Numbered from the stretch's first letter, positions 1 through 64,000 are shown. The stretch: DNA of 64,000 nucleotides from an uncultured Flavobacterium sp. (GCA_964543545.1 CAZIYT010000007.1:20023-84022); one strand, 5' to 3'. Translations and numbers: made by a program. The notes: generated by a model not told the origin, from the letters alone.

Positions 1-811
1 GATTTATGATGAGCGTTTGAAAATAGCGAAGCTGAGGCTGGAGATCGGCTCCGACTCCAAAGTGGAAGTGCTCCTGTCGCAATCGGATTATAACAAGGCC
101 AAAACGGCTATCATGCAGCTGGAGCTCGATTTGCTGAATGCCAAAACGCAATTGAACACGCTCATCAACCAGCCGGTGGATACAGATTTCAAAACTACGG
201 ATTCCATCATGGTGAATTACAATCCGACCTATGAGGACCTGAAAAAAAGCTCCCTGTCTACCAACTCCGCTCTCCAGATCTCAAGGAAAAGCGAGCTGAT
301 CACGCAGCAGCGTGTGAAGGAATACCGCTCCGCTAATTTGCCCTTCATTCAGCTCAATGCATCGTATACGTTTTTGAGAAGCCAGAGCCAGGCGGGGATC
401 GTGTTCCTGAACCGGCAAACGGGCCTCAATGGCGGCATTACAGCCAGCTGGCTATTGTTTAACGGCATGCGCAATCAGAAGCTGGTAAAAGAGGCAAATC
501 TCCTGGCCTTGAACCAGCGCTATATCACACAGCAAACAGAACAGCTGGTCGATGGAACGGTATATGTCAATTTCAAGGCTTTCCAGATGAACAAGCAGAT
601 TGTGGAGCTGGAATCGCAGAACCTCAGCGATTCCAAAGACGTACAGGTGGTATCGCTCGAACGTTACAAGATCGGGAAAGCAAACCTGCTGGAAACCATC
701 GAAACGCAGAAGAACCTGGAAGATGCCCAGGTGCGTTACATCAATGCACTCTATGCCATCAAGCTTGCTGAAACGGAATTGCTGAGGACCAACGGTGCGC
801 TGATAAAATAA
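1..811 (+). CDS. TolC-family outer membrane efflux protein, C-terminal part (5' end lies outside the window)
   Basis: Reading frame is open from the window edge. Long helical/beta repeat pattern typical of OEP/TolC proteins, ending ...YINALYAIKLAETELLRTNGALIK. Confidence 0.75.
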   Translation, partial: IYDERLKIAKLRLEIGSDSKVEVLLSQSDYNKAKTAIMQLELDLLNAKTQLNTLINQPVDTDFKTTDSIMVNYNPTYEDLKKSSLSTNSALQISRKSELITQQRVKEYRSANLPFIQLNASYTFLRSQSQAGIVFLNRQTGLNGGITASWLLFNGMRNQKLVKEANLLALNQRYITQQTEQLVDGTVYVNFKAFQMNKQIVELESQNLSDSKDVQVVSLERYKIGKANLLETIETQKNLEDAQVRYINALYAIKLAETELLRTNGALIK

Positions 812-965
812 TAGTTTAACTTACGTTGCTGCAGTTACGCCATCACTCACGTGGGTTTACCCGAAGTGATGAGTGTCATGGAATCAGCAGTGAACCAGCG
901 CCGGGATGTGTGATGGCGACAGCCCAGGGCGCCCAACTAAATATAAGCTAATAGAAGTATACAGC

Positions 966-1625
966 CTACTGAGCATTAAAGCTCACACGCACCTTTGCAG
1001 TGATGGTGAGGTAACCCGGCTCGATGAGATAGTTGTCGCTTCCCATTTTATAAGTAAGCCTGCCGGCATTTTTTTTATCTTTCAGGTTATACCAGTTATA
1101 ATCTTCCGTATTCAGATCTTCAACGGCATAAGCTTTTCCTAATGCCAGGAAAAGCCCTGTACTGAGTTGTTTGGCTTTTTTCTTCGCATCCGTCACAGCT
1201 TCTTCTCTTGCCTGTGTTTTATATTTGTCGTAGAAGGATGTTCGGTAGTCGATGTAGATATAGTCTCTGTAACCAAGGGTATAAAGCTCCAGCAAATATT
1301 TGTCGAGCTTTTTGAGATCAGTGATGGTCACGAACACTTCCTTGTAATAAGCGGCACTATCCAGCTGTATGAACGTCTTTGACATATCGGCTTCATTGAA
1401 ATCGAAGAGCCTGATTTTGGTATCCTCTTCCTTAAAGATCTCGAATGCCGGCTTGTTGTCCCCACCGTTCAGCTGCTTTTTGATCCGGATGCCCAGGATC
1501 ACATAATCCGGGATAACTTTTACAACCGCTTCGCCGGTAACACGGATGTGAGGCGGCTCTTGCGTGGTTTGGGATAGTGCCTGTAAACAAGCAAAGAGAA
1601 GGCAAAGGCTCAGAATAGGTTTCAT
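966..1625 (-). CDS. SIMPL (DUF541)-like periplasmic protein
   Basis: Signal peptide MKPILSLCLLFACLQALSQ. IRVTGEAVVKVIPDYVILGI motif and C-terminal EPGYLTITAKVRVSF are typical of SIMPL family proteins. Confidence 0.6.
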   Translation of the reverse strand: MKPILSLCLLFACLQALSQTTQEPPHIRVTGEAVVKVIPDYVILGIRIKKQLNGGDNKPAFEIFKEEDTKIRLFDFNEADMSKTFIQLDSAAYYKEVFVTITDLKKLDKYLLELYTLGYRDYIYIDYRTSFYDKYKTQAREEAVTDAKKKAKQLSTGLFLALGKAYAVEDLNTEDYNWYNLKDKKNAGRLTYKMGSDNYLIEPGYLTITAKVRVSFNAQ

Positions 1626-1676
1626 AGTAAAGAGTAGGGGAGAAGGTTGTTACGGATCACAAGGCCTGATAGAGCC

Positions 1677-2387
1677 TCAGGATTTATTAAAACGCATCTG
1701 GATCACACCGATAAAGGCTTCCTTAAAGATCTTGGTGCTCATTTTGCTGACGCCAAGTACACGGTCGGTAAACATAATAGGAACCTCAACGATCTTAAAT
1801 CCTTTTTTGACAGCGCGGTATTTCATTTCGATCTGGAAAGCATAACCCATAAACCTGATCTTGTCGAGCTCGATGCTTTCCAATACTTTGCGCTTGTAGC
1901 ATTTGAAGCCCGCTGTTGTATCCTTTACCGGGATCCACAGGATCATGCGCACGTAGATGGAAGCGAAATAAGATAAGAGGATGCGTTTCATATCCCAGTT
2001 GCTCACATTGCCGCCTTTCACGTAGCGCGAGCCTACGGCCACATCGGCGCCCTTTTCGCAGGCTTCGAGCAGGCGAGGCAGGTCGGCGGGATTGTGACTG
2101 AAATCGCAATCCATTTCGAAAATGTAATCATAATCCCTGGCGAGTGCCCATTTGAAACCGTGGATGTAGGCGGTTCCAAGGCCCAGCTTGCCTTTGCGCT
2201 CTTCGATGTGAAGCTTGGCAGCGTAGGTTTTTTGCAGTTCTTTTACTTTGGCAGCAGTTCCGTCGGGCGATCCGTCATCCACAATGAGAAGCTCAAATTC
2301 ACGTGGCAATGAAAACACCGTGTGGATCATTTTTTCAATGTTTTCAATCTCGTTGTAAGTAGGAATTATAACCAGGTTCTTGCCCAT
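1677..2387 (-). CDS. GT2 polyprenol/dolichol-phosphate mannosyltransferase-like glycosyltransferase
   Basis: MGKNLVIIPTYNEIENI...LLIVDDGSPDGT... matches the GT2 DXD architecture. ATG at 2387 is preferred over the upstream TTG in the ORF track. Confidence 0.85.
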   Translation of the reverse strand: MGKNLVIIPTYNEIENIEKMIHTVFSLPREFELLIVDDGSPDGTAAKVKELQKTYAAKLHIEERKGKLGLGTAYIHGFKWALARDYDYIFEMDCDFSHNPADLPRLLEACEKGADVAVGSRYVKGGNVSNWDMKRILLSYFASIYVRMILWIPVKDTTAGFKCYKRKVLESIELDKIRFMGYAFQIEMKYRAVKKGFKIVEVPIMFTDRVLGVSKMSTKIFKEAFIGVIQMRFNKS

Positions 2388-2615
2388 AAATCTCAAAGTG
2401 TAAATATAATATAATTAATGTGGTTTATGAAAAGCGCCAAGACTTGGGGATTATTTTCCTCTTCCTGTTAATTTAGGTTAAGCCCTAAGCTTATTTGGCA
2501 TGGTTTTTACCTTGCCTCCTGTCAAAATAAATTAGTTTTGATCATGAAATAGCCATTTCCCTGTGTTGTGCAATCTTATGAAGATGAACTGGCCGGATCA
2601 TTAAAAATAATAACT

Positions 2616-3023
2616 ATGAAAGTTTTAATCGCCATCGCTTTTATCCTGCTCGGTTTGGCAGGCTATAGCCAGGATACGATTCCGAAGCCTGTAAAAACAA
2701 CCGGTGTTGCCAGCTTTTACGCCTCGAAGTTCAACGGCCGTAAAACCTGCTCCGGACAGAAATTCAGCAATGATAGCCTGACGGCCGCCCATAAAAGCCT
2801 GAAATTAGGGACTTACGTGCAGGTAAGAAACCTCAAAAACGACTCTACCGTTGTGGTGAGGATCAACGACCGCTTGCCGAAGTCATCGAAGCGAAGCATC
2901 GATCTCAGCCAGCGGGCAGCCAAACAGCTCAATTTTATGAGGGCCGGCCTCGCCAAAGTGGAAATAACGGTACTGGACAGCCCGGATCCTAAGCCTGTCA
3001 GCAAGGACACCGCAAAAAAATAA
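2616..3023 (+). CDS. rlpA: Septal ring lytic transglycosylase RlpA-family protein (double-psi beta-barrel)
   Basis: GVASFYASKFNGRKTCSGQKFSNDSLTAAHKSLKLGTYVQVRNLKNDSTVVVRINDRLP. Start set at the ATG preceding signal peptide MKVLIAIAFILLGLAG. Confidence 0.85.
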   Translation: MKVLIAIAFILLGLAGYSQDTIPKPVKTTGVASFYASKFNGRKTCSGQKFSNDSLTAAHKSLKLGTYVQVRNLKNDSTVVVRINDRLPKSSKRSIDLSQRAAKQLNFMRAGLAKVEITVLDSPDPKPVSKDTAKK

Positions 3024-3158
3024 AAGTCATCACTGCTTTGCCATAAGCAAGGAATTTTGCTTCGGCTCCCGGCCTTGCCAAATCATCGTTTTATTGAAAT
3101 AATTAGTAATTTGCAGCGTAAAATTACCTGTGTATCAACGCAGGCCTAACGTATTGCT

Positions 3159-4496
3159 ATGCCAACACTTCTTATAAAAAATGCCACGCTTATCAACGAA
3201 GACGAATCCTTTGTATCGGATGTACTGATCGAAGGCAATCTCATTACTCAAATAGACAGGGACATCATGCACGACACCGCCAAGGTAATAGATGCCGAAG
3301 GCTTACTGCTCATTCCGGGTGCTATCGATGACCAGGTCCATTTCCGGGAGCCGGGCCTCACGCATAAAGGTGAGATCTATACAGAGGCGAAAGCTGCCGT
3401 AGCCGGTGGTGTCACCTCCTTCATGGAAATGCCCAATACCAACCCGCAGACGGTGACGCTGACGGAGCTCGAAAAAAAGTACGACCGCGCCAAAGCCTGT
3501 TCGCTGGCCAATTATTCGTTTTACATGGGAGGCACCAACGTCAACCTCGAAGAGACGCTGAAAGTGGATTACAGCACTGTATGCGGCCTCAAATTGTTTA
3601 TGGGCTCCAGCACCGGCGATATGCTGGTGGATAATGAGAAAACCCTGGAGGGATTTTTCTCCAAGGCCAATACGCTCATTGCCACACACTGCGAGTACGA
3701 CCCGATGATCAAAGAAACGCAGGCCCGGATCGTGGAAGAATACGGTGAGGACCTGCCGGCTTATTTCCACCCGGTGATCCGCAGTGAGGAGGCCTGTTTC
3801 CGGTCCTCTTCCTTTGCCGTAAACCTCGCTAAAAAATACGATACGCGCCTGCATATCCTGCATATTTCTACTGCTAAAGAGCTGGACCTTTTTACGAATA
3901 AGATCCCTCTGAAGAAAAAACGCATTACAGCCGAAGCCTGCATTCACCATTTATGGTTCAATGAGGACGATTACAATAAAAAAGGCAATTTCATTAAATG
4001 GAATCCGGCCGTGAAAACGGAGTACGACCGCGCTCATATTTTTGAAGCGGTGCTCGACGGCAGGATCGATGTAATAGCCACTGACCACGCACCGCACACC
4101 CTCGAAGAGAAACAGCTGCCTTATCTGAAAGCCCCGAGCGGCGGGCCTTTGGTGCAACACTCGGTGCTGGCCATGCTTGAGTTTTATAAGCAGGGCAAGA
4201 TCAGCCTGGAGAAGATCGTGCGCATGATGTCGCATAACGTGGCCGACATTTTTCAAGTGGAGAAACGCGGCTATATCCGCGAGGGCTATTTTGCCGATCT
4301 TGTGCTGGTAGACCTCCACAAATCCACACCGGTTACCAAAGAATCGCTCCTATACAAATGCGGCTGGAGCCCCTTTGAAGGCACAACGTTTTCTTCCAGC
4401 ATCAGTAAAACGATCGTGAGCGGCCACCTGGTGTACGATGACGGAGCTTTTGACGAAAGCGTGAAAGGACAGCGCCTTCAATTTAAACGTTCATGA
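3159..4496 (+). CDS. pyrC: Dihydroorotase (amidohydrolase superfamily)
   Basis: 445 aa. DDQVHFREPGLTHKGEI...GGVTSFMEMPNTNP...ATDHAPH motifs of cyclic amidohydrolases/dihydroorotase. Confidence 0.85.
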   Translation: MPTLLIKNATLINEDESFVSDVLIEGNLITQIDRDIMHDTAKVIDAEGLLLIPGAIDDQVHFREPGLTHKGEIYTEAKAAVAGGVTSFMEMPNTNPQTVTLTELEKKYDRAKACSLANYSFYMGGTNVNLEETLKVDYSTVCGLKLFMGSSTGDMLVDNEKTLEGFFSKANTLIATHCEYDPMIKETQARIVEEYGEDLPAYFHPVIRSEEACFRSSSFAVNLAKKYDTRLHILHISTAKELDLFTNKIPLKKKRITAEACIHHLWFNEDDYNKKGNFIKWNPAVKTEYDRAHIFEAVLDGRIDVIATDHAPHTLEEKQLPYLKAPSGGPLVQHSVLAMLEFYKQGKISLEKIVRMMSHNVADIFQVEKRGYIREGYFADLVLVDLHKSTPVTKESLLYKCGWSPFEGTTFSSSISKTIVSGHLVYDDGAFDESVKGQRLQFKRS

Positions 4497-4657
4497 TAAG
4501 GGCTTAGGTATGAATTGATTAACTCGTTTTAGTACGAAATATTACGTAATATTCCGCAGAAAAAAATTAACCTGGACCTGTTTACAACCTGTTTTGATTG
4601 TGCACCATTTTACTTTTCAGGTGCGGTATTTTTGGGGTTAATAAAAACCATTATCAA

Positions 4658-5629
4658 ATGAAAAAAACAGCTACAATTATTGCTTTGGCATTAGGGATTA
4701 CCAGTGCCTCAGCGCAGGATCTGACTTCAAAAAAAGGTGAGCCTTATTTACCGGAGGCAGGAGATTATGCCGTGAGTATCGATGCGACTCCGTTTCTGTA
4801 TTATGCCGGAAATTTTTTCGGGAAGTCTAACTTTACAAATAACAACGGTTTGATCACTACCGGAAACCCGGCTCCAACCTGGAATTTCCTGAACGGGAAC
4901 AATACCATCACCGGTAAGTATTTCGTAGATGCGACAACGGCTTACAGGCTGGGTCTGCGCCTGGGCTTTGCATCGGGTAAAGACCGCAGAATGGTGGCAG
5001 CATTGCCTACTTCTACGGTTAACTCTTATCCTGAGGCCGATGCTACTGTAGAAAATACACGTAAGCAAACCAGGACCAACCTGGGGATCACGGCAGGTAT
5101 CGAAAAGCGTCGCGGTAAAACCCGCTTACAAGGGTTCTACGGAGCAGATGCAGGGATCTTTTTTAGCTCTGTGAAAGATAAATATACTTACGGAAACGAC
5201 CTGGTAGGAAACGCAAATCCTGCAACAGCTGTAAACGTTGTTGCTGCAGATGATTTCGGAGGTGCTTTAGGTAACAGCAACACAACAACTACAAGCTTAT
5301 CGACAGGCCAGGCAGGCGCTGCCCGTGCTTTAGAAGCAAAATCAGGCTCTACTTTCTCGTTTGGTGTAAGGGCATTCATCGGCGCGGAATATTTCATTAT
5401 TCCTAAAATGTCTATCGGTGGCGAATTCGGTTGGGGTGTAGGCCTTTCATTAACCGGAAAAGCAAAATCAACCTATGAATCAGTAGGTCTGCCTAACGGT
5501 GCTACCAATACAACAGTAGGTGAAACAAACATCGAAGGCGGAAAATCATCAGGTTTCGGATTTGATACCGATTCAAGAAACGGTGTATTCGGTCCTAACG
5601 CGTCTTTACGCGTAACATTCCATTTCTAA
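4658..5629 (+). CDS. Hypothetical outer-membrane beta-barrel protein
   Basis: Signal peptide MKKTATIIALALGITSASAQ, alternating G/aromatic beta-strand pattern, C-terminal ...ASLRVTFHF. Followed by a strong terminator. Confidence 0.55.
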   Translation: MKKTATIIALALGITSASAQDLTSKKGEPYLPEAGDYAVSIDATPFLYYAGNFFGKSNFTNNNGLITTGNPAPTWNFLNGNNTITGKYFVDATTAYRLGLRLGFASGKDRRMVAALPTSTVNSYPEADATVENTRKQTRTNLGITAGIEKRRGKTRLQGFYGADAGIFFSSVKDKYTYGNDLVGNANPATAVNVVAADDFGGALGNSNTTTTSLSTGQAGAARALEAKSGSTFSFGVRAFIGAEYFIIPKMSIGGEFGWGVGLSLTGKAKSTYESVGLPNGATNTTVGETNIEGGKSSGFGFDTDSRNGVFGPNASLRVTFHF

Positions 5630-5653
5630 GAAACGGAATAGGTTTTAAACAAA

Positions 5654-5681
5654 GAGAGCAGCACAACGCTGCTCTTTTTTT
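5654..5681 (+). terminator. Rho-independent terminator after the 4658..5629 gene
   Basis: GAGCAGC-ACAAC-GCTGCTC followed by T7. Confidence 0.8.
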
Positions 5682-5687
5682 ATGCTC

Positions 5688-5876
5688 TTATTTAACCGCA
5701 AAGCTGCAAAGAAGGCGAGGAGAACGCAGAAATCATATAAGGAAGGATATAGATGCTAAACTAAGCTTTAATCTGTTCTAAATCTTATACATCATAACCA
5801 TCTGCGTTACCTGCGTTCAACTACAACGTCTTTGCGCCCTCTGTGTCGGCACTCCGCTCTCTCTGCGGTTAAATAA
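5688..5876. repeat. Family-2 palindromic intergenic element (CGCAGA/TCTGCG-rich arms)
   Basis: 13-bp perfect terminal inverted repeat TTATTTAACCGCA/TGCGGTTAAATAA. Inner GAACGCAGA/TCTGCGTTC. Confidence 0.7.
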
Positions 5877-5917
5877 TTAATCTTCCAGATTATAATTGTT
5901 CAAAAAGGAAAGATTGG
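5877..5917. repeat. 41-bp direct-repeat copy duplicating the 3' end of the TraB/GumN gene
   Basis: TTAATCTTCCAGATTATAATTGTTCAAAAAGGAAAGATTGG matches 8970-9010 at 39 of 41 positions. On the minus strand it would encode ..LSFLNNYNLED*. Confidence 0.85.
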
Positions 5918-5975
5918 TTACAAGAGCAGTCAAATCGAGTTATTATAACATAACGCTTCCTGACCTGTAACTTTC

Positions 5976-8873
5976 ATGAAAAGGTACATTATATCATCTC
6001 ATATGAAACTATTTTTACTGTTCTCTTTTCTGTTTTTCTTCTCCTGCCTATTGGCGCAGAATGAATGCGGACCTGCCACGGGTTATACCGGCACATCGAA
6101 AGAAGTATACCCGAACGGAAGTAAGAGGGAGGAAAACACCTACCTCAATGGTTTAAAACATGGCATCTGTCTGAGTTTTTATTTGGATGGTACCCTCAGA
6201 AGCAAGGAAAAGTATCAGTTGGGGAGATTAGAGGAAGTTTTACAAAAACCGGATAGCGACCACGATCTGCGAGACCACCGGCTCCTTTATCCGGTTCAGC
6301 ACACAAGCAATACCGGCACCTCTCAGAAAAATAGTCCGCCTTCTTTATGGACAGAGAAAAGAACGCAACTGAATGACTCCACCTGGTCTGTCAAATGGTA
6401 TTACAAGAATAAGCTGTACGAAGAACAAACAATGATCCATGGCGACCTGCGCTATCACCGGCAGTACCACATCGAAGATGACCTTTCTTTTGATAAAAAC
6501 CGCACTAACATAAACTATGAGGCATACAAATACGGCGGTAAGTTACATGGAAAGACTACAAGCTGGCATAACAACGGAAATATTGATTGTCAGCGCGAAT
6601 ACCGTAACGATGAGCCTGTAGGGATGCATTATATTTATTACAACCAGGCAAGCCATCCGGTAAAATCCATGACCTGTTACACAGATCCGGATCTGATGGG
6701 GGACTATTATACCAGTAAAATAGGGTCCATTACAAAATATTATGATACCACCGCTAAATGCACAGGCTATCAGGTGATGTATGGAGGACGGGCCTCGAAG
6801 CTGGTGTCTTTTACCGATAAGCAGAAGCTGCATACCTGGTCGGTCCGACCGGGCTATGAAGATGAGCTCACTATAGAAGGTACTGTGGAAGAGGGAGAGT
6901 ACAGGATCACTAACGTCTTTACAAAAAACAGGAAACATCTGATTAAACAGGGAAACGGTAAATACGATGCCCGGATTGCGGCACTGGCAGATATCATATT
7001 TCAAATACCGGATACCATAAGCCTGCCAGAAGGTGTAGTTACACATACGGAATGGACCATTCAGGCGCCGGAGGCAAACCTGGTAAGTGGGCCCGGGAAA
7101 TATTTTTTTGGTTATGAAAGTGATGGACGTAATTTCGAAATACTCACAGTGCCCTGGGAGAGATGGAAAGGGAAAATAGTAAATGGTTTTTTGACCGGCG
7201 AGTGGAAAATGGAGGGAAAAGGCTATTTAAACCGGAAGCTCACAACGGATATAAGTTTTCAGGGAAATTTTGAGAGAAGCCGCAGGAATGGACCATGGAT
7301 ATATGAAACGGATTATTACCGTTGTACGCTTAATTACAGAAATGGTAAAAAAGAAGGTATGATGAAGGTAGAGCTTAAGAAATACGATATGTCGTCTTTC
7401 AGCAGAGCCGCTCTGGCAGCCTATCGATCAGGCGGAGAGATTGGCGACGGTCTCAAATCCGATCTTCCGGAGGTCTATGATAATTTGCTGTCGCTTTGGG
7501 TAGGGGCTTTTGCAAATAATGAGATGCATGGCGAATGGCTTGCCTATTATCGCTACCCGGATTTATTGGCCTTTAAAGCCGTTTTCAACAATGGCGTATT
7601 CCTGGCTAAAACAGAGGAATATAATTTGAAACAACAACTCGTCGCCAAACGTCAGCTCCAGGGAAACCGGATCATCGAAGAAAAATTATACACGCCATTG
7701 GGTGAAGAATACGAAAGAAAATACCTGAATGGATACGAGAAGAAGTACCTGAATACCTACCAGAAAAAATACGCGGCTGATTATTATGAAATAAGCAATC
7801 CTTATTTAATAGAGAGTAACGCGAAAGGCGCATATCATGGAAGGTATATGCAATGGAGTAATTACACCGGTCATATTCATCAAAAAGGAACATATGTCGG
7901 GGGCCGGAAAAACGGTGAGTGGCTTTCAATTAATTTGGGTGACACGCTGATTGAACATTATATGCATGATACCCTGGATGGATTTTATAAACGCCATAGA
8001 GGCATTCACCCAGGAGACCGGTTCTTAAATGCAGGCTTCTATAGCAAGGGGAAAAAAAGCGGGCTTTGGAAAAACGATAATACAAGAGACAGCCTTTTTA
8101 CAGAGGAGATCTTTATGGATAACGAGCATTACCTGATGACTTATACCATCAAAAATAAAACCTGTGTGAAACAGGGAGAAGGAATGATCCAAAAAAAGGT
8201 GGAGGGTATCATGTCAACTATTGAGGAATATTATAAAGGGGGAAGACTTTTTAAAACAGTGGTATATTACGACCAGGCAAATCAGATCGCATCCATTGTT
8301 TTTGCCACTCCTCATGGTGATTCCCTGGCTTATTACATGCCTCCGGAAAGCGGTACCTGCGTTAAAAATGGGACCGGAATGCGCACCTACTTTGATCAAA
8401 AGAAGCGCATTTACGGAATAGAGCATTATGTGGCTGGAAAACTGATCAAATATGACCGGTATGAGGAGGGAAGATTTTCCGGCACTGATTATTTTCATTA
8501 TGTCAGTGACACAACCGATGGGGCAAAGGAGCAGCTTTTTTTTGAGAAAGAAGCCACACGATCCTTTTCCGGATCAGTTAAGGCTACAATGAGAGTAAAA
8601 AATATTCCCAACAACACAAGCATGATGTATTTTGAAGGCTTTAACCTGGGCGGATCTGAAATAGAAATCAGCCATCCGGATTACTTTACGATCAAAGAAG
8701 CAAATAACAAAAAGCTGGTGTTAACTTCTGTAAAGTGGCCAGTGCCAAATGAAGTGAGCATAACCTATAAAAACGCAAATCATTGGATGATTTCAGGGAG
8801 GGTAGATTTGCAGATAGATACCCGAAGCTGGCAAACACTTAAGATATCCCTAAGACATCCGGTAAAGAAATAA
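5976..8873 (+). CDS. Large MORN-variant (YwqK-like) repeat protein, secreted or lipoprotein
   Basis: 965 aa. Repeated Y.NG.K..E..Y.NG..HG units (e.g. YPNGSKREENTYLNGLKHGICLSFYLDGTLRSKEKY) and an N-terminal hydrophobic signal. Confidence 0.6.
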   Translation: MKRYIISSHMKLFLLFSFLFFFSCLLAQNECGPATGYTGTSKEVYPNGSKREENTYLNGLKHGICLSFYLDGTLRSKEKYQLGRLEEVLQKPDSDHDLRDHRLLYPVQHTSNTGTSQKNSPPSLWTEKRTQLNDSTWSVKWYYKNKLYEEQTMIHGDLRYHRQYHIEDDLSFDKNRTNINYEAYKYGGKLHGKTTSWHNNGNIDCQREYRNDEPVGMHYIYYNQASHPVKSMTCYTDPDLMGDYYTSKIGSITKYYDTTAKCTGYQVMYGGRASKLVSFTDKQKLHTWSVRPGYEDELTIEGTVEEGEYRITNVFTKNRKHLIKQGNGKYDARIAALADIIFQIPDTISLPEGVVTHTEWTIQAPEANLVSGPGKYFFGYESDGRNFEILTVPWERWKGKIVNGFLTGEWKMEGKGYLNRKLTTDISFQGNFERSRRNGPWIYETDYYRCTLNYRNGKKEGMMKVELKKYDMSSFSRAALAAYRSGGEIGDGLKSDLPEVYDNLLSLWVGAFANNEMHGEWLAYYRYPDLLAFKAVFNNGVFLAKTEEYNLKQQLVAKRQLQGNRIIEEKLYTPLGEEYERKYLNGYEKKYLNTYQKKYAADYYEISNPYLIESNAKGAYHGRYMQWSNYTGHIHQKGTYVGGRKNGEWLSINLGDTLIEHYMHDTLDGFYKRHRGIHPGDRFLNAGFYSKGKKSGLWKNDNTRDSLFTEEIFMDNEHYLMTYTIKNKTCVKQGEGMIQKKVEGIMSTIEEYYKGGRLFKTVVYYDQANQIASIVFATPHGDSLAYYMPPESGTCVKNGTGMRTYFDQKKRIYGIEHYVAGKLIKYDRYEEGRFSGTDYFHYVSDTTDGAKEQLFFEKEATRSFSGSVKATMRVKNIPNNTSMMYFEGFNLGGSEIEISHPDYFTIKEANNKKLVLTSVKWPVPNEVSITYKNANHWMISGRVDLQIDTRSWQTLKISLRHPVKK

Positions 8874-8969
8874 TTTCAATGCGTTTTGCAGACCTGGCAC
8901 AATTCCTATGATAAAACAGGTAGCCATTAAATTTCAGAACGCTCTGACATTATGCTTTGGAAAGATTGC

Positions 8970-9010
8970 TTAATCTTCCAGATTATAATTATTCAAAAAG
9001 GAAAGATCGG
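8970..9010. repeat. 41-bp direct-repeat copy (the functional 3' end of the TraB/GumN gene)
   Basis: Partner of 5877-5917. Confidence 0.85.
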
Positions 9011-12000
9011 TGTTCTTGCCGGCCTTATACCTTAAGCGGCCCCTGTAGTAAAACTCCTCGCAAACGGCTTTGATGCTTTCGTCGATGCTTTTTCCAATCT
9101 CAGGAACGTAATTATTTTCCAGGACATCGATGTTCGTGGTAATGGTGGCAGATGTCGGGACAAAGGCACAGGCCAGCGTTTTTTGCTTGCTTTCCTGGTT
9201 GATGCGCTCAAAGAAATAGATATCGCCTTTTTCGTTCTTGTTCTTCACTGCTTCCTTCCTCACGAATACCACGCTGTCAGGCCTTGCTTTCTCCTTCAGC
9301 GAAGAGTTGTTGTCGGAGTAATTGTAATCGTACAGCTCGATTTCCGCTTCGACTTTCGTTTTGCAAAAAGCCTCCTGCGACAAATTGCTCTTATCGAATT
9401 TGTCGGTCATTTTCAGCGCGCTCAATTCATTATACACTTTCAGCCTGGTTTTCGGATTGTTGCTGAAAAATTTCCAAAGCGTATCGTTTACAGGGATTTT
9501 ATTCCTGGTAGCGATTACCGTAATGTTGAGCAGGTTGCGCTCGTTCTTGATCCGGAACAATTTATCAAACCAGGCTTTCACACCGGGGTTGGAGGCATAG
9601 TAGGGCGCAAGCACCACCGCATAATTCTCGATCATGGTGCTGTAGCTGGGGTATGTTTTTTTAGTGGACTTTGTGCTCACGGTGCTGTTCGCCCCGTCTT
9701 TATCGGCATACATGGCCGCGAGCTCTTCCGCCATCTGCATCGCCGCCGATTCGTCATCTTCGCTATAAGAGGCTTTGCCCGATTTGGAAGAAGAGGTATT
9801 GTAACGTTTGAGCTCATTGGAAGCGTCGGTCAGCAATACAGGCACCTTAGCGGTGTATTTAGCCGATGGGATCAGGTCCCGGATCACCATATCCGAAAAC
9901 AGCGTAAACACCGGGTTGCGGTACTCTTCGAAAGTAGAGAGCGAAAGCAGGTCCGGGAAAAAGCCAGTGCAGAGCTCCAGTGAATCGTAGAGCGGAGCGA
10001 GCACATCGGTTACCGTGCTTTGATCGCCGGTAAGCGGTGTTTTATTTTTCAAAAGGTCGAGGATCGTCGCATAGCTGTTCTTTGTTTTCAGGTAAGCCAG
10101 GCCTTTGATGATGCATACCTGCATGTAGCTGCTGTCTTCATAATGGTCGTACAGCTTTTTGTAAACCGGGATCACGCTTTCATTCTTGAAGGTTCCGGCG
10201 TTGATCAGCAGCACCGCCCGCGACTCTTCACTGATCTTTAAAAATTCGGGACTCCCCAGGTAGGCGATCACATCTTTAGCCGCCACAGGGTCCATGTAAT
10301 TGTTGTAAAGCGATTGGGTTGCTGCATATTTGACGGAGCTGTCGGCAGAGCTGAGGTTCTTCAGCATGAGCGCTGTCTTATTGATGTAGATCGACTTTGT
10401 AAAAGCGCTGTCGCTTGGCCTGAAGGTTTCAAAAAATCCTGCCGCCCAGCCGGTCAGGCCATTTATGGTATCGCCTACTGCCGAAATGTTGTAGAGCAAA
10501 CCATCTTTGAGGTAGAACTTTTGACGGATCATGGAAGAGCAAGCCGTATCTTTCAGGATCAGCTCCATGGTTTCGCAGGAATTTTCCTTCCCGAGTGTTG
10601 TTTTGCTCACAATGAAGCCGCGTGTCACATTCTTCTTCACGTCGCCCCAGAACTCAGCCGGGTTGCGGTAGTCATAGTCGTTGAATTTCTCATACTCCAC
10701 GCGCACGCGCTCGCCGGAGGAAGGCGAATAATAACTTTTCGATTTGGAATTGTAATCGAAATCGGTGCTGTAGTTTTTCTTGTCACGCTCTTTTTGCTGC
10801 TCTTCATAAAAAACGGCCATCGCTTCCTCCAGGTAATTTTTGTCCTCCGGGGTCAGCTCGTCCCTGACGCTAAAGGCATAGTCCTTATCGGTAATCACCT
10901 TGATCTCATTGAGGTATTTGAAATCCGTAAGCTTAAAGGAGGAGAAGAAACCGGCAGGGTAGGCGGCAGTGCTGTTGGCAATAGCATACACCAGGTAATA
11001 ATGCACGCCTTTGATGAAGACCTTGCCGTAAAAGGTTTTGCCGATGGCCGTATTCTCGCCCGAAAAGCGGATGCAGGAATAATTCTGCTCACGTGTCAGC
11101 TCCTGTTTGGTGTTGGTGCTGAAATTAAAATTTTTGAGCGCGTTCTTGCTCAGCATGTTCAACTCGAAGGTATCTTCCTCCAGGTAATCGAAGTCGTTAT
11201 AATAGTAGTGGATCACCCCGTTTGTGGTTTGCTCTTTTTGATCATAGGAGAACCAGGTTTCCGCCAGGCCTTGTGTGCCGGAGCGCTTGGAGTAAAGGTA
11301 TTTTGAGGACTGGTTGGCATTCACCGAGAAGCCTCCCGTTGGCGGAGAATAAGTATATTTTTCCGCCTGTTTTTTAGGAACAAATTTAATGGAGCTGAAA
11401 AAACGGTTGCCTTCGCTGCCTTTCACGTAATCGCCTTTGCCGCTCATTTTAATCACGAGCACCTCATTTTCCGGGAAAAAGATCATGGCGCGCTGGTAGT
11501 CGCCGCGCTTGGTGCGGTTCATAATATCCAGGCCTTTTACGCCGGTGTTTGAGGTAATCTCTTTTTTGGAAATGATTTTTCCCGGAATATATTCATACAG
11601 CAGGCTGTCGATCTTGGCCATCATCGTTGTTTCATTGCCGTTGTAGAGTGAGGCATAGGTCAGCTGGCGTGAGATCACATAATAGGAGCCGTTCGTCATA
11701 TCGGTCGCCAGGTCGAAAGAGAGGCCACCGATCGTTGCGAGGTTCACAGGAGCTTCAAAGAGCTCGTAGGTAAACAGGGAATCTTTGGAGTACTGTAAGG
11801 AGAAGGGATTTTTCTTCTGGATCTCTTCGATGGCTTCTTTTTGTTTTGCGCCTTTCTTGGTAATGGTATTGGCTACCGGCCTCAGCTTGTAGCCCATGGC
11901 GCGGAGCAGCTCGATCACGCCGGTTTTTCCCGGTAAGTGCGCGGCACCAATGCCCGAAAAGAGGCTCCCCGTTTTGCAGATCGAATCGATGTTATGCGCC

Positions 12001-12740
12001 ATGATGATGTTGCGGTCATCGATGAGGTATTTTTTGGTGTTCTGGTATTTGTAGGTCAGCTGTGTCAGGCTATCCAGGGCGTCGAGGTCGCCGCTTTTGT
12101 AGGATTCCTTGATCTCGTTCTGCACTTTGAAATAATCGACTTTGGAGCGCGATGGATTGTAGGTGTAGTTGACATCTGCCGCGCTGGCCTTGGAAGCCAT
12201 AATGAGGGAATTATTGAAATCTTCCAGGCTCACGATCTTTTTGCCCAGCCTCGAGCCCGCTTTGTAAATGAACAGGTCCACGTAGGTATCTTCCTCATGC
12301 TCGCTGCCCCTTACGCTGTTGCGGTACAGGAGGTTGTTGATGATATCCGGATCGTTGTTGAGCATTTCACCGTACTGCCTGTTGGCAGGGATCTGCGGTT
12401 TGAACGCATCGCCATAAAAATCGGAATTGAAGCCCAGGTTCACATTGCTGAGCTTCTCAAGCAGGCCCGACTGCTTCATGTTCTTCAGCCACTGGTCGGG
12501 GTTCGATTCGAGGCCTACTGTATTCACGCTGTTTACCGCTACAAAAAAAGAATCCGATAAATGAAAGGCCAGCTTGCTGCTCACATGCATGGTGCCATAC
12601 AGGTAAGAAGGCTTGCTCAGCCCGTTACCCGTAATTTCCCATAAGAGGCTTGGGTATTTTTTCTGGGAGAAAAGAGACGTGCACAACAACAGGCAAAGCA
12701 GGAAAATACCCGTGAACCTGGGTTTAGGGAAAAGCATCAT
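8970..12740 (-). CDS. TraB/GumN-family N-terminal domain fused to a large uncharacterised C-terminal region
   Basis: SLLWEITGNGLSKPSYLYGTMHVSSKLAFHLSDSFF resembles the TraB/GumN signature. ATG at 12740 (MMLFPKPRF... signal) is preferred over the TTG at 12761. Confidence 0.6.
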   Translation of the reverse strand: MMLFPKPRFTGIFLLCLLLCTSLFSQKKYPSLLWEITGNGLSKPSYLYGTMHVSSKLAFHLSDSFFVAVNSVNTVGLESNPDQWLKNMKQSGLLEKLSNVNLGFNSDFYGDAFKPQIPANRQYGEMLNNDPDIINNLLYRNSVRGSEHEEDTYVDLFIYKAGSRLGKKIVSLEDFNNSLIMASKASAADVNYTYNPSRSKVDYFKVQNEIKESYKSGDLDALDSLTQLTYKYQNTKKYLIDDRNIIMAHNIDSICKTGSLFSGIGAAHLPGKTGVIELLRAMGYKLRPVANTITKKGAKQKEAIEEIQKKNPFSLQYSKDSLFTYELFEAPVNLATIGGLSFDLATDMTNGSYYVISRQLTYASLYNGNETTMMAKIDSLLYEYIPGKIISKKEITSNTGVKGLDIMNRTKRGDYQRAMIFFPENEVLVIKMSGKGDYVKGSEGNRFFSSIKFVPKKQAEKYTYSPPTGGFSVNANQSSKYLYSKRSGTQGLAETWFSYDQKEQTTNGVIHYYYNDFDYLEEDTFELNMLSKNALKNFNFSTNTKQELTREQNYSCIRFSGENTAIGKTFYGKVFIKGVHYYLVYAIANSTAAYPAGFFSSFKLTDFKYLNEIKVITDKDYAFSVRDELTPEDKNYLEEAMAVFYEEQQKERDKKNYSTDFDYNSKSKSYYSPSSGERVRVEYEKFNDYDYRNPAEFWGDVKKNVTRGFIVSKTTLGKENSCETMELILKDTACSSMIRQKFYLKDGLLYNISAVGDTINGLTGWAAGFFETFRPSDSAFTKSIYINKTALMLKNLSSADSSVKYAATQSLYNNYMDPVAAKDVIAYLGSPEFLKISEESRAVLLINAGTFKNESVIPVYKKLYDHYEDSSYMQVCIIKGLAYLKTKNSYATILDLLKNKTPLTGDQSTVTDVLAPLYDSLELCTGFFPDLLSLSTFEEYRNPVFTLFSDMVIRDLIPSAKYTAKVPVLLTDASNELKRYNTSSSKSGKASYSEDDESAAMQMAEELAAMYADKDGANSTVSTKSTKKTYPSYSTMIENYAVVLAPYYASNPGVKAWFDKLFRIKNERNLLNITVIATRNKIPVNDTLWKFFSNNPKTRLKVYNELSALKMTDKFDKSNLSQEAFCKTKVEAEIELYDYNYSDNNSSLKEKARPDSVVFVRKEAVKNKNEKGDIYFFERINQESKQKTLACAFVPTSATITTNIDVLENNYVPEIGKSIDESIKAVCEEFYYRGRLRYKAGKNTDLSFLNNYNLED

Positions 12741-12846
12741 AAGGGAGGATTTTAAAATCAATATATCAGGAAATAAAGGATATTAAGGTAAATATTATTT
12801 TAAGAATACAGGTCCTTTCCCGTCGAAATTAACAGGCCAAAAAATC

Positions 12847-13626
12847 CTAATCCTCCTTAAAATCCCAGCTGATTATTCTTGAAACAACTCTTTGGTTCAA
12901 AAGATGCAAGGTAGCAAGCTCTTCAGGTTTTTTTGCTTTTTTCAGTAGGTCATCGGAAACCATTAGTCTCTGGATGCCGAAACCTCTCACCAGGATACGT
13001 TTACCATTAATCCCCTTATTGATCAATAGTTGCCGTACATACTCCGCGCGTTGTAAAGATAAAGCTTCCGGATTTTTTTCGATAGAAGATGCGTGGCCCT
13101 GCAGCTCGATAACCATTTCCGGGTCATCTTTCATAACATAAAAAAAGTCCGTGATCATATTTCCCAAACTTTTAAATTCCACGGAATCGATATCGTGTAA
13201 TGAATCATTACAGCTCGCAGTGGAATTAAACGTGAATCTTAGATATATAAAAGCTTCACAGGCTATAATGTCCGTTAGTTCGAAATTTTTCTCGTAAGTA
13301 TTGCCTGGCTTTAATTCGAAAATAGCCTGATCTTTTGAAGCCACAAAACCCAGGTTGCGATTTTTTCCGGAAGTAGTATGCTTATCCGACGCGATGGTTA
13401 GTGTGCCCGATAAAGAGCTTTCCGTATAAAAATAAAATCTATAGGTGCCAGTACTGTCGGTCTTGTACTCGTAACGGGATCCTTGTGATGATACCAGATG
13501 CACCAACGCATTCTTTATGGCTTTGGATTTTGTATTGGTAACGATGCCATTGATCAGGATCGAATCTTTCTGCGAAAAAGCAATCAGCTGAATGAAAAGA
13601 AAAACGATCAGAAGATTCAGCTTCAT
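12847..13626 (-). CDS. OmpA-family protein with N-terminal carboxypeptidase-regulatory-like domain
   Basis: INGIVTNTKSKAIKNALVHLVS...TDSTGTYRFYF (CarboxypepD_reg-like). C-terminal ELQGHASSIEKNPEALSLQRAEYVRQLLINKGI (OmpA-like). Confidence 0.7.
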   Translation of the reverse strand: MKLNLLIVFLFIQLIAFSQKDSILINGIVTNTKSKAIKNALVHLVSSQGSRYEYKTDSTGTYRFYFYTESSLSGTLTIASDKHTTSGKNRNLGFVASKDQAIFELKPGNTYEKNFELTDIIACEAFIYLRFTFNSTASCNDSLHDIDSVEFKSLGNMITDFFYVMKDDPEMVIELQGHASSIEKNPEALSLQRAEYVRQLLINKGINGKRILVRGFGIQRLMVSDDLLKKAKKPEELATLHLLNQRVVSRIISWDFKED

Positions 13627-13635
13627 CCAAAAAAG

Positions 13636-14595
13636 TTAGACCTTACTAAAAAGGCTGTCCACAAATTCCGTGCGGTTGAATACCTGCAGGTCTTCCATTT
13701 TTTCACCCACGCCGATATATTTCACGGGGATCTTAAACTCATCCGAAATGCCAATCACCACGCCGCCTTTGGCTGTTCCGTCCAGCTTGGTCAGGGCAAG
13801 CGCGCTCACATCGGTAGCGGCGGTAAACTGCCTGCACTGCTCCACGGCATTTTGCCCGGTGCTGGCATCGAGCACCAGGAGCACATCATGTGGCGCATCA
13901 GGGATCACCTTTTTCATCACATTCTTGATCTTGGTAAGCTCGTTCATCAGGTTGATCTTGTTATGCAAACGGCCGGCGGTATCAATGATCACCACATCGG
14001 CGCCTTTGGCCTTGGCACTGCTCAGCGTATCGAAGGCCACACTGGCCGGATCGGCATTCATGCCCTGGGAAACAATATCTACTCCTACACGCTGGCTCCA
14101 GATGGTGAGTTGCTCTACGGCAGCCGCCCGGAAGGTATCTGCCGCGCCCAGCATCACGCTGTAGCCCGCTTTTTTGAACTGGTGGGCCAGTTTACCGATC
14201 GTGGTGGTTTTGCCAACGCCGTTGACACCCACAACCATGATCACATAAGGCTTTTTATCGGCGGGCAGCTCAAAGGCCGTGGCATCCACCGAGTTATTTT
14301 CCATGAGCAGGCCGGCTACTTCTTCTTTCAGCACGCTGTTGAGCTCGCCGGTGCCTACGTATTTATCGCGGGCCACGCGTTCCTCAATACGTTTAATGAT
14401 CTTTAAGGTGGTATTGACGCCCACATCGCCGGAGATCAGGACTTCTTCCAGGTTGTCGAGCACATCGGCGTCTACCGTCGATTTTCCCGCTACTGCTTTG
14501 GCCAGTTTTCCGAAAAAGCTCTCTTTGGTTTTAGATAAGCCCTCATTTAAGCTTTCCTTTTCTTCTTTTCCGAATAATTTACTGAAAAATCCCAT
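13636..14595 (-). CDS. ftsY: Signal recognition particle receptor FtsY
   Basis: VIMVVGVNGVGKTTTIGKLA, DTAGRLHNK and LTKLDGTAKGG SRP-GTPase motifs. Start at MGFFSKLFGK (14595), with a TACATTTG -7 box 29 nt upstream. Confidence 0.95.
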   Translation of the reverse strand: MGFFSKLFGKEEKESLNEGLSKTKESFFGKLAKAVAGKSTVDADVLDNLEEVLISGDVGVNTTLKIIKRIEERVARDKYVGTGELNSVLKEEVAGLLMENNSVDATAFELPADKKPYVIMVVGVNGVGKTTTIGKLAHQFKKAGYSVMLGAADTFRAAAVEQLTIWSQRVGVDIVSQGMNADPASVAFDTLSSAKAKGADVVIIDTAGRLHNKINLMNELTKIKNVMKKVIPDAPHDVLLVLDASTGQNAVEQCRQFTAATDVSALALTKLDGTAKGGVVIGISDEFKIPVKYIGVGEKMEDLQVFNRTEFVDSLFSKV

Positions 14596-14781
14596 AATTG
14601 TGAATACGTCCTGTTTAGTGGCTACAAATGTATTAATTATATATTTAAAACCACATAGGCACATAGAGACATAGAAGGCAAAAGAGGCACAATATGATTA
14701 ATGATGGGGATGGATTGGCAATCGTATCCTTATTCTCTATATGTTCTCTGTGACTATGTGGTTACAAAGCGATTGTGGCAT

Positions 14782-14817
14782 AAAACAAAAAAGCTCCCTC
14801 GTTGCTGAGGAAGCTTT
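14782..14817 (-). terminator. Terminator of the rpmB-rpmG-DUF4295 operon
   Basis: AAGCTTCCTC/GAGGGAGCTT stem with one mismatch, T-rich tail on the minus strand. Confidence 0.6.
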
Positions 14818-14839
14818 TTAATACTTATCTGTGCTGAAA

Positions 14840-14992
14840 TTATTTTTTCAGAAAATCTGCTACTAATTCGTTTTGCACGATCTCTTCCCTGAAAGCGTAA
14901 GCTCCTGTTTTAGGGGATTTGATCACTTTGATCACTTTAGTAAAGCTGTTTCCTTTACCGGTCTTGAGTGTTGCAACTACCTTCTTTGCCAT
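14840..14992 (-). CDS. DUF4295-family small protein (50 aa), last gene of the rpmB-rpmG operon
   Basis: Hand-translated MAKKVVATLKTGKGNSFTKVIKVIKSPKTGAYAFREEIVQNELVADFLKK. Too short for the ORF track. Position after rpmG is typical in Bacteroidota. Confidence 0.8.
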   Translation of the reverse strand: MAKKVVATLKTGKGNSFTKVIKVIKSPKTGAYAFREEIVQNELVADFLKK

Positions 14993-15012
14993 TGTATTGT
15001 CGTTTTAAAGGA

Positions 15013-15195
15013 TTATTTAATTTCTTTATGCTCCGTCATTTTTTTCAAAATCGGGTTGTATTTTTTCAATACAATACGGTCAGGCGTATTTTTCTTGTTC
15101 TTAGTAGTAATGTATCGGGAAGTTCCCGGTTTACCGCTGTCTTTGTGCTCTGTGCACTCTAAAATTACCTGGATTCTATTACCTTTCTTAGCCAT
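15013..15195 (-). CDS. rpmG: 50S ribosomal protein L33
   Basis: [60 protein letters not shown]. Confidence 0.95.
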
Positions 15196-15215
15196 TTTCT
15201 ATGATATTTATGGAA

Positions 15216-15452
15216 TTAAGCTAAAATTCCGCCTTCTACGGCATCCTTTAAGCAAGCAAAAATTCCTTTTTTGTTAATGTTTTTAATTGCAGAAGTTGAT
15301 ACGCGAAGTACCACCCATTCTCCTGTTTCAGGAACGAAAAACTTTTTAGTTTTCAAATTTACTTTGAACTGGCGACGGGTTTTCCTGTTAGAGAAAGAAA
15401 CGTGGTTTCCTTTCATCGCTTTTTTTCCTGTTAATTGACAAATACGTGACAT
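15216..15452 (-). CDS. rpmB: 50S ribosomal protein L28
   Basis: MSRICQLTGKKAMKGNHVSFSNRKTRRQFKVNLKTKKFFVPETGEWV... Confidence 0.95.
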   Translation of the reverse strand: MSRICQLTGKKAMKGNHVSFSNRKTRRQFKVNLKTKKFFVPETGEWVVLRVSTSAIKNINKKGIFACLKDAVEGGILA

Positions 15453-15562
15453 GTTATTTATATTCTTAAAATGTGTTTCCCCTCAAAAAGGGACGCAAAT
15501 ATACTATCTTTTTTTAATCCTACAAAAAATCCTGCCCTTTTTTCTTAAATAATATCTGTACC

Positions 15563-15607
15563 GGTTAAAATAAAACAGGTTTTTGCAGTATTACCGCAAA
15601 AACCTGT
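15563..15607 (-). terminator. Terminator after the DEAD-box helicase gene
   Basis: 12-bp stem ACAGGTTTTTGC/GCAAAAACCTGT with a T-rich tail on the minus strand. Confidence 0.75.
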
Positions 15608-15624
15608 CTCAAAAACGACCTTAT

Positions 15625-17466
15625 TTATTTAGAAAAACGGCTTTTACGTTCTCCGCCTTCCCTCGATCCGCCACCATAAGACTTGCGCTCGCCACCCTCA
15701 CGGCTTCCACCGTAAGTTTTGCGCTCGCCGTATGTCTTACGCTCGCCACCGAATGATGATTTGCGGTCGCCGCCTTCACGGTTTCCACCGAAAGACCTGC
15801 GCTCTCCACCGCCAAACGATTTACGCTGGCCATCTTCGCGCGATCCGCCACCGAAAGAGCGTTTCTCACCGTATCCGCCGCTTTTAGCCTTCGATACCTC
15901 AAAGGATACCGGGCGTGCGTTGAATTCGATTCCTGCCTGATTCAGCTTTAAGAAATCATCCATGTGCTTGTTCTCCGTTTCAAAGAACGAGAAGCTGTTT
16001 TTCACATCGATGTTGAAGATCATGCGTGGGTGTACGCTGGAAATTTCGGTTAAGAAATCCTTAATGGAGTTGCGGTTAAATCCGTCGAGCTGGCCCATGT
16101 TCACAAAGAAACGGGTTGTTTTTCCGTTCGGAGCACCGTCGCCACCGGAGTTAAGATCCTGTGAATTCTGGTAGTACGTATAGAAACGGTTGAATTCCTC
16201 GGAAACAAAACGCTTGATCAGCTCTTCCTTGTCCAGGTCTTTCAATTCGTCATAAATTTTTGGAAGGTATTTCTCGATCTCATCATCTTTCACTTCTACA
16301 TTATGCAGCTTATGTACTAAGTGGAAGAGTTGTTTCTCACACACGTCAACGCCTGTAGGCACATCCGCTTTGGTGAATTTACTTTGAATGATGCGTTCGA
16401 TCTCTTTAATTTTGAAGCTCTCCTTAGGAGTGACGATCGCAATAGCAATACCCGATTTACCGGCGCGGGCAGTACGTCCGCTACGGTGCGTGTAGTTCTC
16501 GGCATCTTCAGGCAGGTTGTAGTTGATCACGTGTGTCACGTTATTCACGTCGATACCGCGGGCCGCTACGTCAGTAGCTACCAGCATCTGTAAAGTACGG
16601 CTACGGAAACGCTTCATCACTAAATCACGCTGTGCCTGGGAAAGGTCACCGTGTAAAGCATCGGCATTATAACCGTCTTTAATTAATTGATCGGCCACAT
16701 CCTGTGTTTCCGCTTTGGTACGGCAGAACACGATACCGAAAATATCCGGGTAAAAATCGGCAATACGCTTCAGGGCCGCATAACGGTCGCGTTGCTGTAC
16801 CTGGTAATAGATGTGCTCGATGTTTTCGTTACCTGAGTTTTTCTTACCTACAGAGATCGACAAAGGATTCTCCATGTATTTGCTGGCAATACGCTCAACT
16901 TCACGTGGCATGGTCGCTGAGAATAACCAGGTATTTTTGGTAGGAGGCGTGTTGCTCAGAATTTCATCCAGGTCATCCTTAAAGCCCATGTTCAGCATTT
17001 CATCCGCTTCATCCAGCACAACGATATCTACATGAGATAAGTCGATGGCTTTTCTTTCGATCATATCGATCAAACGGCCCGGAGTTGCTACGATAACCTG
17101 GGAACCTGCTTTTACATCGCGGATCTGGCCCATGATAGGCGCGCCACCGTATACGGCAGTTACTCTTAAGCCGCTGATGTATTTTGAATAATTGATTAAG
17201 TCTTTGCTGATTTGCACACACAGCTCACGCGTTGGTGCTAAAATTAAAGACTGTGTGAATTTAGAGTTTAAGTCTAATTTTTGTAATAGAGGCAGGCCAA
17301 ATGCTGCCGTTTTTCCTGTTCCTGTTTGTGCTAAAGCTACCATGTCGGTAGATTTGTCTTGCAACTGAGGAATAGTTTGTTCTTGAATGGGCGTAGGATT
17401 TTCGAAGCCCATTTCAGTTACGGCCTTAAGGAGCATTGGCTCCAAGCCTAAGTCTTGAAATGTCAT
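15625..17466 (-). CDS. deaD: DEAD-box ATP-dependent RNA helicase with DbpA-like RNA-binding domain and RGG-type low-complexity tail
   Basis: AQTGTGKT, DEAD, SAT and HRSGRTARAG motifs. The C-terminal ~90 aa are G/R/E/K/S repeats. Confidence 0.93.
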   Translation of the reverse strand: MTFQDLGLEPMLLKAVTEMGFENPTPIQEQTIPQLQDKSTDMVALAQTGTGKTAAFGLPLLQKLDLNSKFTQSLILAPTRELCVQISKDLINYSKYISGLRVTAVYGGAPIMGQIRDVKAGSQVIVATPGRLIDMIERKAIDLSHVDIVVLDEADEMLNMGFKDDLDEILSNTPPTKNTWLFSATMPREVERIASKYMENPLSISVGKKNSGNENIEHIYYQVQQRDRYAALKRIADFYPDIFGIVFCRTKAETQDVADQLIKDGYNADALHGDLSQAQRDLVMKRFRSRTLQMLVATDVAARGIDVNNVTHVINYNLPEDAENYTHRSGRTARAGKSGIAIAIVTPKESFKIKEIERIIQSKFTKADVPTGVDVCEKQLFHLVHKLHNVEVKDDEIEKYLPKIYDELKDLDKEELIKRFVSEEFNRFYTYYQNSQDLNSGGDGAPNGKTTRFFVNMGQLDGFNRNSIKDFLTEISSVHPRMIFNIDVKNSFSFFETENKHMDDFLKLNQAGIEFNARPVSFEVSKAKSGGYGEKRSFGGGSREDGQRKSFGGGERRSFGGNREGGDRKSSFGGERKTYGERKTYGGSREGGERKSYGGGSREGGERKSRFSK

Positions 17467-17805
17467 TTGTTTAAATTAAATTGTTTATACTAGCTGCTAA
17501 ATGAGATTTAATTTCCGCAGTAGCTGTAACCATTTGATAGCCCGACGTAGGCGCGATTACAATGTGATTGGATGCAAATATTAAATCTAATTGCGGCGCA
17601 AAGGTACAACTATTTTCCTGAATAACAAATTATTAACAGAATTTGATGGTTTTGAACAATTCCGGTTCCGGCTCGTTGTATGAGGAGTTCAGTGTTTACA
17701 GGGCTTTCAGGGAAACAGCCGCGCATTTGTTAATTTAAAAGCCGCCAAATCGGGAAATTAAGCGTAGCTTTAAATACCGTCAGGAAACATAAAAGCGGGC
17801 TAGGG

Positions 17806-18120
17806 ATGCAGGACGGGGACAATTATACAAAGAATAAGATTGTTGAAATGATGTTCGGCGAATGGATGCTGAAAAGTGACGGAATGAACATTTCCATTAA
17901 GATTAACAACCGCAAACTTCTGATCACTAAAACAAAAAAAGGACTGGCTTCCATTGATGAGATTTCTACGGCTGCCAGGTGGGAAAGCAATCAGTTGCTG
18001 TTTCTCGAAAAGTCGGTTTATTATGTGACCTATGCCGATGAGTTTGAGCTCATTTTTGGCGAACGGAATGCCGCCCCTGGCAAAGGAACCGCCTGGGAAA
18101 AGAAATTTGAGAGAGTCTAG
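17806..18120 (+). CDS. Hypothetical protein
   Basis: 104-aa ORF with ordinary composition. No recognisable motif. Confidence 0.4.
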   Translation: MQDGDNYTKNKIVEMMFGEWMLKSDGMNISIKINNRKLLITKTKKGLASIDEISTAARWESNQLLFLEKSVYYVTYADEFELIFGERNAAPGKGTAWEKKFERV

Positions 18121-18165
18121 CCGCAGCTGTAGTGCTGATGCATTTTGTACATTTAATTAATCCCT

Positions 18166-18585
18166 ATGACCATTTATTACCCGGCATATTTATTACTTCA
18201 GAAAATCAATAGCGAGCAGCTTCGCACCCTTAAAAACTTCACGGTGTATAAGGCCAATGAGTGGGAAGATGAGTTTGGAAAAAAGATCCCGAGCAGCGTG
18301 GTTTTTGAAGCCATCGCTTTTCTGGAGCGGAAAAAACTGGTGAATGTCACCAGCTTCCGCGAATGCAGCACCTGCAGCATGACAGAGGAAGGGAAGCAGG
18401 CCTGTAAGAAATTTGAAAGCTCGGAAGAGTATAAGATCTGCCGCAAAAATGAAAAAAGCGGCAGCCTTGCCCTGCATGAAAGCAACATGCAGCACTTCTT
18501 CGATCAGAAGAACAGGGAACAGTACCAGGAGAAGCAGCGGATGAAGCTGATGAAAGCCTGTTCCGACTTTTTCGGGGTTTTATAA
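18166..18585 (+). CDS. Hypothetical protein
   Basis: 139-aa ORF. The antisense ORFs over it look like shadows. No recognisable motif. Confidence 0.4.
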   Translation: MTIYYPAYLLLQKINSEQLRTLKNFTVYKANEWEDEFGKKIPSSVVFEAIAFLERKKLVNVTSFRECSTCSMTEEGKQACKKFESSEEYKICRKNEKSGSLALHESNMQHFFDQKNREQYQEKQRMKLMKACSDFFGVL

Positions 18586-18593
18586 AAAAACGT

Positions 18594-19223
18594 TTAGAGT
18601 TTCAGCGATTGTGTAATAGAGATCACGCTGCTGATGATGAGCTGAATGCCAATCGACAGAACGATAAAGCCCATGATCTTCGACATGGCCTTTAAGCCCG
18701 CCTGCCCCATGTAATGCAGTATTTTCGGGGCGAGGAGGAAGATCATCAGGATACTAAGGCTTACCAGTAAAATCGAAAGGATCACATAAGCCGAATGGCT
18801 GAGCTGATGATCGGTTTGGATCGACAGGTTAATCAAAAACGAAATGGAGCCGGGGCCCGAGAGCAAAGGCATAGCCAGCGGGGTAAAGGAGATATCCTCC
18901 TTGTGCAGGGATTCCTCCTGGATCTTCCGGCCGATGTCCTTTTTGTGTGTCGCATTTAAGAGCTGAAAGCCCGAGCGGGCAATGATAATGCCTCCCGCAA
19001 TTTTCAAAGCGTTGATCGAGATGCCGAAGAATTCCAGGACATAATTCCCGATAAGAAAAGATACGATGCAGATGACAAACACATTTAAGCTTGTTTTGAA
19101 GATCTGCTTCTTTACCCAATTGGCCGGATGCTGAGCCGTGAGCGATAGAAACACCGGGATGCCGCCAAGGGGATTAATCAACGATAAAAGGGAAATGTAA
19201 TTGCTGAGAAGAAAAGAAAACAT
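18594..19223 (-). CDS. MarC-family (UPF0056) integral membrane protein
   Basis: MFSFLLSNYISLLSLINPLGGIPVFLSLT... and multiple TM segments. Start at 19223, with a TATTTTTG -7 box 20 nt upstream. Confidence 0.8.
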   Translation of the reverse strand: MFSFLLSNYISLLSLINPLGGIPVFLSLTAQHPANWVKKQIFKTSLNVFVICIVSFLIGNYVLEFFGISINALKIAGGIIIARSGFQLLNATHKKDIGRKIQEESLHKEDISFTPLAMPLLSGPGSISFLINLSIQTDHQLSHSAYVILSILLVSLSILMIFLLAPKILHYMGQAGLKAMSKIMGFIVLSIGIQLIISSVISITQSLKL

Positions 19224-19319
19224 GAAGTGAAATAATACGGGCGCAAAAATACAGTAAGGTCTGTAGACCAATATTACCAATGCTTTATGATAGTATTACG
19301 AATAAGGTTCCTGGAATCT

Positions 19320-19340
19320 AAAACGTCACCGTCAGCGAAA
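19320..19340. repeat. 21-bp direct-repeat copy duplicating the 3' end of the DUF5686 gene
   Basis: AAAACGTCACCGTCAGCGAAA is identical to 19641-19661. It is preceded by CTA (TAG stop on the minus strand). Confidence 0.85.
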
Positions 19341-19373
19341 GGGCTTTACTTTGAATAAGAATCGGAGAGGCGG

Positions 19374-19548
19374 AATGTTTGGCTCCTACGGAGCCATTCG
19401 TGTTTTTGGTGTCCGCCTGACCGGACGCCCTCCCGTGCCGGTACGCATGGAGGCAGCAATGATTATTGATAATGCCATGCTCCGTAGGAGCAACACATTA
19501 TTAAAAAAACAGAGCTATGTTCCTCTGGCTCCATAGGAGCCAAACATT
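19374..19548. mobile_element. MITE-like ~175-bp element with 22-bp terminal inverted repeats
   Basis: AATGTTTGGCTCCTACGGAGCC (19374-19395) against GGCTCCATAGGAGCCAAACATT (19527-19548), 21 of 22 complementary. A third GCTCC-GTA-GGAGC hairpin lies at 19479-19491. Confidence 0.5.
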
Positions 19549-19638
19549 TATCTTAAATAATGACCTTACCCTTAGGTTGCTATGTTGTTCTATTCCCAAT
19601 CCTTCAATAAATTAATTCAATAAGTAAACGACAAGGCA

Positions 19639-22098
19639 TCAAAACGTCACCGTCAGCGAAAACTTATAGGCCATGTTGTCCTCCCATTTCGGATAGGCAT
19701 AAGCACCGTAGCGCATGAAAGCCCCACCGCCCAGGCCCAGGTAGCATACGTTGAAGTAATTGGCGCGGATAATATTGTTGATCATCAGCCCGCTTTCGTA
19801 ATAGCCTTTCTCCATCGTTTTAAAATCAAGATCCCGGTGGCGCGAGGAGTCGCGTAAGGCGCCGTAGCCCACATTGGTAAAGACCAGGATCTCCGGGCGG
19901 AATTTTTCGGTTTTGAATAAGAGGCTGCCGAAGTTGTGCGACAAAAAGACATTCACATATTCATCGCTGAGAAATTCATACAGGCCCATCGTCTGGAACG
20001 TATGTCGCACAAATAAGTACCCGTCTTTGGTAAAGCTGCCCTTGCCCTGGAATAAGTAGGGATAAGGAACAATCCCTTCCAGCTTTCCTCCCTCCACCAG
20101 GAGGTTGGTCTTTCCAAGCATTTTCATCGTCACTGTTTTCTCGATCCCCACCGATAGCTTGTTGAAGCGGTAATCGCCATAGCCCGGTGTTTTGAAGCCG
20201 TTCGTATACGCGAAGTGCAGAATAGGATAGGTTGATCCCGAAGAGATCATTTGTCCGAAAGACTGCACCAGCTTCTCCTGGTAGGCATAGCGCCCTTTGA
20301 TCCGGAGCTCCGTGGAGTTGAAGACCGGCGCCTGCGGCGAGGAAAACACATCCTCATAAAAGGTATAAGGGTAGGTGGGCGTGCGCTGGTTCCGGCTGAG
20401 GGCCATATTCATGGTCAGGTAGTTCAGCGCCCTGAGATTCAAACACACTTCCTGCCGGATCACGTGGTCCATGCGGTAGGCAAGGAGGTTGCGCGTGAGG
20501 CTCACGGTCGTGTAGAAGTAGCCAGGGTTTCCGGGCTCCTCAATATCGTCGGAATAGCTGTACTGCAGGTAATAATCCTTGCTGTTCTTCTTAAAATTCA
20601 ATTTCGCATCGCCGCCGTATTTGATCACCTTGTCGCGGAAACCGTAACCGGCATAGCCTCCCACCGAAAACCATCGCGACAGGCGGTCGTTGGTATGAGC
20701 GCCAAAGCCAAGCCGTACCGTTTCATAATCGTTGAAACGGAGAAGGCGGTTCAGGTCGATGTTGAACACAGACACCGGTAACTGAGCCGTTGTCAGGGCC
20801 TCCAGGGTTTTCAGTTTCCGGTCGAAATGCAATTCTGCTCCCAGGCTGTCGAGCAGGTGATAGGTGAGTTGTTCTTTGGCATCCAGGGTATCCTGCCGGT
20901 TGGCATTCCAGTAAGCCGAATCATGGAAAGCTGCTTCCGGCTCCATCGTGACGGTGGCAAAGCCAAAGTCGCGCTTTCTGAGAGCCGGGTTCAGCTTTAC
21001 CTCTTTGACAAAGCTTTTTCCCGTCAGCTTCATGCCTATGTCTTTGGAAGGATAATTCCTGAAATACAATTCGTAGTTGAGTTGCTGCGGAAACCATTGC
21101 CTGTTGTCTGCGAATTGGTATTGCTGTTGGATTTTCAGCTCCAGCAGGCCTTTATCATAAGGAGAGGCAATCACGTTCTGAATCGCGTAGCCATTGGTAT
21201 TGATGTACAGCAGGCCTTGCAAGCCGTTGAAGTTCTTACCCTTCAAGGGGCGGAAGCTGATGATGTATACCGAGTCCGGACCCTGGTAGAGGGTATCTTC
21301 CAGCTGGAAAAAATACTTCGAGGTGCTGCCTGCCGCAATCGGGTTGAGGTAATCCTTATCCAGCATGTGAAACAAGTCGTCGTAAAAGCTGAAAGGCTGC
21401 AGGTCGGTGGCAGAGGTGGAAAAGGAAGGATTCTTCAATCCGGAAGCTTTGGTGGCCAGCACCGTTTCGTTGAGGCGGCCGGGAGCAAGGTAATTGCGCT
21501 CGTACACCGATTCGAGCATAAACACATGGGACTGGTCGATCAGGCGATCCAGGAAATTGATGTTGTCCCTGGCACTTGTATCAGCCTTGCCTGTGATGCC
21601 TGGCGCTTTCAGGCTATCGGGTTTCAACGAGTCTTTGGTGCCGGGATGCTTCACCAGGTCGTAGCAGGTTTTGCTATAGATGGTACAGGTGTAGGCCTTG
21701 ATCTGTTCGGGATTGTGGAATTCCCGGTTTTGCGAGGCCCGCCGGATAATGCGGTGCGCCGGATTTTCGCCGGCCACAATGCTCACCTCGTTGAGCTGGT
21801 GATCCACTGCATCCATCATAATCAGCAGGGGATTTCCGGCATCGGCCGCTAATTCCACCCGGCGATAGCCTACATAAGAAAAGACCAGGGCTGTGACGGG
21901 CGTTTCGGAGCTGATCCTGAATTTACCTTCGATGTTGCTGTAAGCCACGGTTTGTGTGCCTTTGATCACAATGCTCACAAAGGCCAGTGGCTCCTTCGTT
22001 ACCCGGTCGATCACTTTCCCTTCCACAAAATAGGAGGCATACGCATTGGCGGACAAGAAGAGATACACTACGGTTAAAAAGCGGTACATGAATGGCAT
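19639..22098 (-). CDS. CarboxypepD_reg-like plus DUF5686-type large outer-membrane-associated protein
   Basis: 819 aa. N-terminal VEGKVIDRVTKEPLAFVSIVIKGTQTVAYSNIEGKFRI. C-terminal beta-rich region ending ...YKFSLTVTF. Confidence 0.65.
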   Translation of the reverse strand: MPFMYRFLTVVYLFLSANAYASYFVEGKVIDRVTKEPLAFVSIVIKGTQTVAYSNIEGKFRISSETPVTALVFSYVGYRRVELAADAGNPLLIMMDAVDHQLNEVSIVAGENPAHRIIRRASQNREFHNPEQIKAYTCTIYSKTCYDLVKHPGTKDSLKPDSLKAPGITGKADTSARDNINFLDRLIDQSHVFMLESVYERNYLAPGRLNETVLATKASGLKNPSFSTSATDLQPFSFYDDLFHMLDKDYLNPIAAGSTSKYFFQLEDTLYQGPDSVYIISFRPLKGKNFNGLQGLLYINTNGYAIQNVIASPYDKGLLELKIQQQYQFADNRQWFPQQLNYELYFRNYPSKDIGMKLTGKSFVKEVKLNPALRKRDFGFATVTMEPEAAFHDSAYWNANRQDTLDAKEQLTYHLLDSLGAELHFDRKLKTLEALTTAQLPVSVFNIDLNRLLRFNDYETVRLGFGAHTNDRLSRWFSVGGYAGYGFRDKVIKYGGDAKLNFKKNSKDYYLQYSYSDDIEEPGNPGYFYTTVSLTRNLLAYRMDHVIRQEVCLNLRALNYLTMNMALSRNQRTPTYPYTFYEDVFSSPQAPVFNSTELRIKGRYAYQEKLVQSFGQMISSGSTYPILHFAYTNGFKTPGYGDYRFNKLSVGIEKTVTMKMLGKTNLLVEGGKLEGIVPYPYLFQGKGSFTKDGYLFVRHTFQTMGLYEFLSDEYVNVFLSHNFGSLLFKTEKFRPEILVFTNVGYGALRDSSRHRDLDFKTMEKGYYESGLMINNIIRANYFNVCYLGLGGGAFMRYGAYAYPKWEDNMAYKFSLTVTF
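19641..19661. repeat. 21-bp direct-repeat copy (the functional 3' end of the DUF5686 gene, encoding SLTVTF)
   Basis: Partner of 19320-19340. Confidence 0.85.
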
Positions 22099-22202
22099 TA
22101 ACGTAAAGATGGTAAACCTAGTATTATTTGTGAGTAATTCTGTACTGAAGAACAGGTAAAAATAAATTTGGTTTATAATATAAACTAGTTTATATTTGCA
22201 TC

Positions 22203-22868
22203 ATGCTAAGGAATTCTTACATCAAACCTTATATCACGGCTGCATGGATTTGCTTGTCTGTAGCGGCTTTCGGGCAAAGCGCCGCTTACAAAGCCGGGAT
22301 GAAAAAATGCCTGGCCCAGTTTCATAGTGCCAACAGTAAAACGGAATTCATCAAAGCAGCGGGCAGTTTTGAAACCCTGGCCCTTTCCGAAAAAACAGAA
22401 TGGCTGCCTTATTATTATGCAGGCCTCTGCGAAGCCCTCGGTGCTTTTTCGGCCGCTAAAACAGACATTGATGCCCGTTGCGACAAAGGCGACAGGCTGG
22501 CAAAGACGGCCGATTCCCTGAGTCCGCAAAACTCGGAAGTGTCTGTCCTGAAAGCCATGCTGTCCGCCGCCCGCATCCTGGTGGATGAAAAAAAGCGTGG
22601 GCAGAAATACGGCGGCCAGGTGATGAAGCATGCCAACGTAGCCATCAAGCTCAACAGTGCTAATCCACGGGCCTATCTCCTGAAAGGCCGTGCGCTCTTA
22701 TATACACCCGAAACATTCGGAGGCGGAGCCAAAAAGGCAAAGCCCGTGTTTGAAACCTCGCTGGAAAAATTTAAAGTCTTTAAAGCTGAAACGGAATTTT
22801 CCCCGCTGTGGGGGAAAGACGAAGCGGAGAAGGAGCTGAAAACAATGAACGATAAACCAACTAAATAA
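22203..22868 (+). CDS. Hypothetical secreted helical (TPR-like) protein
   Basis: Signal-like N-terminus, helical repeat composition. A TATATTTG box lies immediately upstream. Confidence 0.5.
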   Translation: MLRNSYIKPYITAAWICLSVAAFGQSAAYKAGMKKCLAQFHSANSKTEFIKAAGSFETLALSEKTEWLPYYYAGLCEALGAFSAAKTDIDARCDKGDRLAKTADSLSPQNSEVSVLKAMLSAARILVDEKKRGQKYGGQVMKHANVAIKLNSANPRAYLLKGRALLYTPETFGGGAKKAKPVFETSLEKFKVFKAETEFSPLWGKDEAEKELKTMNDKPTK

Positions 22869-22869
22869 T

Positions 22870-23451
22870 ATGGAAGAAAGAAGCATCAACCCGGCAGAAA
22901 GCCTGAGCATCATACAGGATATGATCTCCAGGGCGCAGAAGAACTACAGCATCGACAGTTTTTATTACATCATGTGGGGCTGGCTGACCTTTGCGGCCGC
23001 CACGCTGAGCTTTTTCCTCCTGCCTGTGCTGAAGGAAAACACAGGACTGGTGTGGCTGCTCATGCCCCTGGGCGGAATTATCTCTTACCTGTACGGAAGA
23101 AAGCAGTCGAAAAACCAGAAGGCCAAAACCCACCTCGAAAGCCATGTCAGCCAGGTGTGGCTCACCCTGGGGCTTGCCCTCGTCACGGTGGTCATTTCTA
23201 TTTTTATGGGTGTGAACCTGGAGATCATGCCCACCTTTATTTTACTGTATGGCATCGGCATCTTTTGCACCGGGCGCATCATCCGTTTTGTGCCGATGAT
23301 GATCGGCGGCGCGCTGTGCTTCCCGCTTTTTTTGCTCTGCGGCTATTTCACTTTTAATCACGGAGAATACCAGTTCCTGATTGTGGCACTGGCGATCCTC
23401 GTTTCTTATATTATTCCGGGGCACCTGCTCCGGGCGAAATTCAAATCTTAA
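22870..23451 (+). CDS. Hypothetical polytopic membrane protein
   Basis: 193 aa with about 5 hydrophobic segments. Its stop overlaps the next start (TAATG). Confidence 0.55.
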   Translation: MEERSINPAESLSIIQDMISRAQKNYSIDSFYYIMWGWLTFAAATLSFFLLPVLKENTGLVWLLMPLGGIISYLYGRKQSKNQKAKTHLESHVSQVWLTLGLALVTVVISIFMGVNLEIMPTFILLYGIGIFCTGRIIRFVPMMIGGALCFPLFLLCGYFTFNHGEYQFLIVALAILVSYIIPGHLLRAKFKS

Positions 23452-23756
23452 TGGCGCTAAAGGACCTTAATCCCTTGTTGCATTCGCAGCTGCGGCTGGC
23501 CGTGGTTTCCCTGCTGGCAGGCCTGAGCGAGGCGGACTTTTCTTACCTCAAAGAAGAGACCGGCTCTACGGCGGGTAACCTGAGCGTGCAATTGCAAAAG
23601 CTGAAAGAGGCCGGCTACATCGAGATCGAAAAATCATTTAAAAATAATTATCCGCAAACCACCTGTAAAATAACCCCGAAAGGCATAGACGCATTCGGCG
23701 AGTATGTGGAAAGCCTGAAAGAGTATTTAACCCCGAAAGAACCGAAGATCAGATAA
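23451..23756 (+). CDS. Winged-helix (HTH_34/ArsR-like) transcriptional regulator
   Basis: LRLAVVSLLAGLSEADFSYLKEETGSTAGNLSVQLQKLKEAGYIEIEK. Translationally coupled to the upstream membrane protein. Confidence 0.6.
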   Translation: MALKDLNPLLHSQLRLAVVSLLAGLSEADFSYLKEETGSTAGNLSVQLQKLKEAGYIEIEKSFKNNYPQTTCKITPKGIDAFGEYVESLKEYLTPKEPKIR

Positions 23757-23799
23757 TCTATTCTTCAATTTAATAAATCATCAACCCAATCATTAATTC

Positions 23800-24072
23800 A
23801 TGGAAACAGAAAGAGAAAAAGAACTCTGGAAGCTTGCCAAAAAACGCGTGAGCTTCAAAAGGCATTTAGCCACTTACATTGTCATCAACAGCTTCCTTTG
23901 GCTGCTGTGGTATTTTACCGACCGCACCAACGAGTCGGCGGGTGTGCCCTGGCCGATCTTCCCGATGCTGGGCTGGGGTATCGGCATCCTGTTCAGCTTT
24001 CTCAATGCCTATGTGTTTACCAGCAAGGATTCGGTAGAGCGGGAGTATGAAAAACTGAGAGGGAATAAATAA
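23800..24072 (+). CDS. 2TM-domain membrane protein
   Basis: KRVSFKRHLATYIVINSFLWLLWYFT...GWGIGILFSFLNAYVF. Confidence 0.55.
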   Translation: METEREKELWKLAKKRVSFKRHLATYIVINSFLWLLWYFTDRTNESAGVPWPIFPMLGWGIGILFSFLNAYVFTSKDSVEREYEKLRGNK

Positions 24073-24145
24073 GAAAACAGAATTAATTTCATAAAAGAAA
24101 AGGCAGGTAGGTTTCGTATCTGCTTTTTTTAATTATTTCAATTGA

Positions 24146-24396
24146 TTTTGGGCACCCGGGCGGGCCATTACGGGCTCCGCTTCGCTGCGGTTTTTTTAGG
24201 GCGAAAGAGACAGCGCCCTAAAAAGAACTAAACTCTTCATGTCCCTGGTGCAGCAGGTACTCTCCATTGAGCGTAAAGCTCATACTTTAAGCTAAGCCGC
24301 GTGAGGGATAGAGCCATTGTCTGAGCTCTTTTTGTAGCTTTTTCAGCTACAAAAAAGCGAGTGGCGAAAGCCCGGCCCGAAGGGCACGCCCAAAAA
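24146..24396. repeat. Family-1 composite element (inverted pair of units)
   Basis: Left end TTTTGGGCACCCGGGCGGGCC. Right end GCCCGGCCCGAAGGGCACGCCCAAAAAA. Internal hairpins GGGCG..CGCCC and TTGTAGC..GCTACAA. Confidence 0.65.
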
Positions 24397-24448
24397 ATAA
24401 AAAAGATAGATTCTAAACGTCTACCTTTTTTTATATCTGATTATTTTT

Positions 24449-25768
24449 TTATTTCATAAACTTCTGCTTTACCTCGCTGTAGGTCGGGAAGTTGTTATGA
24501 TGCCAGTTCATGATAATGGTGCCGTCTTTGATCAGGATCAGGCCCGGGTTTGAGCGGATCATGGTTTTCAGGACAATACCGTCGGCATTTGCAAAATCGT
24601 AGAGTGCCTGGTGTGCATGCTTGTAAGTGTCCACACGTTTGGCATCGTTGGCGGTGAGTGCCAGCATCCCGATCTTATCGGCGGCGGCCAGCTTATAGAG
24701 GTCGTTGATCTTGGCATGCAGGGTGGCATCGTCATCGGTTTTATCCAAATCGTAGCATACCAGCAGGAATAGATAATCCTTCACGTTCAGCACGCTGTCG
24801 CGGATGTCGCGGCCGTCGAGCGAGAGGATCGAGAAGTCAACGATCTTCGGCGCATTGATGGCATCGTGGATCAGCACATTATCCGTAGCCACCCATTTCC
24901 AGCGGAGGGTATCCTGCCACGGGTAGTTCTGCATGTTGAAGTGTTTCTGCTCGCCGGTTTTCAGATCCTCGTAAATAAAGCCCGATTCATATTCCGCCGG
25001 CTTGTATCCCGCCGGGGTTTCCATGTTCTTTTTGATGTTATCGCCGATCTTGTAAGCCCTGAAATCCAGCGGAGGCAGGTTGCGGTATGCATAGATCGGG
25101 AAGGCAAAGGAAAGCACAATGGCAATCAGTGTCAGGGAAACCGTGATCATCGGGGAGAACAATTCGTTGATATTGTCCTTACCGGAAATCAGCAGGGTGA
25201 TGAGGATGAGCAACACCACATCTTTCCAGAAGCTTGTCCAGGGTTTCAGCACAAGGAAGTCGCCGAAGCAGCCGCAGGTGGTGACCTTATTGTAGCAGGC
25301 CGAATAAAAAGTAAGAAAGGTGAAAAAGGCGATCTGGGCAAAGAGCAGGCCGAGTGTGAGCTTCGCTTTATAACCCACCAGCAGCATGAAGCCCAGGGCC
25401 ATTTCGCTCACGCATAATACAATGGCCAGCGGCAGGGCAATGTGCGCAAAGCTTTCGAAGATGCCCCATCCCGAATCAGTTTTGAATACCTCAAAATATT
25501 CCTCCAGCTTGTAGCTGAAGCCCAGCGGGTCATTAGCCTTGATAAAGCCCGAAAAAATAAAAAGACCACCCACGATAATTCTTGCCAGGTGGGTAATGAT
25601 CGGGAACTTGCCGATGAAGCCCGAGCCGTTTACCAGGAGCACCAGGATACCAAGCACAATGGCAATGGTGGTTTTACTAAAGCAGGGCGGGCATACATAG
25701 AACAGGAATGCAGCCAGGCCGAGCGACCAGATAAAGCGGAACAATTTCGAGGATAAGAATTTTTTCAT
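24449..25768 (-). CDS. DoxX/MauE-type membrane protein with C-terminal thioredoxin-like domain (BT_3928-like)
   Basis: IVGGLFIFSGFIKANDPLGFSYKLEEYFEVF and multiple TM segments, followed by a soluble C-terminal domain. Confidence 0.55.
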   Translation of the reverse strand: MKKFLSSKLFRFIWSLGLAAFLFYVCPPCFSKTTIAIVLGILVLLVNGSGFIGKFPIITHLARIIVGGLFIFSGFIKANDPLGFSYKLEEYFEVFKTDSGWGIFESFAHIALPLAIVLCVSEMALGFMLLVGYKAKLTLGLLFAQIAFFTFLTFYSACYNKVTTCGCFGDFLVLKPWTSFWKDVVLLILITLLISGKDNINELFSPMITVSLTLIAIVLSFAFPIYAYRNLPPLDFRAYKIGDNIKKNMETPAGYKPAEYESGFIYEDLKTGEQKHFNMQNYPWQDTLRWKWVATDNVLIHDAINAPKIVDFSILSLDGRDIRDSVLNVKDYLFLLVCYDLDKTDDDATLHAKINDLYKLAAADKIGMLALTANDAKRVDTYKHAHQALYDFANADGIVLKTMIRSNPGLILIKDGTIIMNWHHNNFPTYSEVKQKFMK

Positions 25769-25819
25769 GTGTAGATATGATTATTTTTTAGGGCCACATA
25801 ACAGGGTTACTAAACGTCC

Positions 25820-26530
25820 TTAATGTTTGATCTCAAATTTACAATAAATAGAGTACTCGATTTTGATTTTTTTGAAACCGATCTCATCGGCTGTCGACTC
25901 GAAGGAAGCGAGCCGCCCTTCGCGGTAACCGCTATAGTTGTTATTGCTGATATTAGCTGTGTTGATATAAAAAGCCGGGTTGTCTTCCCGCACCACCAGG
26001 CAGCTTCCCGGTTTCTCATTAATGGCGCCCAGCAGGTAGGTCGCTTTGTCCTTAGCCGCTTTGATGGCCATGATCCTGACCGTTTTGGTCAGGCTGTCGA
26101 TTTTGGAATGCGACACATGATCAATGCCGGCATCCTTCACCTCAATCTTATCCAGTTCGGTGAAGAGCTTTCTCAACTCCTGTGGCGTGGCTGTTTTCAG
26201 GAGGTAGGCTTTCTGGGTCATCACCTCTTTGGTTTTCCAGCGTACTTTCATATAATCGGCATTCACATCGCTTACGGAAAGGTTCTTAAGCTCGATACCG
26301 GCATTGGCGACGGCCGCTCTTAATTTCTCTTCCTGTTGTTCGATGGTGATTTTTTCGCGCGATTCGTTTTTTTCCTGGAGCAGGATCCTCACGTAGATCT
26401 CATCCGGGGTAATCTCTTTTTCGGCCGTGCCGGTTACTTCAATGATGTCTTTTTCGGGAACCGTGCCGCTTTGTGCGTTCAGCAGGCTGCCGAGGCTCAG
26501 CAGGAAGCCTAATGGGAGAAGTCGTTTCAT
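25820..26530 (-). CDS. SIMPL (DUF541)-like periplasmic protein, second paralogue in the window
   Basis: Signal peptide, then IIEVTGTAEKEITPDEIYVRILL. Same layout as 966..1625. Confidence 0.55.
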   Translation of the reverse strand: MKRLLPLGFLLSLGSLLNAQSGTVPEKDIIEVTGTAEKEITPDEIYVRILLQEKNESREKITIEQQEEKLRAAVANAGIELKNLSVSDVNADYMKVRWKTKEVMTQKAYLLKTATPQELRKLFTELDKIEVKDAGIDHVSHSKIDSLTKTVRIMAIKAAKDKATYLLGAINEKPGSCLVVREDNPAFYINTANISNNNYSGYREGRLASFESTADEIGFKKIKIEYSIYCKFEIKH

Positions 26531-26721
26531 GGCTGTAATTTTCTCTAAAATAGAACCTATCCCGCTATGATGGACTGTTTTTTCTTTTTTTAACTAACAG
26601 CCTTTGTTTAATACCCACAATAAATACCCAACACAGGGTATCGGCCTCCGGGTCATGTCATCTAATTTTGTGGCAGGGCAGGGAAAGCCCGTGAGTGTAA
26701 AATAGTTTCGTGGTGGATGGG

Positions 26722-26759
26722 AAAAGCCCCGGTTCGTAGCTGTCCGGGGCTTTTGTTTT
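26722..26759 (+). terminator. Orphan terminator-shaped hairpin in the leader of the cupredoxin gene
   Basis: GCCCCGG...CCGGGGC stem followed by TTTTGTTTT. No plus-strand gene lies upstream. Confidence 0.4.
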
Positions 26760-26803
26760 GTGACGATTATTAGTACCTTTAAGCCTATTAAAACGATCGT
26801 CTC

Positions 26804-27142
26804 ATGAAATTACAGATTCTTTTTTTAGTAGTGTGTGCAGGCTTTTTGGTGAATGGCTGTAACAAGAAACCGAAAGGTACACGCGGAGAAAATGAAGTAT
26901 GGCTCGAATATAAATTATTTGTACCGCAGCAGCTGGTAGTGAAAGCCGGCACCACGGTTACCTTTACCAATAAAGATAACGCTAATCACACGGCTACCAA
27001 TATCAACGGGCTGTTCGACAGCGGCAAGATCACCAGCGAAAACTCCTGGTCCTATACCTTCGATAAGCCCGGAAGCTATAGCTTTTACTGCAATTACCAT
27101 TCTTCCAATACCTCCGAGCAGGGCTATATCGTCGTGCAGTAG
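26804..27142 (+). CDS. Cupredoxin (plastocyanin/azurin-like) copper-binding lipoprotein
   Basis: LVNGC lipobox. VKAGTTVTFTNKDNANHTAT...GSYSFYCNYHSS supplies His...Cys-x2-His ligands. Confidence 0.7.
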   Translation: MKLQILFLVVCAGFLVNGCNKKPKGTRGENEVWLEYKLFVPQQLVVKAGTTVTFTNKDNANHTATNINGLFDSGKITSENSWSYTFDKPGSYSFYCNYHSSNTSEQGYIVVQ

Positions 27143-27242
27143 GAATATTTTCTTTACGGTGCCTTCGAGACCCTCAGGCACCGGTATCCTAAACTGAGTT
27201 TATGCTGTATGGGTGGCTGAGGCACCCGAAGCCACTCATCAA

Positions 27243-27280
27243 ATAAAAAAACAGATGCTGAATCATCAACATCTGTTTTA
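27243..27280. terminator. Bidirectional terminator between convergent genes
   Basis: A-run, ACAGATG...CATCTGT stem, T-run. Confidence 0.65.
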
Positions 27281-27298
27281 AGCCGGGTTTCAAAAAGA

Positions 27299-28084
27299 TC
27301 AGTTCGCTTTCCGGGCACCTTGTTTTTTGATGGATTCCATTTCCACCTGCAGGTTGCGGAGCATGTTCATGATGCTGCCCACGTTCAGTTCCTCTTCCTT
27401 ATAATCCGTCATGTTGATGCAGCAGGTATATTCCCAGAGCTCCAGCACATCTTTCAGGTTTACTTTGTAAGGCTGGTACATCTTATTGTCCGAATGGCAT
27501 TCCATAAAGCCCTTTTTGGTGTTGAGGTTGAAGATGCGTTTGTAAGACAGGCCGTCGTCTTTGGTTACCACAATATAGGTATGCCCGTTCTTCACATCTT
27601 CCACGCGGTCGAGGTATTTGGCTACCACAAAAGAGCCCTCTCTTACCGGGGGCATACTGTCGCCTTTGATCGGGAAGGCGCGGTGCTTGCCGGTAGGCAG
27701 GAAAGGCAGCTTCATACGCGGCAGGCGCTCCATGTATTCCGGATCGGCGTAGCCTTTCAGGTAGCCGGCGCTGGCTTTCAACGGCACGAGCTCTACCACA
27801 TCCTTTCCTTCGTCGTCGATCAGTACCGGGAATAACATCCGGTTCTTGCCGATCTTCATTAAGCCGTCGAGGCTCGTTTTGCTGAGATCGCCACGTACCA
27901 GGGCATCTACGGCCACATGGAAAAAATCGGAAATAGCGATGAGCAGATCGATGGATGGCTCATTGCGGTTCTCTTCGTAAGCGCCGAGGCGGGAACGTGT
28001 AATTCCCAGGCTTTCGGCCAATTGCTCCTGCGACAGGCCTTTTTGCAGGCGCAGGTATTTTAGGTTGCTGAATACTTTACTCAT
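27299..28084 (-). CDS. XRE-family HTH regulator fused to an S24 LexA-like peptidase domain
   Basis: LRLQKGLSQEQLAESLGITRSRLGAYEENRNEPS (HTH) and AFPIKGDSMPP...YIVV (S24). Confidence 0.8.
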   Translation of the reverse strand: MSKVFSNLKYLRLQKGLSQEQLAESLGITRSRLGAYEENRNEPSIDLLIAISDFFHVAVDALVRGDLSKTSLDGLMKIGKNRMLFPVLIDDEGKDVVELVPLKASAGYLKGYADPEYMERLPRMKLPFLPTGKHRAFPIKGDSMPPVREGSFVVAKYLDRVEDVKNGHTYIVVTKDDGLSYKRIFNLNTKKGFMECHSDNKMYQPYKVNLKDVLELWEYTCCINMTDYKEEELNVGSIMNMLRNLQVEMESIKKQGARKAN

Positions 28085-28227
28085 GATTTTAAAATGCTAT
28101 GATTTGTAGCACTAAGATACTACATTTAGTAGTATGTTTGCAAAGAGTTTTTGTTAATTTTTTATTAATTTGTTGTTTGCCGGGGTTTTGCAGGTGTTTT
28201 TAAAACATCTGCAGAACCTTTACGGTT

Positions 28228-28701
28228 TTAAGGAATCTTTTCGAGGATCATCCGGTAAAGCTCGTAACAGGCCTTTTTGCGGATAGTGAGCGGTGTGCCA
28301 CGGAATACTTTTTTCTGCCGGAAAAGCCTGCGCTTATAAGCAACCACCAGGAACACGCTTCCCACGGGCTTGTCTTTGGTTTCGCTTCCGCCCTCCGAGG
28401 CCAGCCCGGTCATGGCGGCATACACATCGGCCCGGATCAGCTTCGGCAATTTTTTCACCAGGGCCTCCGTTACTTCCATCGACTCGCAGCTATAACGCTC
28501 AATCAGCGTTTGCGGGATTCCCATCAGCGCCGCTTTTACCTCAGGCGAGTAGCATACAATGGAGCCGGCCAGCACTTCGGAGGTGCCGGGCACACCGGCC
28601 AGGAGATGCGCCGCCAGTCCGCCGGTCACGCTTTCCGCCAGGGCCAGTTTTAGCTGTTTCTCTTTGAGGGTACGGATGAATACCGCCACGCGCTTGTCCA
28701 T
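28228..28701 (-). CDS. CinA-family nicotinamide-nucleotide amidohydrolase (PncC-like domain only)
   Basis: LALAESVTGGLAAHLLAGVPGTSEVLAGSIVCYSPEVK. Confidence 0.85.
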   Translation of the reverse strand: MDKRVAVFIRTLKEKQLKLALAESVTGGLAAHLLAGVPGTSEVLAGSIVCYSPEVKAALMGIPQTLIERYSCESMEVTEALVKKLPKLIRADVYAAMTGLASEGGSETKDKPVGSVFLVVAYKRRLFRQKKVFRGTPLTIRKKACYELYRMILEKIP

Positions 28702-28879
28702 AGACCTTGTTTTAAAATTTTTGAGTAGGAGGTGCTCTTATAAGTTCTCTTGTTTTTTATTCCGGGCTTCGGTTCACCTGTTCTTCGCTTGCCGGTATAG
28801 CAAGATCAAAACTAAATGCCAGCACGGCGGGCATAGCCTTTGCATCCGGAGCGCATAACCTTATAAAACTACACGACAC

Positions 28880-29443
28880 ATGAAAACGACAACAAAAAAA
28901 GGAAGCGGAAAGCAGGCTTCGGAGTACAGCATGGAAGAATCTGCCTTAATGAAATTATTTGAGGACGAGCTCAAGGACATTTACTGGGCTGAGAAGGCGC
29001 TCACCAAAGCCTTGCCGAAAATGGCGAAGAATGCCACGTCGGACGAGCTGGTAGAGGCGATCGAAAACCACCTGGCCGAAACCGAAGAGCAGGTGAAGAA
29101 GCTGGAAGAAGTCTTCTCGCTCATCGGTAAAAAACCGGTGGCTAAAAAATGCGAAGCTATGGCGGGCCTGGTGAAGGAAGGCGAAGAGATCATGAAGAAT
29201 ACCGAAAAAGGCGCCATGCGCGATGCGGGCATTATCTCGGCCGGAAACAAAGTAGAGCATTACGAAATTGCGTCTTACGGGACGCTGAAAACGTTTGCCC
29301 AGATCCTCGGCTTAACGGAAGCCGCAGAAATCCTGAACGACATTTTAGAAGAAGAGAAACAGGCGGATGTCACCTTAACGCAGATCGCCGAATCTACGAT
29401 CAACATCCAGGCATCCGAAGAGGAGGCCGAAGCGGCTGAATAG
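28880..29443 (+). CDS. Ferritin-like YciE/YciF (DUF892) family protein
   Basis: IYWAEKALTKALPKMAKNATSDELVEAIENHLAETEEQVKKLEEVF...KVEHYEIASYGTL. Confidence 0.8.
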   Translation: MKTTTKKGSGKQASEYSMEESALMKLFEDELKDIYWAEKALTKALPKMAKNATSDELVEAIENHLAETEEQVKKLEEVFSLIGKKPVAKKCEAMAGLVKEGEEIMKNTEKGAMRDAGIISAGNKVEHYEIASYGTLKTFAQILGLTEAAEILNDILEEEKQADVTLTQIAESTINIQASEEEAEAAE

Positions 29444-29465
29444 AGAAAGCTGTATTGAGGTTTTG

Positions 29466-29505
29466 AAAAAAAAGAAGGTGTAAATATTTACACCTTCTTT
29501 TTTTG
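29466..29505 (+). terminator. Terminator after the DUF892 gene
   Basis: AGAAGGTGTAAA/TTTACACCTTCT stem followed by T7. Confidence 0.85.
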
Positions 29506-29621
29506 CCTGTAGAAGCCCTTCTACAGTGGGCTTACAAGCGGCTTTCATTTTTTATTAGGATATATCCCGTAAATAATTCTACCTTTGGACCCTCAAGTTC
29601 TTTTTTTATTTCTTCATTCAA

Positions 29622-29796
29622 CCGGAAAAGGTTTTACTTAGCTGTAGATTAATAGGGAATCGTGTGAGAATCACGAACTGTCGCGCAACTGTAAGTAACA
29701 CAAAAAAGTTTTACCGCTTAGATCCACTGTCACGATGCGTCGTGACGGGAAGGATGGTAAAATGTTACAAGTCAGGAGACCTGCCTCTTTCGAATT
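29622..29796 (+). promoter_or_regulatory. Cobalamin (B12) riboswitch
   Basis: AATAGGGAATCGTGTGAGAATCACGAACTGTCGCGCAACTGTAAG (29651-), CCACTG (29724-29729), GGGAAGG, and a B12-box-like AGTCAGGAGACCTGCC (29770-29785) occur in the canonical order. Confidence 0.85.
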
Positions 29797-29987
29797 GACA
29801 AATGCTTTCGCGAATAAAGTTTTTTGGTCGGGTAGGGTGTATACCGCTTTCTGTGATTTCAGGGGGTGTATATATTTTTTCTTTTCCTCCATTTTATTTC
29901 ACAAAGCATAGCGAAGTTCCGCAAAAAGAGCTTTAAAGAATCCTGTATTCCTTTAAACGCTATTGATGCCACACAACAACTTCTGCT

Positions 29988-30061
29988 GCCCGCGCCCTGG
30001 CAGCAATTCCTTCTTTCGTTTACCTCCCCGCACAAACCGTGCGGGCCTCTCTCCCTGTGCC
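29988..30061. repeat. Possible degenerate family-1 unit (reverse orientation)
   Basis: GCGCCCTGGC ... internal hairpin CCCCGCAC/GTGCGGG ... TCCCTGTGC. Weak match to the reverse units at 24146 and 43988. Confidence 0.3.
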
Positions 30062-30104
30062 AGCCACAGCTCTTATCACTATTCACTCATCACTCCTTAC
30101 TAAA

Positions 30105-30491
30105 ATGACCACAGAAGAAAAAATCGAACGTTCGGAAACACGCCTGTTCAAAGCGGTTTTCCCCAATACCACCAACCATTACGATACGCTGTTTGGCGGC
30201 ACTGCCATGCAGATGATGGATGAGGTGGCTTTTATCACGGCGACGCGTTTCAGCAGGCAGCGCATGGTAACGGTGAGCAGCGACCGCATCGACTTCAAAA
30301 AGCCGATTCCCGGCGGTACCATTGTAGAGCTGGTAGGAAAGGTGGCTTACCTGGGAAAAACCAGCGTGAAGGTGCGCGTCGATATTTTTATCGAGCAGAT
30401 GTACAGCGAGCATCGCGAAAAGGCCGTGAGCGGCGAGTTCACCTTTGTAGCCATCGATGAACATAAGAAACCGGTAAAGATCGACCGATGA
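30105..30491 (+). CDS. Hotdog-fold acyl-CoA thioesterase
   Basis: MTTEEKIERSETRLFKAVFPNTTNHYDTLFGGTAMQMMDEVAFITATRFS...VTVSSDRIDFKKPIPGGTIVELVGKV. ATG at 30105 is preferred over the upstream alternative start. Confidence 0.8.
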   Translation: MTTEEKIERSETRLFKAVFPNTTNHYDTLFGGTAMQMMDEVAFITATRFSRQRMVTVSSDRIDFKKPIPGGTIVELVGKVAYLGKTSVKVRVDIFIEQMYSEHREKAVSGEFTFVAIDEHKKPVKIDR

Positions 30492-30516
30492 TGAAAACAA
30501 TAGAGTGCGTATTCGT

Positions 30517-30629
30517 GCGCCAGGGATTGAAGCGGAAATCCTTTTGCGGGTTCCAGGCCTCACAGCGATAAACGGGAGACCGCTTACCCGCAAAAGATTG
30601 AAGCGAAAAGCCCGCTTGGGCGCCCAAAA
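30517..30629 (+). repeat. Family-1 unit (forward orientation)
   Basis: GCGCCAGGGATTGAAGCGGAAATCCTTTTGC...GCAAAAGATTGAAGCGAAAAGCCCGCTTGGGCGCCCAAAA. Confidence 0.75.
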
Positions 30630-30733
30630 TAGTATGTTCAGGAAAGGATGCAGCACAAACCGGAGCAATGACACATTAATTCAAAATCCTAATCAATAAA
30701 TCAACAAGTCAATAAATCAATCCATAAACCACA

Positions 30734-32497
30734 ATGAAAAAAAATGTACTCCATCTTTTAGCGCTTTTAGGAACGCAGTGCCTCCTGGCGCAAACCACCC
30801 ATTACGAATTGAAAACCATTGCCGAAGGAAATTTCGGAACTCCTAACGGCGATGTCTTCAGTGTAACGGTAACGCCAACCTCTACCACCCAATCTACCGG
30901 CCTCTACCAGGCTGCCAACAGCACCACGGGTTTCGATGTTTTGCAGGATTTCCAGATTGCCGGTACTAAAGCCATCCTTTTATCCAAATCATCGGGCTAC
31001 CGCATCGTTATTGCCAATTACCCATCGTTTACACACGTGGCTACGTTCACCAACCAGGGCGCTCCGCAAACCATTGCCAGGGCCAGCAATACCAAGGCCT
31101 ATGTCGCCGTGGGCAGCACCAACGGCCTTCGCCAGATCGACCTGGTGAATAACACCATTTCGGCAGTGAGCGACCCGGGCTCACAGATCTCCGGCACCGC
31201 CAATTACATGGTAGCGGCTAAAGGATCGCTGTATGCTGCCATCGGAAGCAAGATCGTAAAGATCGATACGCTTACCGCGGCCGTTACCGGAACCATTAAC
31301 CCGGGCCTGGGAAGCATCAGCGGCCTCGAATACGATGCCGTGAACGAGCAGGTCTGGATCCTCGGAAAAACCGGTGGTGTTTCTTCCGTTGTAAAAATGG
31401 AAGTGGCCAACAATGATCTGCTCAATACACCGATTGTGTTTACTGGTGTCACCAATGCCGGCTACCTGAGGTATGCCAACAACAAGCTGTACTTCCTCAC
31501 CGGGAAGAATGTACATGCCTATAATATCCTGGTGCCGAATCTTCCTACCACGGCCGTGTATACGAGCTCGCTTACGGGTAGCTGGGACTTCGCTTATGGC
31601 AAAGCGTTCTACGTGGAAGCAGGCACCGGCAATATGGCTATCGGTAGCGCCAATGCCTTTACGGGGCCATCGCTGTATGAGATCGTGAACGGCAACACCA
31701 TGCAGGTGGCCGCTACAGGCAGCGTTAGCGGCTGCATCGGCGTGAACGAATTGATCCTGAGAACTTACACCGTGGCGGCATCCTCTCCCCCGGTTCCTGC
31801 AGTAGCCACTCTGCCGGTAGCCAACGGCCAGTGCTCGGTAACGCTGACAGCTCCTACCGCCAACGGGCAAAGCGGAGTGGTAACCGGAACCACTACCGCG
31901 CCCACAAGCTATAACGCACAGGGAACCTATACCTTAAGCTGGACCTATACGGATGCCGGTGGTTCTTCCTCGCAAACACAAACGGTGGTGGTGGCTGATC
32001 ATACAGCGCCGGTGCCCAATGTAGCGAACCTGCCAACCATTACGGTTTCCACCTGCTCGGTAACGCTCACACGCCCAACGGCTAACGATAATTGTGCGGG
32101 TGTTATTACAGCCACTACCTCTGCGGCTTTAACCTACACGGTACAGGGCACCTATACGGTAAACTGGGTGTATACTGACGGGTATGGCAATACGGCTAAC
32201 CAATCGCAAACGCTTGTGGTGAGCTGTCCTGCCACAGGCTTACAAGCCATTTCTTCTTTACAGGCATCGGTTTACCCGAACCCGGCCAGCGATGTGCTCC
32301 ATGTATCCATCCCCGGATCGAGCGAGGAGTATGTGATTAGCCTATGCGATCAGTTGGGAAAAACCGTGATGCAATGCATCATGACCGGAGAGCTTAGCCT
32401 GAATATGAATGCCCTGAATTCCGGATTGTATTATATGAACATCACACACAAAGCATCCGGAAAACATACGGTTCAAAAAATAGTGGTAAACCATTAA
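30734..32497 (+). CDS. Secreted T9SS-sorted protein: N-terminal beta-propeller-like region, two HYR-like repeats, type A C-terminal sorting domain
   Basis: Signal peptide, then AEGNFGTPNGDVFSV (YncE/DUF5074-like signature). Duplicated C..TLT.PTAN...G.YT..W.YTD..GN modules. C-terminal VYPNPASDVLHVSI...GLYYMNI. Confidence 0.8.
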   Translation: MKKNVLHLLALLGTQCLLAQTTHYELKTIAEGNFGTPNGDVFSVTVTPTSTTQSTGLYQAANSTTGFDVLQDFQIAGTKAILLSKSSGYRIVIANYPSFTHVATFTNQGAPQTIARASNTKAYVAVGSTNGLRQIDLVNNTISAVSDPGSQISGTANYMVAAKGSLYAAIGSKIVKIDTLTAAVTGTINPGLGSISGLEYDAVNEQVWILGKTGGVSSVVKMEVANNDLLNTPIVFTGVTNAGYLRYANNKLYFLTGKNVHAYNILVPNLPTTAVYTSSLTGSWDFAYGKAFYVEAGTGNMAIGSANAFTGPSLYEIVNGNTMQVAATGSVSGCIGVNELILRTYTVAASSPPVPAVATLPVANGQCSVTLTAPTANGQSGVVTGTTTAPTSYNAQGTYTLSWTYTDAGGSSSQTQTVVVADHTAPVPNVANLPTITVSTCSVTLTRPTANDNCAGVITATTSAALTYTVQGTYTVNWVYTDGYGNTANQSQTLVVSCPATGLQAISSLQASVYPNPASDVLHVSIPGSSEEYVISLCDQLGKTVMQCIMTGELSLNMNALNSGLYYMNITHKASGKHTVQKIVVNH

Positions 32498-32525
32498 TGC
32501 CCAACCGTTTTTGTTTTTGATGATG

Positions 32526-32560
32526 ACAGCGCCCGCCATTCGGTGGGCGCTGTTGTTTTA
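32526..32560 (+). terminator. Terminator after the T9SS-sorted protein gene
   Basis: ACAGCGCCC...GGGCGCTGT stem followed by TTGTTTT. Confidence 0.75.
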
Positions 32561-32778
32561 GGAGAATTGCTCTGGCAGGGGTATTGCGGAAAATAATCAA
32601 CGGTGGATTTTATGGAGCAATCGTTGCGCAAAACCTTGCAAAGCAATGAAATACGCCGGATAGTCCCGCTGGTACCAGATTTGATTGCCTATAGGATTGT
32701 TGTTTGAACATCTTTTGTATCCGTCGTTTAAGTAACCTAAATCTATTTATCAAGTACAAGCTACTACTAAACCACTAC

Positions 32779-33639
32779 ATGAAAGCTACTCTACCTAAGC
32801 CGACGGGCTTCGTTCTTCTCTTTGCCGTTTTCCTGCTTGCCGGCTGTGCCTCAAAAACAGCCTTGCAGGGCAAAGTGGTGATCGCACAACAGAAATTACC
32901 TTACCTGGCCCATCAAAAAATTCACCTGGAAAGAAATCATAAAAAAGCCTACACCACGGAAATCGACGACTTCGGCTTTTTTGAGTTCACAGGAGTAAAG
33001 CGCCATAAAACCTATTCCATAGAATTCGATTCTCTTTCCAAAAAGCTGGAAGGCAGCGTGTTTTACATCGCCAATATGAATGGGAAAAAAATAAAGGAGA
33101 TCGATCTGCGGAAAGGCTTCGAGTTCAGGCTGCTCCCGCTGGAGTTTAATGAGCTGGCCTTCCTGGAGGACGATGACCTCGACGAGAAAATCAAGGAATT
33201 TAAAAGAGGTACGGTAGGCGAGGAGCTGCTGGTTCGAAAATACATCCATTACGAAACGGGCGCCTACGGAATCTCGAGGGAGAACCGGAAATACATGAAT
33301 GCCATTGCAGGCGTATTGAAAGACAATAAGCAGTTTATCCTCAGGGTCAACTCGCATGCCGATGCCAAGGGCAACGACGACTTTAACCAGGCTCTCTCGG
33401 TGAAGCGCGCCAACGAGATCAAGAACTACCTCGTGAAAAAAGGCATTGCCGCCGACCGTATCGTTACCTATGGTTACGGCGAGAGCCGCCCGCTAAACAA
33501 TTGCACCAACGGCGTGGCCTGCAGCGAACTGCAGCATAAGCAAAACCGCCGGACGGAGTTTGTGTTTAAAGCTGTAAAAGCCTCTGATATTTCCCTCGGG
33601 GAAAATGAAAGGCGTTCGCGGTCCAGGCTTAAAAACTAA
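32779..33639 (+). CDS. OmpA-family lipoprotein
   Basis: LLAGC lipobox. C-terminal LRVNSHADAKGNDDFNQALSVKRANEIKNYLVKKGIAADRIVTYGYGESRPL...NRRTEFVF. Confidence 0.8.
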   Translation: MKATLPKPTGFVLLFAVFLLAGCASKTALQGKVVIAQQKLPYLAHQKIHLERNHKKAYTTEIDDFGFFEFTGVKRHKTYSIEFDSLSKKLEGSVFYIANMNGKKIKEIDLRKGFEFRLLPLEFNELAFLEDDDLDEKIKEFKRGTVGEELLVRKYIHYETGAYGISRENRKYMNAIAGVLKDNKQFILRVNSHADAKGNDDFNQALSVKRANEIKNYLVKKGIAADRIVTYGYGESRPLNNCTNGVACSELQHKQNRRTEFVFKAVKASDISLGENERRSRSRLKN

Positions 33640-33906
33640 GTTGATTTTTCCCCTCCGGTAAATCATCTGATAAATCCTTTACAGTCGCGCGGTTTCATGA
33701 CGGGGCTATCTAAGCAAATTGGGCGTTAAAAATCATGTATTGGAACTGTTTTTAGATGAGTTCAGGCAGTATTTTCATGTTTGATTGCTGTTTATGATTC
33801 CTGCAATTCAGTCCGTGAAGCACCTGTAAATACAGGTCTTCTCAAATTAGCTTGGCTTTCTTGCTTAACGTTGCTACATTTGCGCGCTAAAATCAAAACT
33901 GTAGTT

Positions 33907-35436
33907 ATGAAAACTTCCCTGTTTATGATCGGTATGCTGTTTTTGCATCTGGTCTGCCAATCACAAGACCTGATCGAGCGATCAGGTTCCGAGCTTAACA
34001 AAGACGATACGCCTTATTTCTCTTCCTATATAGGTAACGACGGGGATTATTTCTACACACTCCGGATCGACAAGAACATCGGGGGCTTATATAAAGGAAA
34101 TTACAGTGTAGACCAGATTGAGAAGTCGAGCCTCAATTATGTGAAGCGCATTGCGACCACGTCGGGTGATACCAGGACGGATCAAGAGCCCTCTGCTTTA
34201 ATGATGGGAAGTAACATTTACCTGTTTGTGAAATTTCAGAACAAGTCGGCAAAAACATGCGACTATGTGATGGATGTCATCAGCACAGACAGTCCTGGAA
34301 AACCTGCCGAAAGGCGTGTACTGGCCTCTTTTCCAACGGACGAAAGCCTGTGGTACCAGACCACTTTTTATCACATCCTCAGCCCCGACTCTTCCAAGAT
34401 AGGTGTGATCGCCAGGTTTAAAACAGAGCTGACGTACTATGTATACAATGCCAGTGATTTCAAAGAGCTGAGCAGGAAAAAACTGGCAAGCGCCAAAGAT
34501 AAATCTGAGACCACGAATTATAAAATAGATAATGCCGGAAACCTGTTTTACAGCCGGGTCGATCCGAAATTTTTCTCGGTAAGCGAAGTACCTGTAGACA
34601 ATGGCGCTGTGCTCACCTGTACATTTAAGCGCACACAGTACATGAAAAGCATTGACTATTCCTTTGATCCGAAACAGGGGCAGATCTATGTGTATGCCAT
34701 GTATTACGAGGCCAATAAAAAACCAAAAGAGGAAAACTACAGCAGCATCGGTTTTTTTGTGGCTAAAATAGATAAAAAGACGATGAAGGCTGCCGGTGAA
34801 AAGTATTATCCTTTTGAAGCCCTTATCCTGGATAAAATAGCCTGTGGCCAGCTGGACAAAGGATTTGTGTTTCGGGCCTACAACACCGATGTGTTATTCA
34901 CAGACAATTCGGAGCTTCTGTTGGTGATGGAGCAGGTTGCCGGCGGTTCGGTGCAAAGAGGCACGAATCCCAACTCATCTATGGATATGAGCAGTAAAAT
35001 ATACTACGAGGCCAATGAAATTGTAGTTGCCGGTATCAATCAGAACCTGGGTTTAACGTGGATGAAATTCGTTCCCCGCAATACTACCTATACCAACATT
35101 ACCAATAAAACGGAGAGCACCATTGCCTGTACACGTCTGTTCGACGGTAAAAAGCTGAAGTATTGTTTTATAGAGCATCCTAAGATCGAGGATAAGCTAC
35201 TGGATTATTCCAGCATCAATTTTTGCGAAATACCGCTTGCCAAAACCTATCCGGGAACCAATGTGGTGGAGTATACCATTAGTTCTAACGGAAGCATGGA
35301 CAAGCGCCTCCTGTTTACCAACAAAAAAGAATGGCTGATCCCCGAGCTATACGATGCCGGCTTAGGAAACGGGCAGCGCCTGGTAAGGTTCAGGAAAGGG
35401 GACAAGGAATATTTTAAGGTCATCAATCTCCGCTAG
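33907..35436 (+). CDS. Hypothetical secreted protein
   Basis: Start at MKTSLFMIGMLFLHLVCQSQ, with a TACATTTG box 24 nt upstream. No recognisable domain. Confidence 0.55.
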   Translation: MKTSLFMIGMLFLHLVCQSQDLIERSGSELNKDDTPYFSSYIGNDGDYFYTLRIDKNIGGLYKGNYSVDQIEKSSLNYVKRIATTSGDTRTDQEPSALMMGSNIYLFVKFQNKSAKTCDYVMDVISTDSPGKPAERRVLASFPTDESLWYQTTFYHILSPDSSKIGVIARFKTELTYYVYNASDFKELSRKKLASAKDKSETTNYKIDNAGNLFYSRVDPKFFSVSEVPVDNGAVLTCTFKRTQYMKSIDYSFDPKQGQIYVYAMYYEANKKPKEENYSSIGFFVAKIDKKTMKAAGEKYYPFEALILDKIACGQLDKGFVFRAYNTDVLFTDNSELLLVMEQVAGGSVQRGTNPNSSMDMSSKIYYEANEIVVAGINQNLGLTWMKFVPRNTTYTNITNKTESTIACTRLFDGKKLKYCFIEHPKIEDKLLDYSSINFCEIPLAKTYPGTNVVEYTISSNGSMDKRLLFTNKKEWLIPELYDAGLGNGQRLVRFRKGDKEYFKVINLR

Positions 35437-35509
35437 GCCCGGCTGTGTCTGATCAATCAACATTGACGTTTGTCAATAGATTAATCGTTGCACTGGCGCA
35501 ATCAAACAT

Positions 35510-35548
35510 AAAAAATCCCCTCACGATGTTCTGTGAGGGGATTTTTTA
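35510..35548. terminator. Bidirectional terminator between convergent genes
   Basis: A-run, ATCCCCTCAC/GTGAGGGGAT stem, T-run. Confidence 0.8.
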
Positions 35549-35572
35549 TGGAGAGAGCACCTTAAGAGAAGC

Positions 35573-36166
35573 TTACACCACATGCACCAGGTGCGGGTCG
35601 GAGTAGGGCTGTTCCTCGTCGTGCAGGATAGCCTTTACCCGGAACCAGTATTTGATGCCCGGGCTGAGGCCGTTGATATGCGTACTGGTGGTATTGCTTA
35701 CTTTGAATTGTTTCCAGTCGGTAGCCACAGATATATCGGTGGTCATTTCCCACACGTAGGCTGCATGGTTTCCGGCATAAGGGCAGATGAGGTCTACGCT
35801 GCCCGAGGTGCTTCCCTGTATGGCGTCAAAGATCTTGGGCTTTGCGTTTCTGCTTTGCCTGAGCATAAAGCCGCTGCTGAGGGCTTTTTCCTCATCATCG
35901 CCGCATTCCAGCTCCACGTGTCCTTTGAGGGCGATCAATACCTTTTCGAGGTAGATCACGCGTTTTTGAATGGTGGTGCTGTTGGGCTGGGCAGCGGTGA
36001 GAGCCGTGTGCAGGTCGCTGATACCCGTGCCGAGCGATGCCAGGTAAGTGGCTGCACCGGGAAAATTGGTGTTATTGGTGAGTGCCATGAAAATACTGTT
36101 GGCATACAGTTCCGTCCCGCTTGGGTCGAGGCCCTTAAGGTTAAGGGCCAGCTTAATCCGTTTCAT
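35573..36166 (-). CDS. Hypothetical protein with C-terminal fibronectin type III-like domain
   Basis: ...YVWEMTTDISVATDWKQFKVSNTTSTHINGLSPGIKYWFRVKAI... Start set at MKRIKLALNL. Confidence 0.5.
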   Translation of the reverse strand: MKRIKLALNLKGLDPSGTELYANSIFMALTNNTNFPGAATYLASLGTGISDLHTALTAAQPNSTTIQKRVIYLEKVLIALKGHVELECGDDEEKALSSGFMLRQSRNAKPKIFDAIQGSTSGSVDLICPYAGNHAAYVWEMTTDISVATDWKQFKVSNTTSTHINGLSPGIKYWFRVKAILHDEEQPYSDPHLVHVV

Positions 36167-36444
36167 AACGAATATTTTTAATTGTTTATAATTGTTTTTT
36201 GAAACTCGAAGCCTCTGCTGAGTAATCAAGTGAGAGGCTGGGGGAGAAACTTGAAAGCGTAGCTCTTTCGTTTATGATAGAAACGCTCTGATGCGGTGTT
36301 CTGACTTTATAACGCAAGGTTTGTTCCGCTATTACAGCGCTTAACAATTTTAACGGAGGGACTTTATAAATGGCGCTTTTTAAACCATAAGTGGCCGTTG
36401 ATTTGTGAAAATTCCTTAAGCAGAAAAACGGCGGCCGGCGATAA

Positions 36445-36750
36445 TTTCCGGCAGCTCCGCGACGTTTCCTTAGGCCGTGGGAAACAAGCAGCGGCGGCCG
36501 GATGTTTCGCGCAGCACTCAAACGTGTGATGCCGCGGCAGGAAAAGATCCATGGTCAATCGGAAACTTCTGTACGCCGTGCGAAACATCCGGCCGCGGCG
36601 GGAAGAGTGATGCCGCATCGCGAAATAACAGGTGGCGGCCCGAAAGATCCTGCGGCCTCCGGAAGCTGCGGGAAGCGGCAGGAAACGATGCAGGGCGCGG
36701 GTAAATTTCCGGTGGCGGGAAGAACGCTCAGATCGCGGGGTGAAGATCCT
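36445..36750. repeat. Degenerate ~100-bp tandem repeat in a GC-rich non-coding stretch
   Basis: GCCGTG[GC]GAAACA at 36474 and 36575. AAGATCC at 36544, 36644 and 36743. GTGATGCCGC at 36526 and 36607. Confidence 0.5.
36494..36596. other. Long hairpin: 17-bp perfect inverted repeat GCGGCCGGATGTTTCGC / GCGAAACATCCGGCCGC
   Basis: Arms at 36494-36510 and 36580-36596, checked base by base. Confidence 0.7.
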
Positions 36751-37186
36751 AAAGACGCCTGCGCAACATTGAGCGAATGATTCGTCCCCTTTAGTAAAGG
36801 CATCGCATTCATTGAAAAGCAATGATGATATTTGCCGTATGGCACGATCCCACAAATACAAGCCCTTTTTTGCTTGCTGCTCAGGCAGCGAAAAAGAGGA
36901 TAAGCGCATGGCGAACCGTGATTTCCGCCGTAAGGCAAAGATACGTGCCAGAATTGGCAGCGGCGAATTTCTCCTGATGCGTGAAGTATCCAATACCTGG
37001 GCTTTTGCCAAAGACGGCAAATGGTATTGGAGGAATGCCGGGAAGAAAGAAATGAGGAAGTGAGAAAAGTGTTCTCAGAGATCGGCCTGCATGGGAGGTG
37101 AATATTTCGTTGGTTGTTAAGATACTTAAAGATAGGGGGAAGTGCTGGTGTTTGGAGAAAGGTATTAATACGGGAGTTAACAAAAA

Positions 37187-37286
37187 GAAGCAGCTCGTCC
37201 CTACTGCTTCCGTGTTTTACTTTCATTGTATCTGAAAAGTAAAACTTATGCTTGTGTGTGGTTGGTTCAATTTAGACGAAGCATAA
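37187..37286 (-). ncRNA. Candidate structured ncRNA or terminator cluster directly 3' of the second RT gene (three consecutive stem-loops)
   Basis: GAAGCAG/CTGCTTC (37187-37210), GTTTTACTTT/AAAGTAAAAC (37214-37245, 10 bp perfect) and TTATGCTT/AAGCATAA (37246-37286). The cluster ends 4 nt from the RT stop codon. Confidence 0.3.
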
Positions 37287-37290
37287 TATT

Positions 37291-39348
37291 TTAATAAACT
37301 TCCTGACTGTGTTTAGCATCGAGCTCTCTTCCGAAGTCAAAATCTGCCCATTTGGTAAACCAGCACTTTCTGTAATTTATTATTTTTAATTGCAAATTAA
37401 CATCAATGACGGCATGTAAAGATAGAATTTCTTTTTTAAAATCAAGATCAAGATAGGGGCAAGTTAACAAATCAAAAAGTAAAAAAATTAATTCTGCAGA
37501 CTTCCCTCTGTTTTTTTCCCCCGCCTCGTTAAATCTCTTTTTTATATGTACTAGAAGAAAATTCCTTAAAGTAAAGTATCTAACTTTGTTTTTCATATAG
37601 AAAAGCAAAACAACTATTGAGAAATAGTTTAAGGAACCATTGAAATATAAATCGCCGGCGTCATTTTTTTCGATGCACATATATTGTCTTAATGCTTCAC
37701 TATCAAGCCAGTATTCTTTTCCTAGCTCCCCCATAGCGATCAACAAATATAGTGTCTCCACTTGAGCATGTTCAACAGATTTATTTTTTTGAATTATAAA
37801 ATATAGATTATCATATATCTTTTTGAAGACTAAATGTTTAAAATCAATATTTATCAAATTGTTGGAATTTAAAAATTCCGTTAGTCTTCTTAATATTCTG
37901 CACAATTTTATTGTTGTATTAACTCTTGGGGAAACTGAATAAAGAAAAAAAGTGAAATCCAGAATTTCTAAACAGGCTTTTGTAAATGCTTTCTCTGACT
38001 TATTATCAAGGGTAAATTCTTGGTAATTTTTGATGATTTTTTTGAATTTTCGCTCAATCAAAGTCAACGAATAATTTAGCACATCCTTGTATTCGATAGA
38101 TGTCTCTTTAATAATGGTTTTAAATTTTGTAATCAATCTATTAGAACTCACGTATATTGAGCCAAATTTTTCATTTTCAGATTCTAAATCCTTTTCATTT
38201 TCAAGCTCACTTTTGTTATCCTCTATTTTATAAGCTAGATGCTTATTTAATAAATCAGTAATTTTTTGTTTTGCTATTGTTATTTCCGTGATAATTGGTT
38301 TCTCATAAATTACTGTTTTCTCGTCATTTAAATACAGTTTATATTCTCTTAGCTGTAATCGGAAGTTTTTTAGAATTAAATCTTTCGTTCGTTCATCATT
38401 ATAGAATACAAAAAAATCATCTACGTATCTAAAAATCTCATAGTCTACTTTATGCTTAAGATTCTCCTGATCTCTTAATATGAATTCAATATTTCTGTCA
38501 ATTTTTTGTAGTATAACCTCTGCAAATAATCTGGAAAATTCGGGGCCAATTATAATGCCGTTTGTTTCGCCAAAATTCAAATCTTGCATTAAAGAATCAA
38601 ACTTTCCTCCAAATGTTCCTTTAGAAAGGGGGATATTCTCTTTAATAATTTCTTTATTAAATAATGCCCATGATATTGAATGCGAATAAATACTGTCGAA
38701 ACATTTAGAAATATCAAACTTCAATAGTTTGTTATACTTTTTCTCACACCGATGATATTTATAGGATTCATAAAATTTATGAATATTGCTGTAATTTTTA
38801 TATACAAAAAATGTCTTTAAGCTTTCATATTCTTTATTTTCTTCTTCAAGAATACCATCCGAATTCTCAGCAAGATTCTCTTTATGAGTTTTATCTTTAT
38901 GAAATATAAATTTTGCAATCTTTTCTGCTCTTCTAATTGAGAAAGGACTTAGTTTACAATGATGTAAAATTAGTTGTTTGTTGTTTTCATAAAATTCCAC
39001 TAAAGCAAGTTGGTTTTTTGGATGAATAACGGTTAGCTGCCTAAAGTCATTCTGTTTATGGGAAATTTTATAGTTAAAAGGGATAGTTTTCAATCCTTTA
39101 CCCTTATCTAATATCGAGTGGTTTGAAATAATTGGGCCAGGAATATCAAAAATAAGTCGTATTATCTCATTTAATGTTGGATCGCTTACTTCCCAATTAA
39201 TTGTGTGGTTTTTTAATTCTATTTTATTCTTAGTCAAGAAATCATAAAAGTGTCGATTAGAATATGTAACAGGTATCTCATAAGGTAGTACATCTGACAG
39301 TATTACTCTTTCCTTTTTATATTTTATAACTCGTTTATTCTTCTTCAT
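37291..39348 (-). CDS. Reverse transcriptase with long helical C-terminal extension; second gene of the two-RT module (Drt3b/UG8-like by architecture)
   Basis: 685 aa. KFDISKCFDSIYSH (motif A), GIIIGPEFSRLFAEVILQKID (motif B), IFRYVDDFFVFY (motif C, YVDD), LNDEKTVIYE (motif D), then ~330 aa helical. Very AT-rich. Confidence 0.85.
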   Translation of the reverse strand: MKKNKRVIKYKKERVILSDVLPYEIPVTYSNRHFYDFLTKNKIELKNHTINWEVSDPTLNEIIRLIFDIPGPIISNHSILDKGKGLKTIPFNYKISHKQNDFRQLTVIHPKNQLALVEFYENNKQLILHHCKLSPFSIRRAEKIAKFIFHKDKTHKENLAENSDGILEEENKEYESLKTFFVYKNYSNIHKFYESYKYHRCEKKYNKLLKFDISKCFDSIYSHSISWALFNKEIIKENIPLSKGTFGGKFDSLMQDLNFGETNGIIIGPEFSRLFAEVILQKIDRNIEFILRDQENLKHKVDYEIFRYVDDFFVFYNDERTKDLILKNFRLQLREYKLYLNDEKTVIYEKPIITEITIAKQKITDLLNKHLAYKIEDNKSELENEKDLESENEKFGSIYVSSNRLITKFKTIIKETSIEYKDVLNYSLTLIERKFKKIIKNYQEFTLDNKSEKAFTKACLEILDFTFFLYSVSPRVNTTIKLCRILRRLTEFLNSNNLINIDFKHLVFKKIYDNLYFIIQKNKSVEHAQVETLYLLIAMGELGKEYWLDSEALRQYMCIEKNDAGDLYFNGSLNYFSIVVLLFYMKNKVRYFTLRNFLLVHIKKRFNEAGEKNRGKSAELIFLLFDLLTCPYLDLDFKKEILSLHAVIDVNLQLKIINYRKCWFTKWADFDFGRELDAKHSQEVY

Positions 39349-39352
39349 ACAA

Positions 39353-40690
39353 CTATTTCCAGATTTCTATAATTTGTGATAGCTCATTGGTTGTAAAGGG
39401 TGAAAATCTTTTCTCACTAAATCCGTCTTTAAATTTGTATCTAGATAATCGCGTAATTAATTGTGGTTTAGTAATTTTTGATGAAATTTTATAGGCTAAA
39501 TAGCTATCTAATCCAATTAAATCTGAGACATCTGTCAATAAACTGTTAGAATAAAAAACTCCTACAAGAATATTTCTTTTGTTATTCAATAATCTAGTGT
39601 TACCGGTTAAAAATTTAAGTCTTTTTATTAAAATTTTTCGAGCATTTTTTTCATCGATTATAGCATGAGTTAAATAAGAACTAAGAGTTAAGTCAATTCT
39701 CTTTTTATACCTATTAATTTTTTTTGTGGTAAGCTTTAATTTAATAGGGTTACTGCCAAATTCAATTTTATATCCTAAATATTCTATAGTTACAGAAGAT
39801 GAAGATACAGTATGATCGATTTCAATAGTTTTATGAGAATTAAGAGGCAGGAAATGCTTTGTAGTCACAACATCTTTTATTTGATCTAAATATTTTTTAT
39901 CCTCAGTAATAGTATCTGGAGTAAAGATTATAATAATATCATCGACATAGCGTGCATAATAAGTGACATTTGGTAAAGATTTAATATGATTATCAATATC
40001 TCGCATATATAGCTCAGCCAAATATGCGCTTACACCTATACCTCTTGGAACTCCCTTATCTGTGCCTGATAATTGTTTATATGTATTAAGTATTTGTGAT
40101 ATAAGCCTTTTTGAATAAAAGGTTAATAGATTTTCTTCGTTTAATTTTTTAAGTAAATTGTTATGAGGTATGTTCTCGTAAAATTCTTCTATGTCTGTCC
40201 TGATAATATATTTAGGGAAATTATCTGCAAGTAATCCTTTTACTTGACTGACTATTGAAAATCTACTCGACTGCTTAACTTTATAAAGCTTTCTGAAATT
40301 GTATTGTATCTGCTTTAATGAAAAGAAATTTTCTGGTTTATCCTCGATAATGTAGACTGGCTTATCTAATAGTGTGTCGTTACGATTTAAGGAAATTCTA
40401 AATTTATCATTAACAACAATCTTACTTATTGTTTGCAGTTCCTCCTGTAGTTGTTGTTCCTTAACTTCTTTTAATTCGTTAATCTTGACATTGAGTTTTT
40501 TTCTTAAATCATCAAAAGCCTCATGGGATAACATTTTTTTACCTATCCTAATCTCTAAATTATGACGCTTAATTTGTTCTGTTATGCTTATTAAATTTGC
40601 AAAAAAGCGTCCCTCAAGGTAAATACCTTTTCTATTTTCATAATCTAATATGCGTCTAAAATTTTCAGTAGAGAAAGATTGATCTAACAT
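39353..40690 (-). CDS. Reverse transcriptase; first gene of the two-RT module (Drt3a/UG3-like by architecture)
   Basis: 445 aa. IIRTDIEEFYENIPH (motif A), GVPRGIGVSAYLAELYMRDID (motif B), YYARYVDDIIIIF (motif C, YVDD), LNSHKTIEI, IEYLGYKIEF. Its stop is 4 nt from the next start. Confidence 0.85.
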   Translation of the reverse strand: MLDQSFSTENFRRILDYENRKGIYLEGRFFANLISITEQIKRHNLEIRIGKKMLSHEAFDDLRKKLNVKINELKEVKEQQLQEELQTISKIVVNDKFRISLNRNDTLLDKPVYIIEDKPENFFSLKQIQYNFRKLYKVKQSSRFSIVSQVKGLLADNFPKYIIRTDIEEFYENIPHNNLLKKLNEENLLTFYSKRLISQILNTYKQLSGTDKGVPRGIGVSAYLAELYMRDIDNHIKSLPNVTYYARYVDDIIIIFTPDTITEDKKYLDQIKDVVTTKHFLPLNSHKTIEIDHTVSSSSVTIEYLGYKIEFGSNPIKLKLTTKKINRYKKRIDLTLSSYLTHAIIDEKNARKILIKRLKFLTGNTRLLNNKRNILVGVFYSNSLLTDVSDLIGLDSYLAYKISSKITKPQLITRLSRYKFKDGFSEKRFSPFTTNELSQIIEIWK

Positions 40691-40712
40691 TAGTATGATT
40701 TTCTATTTTTAT

Positions 40713-40720
40713 TAAATGTA
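40713..40720 (-). promoter_or_regulatory. Bacteroidota-type -7 box (TACATTTA) for the RT operon
   Basis: Near-consensus TAnnTTTG, 22 nt upstream of the ATG at 40690. Confidence 0.35.
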
Positions 40721-40735
40721 CATAATATCCCAAAA

Positions 40736-40764
40736 TAAAAAAGGGCGGTTTACCGCCCTTTTTA
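40736..40764. other. GC-rich hairpin with an A-run and a T-run (terminator-shaped) between divergent genes
   Basis: AAAAAAGGGCGG-TTTA-CCGCCCTTTTT. It lies between the RT operon start and the DUF3892 gene start, so it terminates neither. Confidence 0.6.
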
Positions 40765-40780
40765 TGTTGTGGCTATTCTC

Positions 40781-40788
40781 TACATTTG
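40781..40788 (+). promoter_or_regulatory. Bacteroidota-type -7 box (TACATTTG) for the DUF3892 gene
   Basis: Exact TAnnTTTG, 15 nt upstream of the ATG at 40804. Confidence 0.4.
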
Positions 40789-40803
40789 AATAAAAAATAA
40801 TTT

Positions 40804-41115
40804 ATGACGAAATGGGCAGATTACTTAATCTCAGAAGTGCAGTATGTTGAAACGGCTACAACAAAACACATTTCAAAAGTTAAGGTTCATACTGATTTAG
40901 GTGAATCGGTCGGTGGCAGTGTAACATGGTCTCGAGAAGACGTTGTGAATGCAATAGACTTAAACTCTACATTCATGACAATATTTAAAGGCGTGAATGG
41001 AAGCTTTAATAAAGGAGCTAAAGTCGAGAAGATTAAAATCAATAATGAGTGGTTTATTACAACAGAACCTGATAAAACAAAAAAAGATAATCTTGGTAAT
41101 TTACCGGAGTTTTAA
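40804..41115 (+). CDS. DUF3892-like small protein
   Basis: 103 aa. ADYLISEVQY...VKVH... and C-terminal TTEPDKTKKDNLGNLPEF resemble DUF3892. Identified from memory and not searched. Confidence 0.5.
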   Translation: MTKWADYLISEVQYVETATTKHISKVKVHTDLGESVGGSVTWSREDVVNAIDLNSTFMTIFKGVNGSFNKGAKVEKIKINNEWFITTEPDKTKKDNLGNLPEF

Positions 41116-41162
41116 CCTATGAGTGTTATTAATAATATGTCTTTCTAAAACAAATATATAGT

Positions 41163-41360
41163 ATGGCGCATACAATTAAATTGACAATGACTGTTCCTGA
41201 AATTAGTAAAATAGATACGTGTTATGAGATCAAACATAATGGTAGAAAGTTAGGAACTCTCAAAATATCCAAAGGGGGTATCGAATACTTACCTAAAGGG
41301 AATTCCAAAAACTCTATTAAAAAAACTTGGTTGCAATTTGATACTTTAATGTATGAATAG
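41163..41360 (+). CDS. Hypothetical 65-aa protein, co-oriented with the DUF3892 gene inside the AT-rich island
   Basis: MAHTIKLTMTVPEISKIDTCYEIKHNGRKLGTLKISKGGIEYLPKGNSKNSIKKTWLQFDTLMYE. AT-rich like the island. Confidence 0.45.
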   Translation: MAHTIKLTMTVPEISKIDTCYEIKHNGRKLGTLKISKGGIEYLPKGNSKNSIKKTWLQFDTLMYE

Positions 41361-41404
41361 TTTTCATTAAATACCCCACCCCGCAGTATTATAATCCAAC
41401 AGCA

Positions 41405-41719
41405 TCACCCCCGCTTCCTCCGATTTACCTCATTCCTATCGTAAAAATCCGGTTCTTTCTTCCGTACCCAAGCAATAAAGGTTTGCATATCGGGGTGGGC
41501 GCATACGGTGTTGGGGTCGTTGAATTCTTTTTCCAGCTCCTTTTCCGTCCAGATGGAGTGGATCTTCCGGTGGCAGATGCGGTGCAGGTATTCGCTGGCT
41601 TTGCCGCCGCGGCTTTTGGGAATGAAATGGTGCCGGTCGATGCTGTCGCCTTTCCATAGCTCACGCCCGCAGATGGGGCAGAGGCCTACCACAATGGGTT
41701 CGTTGGTTTCGCGCGGCAT
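41405..41719 (-). CDS. Small stand-alone HNH endonuclease
   Basis: CPICGRELWKGDSIDRHHFIPKSRGGKASEYLHRICHRKIH. Host-like G+C. Confidence 0.8.
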   Translation of the reverse strand: MPRETNEPIVVGLCPICGRELWKGDSIDRHHFIPKSRGGKASEYLHRICHRKIHSIWTEKELEKEFNDPNTVCAHPDMQTFIAWVRKKEPDFYDRNEVNRRKRG

Positions 41720-41864
41720 GATTATAAATTTACAAAAAACAGGCTTATCTTTTTTATTTCCGATACTTTTGAAGCCAAATTATCCAAAAGCTTTCATCTA
41801 CATAGATATAAACTTAAAAAAAGCAAAGGTGAATCACTTAATTTTAAATCCAAACACAGTAGAT

Positions 41865-42240
41865 GCAGCGCGTGGGCCGGGCAAAACGCGGCGCCAGGGA
41901 GGTGTGAATTTCAATTTTTATAGATTTGTCCGAAAAACCTTTAGTGTTTTTCGGCTAACAAATCATAAAAATTGAAAGAGCGCGTAGGGATCGTTTTGCC
42001 TTGATTTTTTTGTTTCTTTTTTCATCAAGGAAAAAAGAAATAGAGAAAATGAAAAAATAGAAAGGATGCTTTTTGCCTTGAGCCAACCCACATGCTGGCT
42101 CAAACATGCACTGCATGTTTACCCTGTTTCTTTTTTCATCAAGGAAAAAAGAATAAAGGAAGAATGAATTCGTTTTGCCTTGAGCTTCCCGCATGCTGGC
42201 CTACTTCCGGAGCCCTTGGCTCCGCTCAGTCACCGGTATA
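41865..42240. repeat. Patchwork of intergenic repeat modules and hairpins
   Basis: GTTTTGCCTTGA three times. TTTCTTTTTTCATCAAGGAAAAAAGAA twice. 12-bp inverted repeat TTTCAATTTTTA/TAAAAATTGAAA around hairpin CCGAAAAAC/GTTTTTCGG. GCGCCAGGGA and GCTCAGTCACC modules are shared with other loci. Confidence 0.6.
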
Positions 42241-42248
42241 GAAAAATA

Positions 42249-42827
42249 TCACTTCCTCCTCACATACTCCAGCTCCCCGCAATGAATCCTCAGGCGGCGC
42301 AGCAGCTCTTTGTTCTTTTCGGCAAGCTCGCCCTTCTCTGCCATCTCCGGTTTCTTAAAACTCCTGAGCTCCGCCTTCACGATCACCGTGTCGTGGAAAT
42401 AGTAGCGGTTATCGTCATCCGTCTCCATGGGCCAGCCACTCAGGTCGGTCACTCCGCTGGTATCCGTATGCTCCTTGCGGTAAGTCTCGAAGCGCTCGTA
42501 GTCCTCACCGGTCGAGAGCTTCCAGAAGGCCTGTACCTCCTGCACCATCAGCAGGCTGTCGTGGCGCAGGTAGTAGTGGTAGCTGCGGTAGCCGTGCTCC
42601 GCGCCATAAACGGTGCGGATGAGCACCAGCTCCAGGCCAGCGTAATAGCCCGTTACGGCGCCGCCGGGTGCCGACATATAATCCAGGCTTTTCGCGCTCA
42701 GCTCCCGGTGTTGCAGTTGAGCGTCGACCTGTTTTGCGTAGCGGTCGGCGGCCTCAGGCTTGCCTTTCTTCTGGCTGTATGCCAGGAGGGAGAGCAGGAG
42801 GCAGCCGGAAAAGATCAGGTATTTCAT
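42249..42827 (-). CDS. Hypothetical lipoprotein or secreted protein
   Basis: MKYLIFSGCLLLSLLAYSQ signal. 3 nt downstream of the preceding gene. Confidence 0.5.
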   Translation of the reverse strand: MKYLIFSGCLLLSLLAYSQKKGKPEAADRYAKQVDAQLQHRELSAKSLDYMSAPGGAVTGYYAGLELVLIRTVYGAEHGYRSYHYYLRHDSLLMVQEVQAFWKLSTGEDYERFETYRKEHTDTSGVTDLSGWPMETDDDNRYYFHDTVIVKAELRSFKKPEMAEKGELAEKNKELLRRLRIHCGELEYVRRK

Positions 42828-42830
42828 GGC

Positions 42831-43637
42831 TTAAGAAGTTGGTGGCGTCTCGCTTGTATTTCCCGGCTCCGGCGCGTTATCGCTCACAATGCGGGTATAG
42901 CTCACGTTGATGTTGAGCACCTCCTTCATGGGGATGATAAAATACTGTCCCGGAATCTGGGAGGTAGTTCCCGTATCGGTGGAGTAGAAGAGGGCCTTGT
43001 CGGTAGGGGCCGGTGTTGCCGTGAGCTGTTCCTTCCGGAGGTCGCGGCGTGTGGCGGCCTTGAGCACCAGGTATTCCAGGTCGTTGGTTTTTGGTTTGAA
43101 AAAATATTCCACCAGCAGGCCCGAATAAATGGTGGTGGTTTCCTTCGTGTTCGAAAGCACGTCGATCATGATAAAGTCGTATTCGATGGCTTCCGATTCT
43201 GCCGGCGAGTAGCCTTCAAACAGGGAGTACCACTCTGTGTGGTCGAGGCCCAGCAGGCGCTTCACCCAGTTGGTGCGCCGGTCGATGATGCCGAGCAGCG
43301 TGCCCAGCGCATAGCCGAAGCCCAGCGAAAACAAGGCATAGCAAAGGAAGTGGATGAGCAGGCGATGGAACACCGCATTGTTCAGCGGGAGGTCCTTATT
43401 GCCGATAATGAGGTTGTAGAGCACATCGTAGCGGATGGACGTAAAGTAGCCAACTACCAGCAAAAACAGCAGGTTGAAGAGAAGCGGCACCACGATAAAG
43501 AACCAGAACGAATCGCTCAGGCTTTGCCCCGCCATCAGGCCGCGCAGGTTTTCGTTGGCCCTGGTCACGCCCGGCTTGAAGGTAATAACGGAAGAGAGCA
43601 GTAAGATAATGATCAATGCCCCTAAAGCAATATTCAT
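42831..43637 (-). CDS. Hypothetical membrane protein (3-4 N-terminal TM segments plus a soluble C-terminal domain)
   Basis: MNIALGALIIILLLSSVITF..., FWFFIVVPLLFNLLFLLVVGYF. The 474-aa ORF on the opposite strand looks like a shadow. Confidence 0.5.
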   Translation of the reverse strand: MNIALGALIIILLLSSVITFKPGVTRANENLRGLMAGQSLSDSFWFFIVVPLLFNLLFLLVVGYFTSIRYDVLYNLIIGNKDLPLNNAVFHRLLIHFLCYALFSLGFGYALGTLLGIIDRRTNWVKRLLGLDHTEWYSLFEGYSPAESEAIEYDFIMIDVLSNTKETTTIYSGLLVEYFFKPKTNDLEYLVLKAATRRDLRKEQLTATPAPTDKALFYSTDTGTTSQIPGQYFIIPMKEVLNINVSYTRIVSDNAPEPGNTSETPPTS

Positions 43638-43670
43638 AGCTTAACGGATAATACAGATTAAACCAAAAAC

Positions 43671-43853
43671 TTATTTTGTGGTAGAACGGGAAATGAAAAC
43701 CTTGTACTTGGTATCTTCGTTGGGAGTTTCCACCGCGATGCTCTGGCCCGATGCAAAGGCATCGCTGTTGGATACGATCGCATTCACCACGGCATTCAAC
43801 AAGGTCGTGTCTTTCAGGATGCGGTGGCCTTCTTTGCTGATCTTAGGTTTCAT
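43671..43853 (-). CDS. Hypothetical 60-aa protein, first gene of a three-gene operon
   Basis: An exact TATATTTG -7 box (43861-43868, minus strand) lies immediately upstream. Confidence 0.4.
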   Translation of the reverse strand: MKPKISKEGHRILKDTTLLNAVVNAIVSNSDAFASGQSIAVETPNEDTKYKVFISRSTTK

Positions 43854-43987
43854 GATAGCACAAATATAGCGAAAAAATCACAGCTTCCGGCTACGATCCG
43901 TAGCAAAATAAAATGAAACCAACTATATTATGCAAATGGAGGACTGAGGAAATAATAGAACTAAACACAGGCACCTTAATGGCTTTG

Positions 43988-44240
43988 TTTTGGGCGCCCT
44001 GGCGGGCCATCGGGGCTCGCTCTTTCCTTGCCCTGCGGGACAAGCAAAGGAGCTCAAACAAACCCCTCTGTCCCTGGCGCACGATTCTCTCTTTCATAGG
44101 ACGCTAAACTCTTTGATGGAACGTAAAATGCGCCAGGGATCGCAGCGGAAATCCTTTTGCCCATGTTGAATCTATCTGTTGTACAAGCGTAATCCACTAT
44201 GGCAAAAGATTGGAGCATAGAGCCCGCCCGGGCGCCCAAA
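43988..44240. repeat. Family-1 composite element (reverse unit 43988-44080 plus forward unit 44130-44240)
   Basis: TTTTGGGCGCCCTGGCGGGCC...TCCCTGGCGC, then GCGCCAGGGATCGCAGCGGAAATCCTTTTGC...GCAAAAGATTGGAGCATAGAGCCCGCCCGGGCGCCCAAA. Confidence 0.8.
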
Positions 44241-44371
44241 TTAGTTAATAAGACAGCTGTTCAATCATGGTTCGCTTTTCAAATTTCGATCATGAAAGAA
44301 AACGATGGCACATGAATCATTTAAAATGGATCACCGGACACCAAAGCATATGAATGTTGAGGGCTCACTAC

Positions 44372-45004
44372 TCACATCTCATCACCCGCAACCCCCAGGA
44401 TCATCTCCTTCACCGTAAAATACTGCCGGATACGCAGGCTGCGCTCCCGGCGCCAGCCGCTGGAAATGTTGAGGCCAAACTGCTCCGCCACCTCCTTATA
44501 GTCCTTGTTGTTCATAAAGGCGCTCACCAGCTCGTGGTCGCTTTTTTTCCAGGAGTCCACATAATCCTCGTAGATAAAAAAGAGGTTATTGAGGTCGAGG
44601 CTCTGCTTCTCATTGCTCGTGACCACCAGGAAGCGGCTGTCGGTTTTTTTGATCTGGCTGAGCCTGTTGCGCGCGTCGATGAGGCCGAAGCCCAGGCGCT
44701 CATAAGCCAGGTGCTTGCTCTGCACGGTTTCGAGGGTATCGTGGTAGAGCACATGCTTCAGCTTGAAGTCGAGGCTGTTCTCGATGAGGCATTCCTCGAT
44801 ATCGAAGATCATGTTGAGGCTTCCCTCCAGGTTGTTGGTAATGCCCTGGAACTCACCCGGCACCACTATATCGAGGGGCGTAATGAGGTCTTTCCGGTGG
44901 ATCTTATTGATAATGCCTGCCACATTCTTCAGGTCTTTCTGAAAATCGGGCTGAGCGGCCTGCTTCGGGTCGCGGATCTCCGACATGAGGATGTAATGGT
45001 TCAT
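44372..45004 (-). CDS. Hypothetical protein (possibly SatD-like with a C-terminal HTH-like segment)
   Basis: 210 aa with natural composition, unlike its antisense ORF. ...YKEVAEQFGLNISSGWRRERSL... The family assignment is a weak guess. Confidence 0.4.
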   Translation of the reverse strand: MNHYILMSEIRDPKQAAQPDFQKDLKNVAGIINKIHRKDLITPLDIVVPGEFQGITNNLEGSLNMIFDIEECLIENSLDFKLKHVLYHDTLETVQSKHLAYERLGFGLIDARNRLSQIKKTDSRFLVVTSNEKQSLDLNNLFFIYEDYVDSWKKSDHELVSAFMNNKDYKEVAEQFGLNISSGWRRERSLRIRQYFTVKEMILGVAGDEM

Positions 45005-45022
45005 AAGCTTAAGTGTACGTGT

Positions 45023-45203
45023 CCCGCAGATCGCGCAGATCCCGGAGATCTTTTAAATTCCGGAAGATTAGTTCGATCAGCAGGGTATCTATTATATAGT
45101 GTTTAGTATTACCTTATTTGGGGATGTCTTTCTATACACGTTGTCAACCGGCAATCCCTTATTCATATCCTTAAATTTGCGTTATCTGCGTTATCTGCGG
45201 GAA
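45023..45203. repeat. Family-2 palindromic intergenic element
   Basis: CCCGCAGATCGCGCAGAT (45023-45040) against ATCTGCGTTATCTGCGGG (45186-45203). Confidence 0.6.
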
Positions 45204-45316
45204 ATAATTGACTATCTTTGAGTTACAATCCTGTTAGTTTTTGCGTTATTTGTGCAAAAGTAAAAAAAATAATGAGAATTCTCCTCATTTATCTTGGTCA
45301 GTTCCAAAAGAGTCCA

Positions 45317-45324
45317 TATATTTG
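45317..45324 (+). promoter_or_regulatory. Bacteroidota-type -7 box (TATATTTG) upstream of rplM
   Basis: Exact TAnnTTTG, 35 nt upstream of the rplM start. Confidence 0.4.
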
Positions 45325-45359
45325 CCGCCCAAATCAGAAATAAACTAAATTATTAAGTC

Positions 45360-45818
45360 GTGGACGCATTAAGTTATAAAACAAAATTTGTCAACAAAGC
45401 CAACGCTGAGAAAGAGTGGTTATTGGTTGACGCCGAGAACGAAGTAGTAGGTCGTCTGGCCTCTAAATTAGCGTATATGATACGCGGAAAGCACAAAACA
45501 AACTACACGCCGCATAGCGATTGCGGTGCTAACATCGTTGTGATCAACGCTGAGAAAGTTCGTTTCACAGGTGCTAAAATGGATGATAAGGAATACGTAC
45601 GCTACACAGGTCACCCTGGTGGACAGCGTTTTGCTACTCCAAAAGAAATGCTGGCTAAAAAACCGGAAGAAGTGATCAAGCATGCCGTACACGGGATGTT
45701 GCCAAAAGGCCGCTTAGGAAGGGAATTAAATACAAACCTGTTTGTATTTGCAGGCGCTGAGCATGATCATGCTGCACAGCAACCGAAAAAAGTAGATTTA
45801 ACCACAATTATTGCATAA
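45360..45818 (+). CDS. rplM: 50S ribosomal protein L13
   Basis: (GTG start) DALSYKTKFVNKANAEKEWLLVDAENEVVGRLASKLAYMIRGKHKTNYTPH. Confidence 0.95.
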   Translation: MDALSYKTKFVNKANAEKEWLLVDAENEVVGRLASKLAYMIRGKHKTNYTPHSDCGANIVVINAEKVRFTGAKMDDKEYVRYTGHPGGQRFATPKEMLAKKPEEVIKHAVHGMLPKGRLGRELNTNLFVFAGAEHDHAAQQPKKVDLTTIIA

Positions 45819-45826
45819 GCTAGTAT

Positions 45827-46213
45827 ATGGAAGTCATTAACACATCAGGTCGTAGAAAATGCTCGGTAGCCCGCGCTTACGTTACCAAAGGTACAGGTAT
45901 CATTACCATCAACAAAAGAGATTACAAAGAGTATTTCAAAACTCCAACGTTACAATATTACGTCTTACAATCACTGAATAACGCGAAAGCAGCCGGTGAG
46001 TACGATGTAAAAGTAAACGTGAACGGTGGCGGAACTACAGGACAGGCTCAGGCAGTACGTCTGGCAATCGCTAAAGCCCTGGTTGAGATCAACCCTGAGT
46101 TGAAAAAAGCATTACGTGCAGAAGGTTTGGTAACACGTGATCCACGCATGGTTGAACGTAAAAAATTCGGTCAGAAAAAAGCACGTGCCCGTTTCCAATT
46201 CAGCAAACGTTAA
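45827..46213 (+). CDS. rpsI: 30S ribosomal protein S9
   Basis: ...GGGTTGQAQAVRLAIAKAL...RDPRMVERKKFGQKKARARFQFSKR. Confidence 0.95.
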   Translation: MEVINTSGRRKCSVARAYVTKGTGIITINKRDYKEYFKTPTLQYYVLQSLNNAKAAGEYDVKVNVNGGGTTGQAQAVRLAIAKALVEINPELKKALRAEGLVTRDPRMVERKKFGQKKARARFQFSKR

Positions 46214-46236
46214 TATTTATTTTAGATTATATACAC

Positions 46237-47073
46237 ATGTCAAATACATTCAACGAATTATTAGAATCAGGTGCTCACTTTGGTCACTTAAAAAGAAAGT
46301 GGAACCCAGCAATGGCGCCTTATATTTATGCTGAAAAAAACGGCATTCATATCATCGACCTTAACAAAACCGTAGCCAAGATCGACGAAGCTGCAGCAGC
46401 GTTAAAACAAATCGCCCGTTCCGGCAAAAAAGTACTTTTCGTAGCTACTAAAAAGCAGGCGAAAGACATCGTAGCCGAGAAAGTAAAAGCGATCAATATG
46501 CCTTATGTGACTGAGCGTTGGCCAGGTGGTATGTTGACAAACTTTGCAACTATCCGTAAGGCGGTTCGCAAAATGTCGCAGATCGACAAAATGGCAACTG
46601 ACGGAACTTTCGAGAATATCTCTAAAAAAGAGAAATTACAGATTTCCCGTGAGCGCGCTAAGTTAGAGATCAACTTAGGTTCTGTAGCTGACCTTACCCG
46701 CTTGCCTTCGGCTTTATTCATCGTGGATATTACCAAAGAGCACATCGCGGTAGCAGAAGCAAAACGTTTGGGGATCCCAACATTCGCCATCGTCGATACA
46801 AACTCTAACCCTAACTTCGTGGATTACGCGATCCCTGCAAATGATGACGCGTCTTCTTCTGTAGCTTATATCATCGAGTTAATGTGCAAAGCCATCAACG
46901 AAGGTTTAGGCGAGCGCAAAATGGATAAGGAAGCCGTAGCTGCTGACGAGAAAGAAGGAAAAAACTCTAAGGATGAAGCAGAAGAACTGGCAGAAGGCGT
47001 TAACGTGAAAGGCACTGAAGAAGAAGAAGGTGCACGCAAAACGGCCCGTAAAAGAACAACAGCGAAAAAATAA
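46237..47073 (+). CDS. rpsB: 30S ribosomal protein S2
   Basis: LLESGAHFGHLKRKWNPAMAPYIYAEKNGIHIIDLNKT..., with an acidic/basic C-terminal tail. Confidence 0.95.
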   Translation: MSNTFNELLESGAHFGHLKRKWNPAMAPYIYAEKNGIHIIDLNKTVAKIDEAAAALKQIARSGKKVLFVATKKQAKDIVAEKVKAINMPYVTERWPGGMLTNFATIRKAVRKMSQIDKMATDGTFENISKKEKLQISRERAKLEINLGSVADLTRLPSALFIVDITKEHIAVAEAKRLGIPTFAIVDTNSNPNFVDYAIPANDDASSSVAYIIELMCKAINEGLGERKMDKEAVAADEKEGKNSKDEAEELAEGVNVKGTEEEEGARKTARKRTTAKK

Positions 47074-47092
47074 TTTTCACTACTTGCAATTA

Positions 47093-47128
47093 ACGGCCGT
47101 TCCTTCAACAGGGAAGGCCGTTTTTTTT
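47093..47128 (+). terminator. Terminator after rpsB
   Basis: ACGGCC(G)TTCC...GGGAAGGCCGT stem followed by T8. Confidence 0.8.
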
Positions 47129-47167
47129 AAATACATAAACCAAAAACAAAATATAAAATAAGATACA

Positions 47168-47992
47168 ATGGCAATTACAGCACAAGACGTAAACAAATTA
47201 CGCCAGCAAACCGGAGCCGGTATGATGGATTGTAAAAAAGCATTAGAAGAAAATAACGGCGACTTCGAAAAAGCAGTTGACTTTTTACGCAAAAAAGGCG
47301 CTAAAGTAGCAGCTAACCGTAGCGACAGGGACGCCAAAGAAGGAGTCGTTTTAGCAAGCGTTTCCGAAGACGGAAAAACAGGATTTGTGATCAGCGTAAA
47401 CTGTGAAACAGACTTCGTTGCTAAAAATGCTGATTTTATTGCATTTGCCGAGTCAGTAGCAAAAATCGCTATGGACAGGGGTGCTAAAACCATTGACGAT
47501 ATTAAAGCTTCTCCATACAACAGCGACATCACCGTAGGTGACAAATTCATGGAGCAGGTTGGTAAAATCGGTGAGAAAATCGACATCGGTTACTACGAAG
47601 TGATCAACGCTGAGAAAGTAGTTGGTTACATTCACCCGGGCAACCGTGTATCTGTAGTCGTAGGTTTCAACCAGGTAGTTGATAACGAAGTAGGACGCAA
47701 CGTAGCGATGCAGGCAGCTGCTATGGCTCCGGTAGCCTTAGACAAAGAAGGCGTAACTCCTGAGATGCTGGAAAGAGAGCTGGAAATTGCCCGCGAGCAA
47801 ATCCGTGCTGAAGGCAAACCGGAAGATATGGTTGAGAAAATTGCACAAGGCAAGATTGCTAAATTCTATAAAGAATCTACCTTATTGAACCAGGAGTATA
47901 TTAAAGACTCTAAATTAAATGTAGCACAGTACTTACAGAGCGTTGACAAAGGCCTGACGGCTACTGCCTTCAAACGCTATTCATTATCTTAA
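47168..47992 (+). CDS. tsf: Translation elongation factor Ts
   Basis: MAITAQDVNKLRQQTGAGMMDCKKALEENNGDFEKAVDFLRKKG. Confidence 0.95.
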   Translation: MAITAQDVNKLRQQTGAGMMDCKKALEENNGDFEKAVDFLRKKGAKVAANRSDRDAKEGVVLASVSEDGKTGFVISVNCETDFVAKNADFIAFAESVAKIAMDRGAKTIDDIKASPYNSDITVGDKFMEQVGKIGEKIDIGYYEVINAEKVVGYIHPGNRVSVVVGFNQVVDNEVGRNVAMQAAAMAPVALDKEGVTPEMLERELEIAREQIRAEGKPEDMVEKIAQGKIAKFYKESTLLNQEYIKDSKLNVAQYLQSVDKGLTATAFKRYSLS

Positions 47993-47998
47993 TTTTTT

Positions 47999-48029
47999 AA
48001 AATCCCGATTTTTAATCGGGATTTTTTTT
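47999..48029 (+). terminator. Terminator after tsf
   Basis: ATCCCGATT-TTT-AATCGGGAT stem followed by T8. Confidence 0.85.
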
Positions 48030-48078
48030 GATCAAAAAGACAATTGTACCGTAGAATTTTATTGCAATCAGTGATACC

Positions 48079-48498
48079 ATGAAACAAATCATCCTTATCC
48101 TGGCCCTGAGCCTATGTGCCCTTGCCCTCAGGGCGCAGACCATCAAAATGAAAGATAAATGGGGAGAAGCCGTTTATTATCAGGAGGGCAATGTACTGAA
48201 AGTAAAAGACAAGTGGGGCGAAGCCCTCTACTATTTTGACGGTAAAACGGTGAAGCATAAGGATAAATGGGGTGATGCGCTCTACCTGGTGACAGAAACC
48301 GACGTCAAGGCGAAGGATAGGTGGGGAGAAGCCTTGTATTATTTCGACGGGAAGACCGTGAAGCATAAGGACAAATGGGGCGATGCCGCTTACTACCTGG
48401 ATGGCAATACCCTGAAGGTAAAAGATAAATGGGGAGAGGCGGTTTACTATTTTGAAGGTATCCCTCAAAAATGGGTGATCGCCTGTTTAATTAATTAG
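48079..48498 (+). CDS. Secreted protein made of six 18-aa K.KDKWGEA.YY..G... repeats
   Basis: Signal peptide MKQIILILALSLCALALRAQ followed by KMKDKWGEAVYYQEGNVL, KVKDKWGEALYYFDGKTV, KHKDKWGDALYLVTETDV, KAKDRWGEALYYFDGKTV, KHKDKWGDAAYYLDGNTL, KVKDKWGEAVYYFEG. Confidence 0.6.
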   Translation: MKQIILILALSLCALALRAQTIKMKDKWGEAVYYQEGNVLKVKDKWGEALYYFDGKTVKHKDKWGDALYLVTETDVKAKDRWGEALYYFDGKTVKHKDKWGDAAYYLDGNTLKVKDKWGEAVYYFEGIPQKWVIACLIN

Positions 48499-48507
48499 AA
48501 CGAATAA

Positions 48508-49254
<747 letters not shown>

Positions 49255-49336
49255 ACGTAAACGGTAAAGGTGGCTTCGGGAGTCTCAGCCACAGGTTCTG
49301 TTCAGCCACCGGTTTAGCCACTTAGTATCCATTCGT

Positions 49337-49360
49337 TGACTGAGCGTAGTCGAAGGCAAC
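49337..49360. repeat. 24-nt exact repeat TGACTGAGCGTAGTCGAAGGCAAC
   Basis: Identical to 54638-54661. A related reversed copy (GCTTCGACTGCGTTCAGCC) lies near 49652. Confidence 0.8.
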
Positions 49361-49377
49361 GAAAGACAAAACACGAC

Positions 49378-49411
49378 AAAAAATGCCGGAATACATTCCG
49401 GCATTTTTTTT
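49378..49411 (+). terminator. Terminator after pyrH
   Basis: AATGCCGGAAT/ATTCCGGCATT stem followed by T8. Confidence 0.85.
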
Positions 49412-49443
49412 GTAACTTTAAGAGTACCTAACGTTATAACATT

Positions 49444-49578
49444 ATGAAAGCGGCCAGATACCTTTCTTTAGCCATCATTGCTTTGCTGATCGCAGGATTT
49501 ATTTGCTCCTGCAAGACACACCGCGATTGCCGTGGCAAAAAGAAACGCGCTAAAACAGAAATGGGAGGCTGGCTGTAA
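49444..49578 (+). CDS. Candidate 44-aa lipoprotein-like peptide
   Basis: Hand-translated MKAARYLSLAIIALLIAGFICSCKTHRDCRGKKKRAKTEMGGWL. Lies between the pyrH terminator and its own strong terminator. Confidence 0.4.
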   Translation: MKAARYLSLAIIALLIAGFICSCKTHRDCRGKKKRAKTEMGGWL

Positions 49579-49606
49579 GATTCATATATAGAGTGGTTAA
49601 AGGATG

Positions 49607-49637
49607 ATCCGCTGCCGGGAGGCAGCGGATTTTTTTA
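49607..49637 (+). terminator. Terminator after the 44-aa ORF
   Basis: 10-bp stem ATCCGCTGCC/GGCAGCGGAT with GGGA loop, followed by T7. Confidence 0.85.
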
Positions 49638-49731
49638 TGGAGGTTCCGGGGCTTCGACTGCGTTCAGCCGCCGGCCTCTGCCTGGCTGGCTTAAGCGGAG
49701 ACTGCGCTCAGCCGAAGTCTCCGGAGGTGCC

Positions 49732-49825
49732 GCGCCAGGGATGCTGCGGCCTGTTTGAGCTCCTTGGTTTGTCCCGCAGGGCAAATCAAGAGCGAGCCGC
49801 AGCAGCCCGCCCGGGCGCCCAAAAA
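49732..49825 (+). repeat. Family-1 unit (forward orientation, variant homologous to the reverse units)
   Basis: GCGCCAGGGATGCTGCGGCCTGTTTGAGCTCCTTGGTTTGTCCCGCAGGGCAAATCAAGAGCGAGCCGCAGCAGCCCGCCCGGGCGCCCAAAAA aligns with the reverse complement of 43988-44080. Confidence 0.75.
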
Positions 49826-49964
49826 TACATAGTAGGAGTCAGTGATCCGTTACGGGCATAGCTGTGGCCCATCACGTTTTAATCCCGCTTTTATTTGAGT
49901 AAGACCTGTATTTTAAGCCATAAATAATTATTACATTAGCACATCAAAAAACAAGATACTCTTT

Positions 49965-51038
49965 ATGGCAAAAGTTCATAATTTCAGCGCCGGTCCCGGC
50001 ATCTTACCTCCCGACGTATTAAAGCAAGCATCAGAAGCCTGCCTCAATTTCGATAACATGAACCTCTCCCTGCTGGAGATTTCTCACCGCAGCAAGAACT
50101 ATGTGAAAGTGATGGATGAAGCCCGCGCCCTCATCAAGGAATTATTTGAAGTAGGCGATGAGTATGAGGTGATGTACCTGGGAGGCGGCGCCAGCACACA
50201 GTTTGCCATGGTTCCCTATAATCTCCTGACGGAGAGCGGCTACGCAGCGTATGTGAACACCGGCGTGTGGGCCAGCAAAGCCATCAAGGAAGCAAAGATC
50301 GTTGGTAACACCAAAGTGATCGCCTCTTCCGAAGACAAAAATTTTACCTATATCCCGAAAGGCTATGAAGTGCCGAAGGATGCGGATTACCTGCACGTAA
50401 CCTCCAACAATACCATCTACGGAACGCAAATGAAAAGCTTCCCGAAATGCGATATTCCCTTGGTGTGCGACATGAGCTCCGACCTCTTCAGCCGGAAAGT
50501 GAATGCGAAAGATTTCTCACTCATCTACGCGGGAGCACAGAAAAACATTGGCCCTGCAGGCAGCACCATGGTGATGGTGAAAAAAGACATCTTAGGCAAA
50601 ACAGGCCGCAAGATGCTGTCCATGCTCGATTACCAGGTACACATCAAAGGCGAGTCGATGTACAACACACCGCCTGTATTCCCGGTATATGTTACCATGC
50701 TTACCCTGCGCTGGCTGAAAGAAAACGGCGGCATTGCCTGGGTAGAAAAACTCAACCAGCAAAAGGCCGATCTGCTGTACGGCGAGATCGACCGCAACTC
50801 CCAGTTCGTGGGCACAGTGGTAAAAGAAGACCGCAGTCATATGAACGTTTGCTTCCTGCTGAACGAGCCTGAGAAAGGCGCCGAGTTCGACAAGCTGTGG
50901 AAAGGAGCCGGCATCGACGGCATCGTTGGACACAGGGATGTTGGCGGCTACAGGGCTTCCATCTACAATGCCATGCCGCTGGAAAGCGTACAGGCTTTGG
51001 TAGACGTGATGAAAGCATTTGAACAAAAATTCGCCTAG
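49965..51038 (+). CDS. serC: Phosphoserine aminotransferase
   Basis: HNFSAGPGILPPDVLKQASEA...ISHRSK...GGGASTQFAMVPYNLL...YAGAQKNIGPAG...GHRDVGGYRASIYNAMP. Confidence 0.95.
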   Translation: MAKVHNFSAGPGILPPDVLKQASEACLNFDNMNLSLLEISHRSKNYVKVMDEARALIKELFEVGDEYEVMYLGGGASTQFAMVPYNLLTESGYAAYVNTGVWASKAIKEAKIVGNTKVIASSEDKNFTYIPKGYEVPKDADYLHVTSNNTIYGTQMKSFPKCDIPLVCDMSSDLFSRKVNAKDFSLIYAGAQKNIGPAGSTMVMVKKDILGKTGRKMLSMLDYQVHIKGESMYNTPPVFPVYVTMLTLRWLKENGGIAWVEKLNQQKADLLYGEIDRNSQFVGTVVKEDRSHMNVCFLLNEPEKGAEFDKLWKGAGIDGIVGHRDVGGYRASIYNAMPLESVQALVDVMKAFEQKFA

Positions 51039-51082
51039 TCGGGCGACAGGCAATAATAAACACACCCCTTCGTTTTAAACTT

Positions 51083-51787
51083 ATGAGAAAATATGTTTTC
51101 TATTTAGTGCTGTGTTTGTGTGCTAAGGGAGTATCTGCCCAGGAAGAAGGACCTACCAGAGGCCCGGATCTTCCGAAGGTAGCGGTGAGAGCAAACCTGG
51201 GGATTCCCAAGATTGTGTCGAGCCAGAAATACCGCAACTCTTTTTCAGGCGTATTTTCCGGAGAGATCGGGATCAGCTATAAGCTGGTAGAGAATTATTT
51301 TTTCGGAGTAGGCTATAACTACAATTACTTTAAAGCCCAGCGTTATTTCCGGGAGAACGTGAGCCCCCGCATCAATGCCAGCATGCAGATGCACGGCGGC
51401 TTTCTGAAACTCGGCCACGATCATTTTTTTAAGTCCAACGCCTTTACCACCGTTTCCTTAAACATAGGCTATCAGTCCGGGAAGTATTACGGCCTACAGT
51501 ATCCACCAAGAGACAGCATCCGTGCGCCTTATGTGGCGCAGTTCGGCAATGTTTATTTCGAGCCGATGGTAGGCGTTTATTTTATCGTGGATCCCAACTT
51601 TGCCTTTGGCGCGCATTTATCCTATAGCTACAATACGCAGGTGTTCAGCGCGGAAGATATCGGTTTCGACAAGTTTGGATTCGGCTCCACACCCAGCGAG
51701 AAAGGATATAATGCCCTGGGCAACAAATGGGGCATGAGCATGATCACGCTCGGCTTCGGCTTCTACTACGGCTTCCAGCGGAAGTAA
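51083..51787 (+). CDS. Hypothetical outer-membrane beta-barrel protein
   Basis: Signal peptide, alternating aromatic/G beta-strand pattern, terminal ...GFGFYYGFQRK. Followed by a terminator. Confidence 0.5.
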   Translation: MRKYVFYLVLCLCAKGVSAQEEGPTRGPDLPKVAVRANLGIPKIVSSQKYRNSFSGVFSGEIGISYKLVENYFFGVGYNYNYFKAQRYFRENVSPRINASMQMHGGFLKLGHDHFFKSNAFTTVSLNIGYQSGKYYGLQYPPRDSIRAPYVAQFGNVYFEPMVGVYFIVDPNFAFGAHLSYSYNTQVFSAEDIGFDKFGFGSTPSEKGYNALGNKWGMSMITLGFGFYYGFQRK

Positions 51788-51848
51788 GCCATGAAACAGG
51801 GAAGAATGAAACTCCTGCTCTGTTTCGGCGTATAAGCTAAAGAATGAC

Positions 51849-51873
51849 CCGGTCTCCCCGACCGGTTTTTTTT
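51849..51873 (+). terminator. Terminator after the 51083..51787 gene
   Basis: CCGGTC/GACCGG stem followed by T8. Confidence 0.7.
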
Positions 51874-51969
51874 GAATAGGCTTGACCTGAAACTCAGGCA
51901 CTCCGCTCACTGTCTCCCTGGCTTGCATTTAAACGACATCCCTGAACTCGTATAAAAAAAACAAAGAAG

Positions 51970-53265
51970 ATGAGAAAACTATTTATCCTGCTTTTGGTGG
52001 TATTGCTTAGTCCCGGGATTTTTTCCCAGAACAGCCCTTTCTCTCTCTCGGGAAAAGTCCTTGACGCCGACACCAGAATGCCCCTCAGAAATGTCAGCAT
52101 TAGCATCAAAGGCACTCTGAGCGGCACCCTGAGCGACAGCACCGGGGCCTTTGATTTGCAGGTTCCGGTCGGCTCCGTGACGCTTTATGTTTCGATGCTG
52201 GGTTATGAGAAAAAATCGGTCAGGCTTACCAAAGAGAACAAGAACGAATTACTGATTGAGCTGACACGGAAAACAGACATGCTTGAGGAAGTGGTCATCA
52301 ATGCCGATCCCGTACAGGTGGTGAGCAAAAGCAAACGCTACCATGTCCTGGATTACGATTTTTATGGCAGCAATATCCTGATGATTACCTACGTGGATCT
52401 CGATAAGTCGAGGCTTGTTCTGCTCGATCAGAAAAACGATACGCTCGGCTTCCGGAAAATTCCCGGCGAGCCCAACCGCATGTTCCGGGATTGCCTCGGG
52501 AACCTCCATGTGGTGTGTAAAGACAGCATTTACCAGGCCTTTTATAACGGCAGCGCCTTAAGCCTGCTTCCTGCAAAAAGCATCGGTGATTTTGAAAAGA
52601 TTCTTTTGCCTTGCGTGGCACAGGATTCCTCCGGCTTTTACCTGGTGGAGAAGTATGGCGGCGGCCAGATGATTGAAGTAGGTATTGGCGCGCCGGTGCG
52701 GGCAAATGACCTGGCCTTGAGCTATACGCGCATCGACAAGAAGAAGCGTGAGCGGAAGCGTTTCATCGTGATCGCCGATGAGCATAAGATGATCATGAGC
52801 CAGGATGAAGTGGCCTTCGAAGCCAGGAAAGAAGCAGTAGGATTGAAAACATTCGGTGACAGGTTATTTGCCGAAAAATTTCTGTTTACAGAGCTCTATG
52901 CGCCCCTCTTCCATATCAAAGACAATCTCTATATTTTTGATTATGTAAACGGGAACATCAAGCATTTTGACAAAGCCCTCCGGCTTACAGGGGAAGTGCC
53001 TGTTTCCTATCATAAAACCCTCAGCTTCCAGGAAGACATGGAAGTAGATGCTGTTTCCGGGAAAACCTTTGCCCTGTTTGAGTCCGGCGGTATCAGCGAG
53101 CTTAAGGAAATCAACCTGCAAAGCGGGGCGGTCAGGAAATCGTACCGGATCCCTTTTCCTTTTACCACGCACATAAAAGTATATGACGGCTATGTCTATT
53201 TTATCCGGAAAGAAAAAGGCGATGATGGAACGCGTTACTTGTCGCGGATGAGGCTGGATGAATGA
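51970..53265 (+). CDS. CarboxypepD_reg-like domain protein, remainder uncharacterised
   Basis: LSGKVLDADTRMPLRNVSISIKGTLSGTLSDSTGAFDLQVPVGSVTLYVSMLGYEKKSV. Confidence 0.6.
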   Translation: MRKLFILLLVVLLSPGIFSQNSPFSLSGKVLDADTRMPLRNVSISIKGTLSGTLSDSTGAFDLQVPVGSVTLYVSMLGYEKKSVRLTKENKNELLIELTRKTDMLEEVVINADPVQVVSKSKRYHVLDYDFYGSNILMITYVDLDKSRLVLLDQKNDTLGFRKIPGEPNRMFRDCLGNLHVVCKDSIYQAFYNGSALSLLPAKSIGDFEKILLPCVAQDSSGFYLVEKYGGGQMIEVGIGAPVRANDLALSYTRIDKKKRERKRFIVIADEHKMIMSQDEVAFEARKEAVGLKTFGDRLFAEKFLFTELYAPLFHIKDNLYIFDYVNGNIKHFDKALRLTGEVPVSYHKTLSFQEDMEVDAVSGKTFALFESGGISELKEINLQSGAVRKSYRIPFPFTTHIKVYDGYVYFIRKEKGDDGTRYLSRMRLDE

Positions 53266-53277
53266 GCTTAGCTTTAC

Positions 53278-54519
53278 TTATTCGAACCGCAGGCTCTCGA
53301 TCGGATCGAGCTGGGAAGCCCGTTTGGCCGGCAGGTAGCCGCTGATGAGGCCTACTACCAGGCAAACCACAAAGCCGACAATGATCCAGAACCAGGGCAT
53401 GAAAAATTCGGAGCTGAGGTTATAGGAGATCAGGTTTGCCGTAATGATGCCCATCAGGATGCCGAAGAATCCGCCAAACACACAGATGACAATGCTCTCG
53501 ATCAGGAACTGATTTTTGATAATGGCAGAGGTAGCGCCTAAGGCTTTGCGGATGCCTATCTCCCTGGTGCGTTCGGTTACCGATACCAGCATGATGTTCA
53601 TTAAGCCGATCGAAGCGCCGATGAGTGTGATGATGCCGATGATGATGGCGCCCGTGGATGCTTTGCTGGTGAGGCCGATGAGCATATTGGCGAGGTTATC
53701 CGCTTTGGTGATCTCGAAGCTGTCTTCCTCACCCAAAGGAACACCCCTTATTTTCCGGAACAGGCCCGTTGCCTCGCCCAGGGCCAGGTTCAGCCATTGG
53801 GTATTTTTTGCCAGCACGCTGATGGTAAAGCTCATGTCCTGCGTGCCGTAATATTGCCGGGCCGTAGTCAGCGGAATGATGCATACCTTATCGCCCCCGA
53901 AGCCCATGCTGTTGCCTTTGCTGGCGAGAATGCCGATCACGCGGTACTTCCCGTTGTTGATGGTGATGGTTTTATCGAGCGCGCTTTGTTTCTTTTTAAA
54001 AAGGTCCGTTTCCACATCCTTCCCGATTATCACCAGGTGCGTGCCCCCCACAATTTCCTGGGGTGAAAAATTACGGCCGCTCTCCAGCTCGTAGCCGCTG
54101 GTGGCCAGGTAATTTTCGTCGCCGCCAAAGAGCTGGATGTTCGGGTTGGTTTTTTCCGATCCGTATTTGATCCGCGCGGCAAAAGAAGCCATCGTAGAAA
54201 CGGCCGTAGTTACCGGGAAATTAAATTCCTCTTTGAAGCGCATGGCCTCCTTGTAAGAAATGGAGGGATGCTTTTTCGACCGCTTGCCGTGCCTGCCCAG
54301 TTTCACACTGGTTTCCTTGTTGCGGATGGTGAAAGAGTTGGCACCCATGCTGGTGAAGTTGCTGTTGATGGAGGCTTTCATGGCGTCAATCGCCGAAGAG
54401 ATGCCCACGAGGGCAGTGATCCCGAAAAAAATAATGAGCATCGTCAGAAAAGCGCGGAGCTTGTTTCCTTTGATGGAATCGGTAGCCACCCTGATATTTT
54501 CGTTCAGCAGAAATGCCAT
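53278..54519 (-). CDS. ABC transporter permease (MacB/FtsX-like)
   Basis: N-terminal TM segment, large periplasmic domain, C-terminal FtsX-type module ...ERTREIGIRKALGA... Confidence 0.85.
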   Translation of the reverse strand: MAFLLNENIRVATDSIKGNKLRAFLTMLIIFFGITALVGISSAIDAMKASINSNFTSMGANSFTIRNKETSVKLGRHGKRSKKHPSISYKEAMRFKEEFNFPVTTAVSTMASFAARIKYGSEKTNPNIQLFGGDENYLATSGYELESGRNFSPQEIVGGTHLVIIGKDVETDLFKKKQSALDKTITINNGKYRVIGILASKGNSMGFGGDKVCIIPLTTARQYYGTQDMSFTISVLAKNTQWLNLALGEATGLFRKIRGVPLGEEDSFEITKADNLANMLIGLTSKASTGAIIIGIITLIGASIGLMNIMLVSVTERTREIGIRKALGATSAIIKNQFLIESIVICVFGGFFGILMGIITANLISYNLSSEFFMPWFWIIVGFVVCLVVGLISGYLPAKRASQLDPIESLRFE

Positions 54520-54570
54520 GAAGTAAAAGTAAGGATAAGAATTCAGATTAGGGAAGATTTTATAGAACCA

Positions 54571-54768
54571 ATGGAACGCAGATGACGCGGATCAGGCGGA
54601 TCAGAACAAAGATTAGAACACATTAGGATGGAGCCGGTGACTGAGCGTAGTCGAAGGCAACCGGAACGGAACGCAGAGGACGCGGATAGGACGATCAGAA
54701 CTATCCGTACAGTGTTCTATTGTCCTTAATCTTAGAAATCATAAGCATCTGCGTCCTCTGCGTTCCAT
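54571..54768. repeat. Family-2 palindromic intergenic element (contains the 24-nt exact repeat at 54638-54661)
   Basis: 12-bp perfect terminal inverted repeat ATGGAACGCAGA/TCTGCGTTCCAT. Internal GGAACGCAGAGGACGCGGAT repeats the left arm. Confidence 0.7.
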
Positions 54769-54769
54769 T

Positions 54770-56188
54770 TTACTCTCCCTTCAGAGCCTTTTCATAATCC
54801 GGATGATCGAGCAGGGTGGTATCGGTGGCTTTCCGTTCTGTTTTGGTGAAGGCATCCAGGTAAGAGCGGAAGGTCATCGCATCGTAATGAATGATGTTGT
54901 ATTTATATTGGAAAGTCTGGCAAATGTTGAGAGCCACCAGGAAAGCCAGAAGTGCTGAAAATAAATAGCGTGGCGTTTTAGTGAGGCTTGCCATCTTCAC
55001 GAAGCAGGCCGCCAGCGGAAAGCAGAGCAGAGGGTAGAGGTCTATCATCGGCCTCAGGCTGAAAGAGCCCCCATACCACCAGCACCACCAGGAAGAAACG
55101 ATGTACAGATAAAGCGGTAGTACTGCCAGCAGCGTCGAAAGAAAAACGCCTGATCGCTGCTTGCGCATCAGGTACAGGCCTGCGAGCGCAAAGAAAAAAA
55201 CAGGGCTATAGATCAGCCAGCCTTTCCGGAAGCCCAGCAGGCATTGCAGCAGCTGAGGCTTGCTGAAAAAGAATCCTTCTTCGCCGTAGGAAAATACCAG
55301 GTAATGCCCGGTAACATAGTGCCAGTATAGCAGCTGTGGCAGCAGCATCAGCATCACCGCCAAGAGCAGGACGAGCAGGTGCCCGTAGTGCTTCATCAGA
55401 AAAAGGAACCTCTGTTTCAGATCAGAAACCTGACGGACCCCAAACAATAGGATCAGCCCGCCAAACAGGATATTCGGCGGGCGCACCAGGATGATCAGCC
55501 CCAGGAGCAGGCCGGAGACCAGCATCAAAGAGAGCTTCGGATGTTGGTAATACCTCGTTACATAATAAAGAAGAGCGGCCAACAGGGAAAAGCTGTAGCT
55601 ATGCGACATCGCCGCATCCAGGGTGGAGTAACAGAGCAGGTTGGTACCGAAGTAGATCACGAAGAGGCTTAGCGCTGTTACCTTTTCGGAATAATACATC
55701 AGCAGGACCCGCCGCAGAAAGATCAGGCCGAAGAGGAGGTAGAAGAGGCCCGAGTATTCGATGAAGAGCTGGTAGATCTCCGAATAGCCGTCGGGAGCAT
55801 AGCCCAGGGGTTCGGCCAGCGCATGCGCCGTAAAAAAGAAAGGAGCATACAATACCGCCATGCCCATCGGGTACTTAAACACATGGTTTCCCTGCGCATC
55901 GTCGAGGAAAGAATATTTAATCCCGTAGTACTGCCGGTGGTTCTGCGGTGTAATAAAACCCAGTTTCAGGTCCTTGTCGATAAACGTTGCCGGAAGATAG
56001 CTGTAGTAGCCCACCACGTCCCAGCTAATCACATTCCGGGATTTGTGCCTCGCCAGGTTCAGGTGTACTTCCGTTACGGTGAGGCAAACGAGCACAATAA
56101 CAAGGACAGACAGGTGATTTTTGAGGTATAGGAATAAAGCCTTCAAGGATGTGTTTGCGATGCTTAAAAATAAGCATTCCCTTTTCAT
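54770..56188 (-). CDS. Polytopic membrane protein, possibly an ArnT/PMT-like GT-C glycosyltransferase
   Basis: More than 10 hydrophobic segments, WDVVGYYSYLPATFI near the N-terminus. Family call is tentative. Confidence 0.4.
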   Translation of the reverse strand: MKRECLFLSIANTSLKALFLYLKNHLSVLVIVLVCLTVTEVHLNLARHKSRNVISWDVVGYYSYLPATFIDKDLKLGFITPQNHRQYYGIKYSFLDDAQGNHVFKYPMGMAVLYAPFFFTAHALAEPLGYAPDGYSEIYQLFIEYSGLFYLLFGLIFLRRVLLMYYSEKVTALSLFVIYFGTNLLCYSTLDAAMSHSYSFSLLAALLYYVTRYYQHPKLSLMLVSGLLLGLIILVRPPNILFGGLILLFGVRQVSDLKQRFLFLMKHYGHLLVLLLAVMLMLLPQLLYWHYVTGHYLVFSYGEEGFFFSKPQLLQCLLGFRKGWLIYSPVFFFALAGLYLMRKQRSGVFLSTLLAVLPLYLYIVSSWWCWWYGGSFSLRPMIDLYPLLCFPLAACFVKMASLTKTPRYLFSALLAFLVALNICQTFQYKYNIIHYDAMTFRSYLDAFTKTERKATDTTLLDHPDYEKALKGE

Positions 56189-56450
56189 TATAGAGGATGC
56201 GCCTGGGGAATATTTTCCTCATCCTGTTGATGCCTGGTGCCGGCAGTTTTGCCGGAGCCTGTGGCATTTGGTTTTCATAAAACCCTGGAAACGGGAAGAG
56301 AGCAGGAGGTAAAGCAAGGCCTGTTTTCCGATTTTCCCGATGTTGAAAGCCGCTTTTCTGAAGGAAGCCGGTACGATGGATGACGAGACAGACCGGCAGG
56401 TGTGGGTAAAACAGATCAAGAGAAACCAATCAGGCACAAACCTATACACT

Positions 56451-56984
56451 ATGAACAGCATCGATAAACATCAGCCGGAAGACAACACCGAACCTTTATC
56501 CGGTATAAAAGCAATCCAAAAGATCAAAGAACTTTCAGAAGGGCAAAGCTGCTTTTTTTGTACGGAGCCTGCCGGAGTCGATCGTAAAGGCTCGCGGCCC
56601 ATGTCGGTTCAGAAAACCGACGACGATGGCACGCTTTGGCTCCTGAGCCCGGAGGATAGCTTTACCGTTACCGAGATCAAGGCCAACCCGAATGTAAAGC
56701 TGTTCTTTAAAGGTTCCTCTCACTCCGATTTTCTGATGCTCAACGGAAAAGCCTCTCTGTCCAAAGACAAGGCGAAGATCAGGGAATTGTGGCGTCCGCT
56801 TATGAAAACCTGGTTTACCGAAGGAGAGGACGACCCCCGCATCACCGTGATCCGCGTGAAAGTGGCTGACGGTTATTACTGGGATACCAAACACGGCATG
56901 ATGGTGGCTGGCATCAAAATGCTGATCGGCGCCGTTACCCGGAAAACGCTCGACGATTCCGTTCAGGGAGAACTGACGGTATAA
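56451..56984 (+). CDS. Pyridoxamine 5'-phosphate oxidase-like / general stress protein 26 family
   Basis: ...CFFCT...SRPMSVQKTDDDGTLWLLS...KIRELWRPLMKTWFTEGEDDPRITVIRVKVADGYYWDTK. Start set at MNSIDK. Confidence 0.65.
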   Translation: MNSIDKHQPEDNTEPLSGIKAIQKIKELSEGQSCFFCTEPAGVDRKGSRPMSVQKTDDDGTLWLLSPEDSFTVTEIKANPNVKLFFKGSSHSDFLMLNGKASLSKDKAKIRELWRPLMKTWFTEGEDDPRITVIRVKVADGYYWDTKHGMMVAGIKMLIGAVTRKTLDDSVQGELTV

Positions 56985-57015
56985 GGGATTTTTTTATTCA
57001 CGCTTAAAGCATTGT

Positions 57016-58062
57016 ATGATGAACTTTAGAAAAGCGTTAAGCCTGGCAGGTCTGTCTGCGCTTATGCTGTATTCCTGCATCGCCCCGGTCCGCTCGTTCA
57101 GGCATACGCCGCAACCTTCCGCGCCCGACTATGCAAAAGCCCGTTATTGGGCCGCCCTTCCGGAAAAGAAGGACAGCGCCGACTTTCAGCTCAAAGCCTA
57201 TGGACTGAACGATGGCCAGCAACAGGCAAAAGCGGATGTGTTTTTTATTCCGCCTACCAATTACGTAGTGGGCAAATACTGGAATGTAAGCGTCGACGAT
57301 TCTGCCGCCAATGCGGAAACCGATAACGTTGGCTGCAAGCTGCTGGCAAGCGCCTACAACGGAAGCTGCAAAGTATATGCACCGCGCTACCGCACCGCCA
57401 TTTTTTATTCCTACATCGCGCCCGGCAAAAATGCCCGCATGGCCTTTGCCCTCGCTTATGAGGATGTGAGAAATGCTTTCCTCTACTACATGAAGCATTA
57501 CAATAAGGGAAGGCCCATCATCATTGCAGGGCACAGCCAGGGTACCGACTACGCGATCAGGCTACTGAAGGATTTTTTTGATAAGGACAGCACTTTGAAA
57601 AAAGAGCTGGTGGCGGCTTACCTCGTCGGCAGGCCGATCTTCGATACCACGTTCAAGCAGCTGAAACCGATGGACTCACCGGAGCAAACAGGTGGCTATG
57701 TTACCTGGAACTCGGTGTCCTATCATACCAATACGTTCTACGGCGACCCGGTAGGAAAAATTGTTGGCGTCAATCCTCTTAGCTGGAAACGCGACACCGC
57801 CTACGTCTCAAAAACATGCAATAAAGGCGGCTTGTCTTTTTCGGCGGTAAAGATTGATACGGCGGTTGTGGATGCGAAGCTGGCGCCTTCGGGCTTTTTG
57901 TGGGTGCATCCGCCTTCAGCCAAATCACTCGACGAGTATCCGGGTACCAATACCTTTTATTTTCATAAGAATGATTACGCCTTTTTTTACATGAACATCC
58001 GCGAAAATGTCGCGCTTCGTGTAAAAGAGTATCTGGCAAAGCAATCTACTTCCAGGAAATAA
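57016..58062 (+). CDS. DUF3089-like alpha/beta-hydrolase-fold lipoprotein
   Basis: ADVFFIPPTNY...VYAPRYRTA...IIAGHSQGTDY. Confidence 0.6.
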   Translation: MMNFRKALSLAGLSALMLYSCIAPVRSFRHTPQPSAPDYAKARYWAALPEKKDSADFQLKAYGLNDGQQQAKADVFFIPPTNYVVGKYWNVSVDDSAANAETDNVGCKLLASAYNGSCKVYAPRYRTAIFYSYIAPGKNARMAFALAYEDVRNAFLYYMKHYNKGRPIIIAGHSQGTDYAIRLLKDFFDKDSTLKKELVAAYLVGRPIFDTTFKQLKPMDSPEQTGGYVTWNSVSYHTNTFYGDPVGKIVGVNPLSWKRDTAYVSKTCNKGGLSFSAVKIDTAVVDAKLAPSGFLWVHPPSAKSLDEYPGTNTFYFHKNDYAFFYMNIRENVALRVKEYLAKQSTSRK

Positions 58063-58111
58063 AAAGCAGGTTCACTGGCATTGTTTTTAGATGGTTTATG
58101 GATAAAGGATC

Positions 58112-58285
58112 ATGAATATGGAAAACAGGAAAAAACCGCTCAAAGAAAGGCCCTTGCTCGTACTGGCCATTATTCTTCTCATCCTGGTCACGGCCGGTGT
58201 CTGGGCCTGGAGGCATTACCCTTCGGCTCCGGAAGACCCTACAGATCCTAAGATCGATACCGTACAGGCAAATCCCGGGAAATAA
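58112..58285 (+). CDS. Candidate 57-aa single-pass membrane peptide
   Basis: Hand-translated MNMENRKKPLKERPLLVLAIILLILVTAGVWAWRHYPSAPEDPTDPKIDTVQANPGK. No further support. Confidence 0.25.
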   Translation: MNMENRKKPLKERPLLVLAIILLILVTAGVWAWRHYPSAPEDPTDPKIDTVQANPGK

Positions 58286-58286
58286 C

Positions 58287-58715
58287 TTAGCCGTGTTTTT
58301 TCCAATACTTTTTTCCGTAGCCGCAAAAGATCTCTTCACGTTGTTTGATGTGCCGCTTCGCAATGATGCATACGTTCCCATCATCGTCGAGCGCTATCTT
58401 AGCCGTATTCCGGTAAGGCGATTTGCCGAATCCTTCCGCATCATTGGCATATTTGGCAAAACATGCTGTTTTCATCGAATCCATAATCCCCCCGTTCAGC
58501 ATGCTGATAAAATACCTGTCCTCGCCTTTTTTTATCCGTAAGGCAATTTGCCGGTCGGTTAAGATCTCCCCTTTGAAGACGGCGATGATCTCATCCTTGT
58601 AAATGTCGGTGGCGGTGTACAAGCCGTTGCCCGAGCCGGGTAGCTGCGATGGCGCCACATACAGGTAGTCTGATTCTAAGGCGTCAATCCTGGCGCTGTT
58701 GTTGGAAAATTTCAT
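58287..58715 (-). CDS. SET-domain protein (putative protein-lysine methyltransferase)
   Basis: 142 aa from MKFSNN. LPGSGNGLYTATDIYKDEIIAVFKGEIL, FAKYANDAEG (NHSC-like position), IIAKRHIKQREEIFCGYGKKYW. The longer ORF-track version overlaps the PLD gene and was trimmed. Confidence 0.7.
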   Translation of the reverse strand: MKFSNNSARIDALESDYLYVAPSQLPGSGNGLYTATDIYKDEIIAVFKGEILTDRQIALRIKKGEDRYFISMLNGGIMDSMKTACFAKYANDAEGFGKSPYRNTAKIALDDDGNVCIIAKRHIKQREEIFCGYGKKYWKKHG

Positions 58716-58755
58716 GGTTGGGGGTTTATAGGCTCGTGTGATTCTTTTTTTGGAT

Positions 58756-60342
58756 CTATAGAATGTCCTTCGGAACGATTTTCCGCTTCCAGGTCTTCGA
58801 CAGTTTTTCGGCGCCGGCATAAAAGTCCGGGTTCCAGGTGAGTGTCGTATGCCAGCTGTTCTCCGCCTTAAATTCTTCTTCCATGCCTTTCGAAACACCT
58901 TCCGCAATTTTTTTGGAATGGATAATGGCGAGGCACTCCGTGTTGAGGTTGGCACTCCTCGGGTCCAGATTAAAAGTACCGATGACGGTGGTATAACCGT
59001 CAATCACCATCGACTTGGCATGCAGCCCGAATACCGGCGCAAAATTTAATTTCTTTTGCAGGGCGCCGGTCATGATCCTGTAGCGGTCTTTTGCATCCGG
59101 CCTGAATTCATAGATCTCGATCCCGGCCTGCAGCAAGGGCTTGCGGCATTTCTGGTAGCCGGCAAAGGCTTCGAGGTTGTCGGTAGAGGCGAGGCTGTTG
59201 GTCATGATGCGCACCTTCACCCCGCGTTTCACCGCCTCCCTGAATAAAGCTTCCCCTTCTTTTGTGGTGATAAGGTAAGGCGATTGAATATCGATGCTAT
59301 GCTTTGCCTGCTTTACCAGCTCCGTGAGCGCAGAGGTGGTCAGGCCTCCGCCGGTGAAGGCTTTTTTGTGATCGAACTTGCCGGGAATATCCGACACGAA
59401 CTCCACGCTGTCGAGCCATACCAGGTCGCCGGAAGCCTGTATGGATTTGAAGGCCGAAGGAAGGTTCTTTATTTTTTCACGCACCTGTGGCCAGAAATTT
59501 TCAGGATTGCAGGCATACTGGTGCAGCCTGTCGAAGCGGTCCTTTGCCTTGAAGTCAGCCTCCGGCTCCTGCACGATCTTCGACACCGGCACGCTGAGCG
59601 TATCTTTCCAGAATTCCTCAAAAGACCTCTCCATGGTTTCGGTGATCTTCCCGATCAGCAGCACGTCGCGGTCCCTGAAATTGTACTCGTGGTCGTAATC
59701 GAAATATTCATCTGCAATGTTGCGCCCGCCTGTGATCGCGATTTTTCCATCCACCGTAAAGGTTTTATTATGCATGCGCTGGTTGGCATTTACAAAATCA
59801 TAGCGGAATTTGCTCAGCTTCTGGACGATGTTCTTACCGAGGTTAACCCCCGGGTTATAAATCCTGATCTCGATGTTTTCATGCGAGTCCATTGTCAGAA
59901 TGCTGTGTGCATCCGCTTCCACCATCATATCGTCTATTAGCAGGCGCACCTTCACGCCGCGGTCTGCCGCCCTCACGATGTAATCGCAGGCAATCAGTCC
60001 CACATTGTCCGTCGAAAAAATAAAATACTGGATGTCGATGGTCTTTTCGGCATACTCGCTCAGCCAGGCGCGTGTAATCATAGAGCCGTCGCCGTCCTCA
60101 AGCACGTATACGCCCGTTTTGGTTTTCATCAGCTCCGCCACCGGAGCCAGTTCCCCGCCCAGGGATAAGGAATCATCGCGGTGGATGCTGGCGCAAAAAT
60201 CTTCTTTGGCTTCGGGGATTTCCAGTGTGTCATCCGAACAGGAAGAGAAGCTAAGGCCAGCGAAAAAGTACAGGGCCATGATGGTAATCCGGTAAAGCAT
60301 AGGCATAAAATAAGTAAGATCAAATATAAGGTTTTGATCCAA
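58756..60342 (-). CDS. Phospholipase D family protein (two HKD motifs)
   Basis: RMHNKTFTVDGKIAITGGRNIADEY and GLHAKSMVIDGYTTVIGTFNLDPRS. Confidence 0.85.
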   Translation of the reverse strand: MDQNLIFDLTYFMPMLYRITIMALYFFAGLSFSSCSDDTLEIPEAKEDFCASIHRDDSLSLGGELAPVAELMKTKTGVYVLEDGDGSMITRAWLSEYAEKTIDIQYFIFSTDNVGLIACDYIVRAADRGVKVRLLIDDMMVEADAHSILTMDSHENIEIRIYNPGVNLGKNIVQKLSKFRYDFVNANQRMHNKTFTVDGKIAITGGRNIADEYFDYDHEYNFRDRDVLLIGKITETMERSFEEFWKDTLSVPVSKIVQEPEADFKAKDRFDRLHQYACNPENFWPQVREKIKNLPSAFKSIQASGDLVWLDSVEFVSDIPGKFDHKKAFTGGGLTTSALTELVKQAKHSIDIQSPYLITTKEGEALFREAVKRGVKVRIMTNSLASTDNLEAFAGYQKCRKPLLQAGIEIYEFRPDAKDRYRIMTGALQKKLNFAPVFGLHAKSMVIDGYTTVIGTFNLDPRSANLNTECLAIIHSKKIAEGVSKGMEEEFKAENSWHTTLTWNPDFYAGAEKLSKTWKRKIVPKDIL

Positions 60343-60373
60343 TACATCTGTTTCCAGGCATCAGCCTGAAAGA

Positions 60374-62149
60374 CTATTGGCGGGATGGGATAATGACAGA
60401 GTCCGTTAAGCGGATCCCGATAACACTCACATCATCTACCTGATCCAGGTCCTGTTTCCAGTCGTTAAAGCTTGTATTGATCTTTTCCAGCTGCTCGTCC
60501 AGCGGCAGATGAGAGATGTGTTCGATGAGCTCCTTAAAGGCGGAGGTTTTATATTTCTTGCCGGATTCGCCGCCAAACTGGTCGGCAAAGCCATCGGAAA
60601 AAAGGTAGAAGGTTTCCGTGCCGTTCAGCTGAACCGTATGCGTGGTAAAGGGAAGCGGGTTTTCGGAATAGCCGGCATGCTGCTTGTCGCCTTTCAGGAT
60701 GTGCAGCGCCTCGTTCTGAATAAACCACAAAGGGCTGTTGGCACCTGCCCAGCGAAAGGAATTCCGGAGCGGGTCCACGATCATCAGCGAAATATCCATG
60801 CCGTCGCGGATCGTATCGAGGCCCTTGCTGTTGAAGATCGCGGAAATTCTCAGGCTACAGTTGTCCAGGATCAAGCCCGGATCGGTGACGCCAAGCTCGT
60901 TAATAGCCGCTGACAGGGCGTTGTGGCAGATCAGCGACACGAGCGAGCCCGGTACGCCGTGGCCGGTACAATCGGCGCAGGCAATAATGAGGGCATTGTC
61001 CTTGAAGGAGAACCAGTAAAAATCGCCCGACACAATATCCTTTGGCTTATAAATCACAAAATGTTCAAACTGCCTTTCATTAAGCTCTATTTCCGAAGGA
61101 AGGATCACGCTTTGGATGCGCTGCGCATAGTTAATGGAATCCATCACCTCCTTGCTTTTCATTTCAAGGGCATAGGTTCGCTCTTCCACCAGGCGGTTCA
61201 GGTTGAGGTTCATGTATTCCAGCTCCCGCTTATAGGCATTTTGTTCGCTCAGGGAAAAAGCATAGGAATAGATCTCCGCCACATTCGCCATCAGCTGGAT
61301 CTCGTTGTTCTCGTAGGTTCTTACCTGCCCGGTGTTCTCGCAGCACACCACGCCGAAGATGCTGTTGTTATGATAGATCGGCACATCCACAATCGTTTTG
61401 ATTCCGAGCGGCTGCAGGTAAGGGATTTTAAAGCAGGAAGTCGCCTCATGCGTTTCTGCATCAAAAGCTTTGATGATCGTATTTTTTTCCAGGTAGTCGA
61501 AGTAGGGCGCAAACTCATTCCTCGACAGGACTCCGCCCTGTGTGTGGGAGTCTGAGGCCCGCTCGTAAAGGTGCATGCAGGTGATCGTTGTTCTGTCTTC
61601 GTCGTATTTCCAGATGCTCACGCGCGAAATATCCAGGGCATCGGACAGGGAGCGGGTAATGACCTGCATACATTCGCCAATGTTTCCCGAGTGCACCGAT
61701 GGGTGTTTGTTGAGGCTTAATAAGGTAGTGGTGATCCTCTCCTGTTTCAGGAACTTCTCCTTTTCATCGGTAATGTCCAGGTAGATGCCGAATAAGCTGG
61801 CCAGGTGCCCCTGCCGCTCAATCGTTGCCCTCACCTTGATCCATTTGGTATTTCCCCGGGGAGTGTGGATTTCTATCTCCATCTCGATATCGTACTGACT
61901 GGAAACGATCGAATAGAAATCGCGTTTGAATGCTTTCAGAGACTGGGGTGTAAGCGTGGTTTGAAGAAGCTTGTGGGTTTTGGCGTATTGTATCTCCACC
62001 TCAAACAGGTCGGCATAATTTTCACTGATGAAAAGGTAATGCTCCTCTTTTTTTATAAGGTCAACTTCGAGGTGAAACAGGATACCGGGAGAACTTCGGA
62101 TAATCCTTTTGAAAACATCTTGGCTTTCTTTATGGCTTTCAGTTAGCAC
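60374..62149 (-). CDS. PAS-GAF-PP2C (SpoIIE-type) serine phosphatase
   Basis: N-terminal PAS-like region, GAF-like middle region, C-terminal DFYWF...ADCTGHGVPGSLVS...DGMDISL...SDGFADQFGG...DDVSVIGIRL. Confidence 0.85.
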   Translation of the reverse strand: MLTESHKESQDVFKRIIRSSPGILFHLEVDLIKKEEHYLFISENYADLFEVEIQYAKTHKLLQTTLTPQSLKAFKRDFYSIVSSQYDIEMEIEIHTPRGNTKWIKVRATIERQGHLASLFGIYLDITDEKEKFLKQERITTTLLSLNKHPSVHSGNIGECMQVITRSLSDALDISRVSIWKYDEDRTTITCMHLYERASDSHTQGGVLSRNEFAPYFDYLEKNTIIKAFDAETHEATSCFKIPYLQPLGIKTIVDVPIYHNNSIFGVVCCENTGQVRTYENNEIQLMANVAEIYSYAFSLSEQNAYKRELEYMNLNLNRLVEERTYALEMKSKEVMDSINYAQRIQSVILPSEIELNERQFEHFVIYKPKDIVSGDFYWFSFKDNALIIACADCTGHGVPGSLVSLICHNALSAAINELGVTDPGLILDNCSLRISAIFNSKGLDTIRDGMDISLMIVDPLRNSFRWAGANSPLWFIQNEALHILKGDKQHAGYSENPLPFTTHTVQLNGTETFYLFSDGFADQFGGESGKKYKTSAFKELIEHISHLPLDEQLEKINTSFNDWKQDLDQVDDVSVIGIRLTDSVIIPSRQ

Positions 62150-62494
62150 GGGAACAAGGTTGAAGCCAAAAATAGGGAATATTATATGAAAAAAAGTGCG
62201 TAATTTTACGTGTCATAGAGCGATTCTCTACTCATTTTTCAGGAGCTGGTCACCTGGCCCGGTTTATCACATCGTTGCCAAAAAAACGAACGTGTTCGTT
62301 AGAGCAATGCATGATAGACATATCTTTTTGTGTGACAGATTCCCTCCCCTGTGAAAAAGTAAAAGCTGTTTTTCAGCTGTCGAAAAAGTGCTATCCGGGT
62401 GCGGTTAAAATCAGTGTTTTATCGCGAATTTACCGTATTTACCACCTTTTTCTAACGTTTTGAATCGTTTATTTTTGTAGGAAAACTAAACAAT

Positions 62495-62926
62495 ATGGCA
62501 GGTTTCAGGTTGCTTTTAGCAGATGACGATGAGGATGATTTTTTCATCATCCGTCAGGCTTTTGAAGAACTCGGACGGCCATATGACCTGCAGCATGTCA
62601 GGGACGGAAAGAAGCTTCTGGATTATTTATCGGCAACCTCAGGAGCCGGAAGGCAAATTCCGGACCTGATCCTCCTCGATATCAATATGCCTTTGGTGAA
62701 TGGTTTCCAGGCCCTGGAAATGATCCGGAACACCAGCGCCTATGCGCAGGTGCCTGTGTTTATTTATTCAACATCAGTTAATAGCGAAGAGAAACAAAAA
62801 TGTATGGCGCTTGGTGCGAATGCCTTTTTTACCAAAGCCTATACGTATAAAAAGGTGCTGGCCTTTGTAGCAGATATTGATCTGTTCCTGAATTACCCGT
62901 ATCATATGCCCCAACCACAACAATAA
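62495..62926 (+). CDS. Stand-alone response regulator receiver domain
   Basis: LLADDDEDDFFI...PDLILLDINMPLVNGF...VFIYSTS...AFFTK. Confidence 0.85.
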   Translation: MAGFRLLLADDDEDDFFIIRQAFEELGRPYDLQHVRDGKKLLDYLSATSGAGRQIPDLILLDINMPLVNGFQALEMIRNTSAYAQVPVFIYSTSVNSEEKQKCMALGANAFFTKAYTYKKVLAFVADIDLFLNYPYHMPQPQQ

Positions 62927-62978
62927 TTAATAAACAATAAAAAAATAGATCGTTTAATATGATAATGACAATCAACGT

Positions 62979-63620
62979 ATGCCGGTAAAAGTTTTTTTGG
63001 TGGAAGACCACGAGATCGTTAGACAAGGCATTAAAGCGTTACTGGAAGGTGAACCTGATATCATTGTTACAGGCGAAGCGCCAAATGGCATTGAAATGCT
63101 GAAAAGACTGGAAAGCGGACAGCCTGATGTACTTCTAATGGACATGAATATGCCGGAGATGAGCGGGGTGGAATGTACCACGGAGGTCAAAAAGAAATAT
63201 CCCGGCGTCAAAGTATTGATCCTTTCGATGCATGACCATGAAAGCTACCTGGTGGATATGATCTATGCCGGAGCCGATGGTTATATTCTCAAAAACTCAT
63301 CCCGCGAAGAGCTCCTGTTTGCCATCCGGAAAGTAGCCAACGAAGGCGTTTATATCAGCTCAGAGTTTGCCCTTAATATGCTGGCCAAGCACAAGCGCGA
63401 TACCCGCAGGCAGGCTTCTCCTCCCGTTGTGCTCAGCGACAGGGAAATGGATGTGCTGGTACTGATTGCGGAAGGTCATACCAATACGGAAATTGCCGAT
63501 AAGCTGTTTACAAGCGTGCGTACGATAGAAACCCGCCGTAAAAACCTGCTCGATAAGACCGGTACGACCAATACCGCCACGCTCATCCGCTATGCGGTTG
63601 TGAATGGCCTGGTGTCCTGA
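62979..63620 (+). CDS. NarL/LuxR-family response regulator transcription factor
   Basis: VFLVEDHEIVRQGI...DVLLMDMNMPEMSG... plus LSDREMDVLVLIAEGHTNTEIADKLFTSVRTIETRRKNLLDKTG. Confidence 0.9.
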   Translation: MPVKVFLVEDHEIVRQGIKALLEGEPDIIVTGEAPNGIEMLKRLESGQPDVLLMDMNMPEMSGVECTTEVKKKYPGVKVLILSMHDHESYLVDMIYAGADGYILKNSSREELLFAIRKVANEGVYISSEFALNMLAKHKRDTRRQASPPVVLSDREMDVLVLIAEGHTNTEIADKLFTSVRTIETRRKNLLDKTGTTNTATLIRYAVVNGLVS

Positions 63621-63629
63621 TCTCCGCAT

Positions 63630-64000
63630 TCAGGGAATAGGAAGGGTGATGGTGACTCTGCTGCCGGAGCCGGGAGAGGAGTTCAGTGTGAAGCGTCCTT
63701 CCAGCAGCTTTACCCGGTTGCGAATGTTTTTCAGGCCCATGCCATTGCCTACCCGGCGGGGGAGTAGTTCCTGGAAGCCAACTCCATTGTCGCTCACGAT
63801 GAGGGAGATGGAATCTTTATGTTGCTTGATCGTCACGGAGGCTTCCGTGGCGTCGGCATGTTTGATGATGTTATTGAGCAATTCCTGCACAATCCTGTAA
63901 ATGGCAAACTCCAGCTTTTCAGGCAGCTCGGTTACTCCCGATAGCTCAAGGTTCACAGCAGGATTGCCTTTCACGATTTTCCGGATAAGCTCATTCAGGG
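63630..64000 (-). CDS. Sensor histidine kinase, C-terminal HATPase domain (5' part lies beyond the window)
   Basis: IYRIVQELLNNIIKHADAT...VSDNGVGF...GMGLKNIRNRVKLLEGRFTLNSSPGSGSRVTITLP. Reading frame continues to the window edge. Confidence 0.8.
   Translation of the reverse strand, partial: LNELIRKIVKGNPAVNLELSGVTELPEKLEFAIYRIVQELLNNIIKHADATEASVTIKQHKDSISLIVSDNGVGFQELLPRRVGNGMGLKNIRNRVKLLEGRFTLNSSPGSGSRVTITLPIP

Follow-up and report, generated by a model that had tools for sequence, protein, structure and literature searches.

What are two intact, adjacent reverse transcriptase (RT) genes doing in an AT-rich island of a Bacteroidota chromosome? The island lies in a 64-kb stretch of DNA from an uncultured Flavobacterium sp. 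(hereafter the window; 64,000 nucleotides), and the original prediction read it as a defence module resembling DRT type 3 (DRT3). The flanks fit a Bacteroidota chromosome, with a Por_Secre_tail (type IX secretion, T9SS) gene, two Flavo-1 RNA motifs and an rplM–rpsI–rpsB–tsf cluster. We find that the island holds an intact, ordinary, AT-rich copy of the DRT3 anti-phage system (37181–40690). We are highly confident that the locus is a complete and apparently functional DRT3, comprising drt3a, drt3b and a downstream non-coding RNA (ncRNA), on an AT-rich cassette that was acquired horizontally and occupies a slot used for defence cargo in related bacteria (Table 1).

DRT3 is already known and has recently been well characterised, and RefSeq annotates the system automatically, including in Bacteroides. 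The E. coli system, reportedly described by Gao et al. in 2020, pairs Drt3a (UG3) and Drt3b (UG8) with an ncRNA.

Table 1 Features of the island and its flanks (positions counted from the first letter of the window)
Feature	Position	Strand	Evidence
Small basic-protein host gene, left anchor of the swap slot	36833–37063	+	73% identity across 77 aa with the same-position gene in related locus L081
DRT3 ncRNA, about 105–113 nt	37181–37293	-	Covariance model R1, fold z-score, covariation
P3 GC-rich hairpin, with T-run 37186–37182; intrinsic-terminator-like	37187–37210	-	Terminator scan, covariation
P2 hairpin	37214–37245	-	Covariation
P1 helix (5′ strand 37286–37281, 3′ strand 37251–37246), enclosing a pseudoknot strand, a 14-nt unstructured linker and the template	37246–37286	-	Covariation
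Template for poly(dT-dG), 5′-ACACAC-3′, in the loop enclosed by P1	37254–37259	-	31 nt past the stop codon; conserved downstream of drt3b
Pseudoknot, P3 loop (GGACGA) with UCGUCU	37200–37195 with 37279–37274	-	Covariation
drt3b, UG8-type (class 1) protein-primed RT with helical (alpha-repeat) C-terminal half, 685 aa	37291–39348	-	NCBIfam NF041748, PADLOC, PDB
drt3a, UG3-type (class 2) RT, 445 aa	39353–40690	-	NCBIfam NF041747, PADLOC, PDB
Perfect palindromic GC hairpin with A/T-run flanks, resembling a bidirectional terminator, within the 113 nt that separate the divergent drt3a and DUF3892 genes	40738–40763	.	Terminator scan, palindrome search
DUF3892 gene, 103 aa, in the AT-rich island, outside DRT3	40804–41115	+	Pfam DUF3892 1.1e-08; phrog_32719 2e-32, function unknown
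65-aa ORF, in the AT-rich island, outside DRT3	41163–41360	+	No family match; singleton cluster
Host gene for an HNH-like protein (104 aa), bounding the swap slot on the right	41405–41719	-	Pfam HNH 2.6e-05

Two reverse transcriptases of the DRT3 type

The two ORFs, separated by 4 nt, have exactly the coordinates originally given, and every motif quoted for them was found. Each contains an RT domain (RVT_1, above the Pfam cut-off), and both score well past the curated equivalog models, which establishes the gene identities: 761.1 bits for Drt3b against NF041748 (cut-off of 350, a 2.2-fold excess) and 387.6 bits for Drt3a against NF041747 (cut-off of 200, 1.9-fold), the latter over its full length (residues 1–444 on model positions 1–412). 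A PADLOC profile search returned Drt3b at 1.1e-207, with Drt6 as the second family at 9.4e-46, and Drt3a at 2.4e-113, with UG17 second at 6.3e-32 (108.9 bits). Relative to the Drt3a and Drt3b models, the next-best families score at least 3.5-fold fewer bits.

Among PDB entries, the window proteins match the solved structures of Drt3a and Drt3b best or nearly best. Drt3b matches 26cz_A (a SUMO-tagged RNA-directed DNA polymerase that we read as EcoDRT3b; 3.4e-94) and 9z6y_H ('Drt3b'; 5.3e-71 over residues 2–683), and Drt3a matches 9z6y_A ('Drt3a reverse transcriptase protein'; 5.7e-28). Entries 9z6y and 9z6z are the E. coli DRT3 structures of Deng et al., Science 2026. The arrangement of a shorter followed by a longer RT on the same strand, from which the original prediction recognised DRT3 here, also recurs, with drt3a immediately upstream of drt3b in every related locus that has enough flanking sequence.

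Could another retroelement (a group II intron, a retron or a diversity-generating retroelement (DGR)) have been misread as DRT3? Both proteins carry the generic RVT_1 domain and weakly match RT models of group II introns and retrons, but these matches are far below the cut-offs: 69.7 and 46.6 bits against 300 for the group II intron RT/maturase model (TIGR04416), and 45.5 bits against 235 for the retron St85 RT. An Rfam scan of the locus matched neither group II introns nor retron msr/msd, nor any other RNA family, and the adjacent RNA is that of DRT3 (see below). No template/variable repeat pair of a DGR was found, nor any long imperfect direct repeat pair within 36000–42500, where the longest repeat families (22–29 nt) are unrelated. 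Drt2, Drt4, Drt5, AbiA, AbiK, Abi-P2 and UG17 were also considered; all score far lower than Drt3a and Drt3b and below their own cut-offs. Neither protein falls in the group II intron, retron or DGR clades, a placement that the original prediction gave as grounds for its own refutation. Misidentification of this kind is effectively already refuted and has next to no probability, and nothing in the sequence speaks against the DRT3 identity.

All of the residues implicated in DRT3 function are conserved. Drt3a retains Y248-V-D-D and the motif-A aspartate D166; D166 and the V-D-D are invariant in 66 of 66 homologues, 42 of which begin the motif with Y and 24 with F. Drt3b carries E24, R103, D212, F217, R273, Y308-V-D-D and a C-terminal Y685, the equivalents of E. 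coli E22, R71, D182, F187, R241, YVDD and the priming tyrosine. None of the 67 homologues departs from these residues except at V309, where 65 have V. The protein-templating residues are thus intact: E24 and R273, together with R103, which corresponds to the stacking R71 of E. coli (all three placed by alignment to PDB 26cz_A). The protein ends in ...SQEVY, and each of the 67 homologues has a tyrosine 0–1 residues from the end; the E. coli priming tyrosine is Y666 of 667. The roles of the Drt3b residues were determined experimentally in E. coli, where the YVDD motifs of both RTs are needed for defence (PMC13174585).

A template RNA downstream of drt3b

A DRT3 system should also possess an RNA component. 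The original prediction named it as part of the system without locating it; we find it directly 3′ of drt3b. Covariance model R1 matches there with 111.1 bits (E = 1.4e-21), the sole match in the window, and it likewise matches directly 3′ of drt3b, once per locus, in 56 related loci. The length of the RNA is approximate, as the alignment began at the drt3b stop codon and the 5′ end is a predicted one. The fold z-score is −3.4. Its loop carries the published DRT3 template, 5′-ACACAC-3′ (PMC13174585), which occurs downstream of drt3b in all 72 related loci with a preserved 3′ end, its position usually being between +27 and +45. It is present as well in two plasmid copies, from E. coli and Bacteroides, at +42 and +49.

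The structure of this RNA is strongly conserved. Across 57 homologous loci, 92.6% of the cells in the three helices and the pseudoknot are paired, compared with 45–51% (about 48%) in slid controls; 27 of the 31 pairs show compensatory changes, and none of 500 shuffles reached the observed values. P1 (94.3% of cells paired) has compensatory changes in 4 of 6 pairs, P2 (87%) in 11 of 11 and P3 (96%) in 8 of 8. P3 resembles an intrinsic terminator because a T-run follows the hairpin. The pseudoknot is 96.3% paired, with 4 of 6 pairs compensatory; it is absent from the covariance model, and its pairing therefore played no part in building the alignment. R1 gave no significant match in the plasmid loci of E. 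coli and Bacteroides, whose ncRNAs we regard as homologous to this one from their position, their ACACAC motif and inspection by eye.

One element is slightly unusual. A hairpin of 4–7 bp next to the template on its 5′ side occurs in 43 of the 57 homologues, among them those that resemble E. coli, but is missing from the window and its nine closest relatives; the window has the 14-nt linker there (minimum free energy of 0). In the literature consulted, this stem-loop is nowhere presented as a defining feature of DRT3, and we treat its absence as a subclass difference. Owing to this absence, the definition of the template boundary or the length of the product may differ.

A decaying or silent remnant, in which intact-looking genes are not expressed or no longer work in this host, has to be weighed here. 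The foreign composition of the cassette means that it may be silenced or newly arrived, and we found no convincing promoter, the sigma-70 scan being not above shuffled expectation (the sigma-70 consensus is poorly suited to Bacteroidota). Against decay, both ORFs are full length relative to the curated models, no catalytic, templating or priming residue has been lost, and the ncRNA keeps all its helices and scores as high as those of the closest relatives, whereas drt3b is visibly disrupted in related locus L009 and in an E. coli plasmid copy (L082). We consider a remnant unlikely, and favour a functional DRT3.

A foreign cassette in a defence slot

Two conserved host genes bracket a swap slot that the island occupies, and related bacteria carry other defence genes there. 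The right anchor, the HNH-like gene, belongs to a 20-member cluster at 90% identity and is 87–88% identical, in syntenic position, in related loci L078–L081; the RT proteins are singletons at the same threshold. In L081, the slot holds NsnA-like, HEPN and PLD genes, an Nsn-like defence system. The boundaries first proposed (37187–41400) lie very close to those derived here, with the end of the terminator T-run of the ncRNA at 37181 on the left and the resumption of DNA homology to related genomes at 41396–41403 on the right. As first reported, neither an integrase nor a transposase was found in the slot, and its boundaries showed no convincing direct repeats.

The G+C content is 0.28 over the DRT3 cassette (37181–40690) and 0.32 over the two small genes, compared with 0.47–0.49 in the conserved flanks and 0.46 in the whole window; in 400-nt local windows it is 0.25–0.33 within the island and up to 0.61 outside. 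The island is therefore compositionally foreign, as proposed, although the contrast first given (22–23% against 52–62%) was somewhat overstated.

Two small genes share the island, and it was suggested that they make it a variant or extended system. In such a four-gene system, the DUF3892 and 65-aa proteins would cooperate with the RT pair and could serve, for instance, as a sensor, an effector or a regulator. Like the cassette, both genes are AT-rich; they also fall within its swap slot and, in common with the RTs, form singleton clusters seen only in this genome. Yet neither has a homologue within about 6 kb of flank in any of 76 related DRT3 loci, among whose neighbouring genes only Drt3a and Drt3b recur widely, and 26 metagenomic relatives of the DUF3892 gene have no RT or homologue of the 65-aa ORF nearby and a variable next gene. 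The 65-aa ORF itself has no match in PADLOC, Pfam, NCBIfam or PHROGs. The small genes are also transcribed divergently from drt3a, which is set apart from them by a strong palindromic hairpin; this hairpin, which recurs as an identical 28-nt stretch in the corresponding slot of L078, is probably an insulator of the drt3 operon. Finally, published DRT3 needs only two RTs and an ncRNA. The extension is thus not borne out and we judge it very improbable: the two genes are co-resident cargo, and the system is DRT3 in its ordinary form.

A likely mode of action

The mechanism of DRT3 was solved in 2026 (Wang et al. 2026, PMC13174585), and also by Deng et al. (a Science 2026 paper cited in PMC13213688). 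For the present copy, we infer the steps by homology with the E. coli system, whose homologous proteins are only about 40% identical. Drt3a would bind the ncRNA and copy the ACACAC loop repeatedly into poly(dT-dG). Drt3b would prime on its C-terminal Y685 and, with no nucleic-acid template, would add alternating dC and dA as set by E24 and R273 in the active site, R103 providing the stacking. We infer both syntheses, of poly(dT-dG) and poly(dC-dA), from the conservation of these residues and of the template. The complementary strands would then anneal into poly(GT/AC) duplex DNA. In E. coli, RecBCD keeps this duplex low, and inhibition of RecBCD by a phage (lambda Gam) leads to accumulation and then to growth arrest or abortive infection; this trigger logic may not carry over to a Bacteroidota host. 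The defence context, with the Nsn-like system in the same slot of L081, supports a probable anti-phage phenotype.

Comparison with known systems

The locus shares with E. coli DRT3 its gene order and close spacing, passage of both equivalog models, YVDD in both RTs, and the Glu and Arg nucleotide gates, stacking Arg and C-terminal priming Tyr of Drt3b. In both, the ncRNA directly follows drt3b, with ACACAC in a P1-closed loop and a downstream hairpin loop that pairs back to the 5′ region. They differ in sequence (Drt3b is about 40–43% identical), in host (Enterobacteriaceae versus Bacteroidota) and in the compactness of the window ncRNA, which lacks the hairpin described for E. coli as 'stem-loop 4', with its end 1–2 nt from the template on the 5′ side.

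Its closest relatives are in Algoriphagus boritolerans, a Vicingus sp. and a Chitinophagaceae metagenome-assembled genome (L001–L003), with Drt3b 70–72% and Drt3a 61–68% identical. They share the compact, hairpin-less ncRNA (113–116 bits with R1) and the identical ...SQEVY C terminus, but lie in other genomic contexts, and none has the DUF3892 or 65-aa ORF genes.

Among other RT systems, DRT10 (UG17 RT, ncRNA and SLATT) is the sister lineage of Drt3a; UG17 is the second PADLOC family of the window's Drt3a. In DRT10 as in DRT3, tandem-repeat cDNA is made from a short template held in a loop of a structured ncRNA, and DRT10 depends on a stem-loop immediately 5′ of this template to set the boundary (PMC12632851). 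The window ncRNA has no such stem-loop, and DRT10 has one RT and a SLATT effector, with no Drt3b partner. AbiK, Abi-P2 and DRT4, class 1 UG RTs with untemplated, protein-primed synthesis, resemble Drt3b in this priming and in combining an RT with alpha repeats. AbiP2, AbiK, Drt4 and Drt6 are the next-best matches of Drt3b, scoring 4–8 times below Drt3b itself. Each of those three systems has a single RT, with neither partner RT nor ncRNA, and its products are random or of another kind (PMC13213688), whereas the locus described here combines two RTs with a conserved template RNA.

Identity of the two reverse transcriptases

The two minus-strand open reading frames are present as originally described, 4 nt apart and with all of the quoted motifs (see table). 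The original prediction that they form a DRT type 3 module agrees with profile searches, which place the 445-aa protein in Drt3a and the 685-aa protein in Drt3b. The shorter protein matches the NCBIfam equivalog Drt3a from end to end at 387.6 bits (cut-off 200) and PADLOC Drt3a at 2.4e-113; the longer matches the NCBIfam equivalog Drt3b at 761.1 bits (cut-off 350) and PADLOC Drt3b at 1.1e-207. Among solved structures, PDB chains 9z6y/9z6z were matched as ‘Drt3a reverse transcriptase protein’ (5.7e-28, 445 aa) and ‘Drt3b reverse transcriptase protein’ (5.3e-71, 685 aa), and the SUMO-tagged RNA-directed DNA polymerase of 26cz matched the 685-aa protein at 3.4e-94. At the level of sequence, these matches to solved Drt3a and Drt3b chains are already decisive.

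A placement of either protein among group II intron, retron or DGR enzymes would have argued for a different kind of element. We found no such placement: the equivalog and PADLOC matches name Drt3a or Drt3b, and the rival models score far lower, each under its own cut-off. The runners-up for the 445-aa protein are UG17 (108.9 bits), group II intron reverse transcriptase (69.7, cut-off 300) and retron reverse transcriptase (45.5, cut-off 235); those for the 685-aa protein are Drt6 (154.7 bits) and Drt4 (104.6, NCBIfam). RefSeq labels such pairs, including one on a Bacteroides plasmid, as ‘antiviral reverse transcriptase Drt3a/Drt3b’. The locus is an additional member of known DRT3 and not a new system, and it has all the features that define DRT3 and can be checked in silico.

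Coordinates of features in the window and in related DRT3 or syntenic loci (L numbers).
Feature	Sequence	Coordinates	Strand	Remarks
Cobalamin riboswitch	window	29612-29802	+	99.9 bits
Flavo-1 RNA motif	window	30514-30621	+	56.5 bits
Two genes absent at the same position in L078/L081	window	33781-36229		G+C 0.47
GC-rich segment	window	36230-36830		G+C up to 0.58
Inverted repeat, 25 nt	window	36491-36515/36575-36599		88% complementary
Left anchor, small basic-protein gene	window	36833-37063	+	conserved in L081, 73% over 77 aa
DRT3 ncRNA	window	37181-37293	-	single covariance-model match
Pseudoknot	window	37279-37274 with 37200-37195	-	six pairs, 5' part of P1 loop with P3 loop
drt3b	window	37291-39348	-	685 aa
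drt3a	window	39353-40690	-	445 aa
Perfect palindromic hairpin	window	40738-40763		between drt3a and DUF3892 gene; AAAAAGGGCGGT(AAA/TTT)ACCGCCCTTTTT
DUF3892 gene	window	40804-41115	+	divergent from drt3a
65-aa ORF (ORF65)	window	41163-41360	+	divergent from drt3a
Repeat-rich intergenic segment	window	41990-42190		right of HNH-like gene
Perfect direct repeat, 29 nt	window	42011-42039 and 42125-42153
Flavo-1 RNA motif	window	44127-44233	+	47.8 bits
Copy of palindromic hairpin	L078	10645-10672		28 nt, identical
Slot	L078	8316-11500
Slot	L081	8316-12020
DUF2779 gene	L007	3150-4646
DUF2779 gene	L008	6209-7681
DUF2779 gene	L010	3201-4493
DUF2779 gene	L014	8349-10313
DUF2779 genes, nine further loci	L015-L018, L020, L024, L026, L075; L019			L019, short ORF fragment
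drt3b, apparent frameshift	L009	6001-8050
drt3b, annotated in two pieces	L082	2501-4544

Conservation of the implicated residues

DRT3 is currently among the most striking of known polymerase systems, since it includes an enzyme that writes alternating DNA dictated by protein side chains. To make poly(dT-dG), Drt3a uses the 5'-ACACAC-3' loop conserved in an ncRNA whose gene lies downstream of drt3b, and Drt3b makes poly(dC-dA) without a nucleic-acid template, primed on Y666 (of 667). E22 and R241 of Drt3b impose the alternation, R71 stacks on the incoming base, and the two strands anneal into duplex DNA (Wang et al., bioRxiv 2026, PMC13174585).

We read residue equivalents off the alignment of the window Drt3b to chain 26cz_A (tag offset 108). 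E22, R71, D182, F187, R241 and Y276-VDD of the E. coli protein correspond to E24, R103, D212, F217, R273 and Y308-VDD, and the priming tyrosine is the final residue of the window protein (...SQEVY). When translations from 66 related loci were aligned with the window (n = 67), all mapped Drt3b positions were invariant in 67/67, save the valine of YVDD (V in 65/67). In Drt3a, D166 and V-D-D are invariant in 66/66, the first motif position being Y or F. The window proteins share only about 40% identity with their E. coli counterparts that have been studied, and they keep every implicated residue as well as the ACACAC template, which is evidence that the published mechanism is general.

In two related loci, DRT3 looks disrupted. 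One has lost the conserved C terminus by an apparent frameshift, possibly a sequencing error in this long-read MAG (L009); on the E. coli IncY plasmid CP083496.1 (L082), the annotation splits drt3b into two ‘hypothetical protein’ entries.

The template RNA and its pseudoknot

The ncRNA, expected as a DRT3 component and left unlocated in the original prediction, lies directly 3' of drt3b. After the drt3b stop the minus strand reads ...CCAACC-ACACAC-AAGCAU..., followed by a GC-rich hairpin and a T-run; the fold of the 126-nt stretch after drt3b beats 200/200 shuffles (z = -3.4) and leaves ACACAC unpaired in a loop. The motif by itself is not rare in the window (19 copies versus 13.4 expected), so it is its position, and not mere presence, that carries weight. 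It occurs downstream of drt3b in all 72 related loci that retain the drt3b 3' end, mostly at +27 to +45 (+31 in the window), and inspection by eye located it in the plasmid copies annotated in E. coli and Bacteroides finegoldii (+42 and +49).

A covariance model (R1) trained on 12 sequences, the window plus its 11 nearest relatives, gave one match on the 64-kb window (111.1 bits, E 1.4e-21) and one immediately 3' of drt3b in each of 56 loci, with matches that include many proteobacterial loci outside the training set (E down to 7.5e-10). It returned nothing significant on the E. coli and B. finegoldii plasmid DRT3 loci (E 0.1-0.16), because it was built from 12 close sequences. No Rfam family covered the DRT3 ncRNA, either at gathering thresholds over the whole window or in E-value mode at 35.5-42.5 kb; sub-threshold matches at about 40.7 kb (sraA and others) reflect the palindromic hairpin only. 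A sigma-70 promoter scan, a model unsuited to Bacteroidota, did not rise above shuffled expectation. Bacteroidota-type promoters have TTTG at -33 and TAnnTTTG at -7, and upstream of drt3a we found by eye only an imperfect, wrongly spaced match to this pattern.

The alignment of 57 ncRNAs has three nested helices: P1, which encloses the template loop, P2, and P3, which resembles a terminator. In the structure that includes the pseudoknot, 92.6% of cells are paired, versus 45-51% after partners are shifted by 1-3 columns, and 27 of the 31 pairs show compensatory changes; 0/500 shuffles reached the observed values. The pseudoknot was left out of R1, and hence the alignment was not fitted to it; in the same alignment 96.3% of its cells are paired, and four of its six pairs show compensatory changes. 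It exists in clade-specific versions (CCGUC/GACGG, CCGCU/AGCGG, CCAGAU/AUCUGG and, in E. coli, UCAGGC/GCCUGA). We found no mention of a pseudoknot in the DRT3 papers that were accessible to us; Deng et al. (Science 2026), consulted through its summaries in PMC13314766 and PMC13213688, reports the structure with RNA.

Genes beside the reverse transcriptases

The suggestion that the two extra genes make this a variant or extended system is unsupported. Homologues of the DUF3892 gene and ORF65 occur in 0/76 related DRT3 loci, and near the DUF3892 relatives in 26 metagenomic loci there is neither a reverse transcriptase nor an ORF65 homologue, and the downstream gene varies. In an all-against-all comparison of flanking ORFs in the related loci, only Drt3a and Drt3b were widely recurrent; other recurrent ‘families’ are shadow ORFs within reverse transcriptase genes in GC-rich loci. 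No DUF3892 relatives were found in viral contigs, and a search of GenBank phages with the gene matched one unannotated 1.9-kb fragment.

An identical 28-nt copy of the palindromic hairpin lies between unrelated small genes in the variable slot of L078, a relative with syntenic flanks. The hairpin may be a shared terminator or a module-junction element.

A DUF2779 gene, absent from the window, directly adjoins DRT3 on the same strand in 13/76 related loci, immediately following the ncRNA in L008 and the Flavobacteriia clade, and immediately preceding drt3a in L007 and L010. Its product (430-674 aa) has Pfam matches of up to 1.6e-43 and weak Cas4-like (PD-(D/E)XK-type) matches, and may be a clade-specific accessory nuclease. 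This candidate is of note since in E. coli the products of DRT3 are under RecBCD control: RecBCD holds the duplex at a low level, and toxicity and abortive infection follow when lambda Gam is present or RecBCD is lost (PMC13174585). The window copy poses the question of which nuclease stands in for RecBCD as ‘guard’ in a Bacteroidota host.

A swap slot in conserved flanks

The AT-rich island is genuine, but the contrast first sampled (22-23% against 52-62% G+C) was somewhat exaggerated. In 400-nt windows G+C is 0.25-0.33 at about 37.2-41.4 kb and 0.41-0.61 on either side, with means of 0.28 for the DRT3 cassette, 0.32 for the two small genes, 0.47-0.49 for the conserved flanks and 0.46 for the whole window. 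The cassette is lower in G+C than its flanks in 9/10 related loci sampled, the left flank of L003 being equal.

Clustering at 90% identity leaves both reverse transcriptases, the DUF3892 protein and ORF65 as singletons, seen in a single NCBI genome and its reads; the cluster of the adjacent HNH-like protein has 20 members. The flanks are common to related metagenomic contigs at 82-90% DNA identity. One flank carries 4HBT, Por_Secre_tail protein and OmpA-family genes; the other carries the HNH-like gene, three further conserved genes and rplM-rpsI-rpsB-tsf. DNA homology to these contigs ends at 33571 and picks up at 41396-41403; the left anchor gene is also in L081, so the swap slot proper is about 37064-41395, essentially the island limits first proposed (37187-41400). 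As first reported, the slot has no integrase or transposase, and a search for direct or inverted repeats at the island boundaries found none that was convincing.

In L081 the slot holds an NsnA-family gene (PADLOC 2.4e-70) with HEPN_RiboL-PSP and PLDc_2 genes, and in L078-L080 an uncharacterised set of 423, 145, 108 and 65 aa, the 423-aa protein having a weak PD-T4-10_B match. The window DUF3892 protein and ORF65 showed no homology to the small genes of L078-L081; the best match, ORF65 to L081 (E 0.002, 37 aa), is outside the slot. The site beside the rplM-rpsI-rpsB-tsf region looks like a defence hotspot, a chromosomal position where related genomes exchange defence systems, and the simplest inference is that its cargo would be exchanged by recombination in the conserved flanks.

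Other features lie around the slot. The two genes at 33781-36229, with host-like G+C unlike that of the cassette, encode a 551-aa protein whose start resembles a signal peptide and which matches no family, and a 218-aa protein with a weak fn3 match only. The adjoining GC-rich segment has no convincing gene and is not conserved in L078/L081; besides its inverted repeat, it carries short direct repeats 141 nt apart. The repeat-rich segment to the right also contains 14-25-nt repeats and an inverted repeat, and is partly conserved (78-80%) in L078 and L081. Two Flavo-1 motifs, about 13.6 kb apart and both conserved in L078 and L081, bracket the variable region at a distance, and a cobalamin riboswitch precedes them.

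Comparison with known systems

The window copy brings no new principle. It is already recognised by curated models and RefSeq annotation, and its practical value is modest, as a divergent Bacteroidota example of DRT3. Its compact ncRNA of about 105-113 nt could help to establish how small the RNA can be and how the boundary of the template is fixed. A hairpin of 4-7 bp ends 1-2 nt 5' of ACACAC in 43/57 ncRNAs (proteobacterial form, GGCUGUUGGCAGCC); the window and its nine nearest relatives have an unstructured 10-14-nt linker instead.

The nearest Drt3b relatives of the window (L001-L011, L064) are 54-72% identical and come from widely differing phyla: Bacteroidota, Chloroflexota (Dehalococcoidia), Clostridia (Eubacteriales), Omnitrophota, Margulisbacteria-like (Termititenax) and Firestonebacteria. 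The distribution of the compact-ncRNA subclade indicates that it has probably spread widely by horizontal transfer. We suggest tentatively, as a possibility that we consider rather unlikely, that this cross-phyla subclade has a minimal ncRNA that lost the stem-loop, and that the pseudoknot, or else the protein itself, would set the boundary of the template. In that case it would be the smallest DRT3 RNA in nature and would limit reverse transcription to six nucleotides in a different way.

The E. coli DRT3 ncRNA has a template-adjacent ‘stem-loop 4’, and read-through into it truncates products (PMC13174585). In DRT10, the UG17 system that is sister to Drt3a, an equivalent stem-loop sets the 5' template boundary (PMC12632851). 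Because the stem-loop has these roles in both systems, the compact form is a genuine, if modest, variant: unlike the RNAs of E. coli DRT3 and DRT10, the window ncRNA has no such hairpin on the 5' side of its template.
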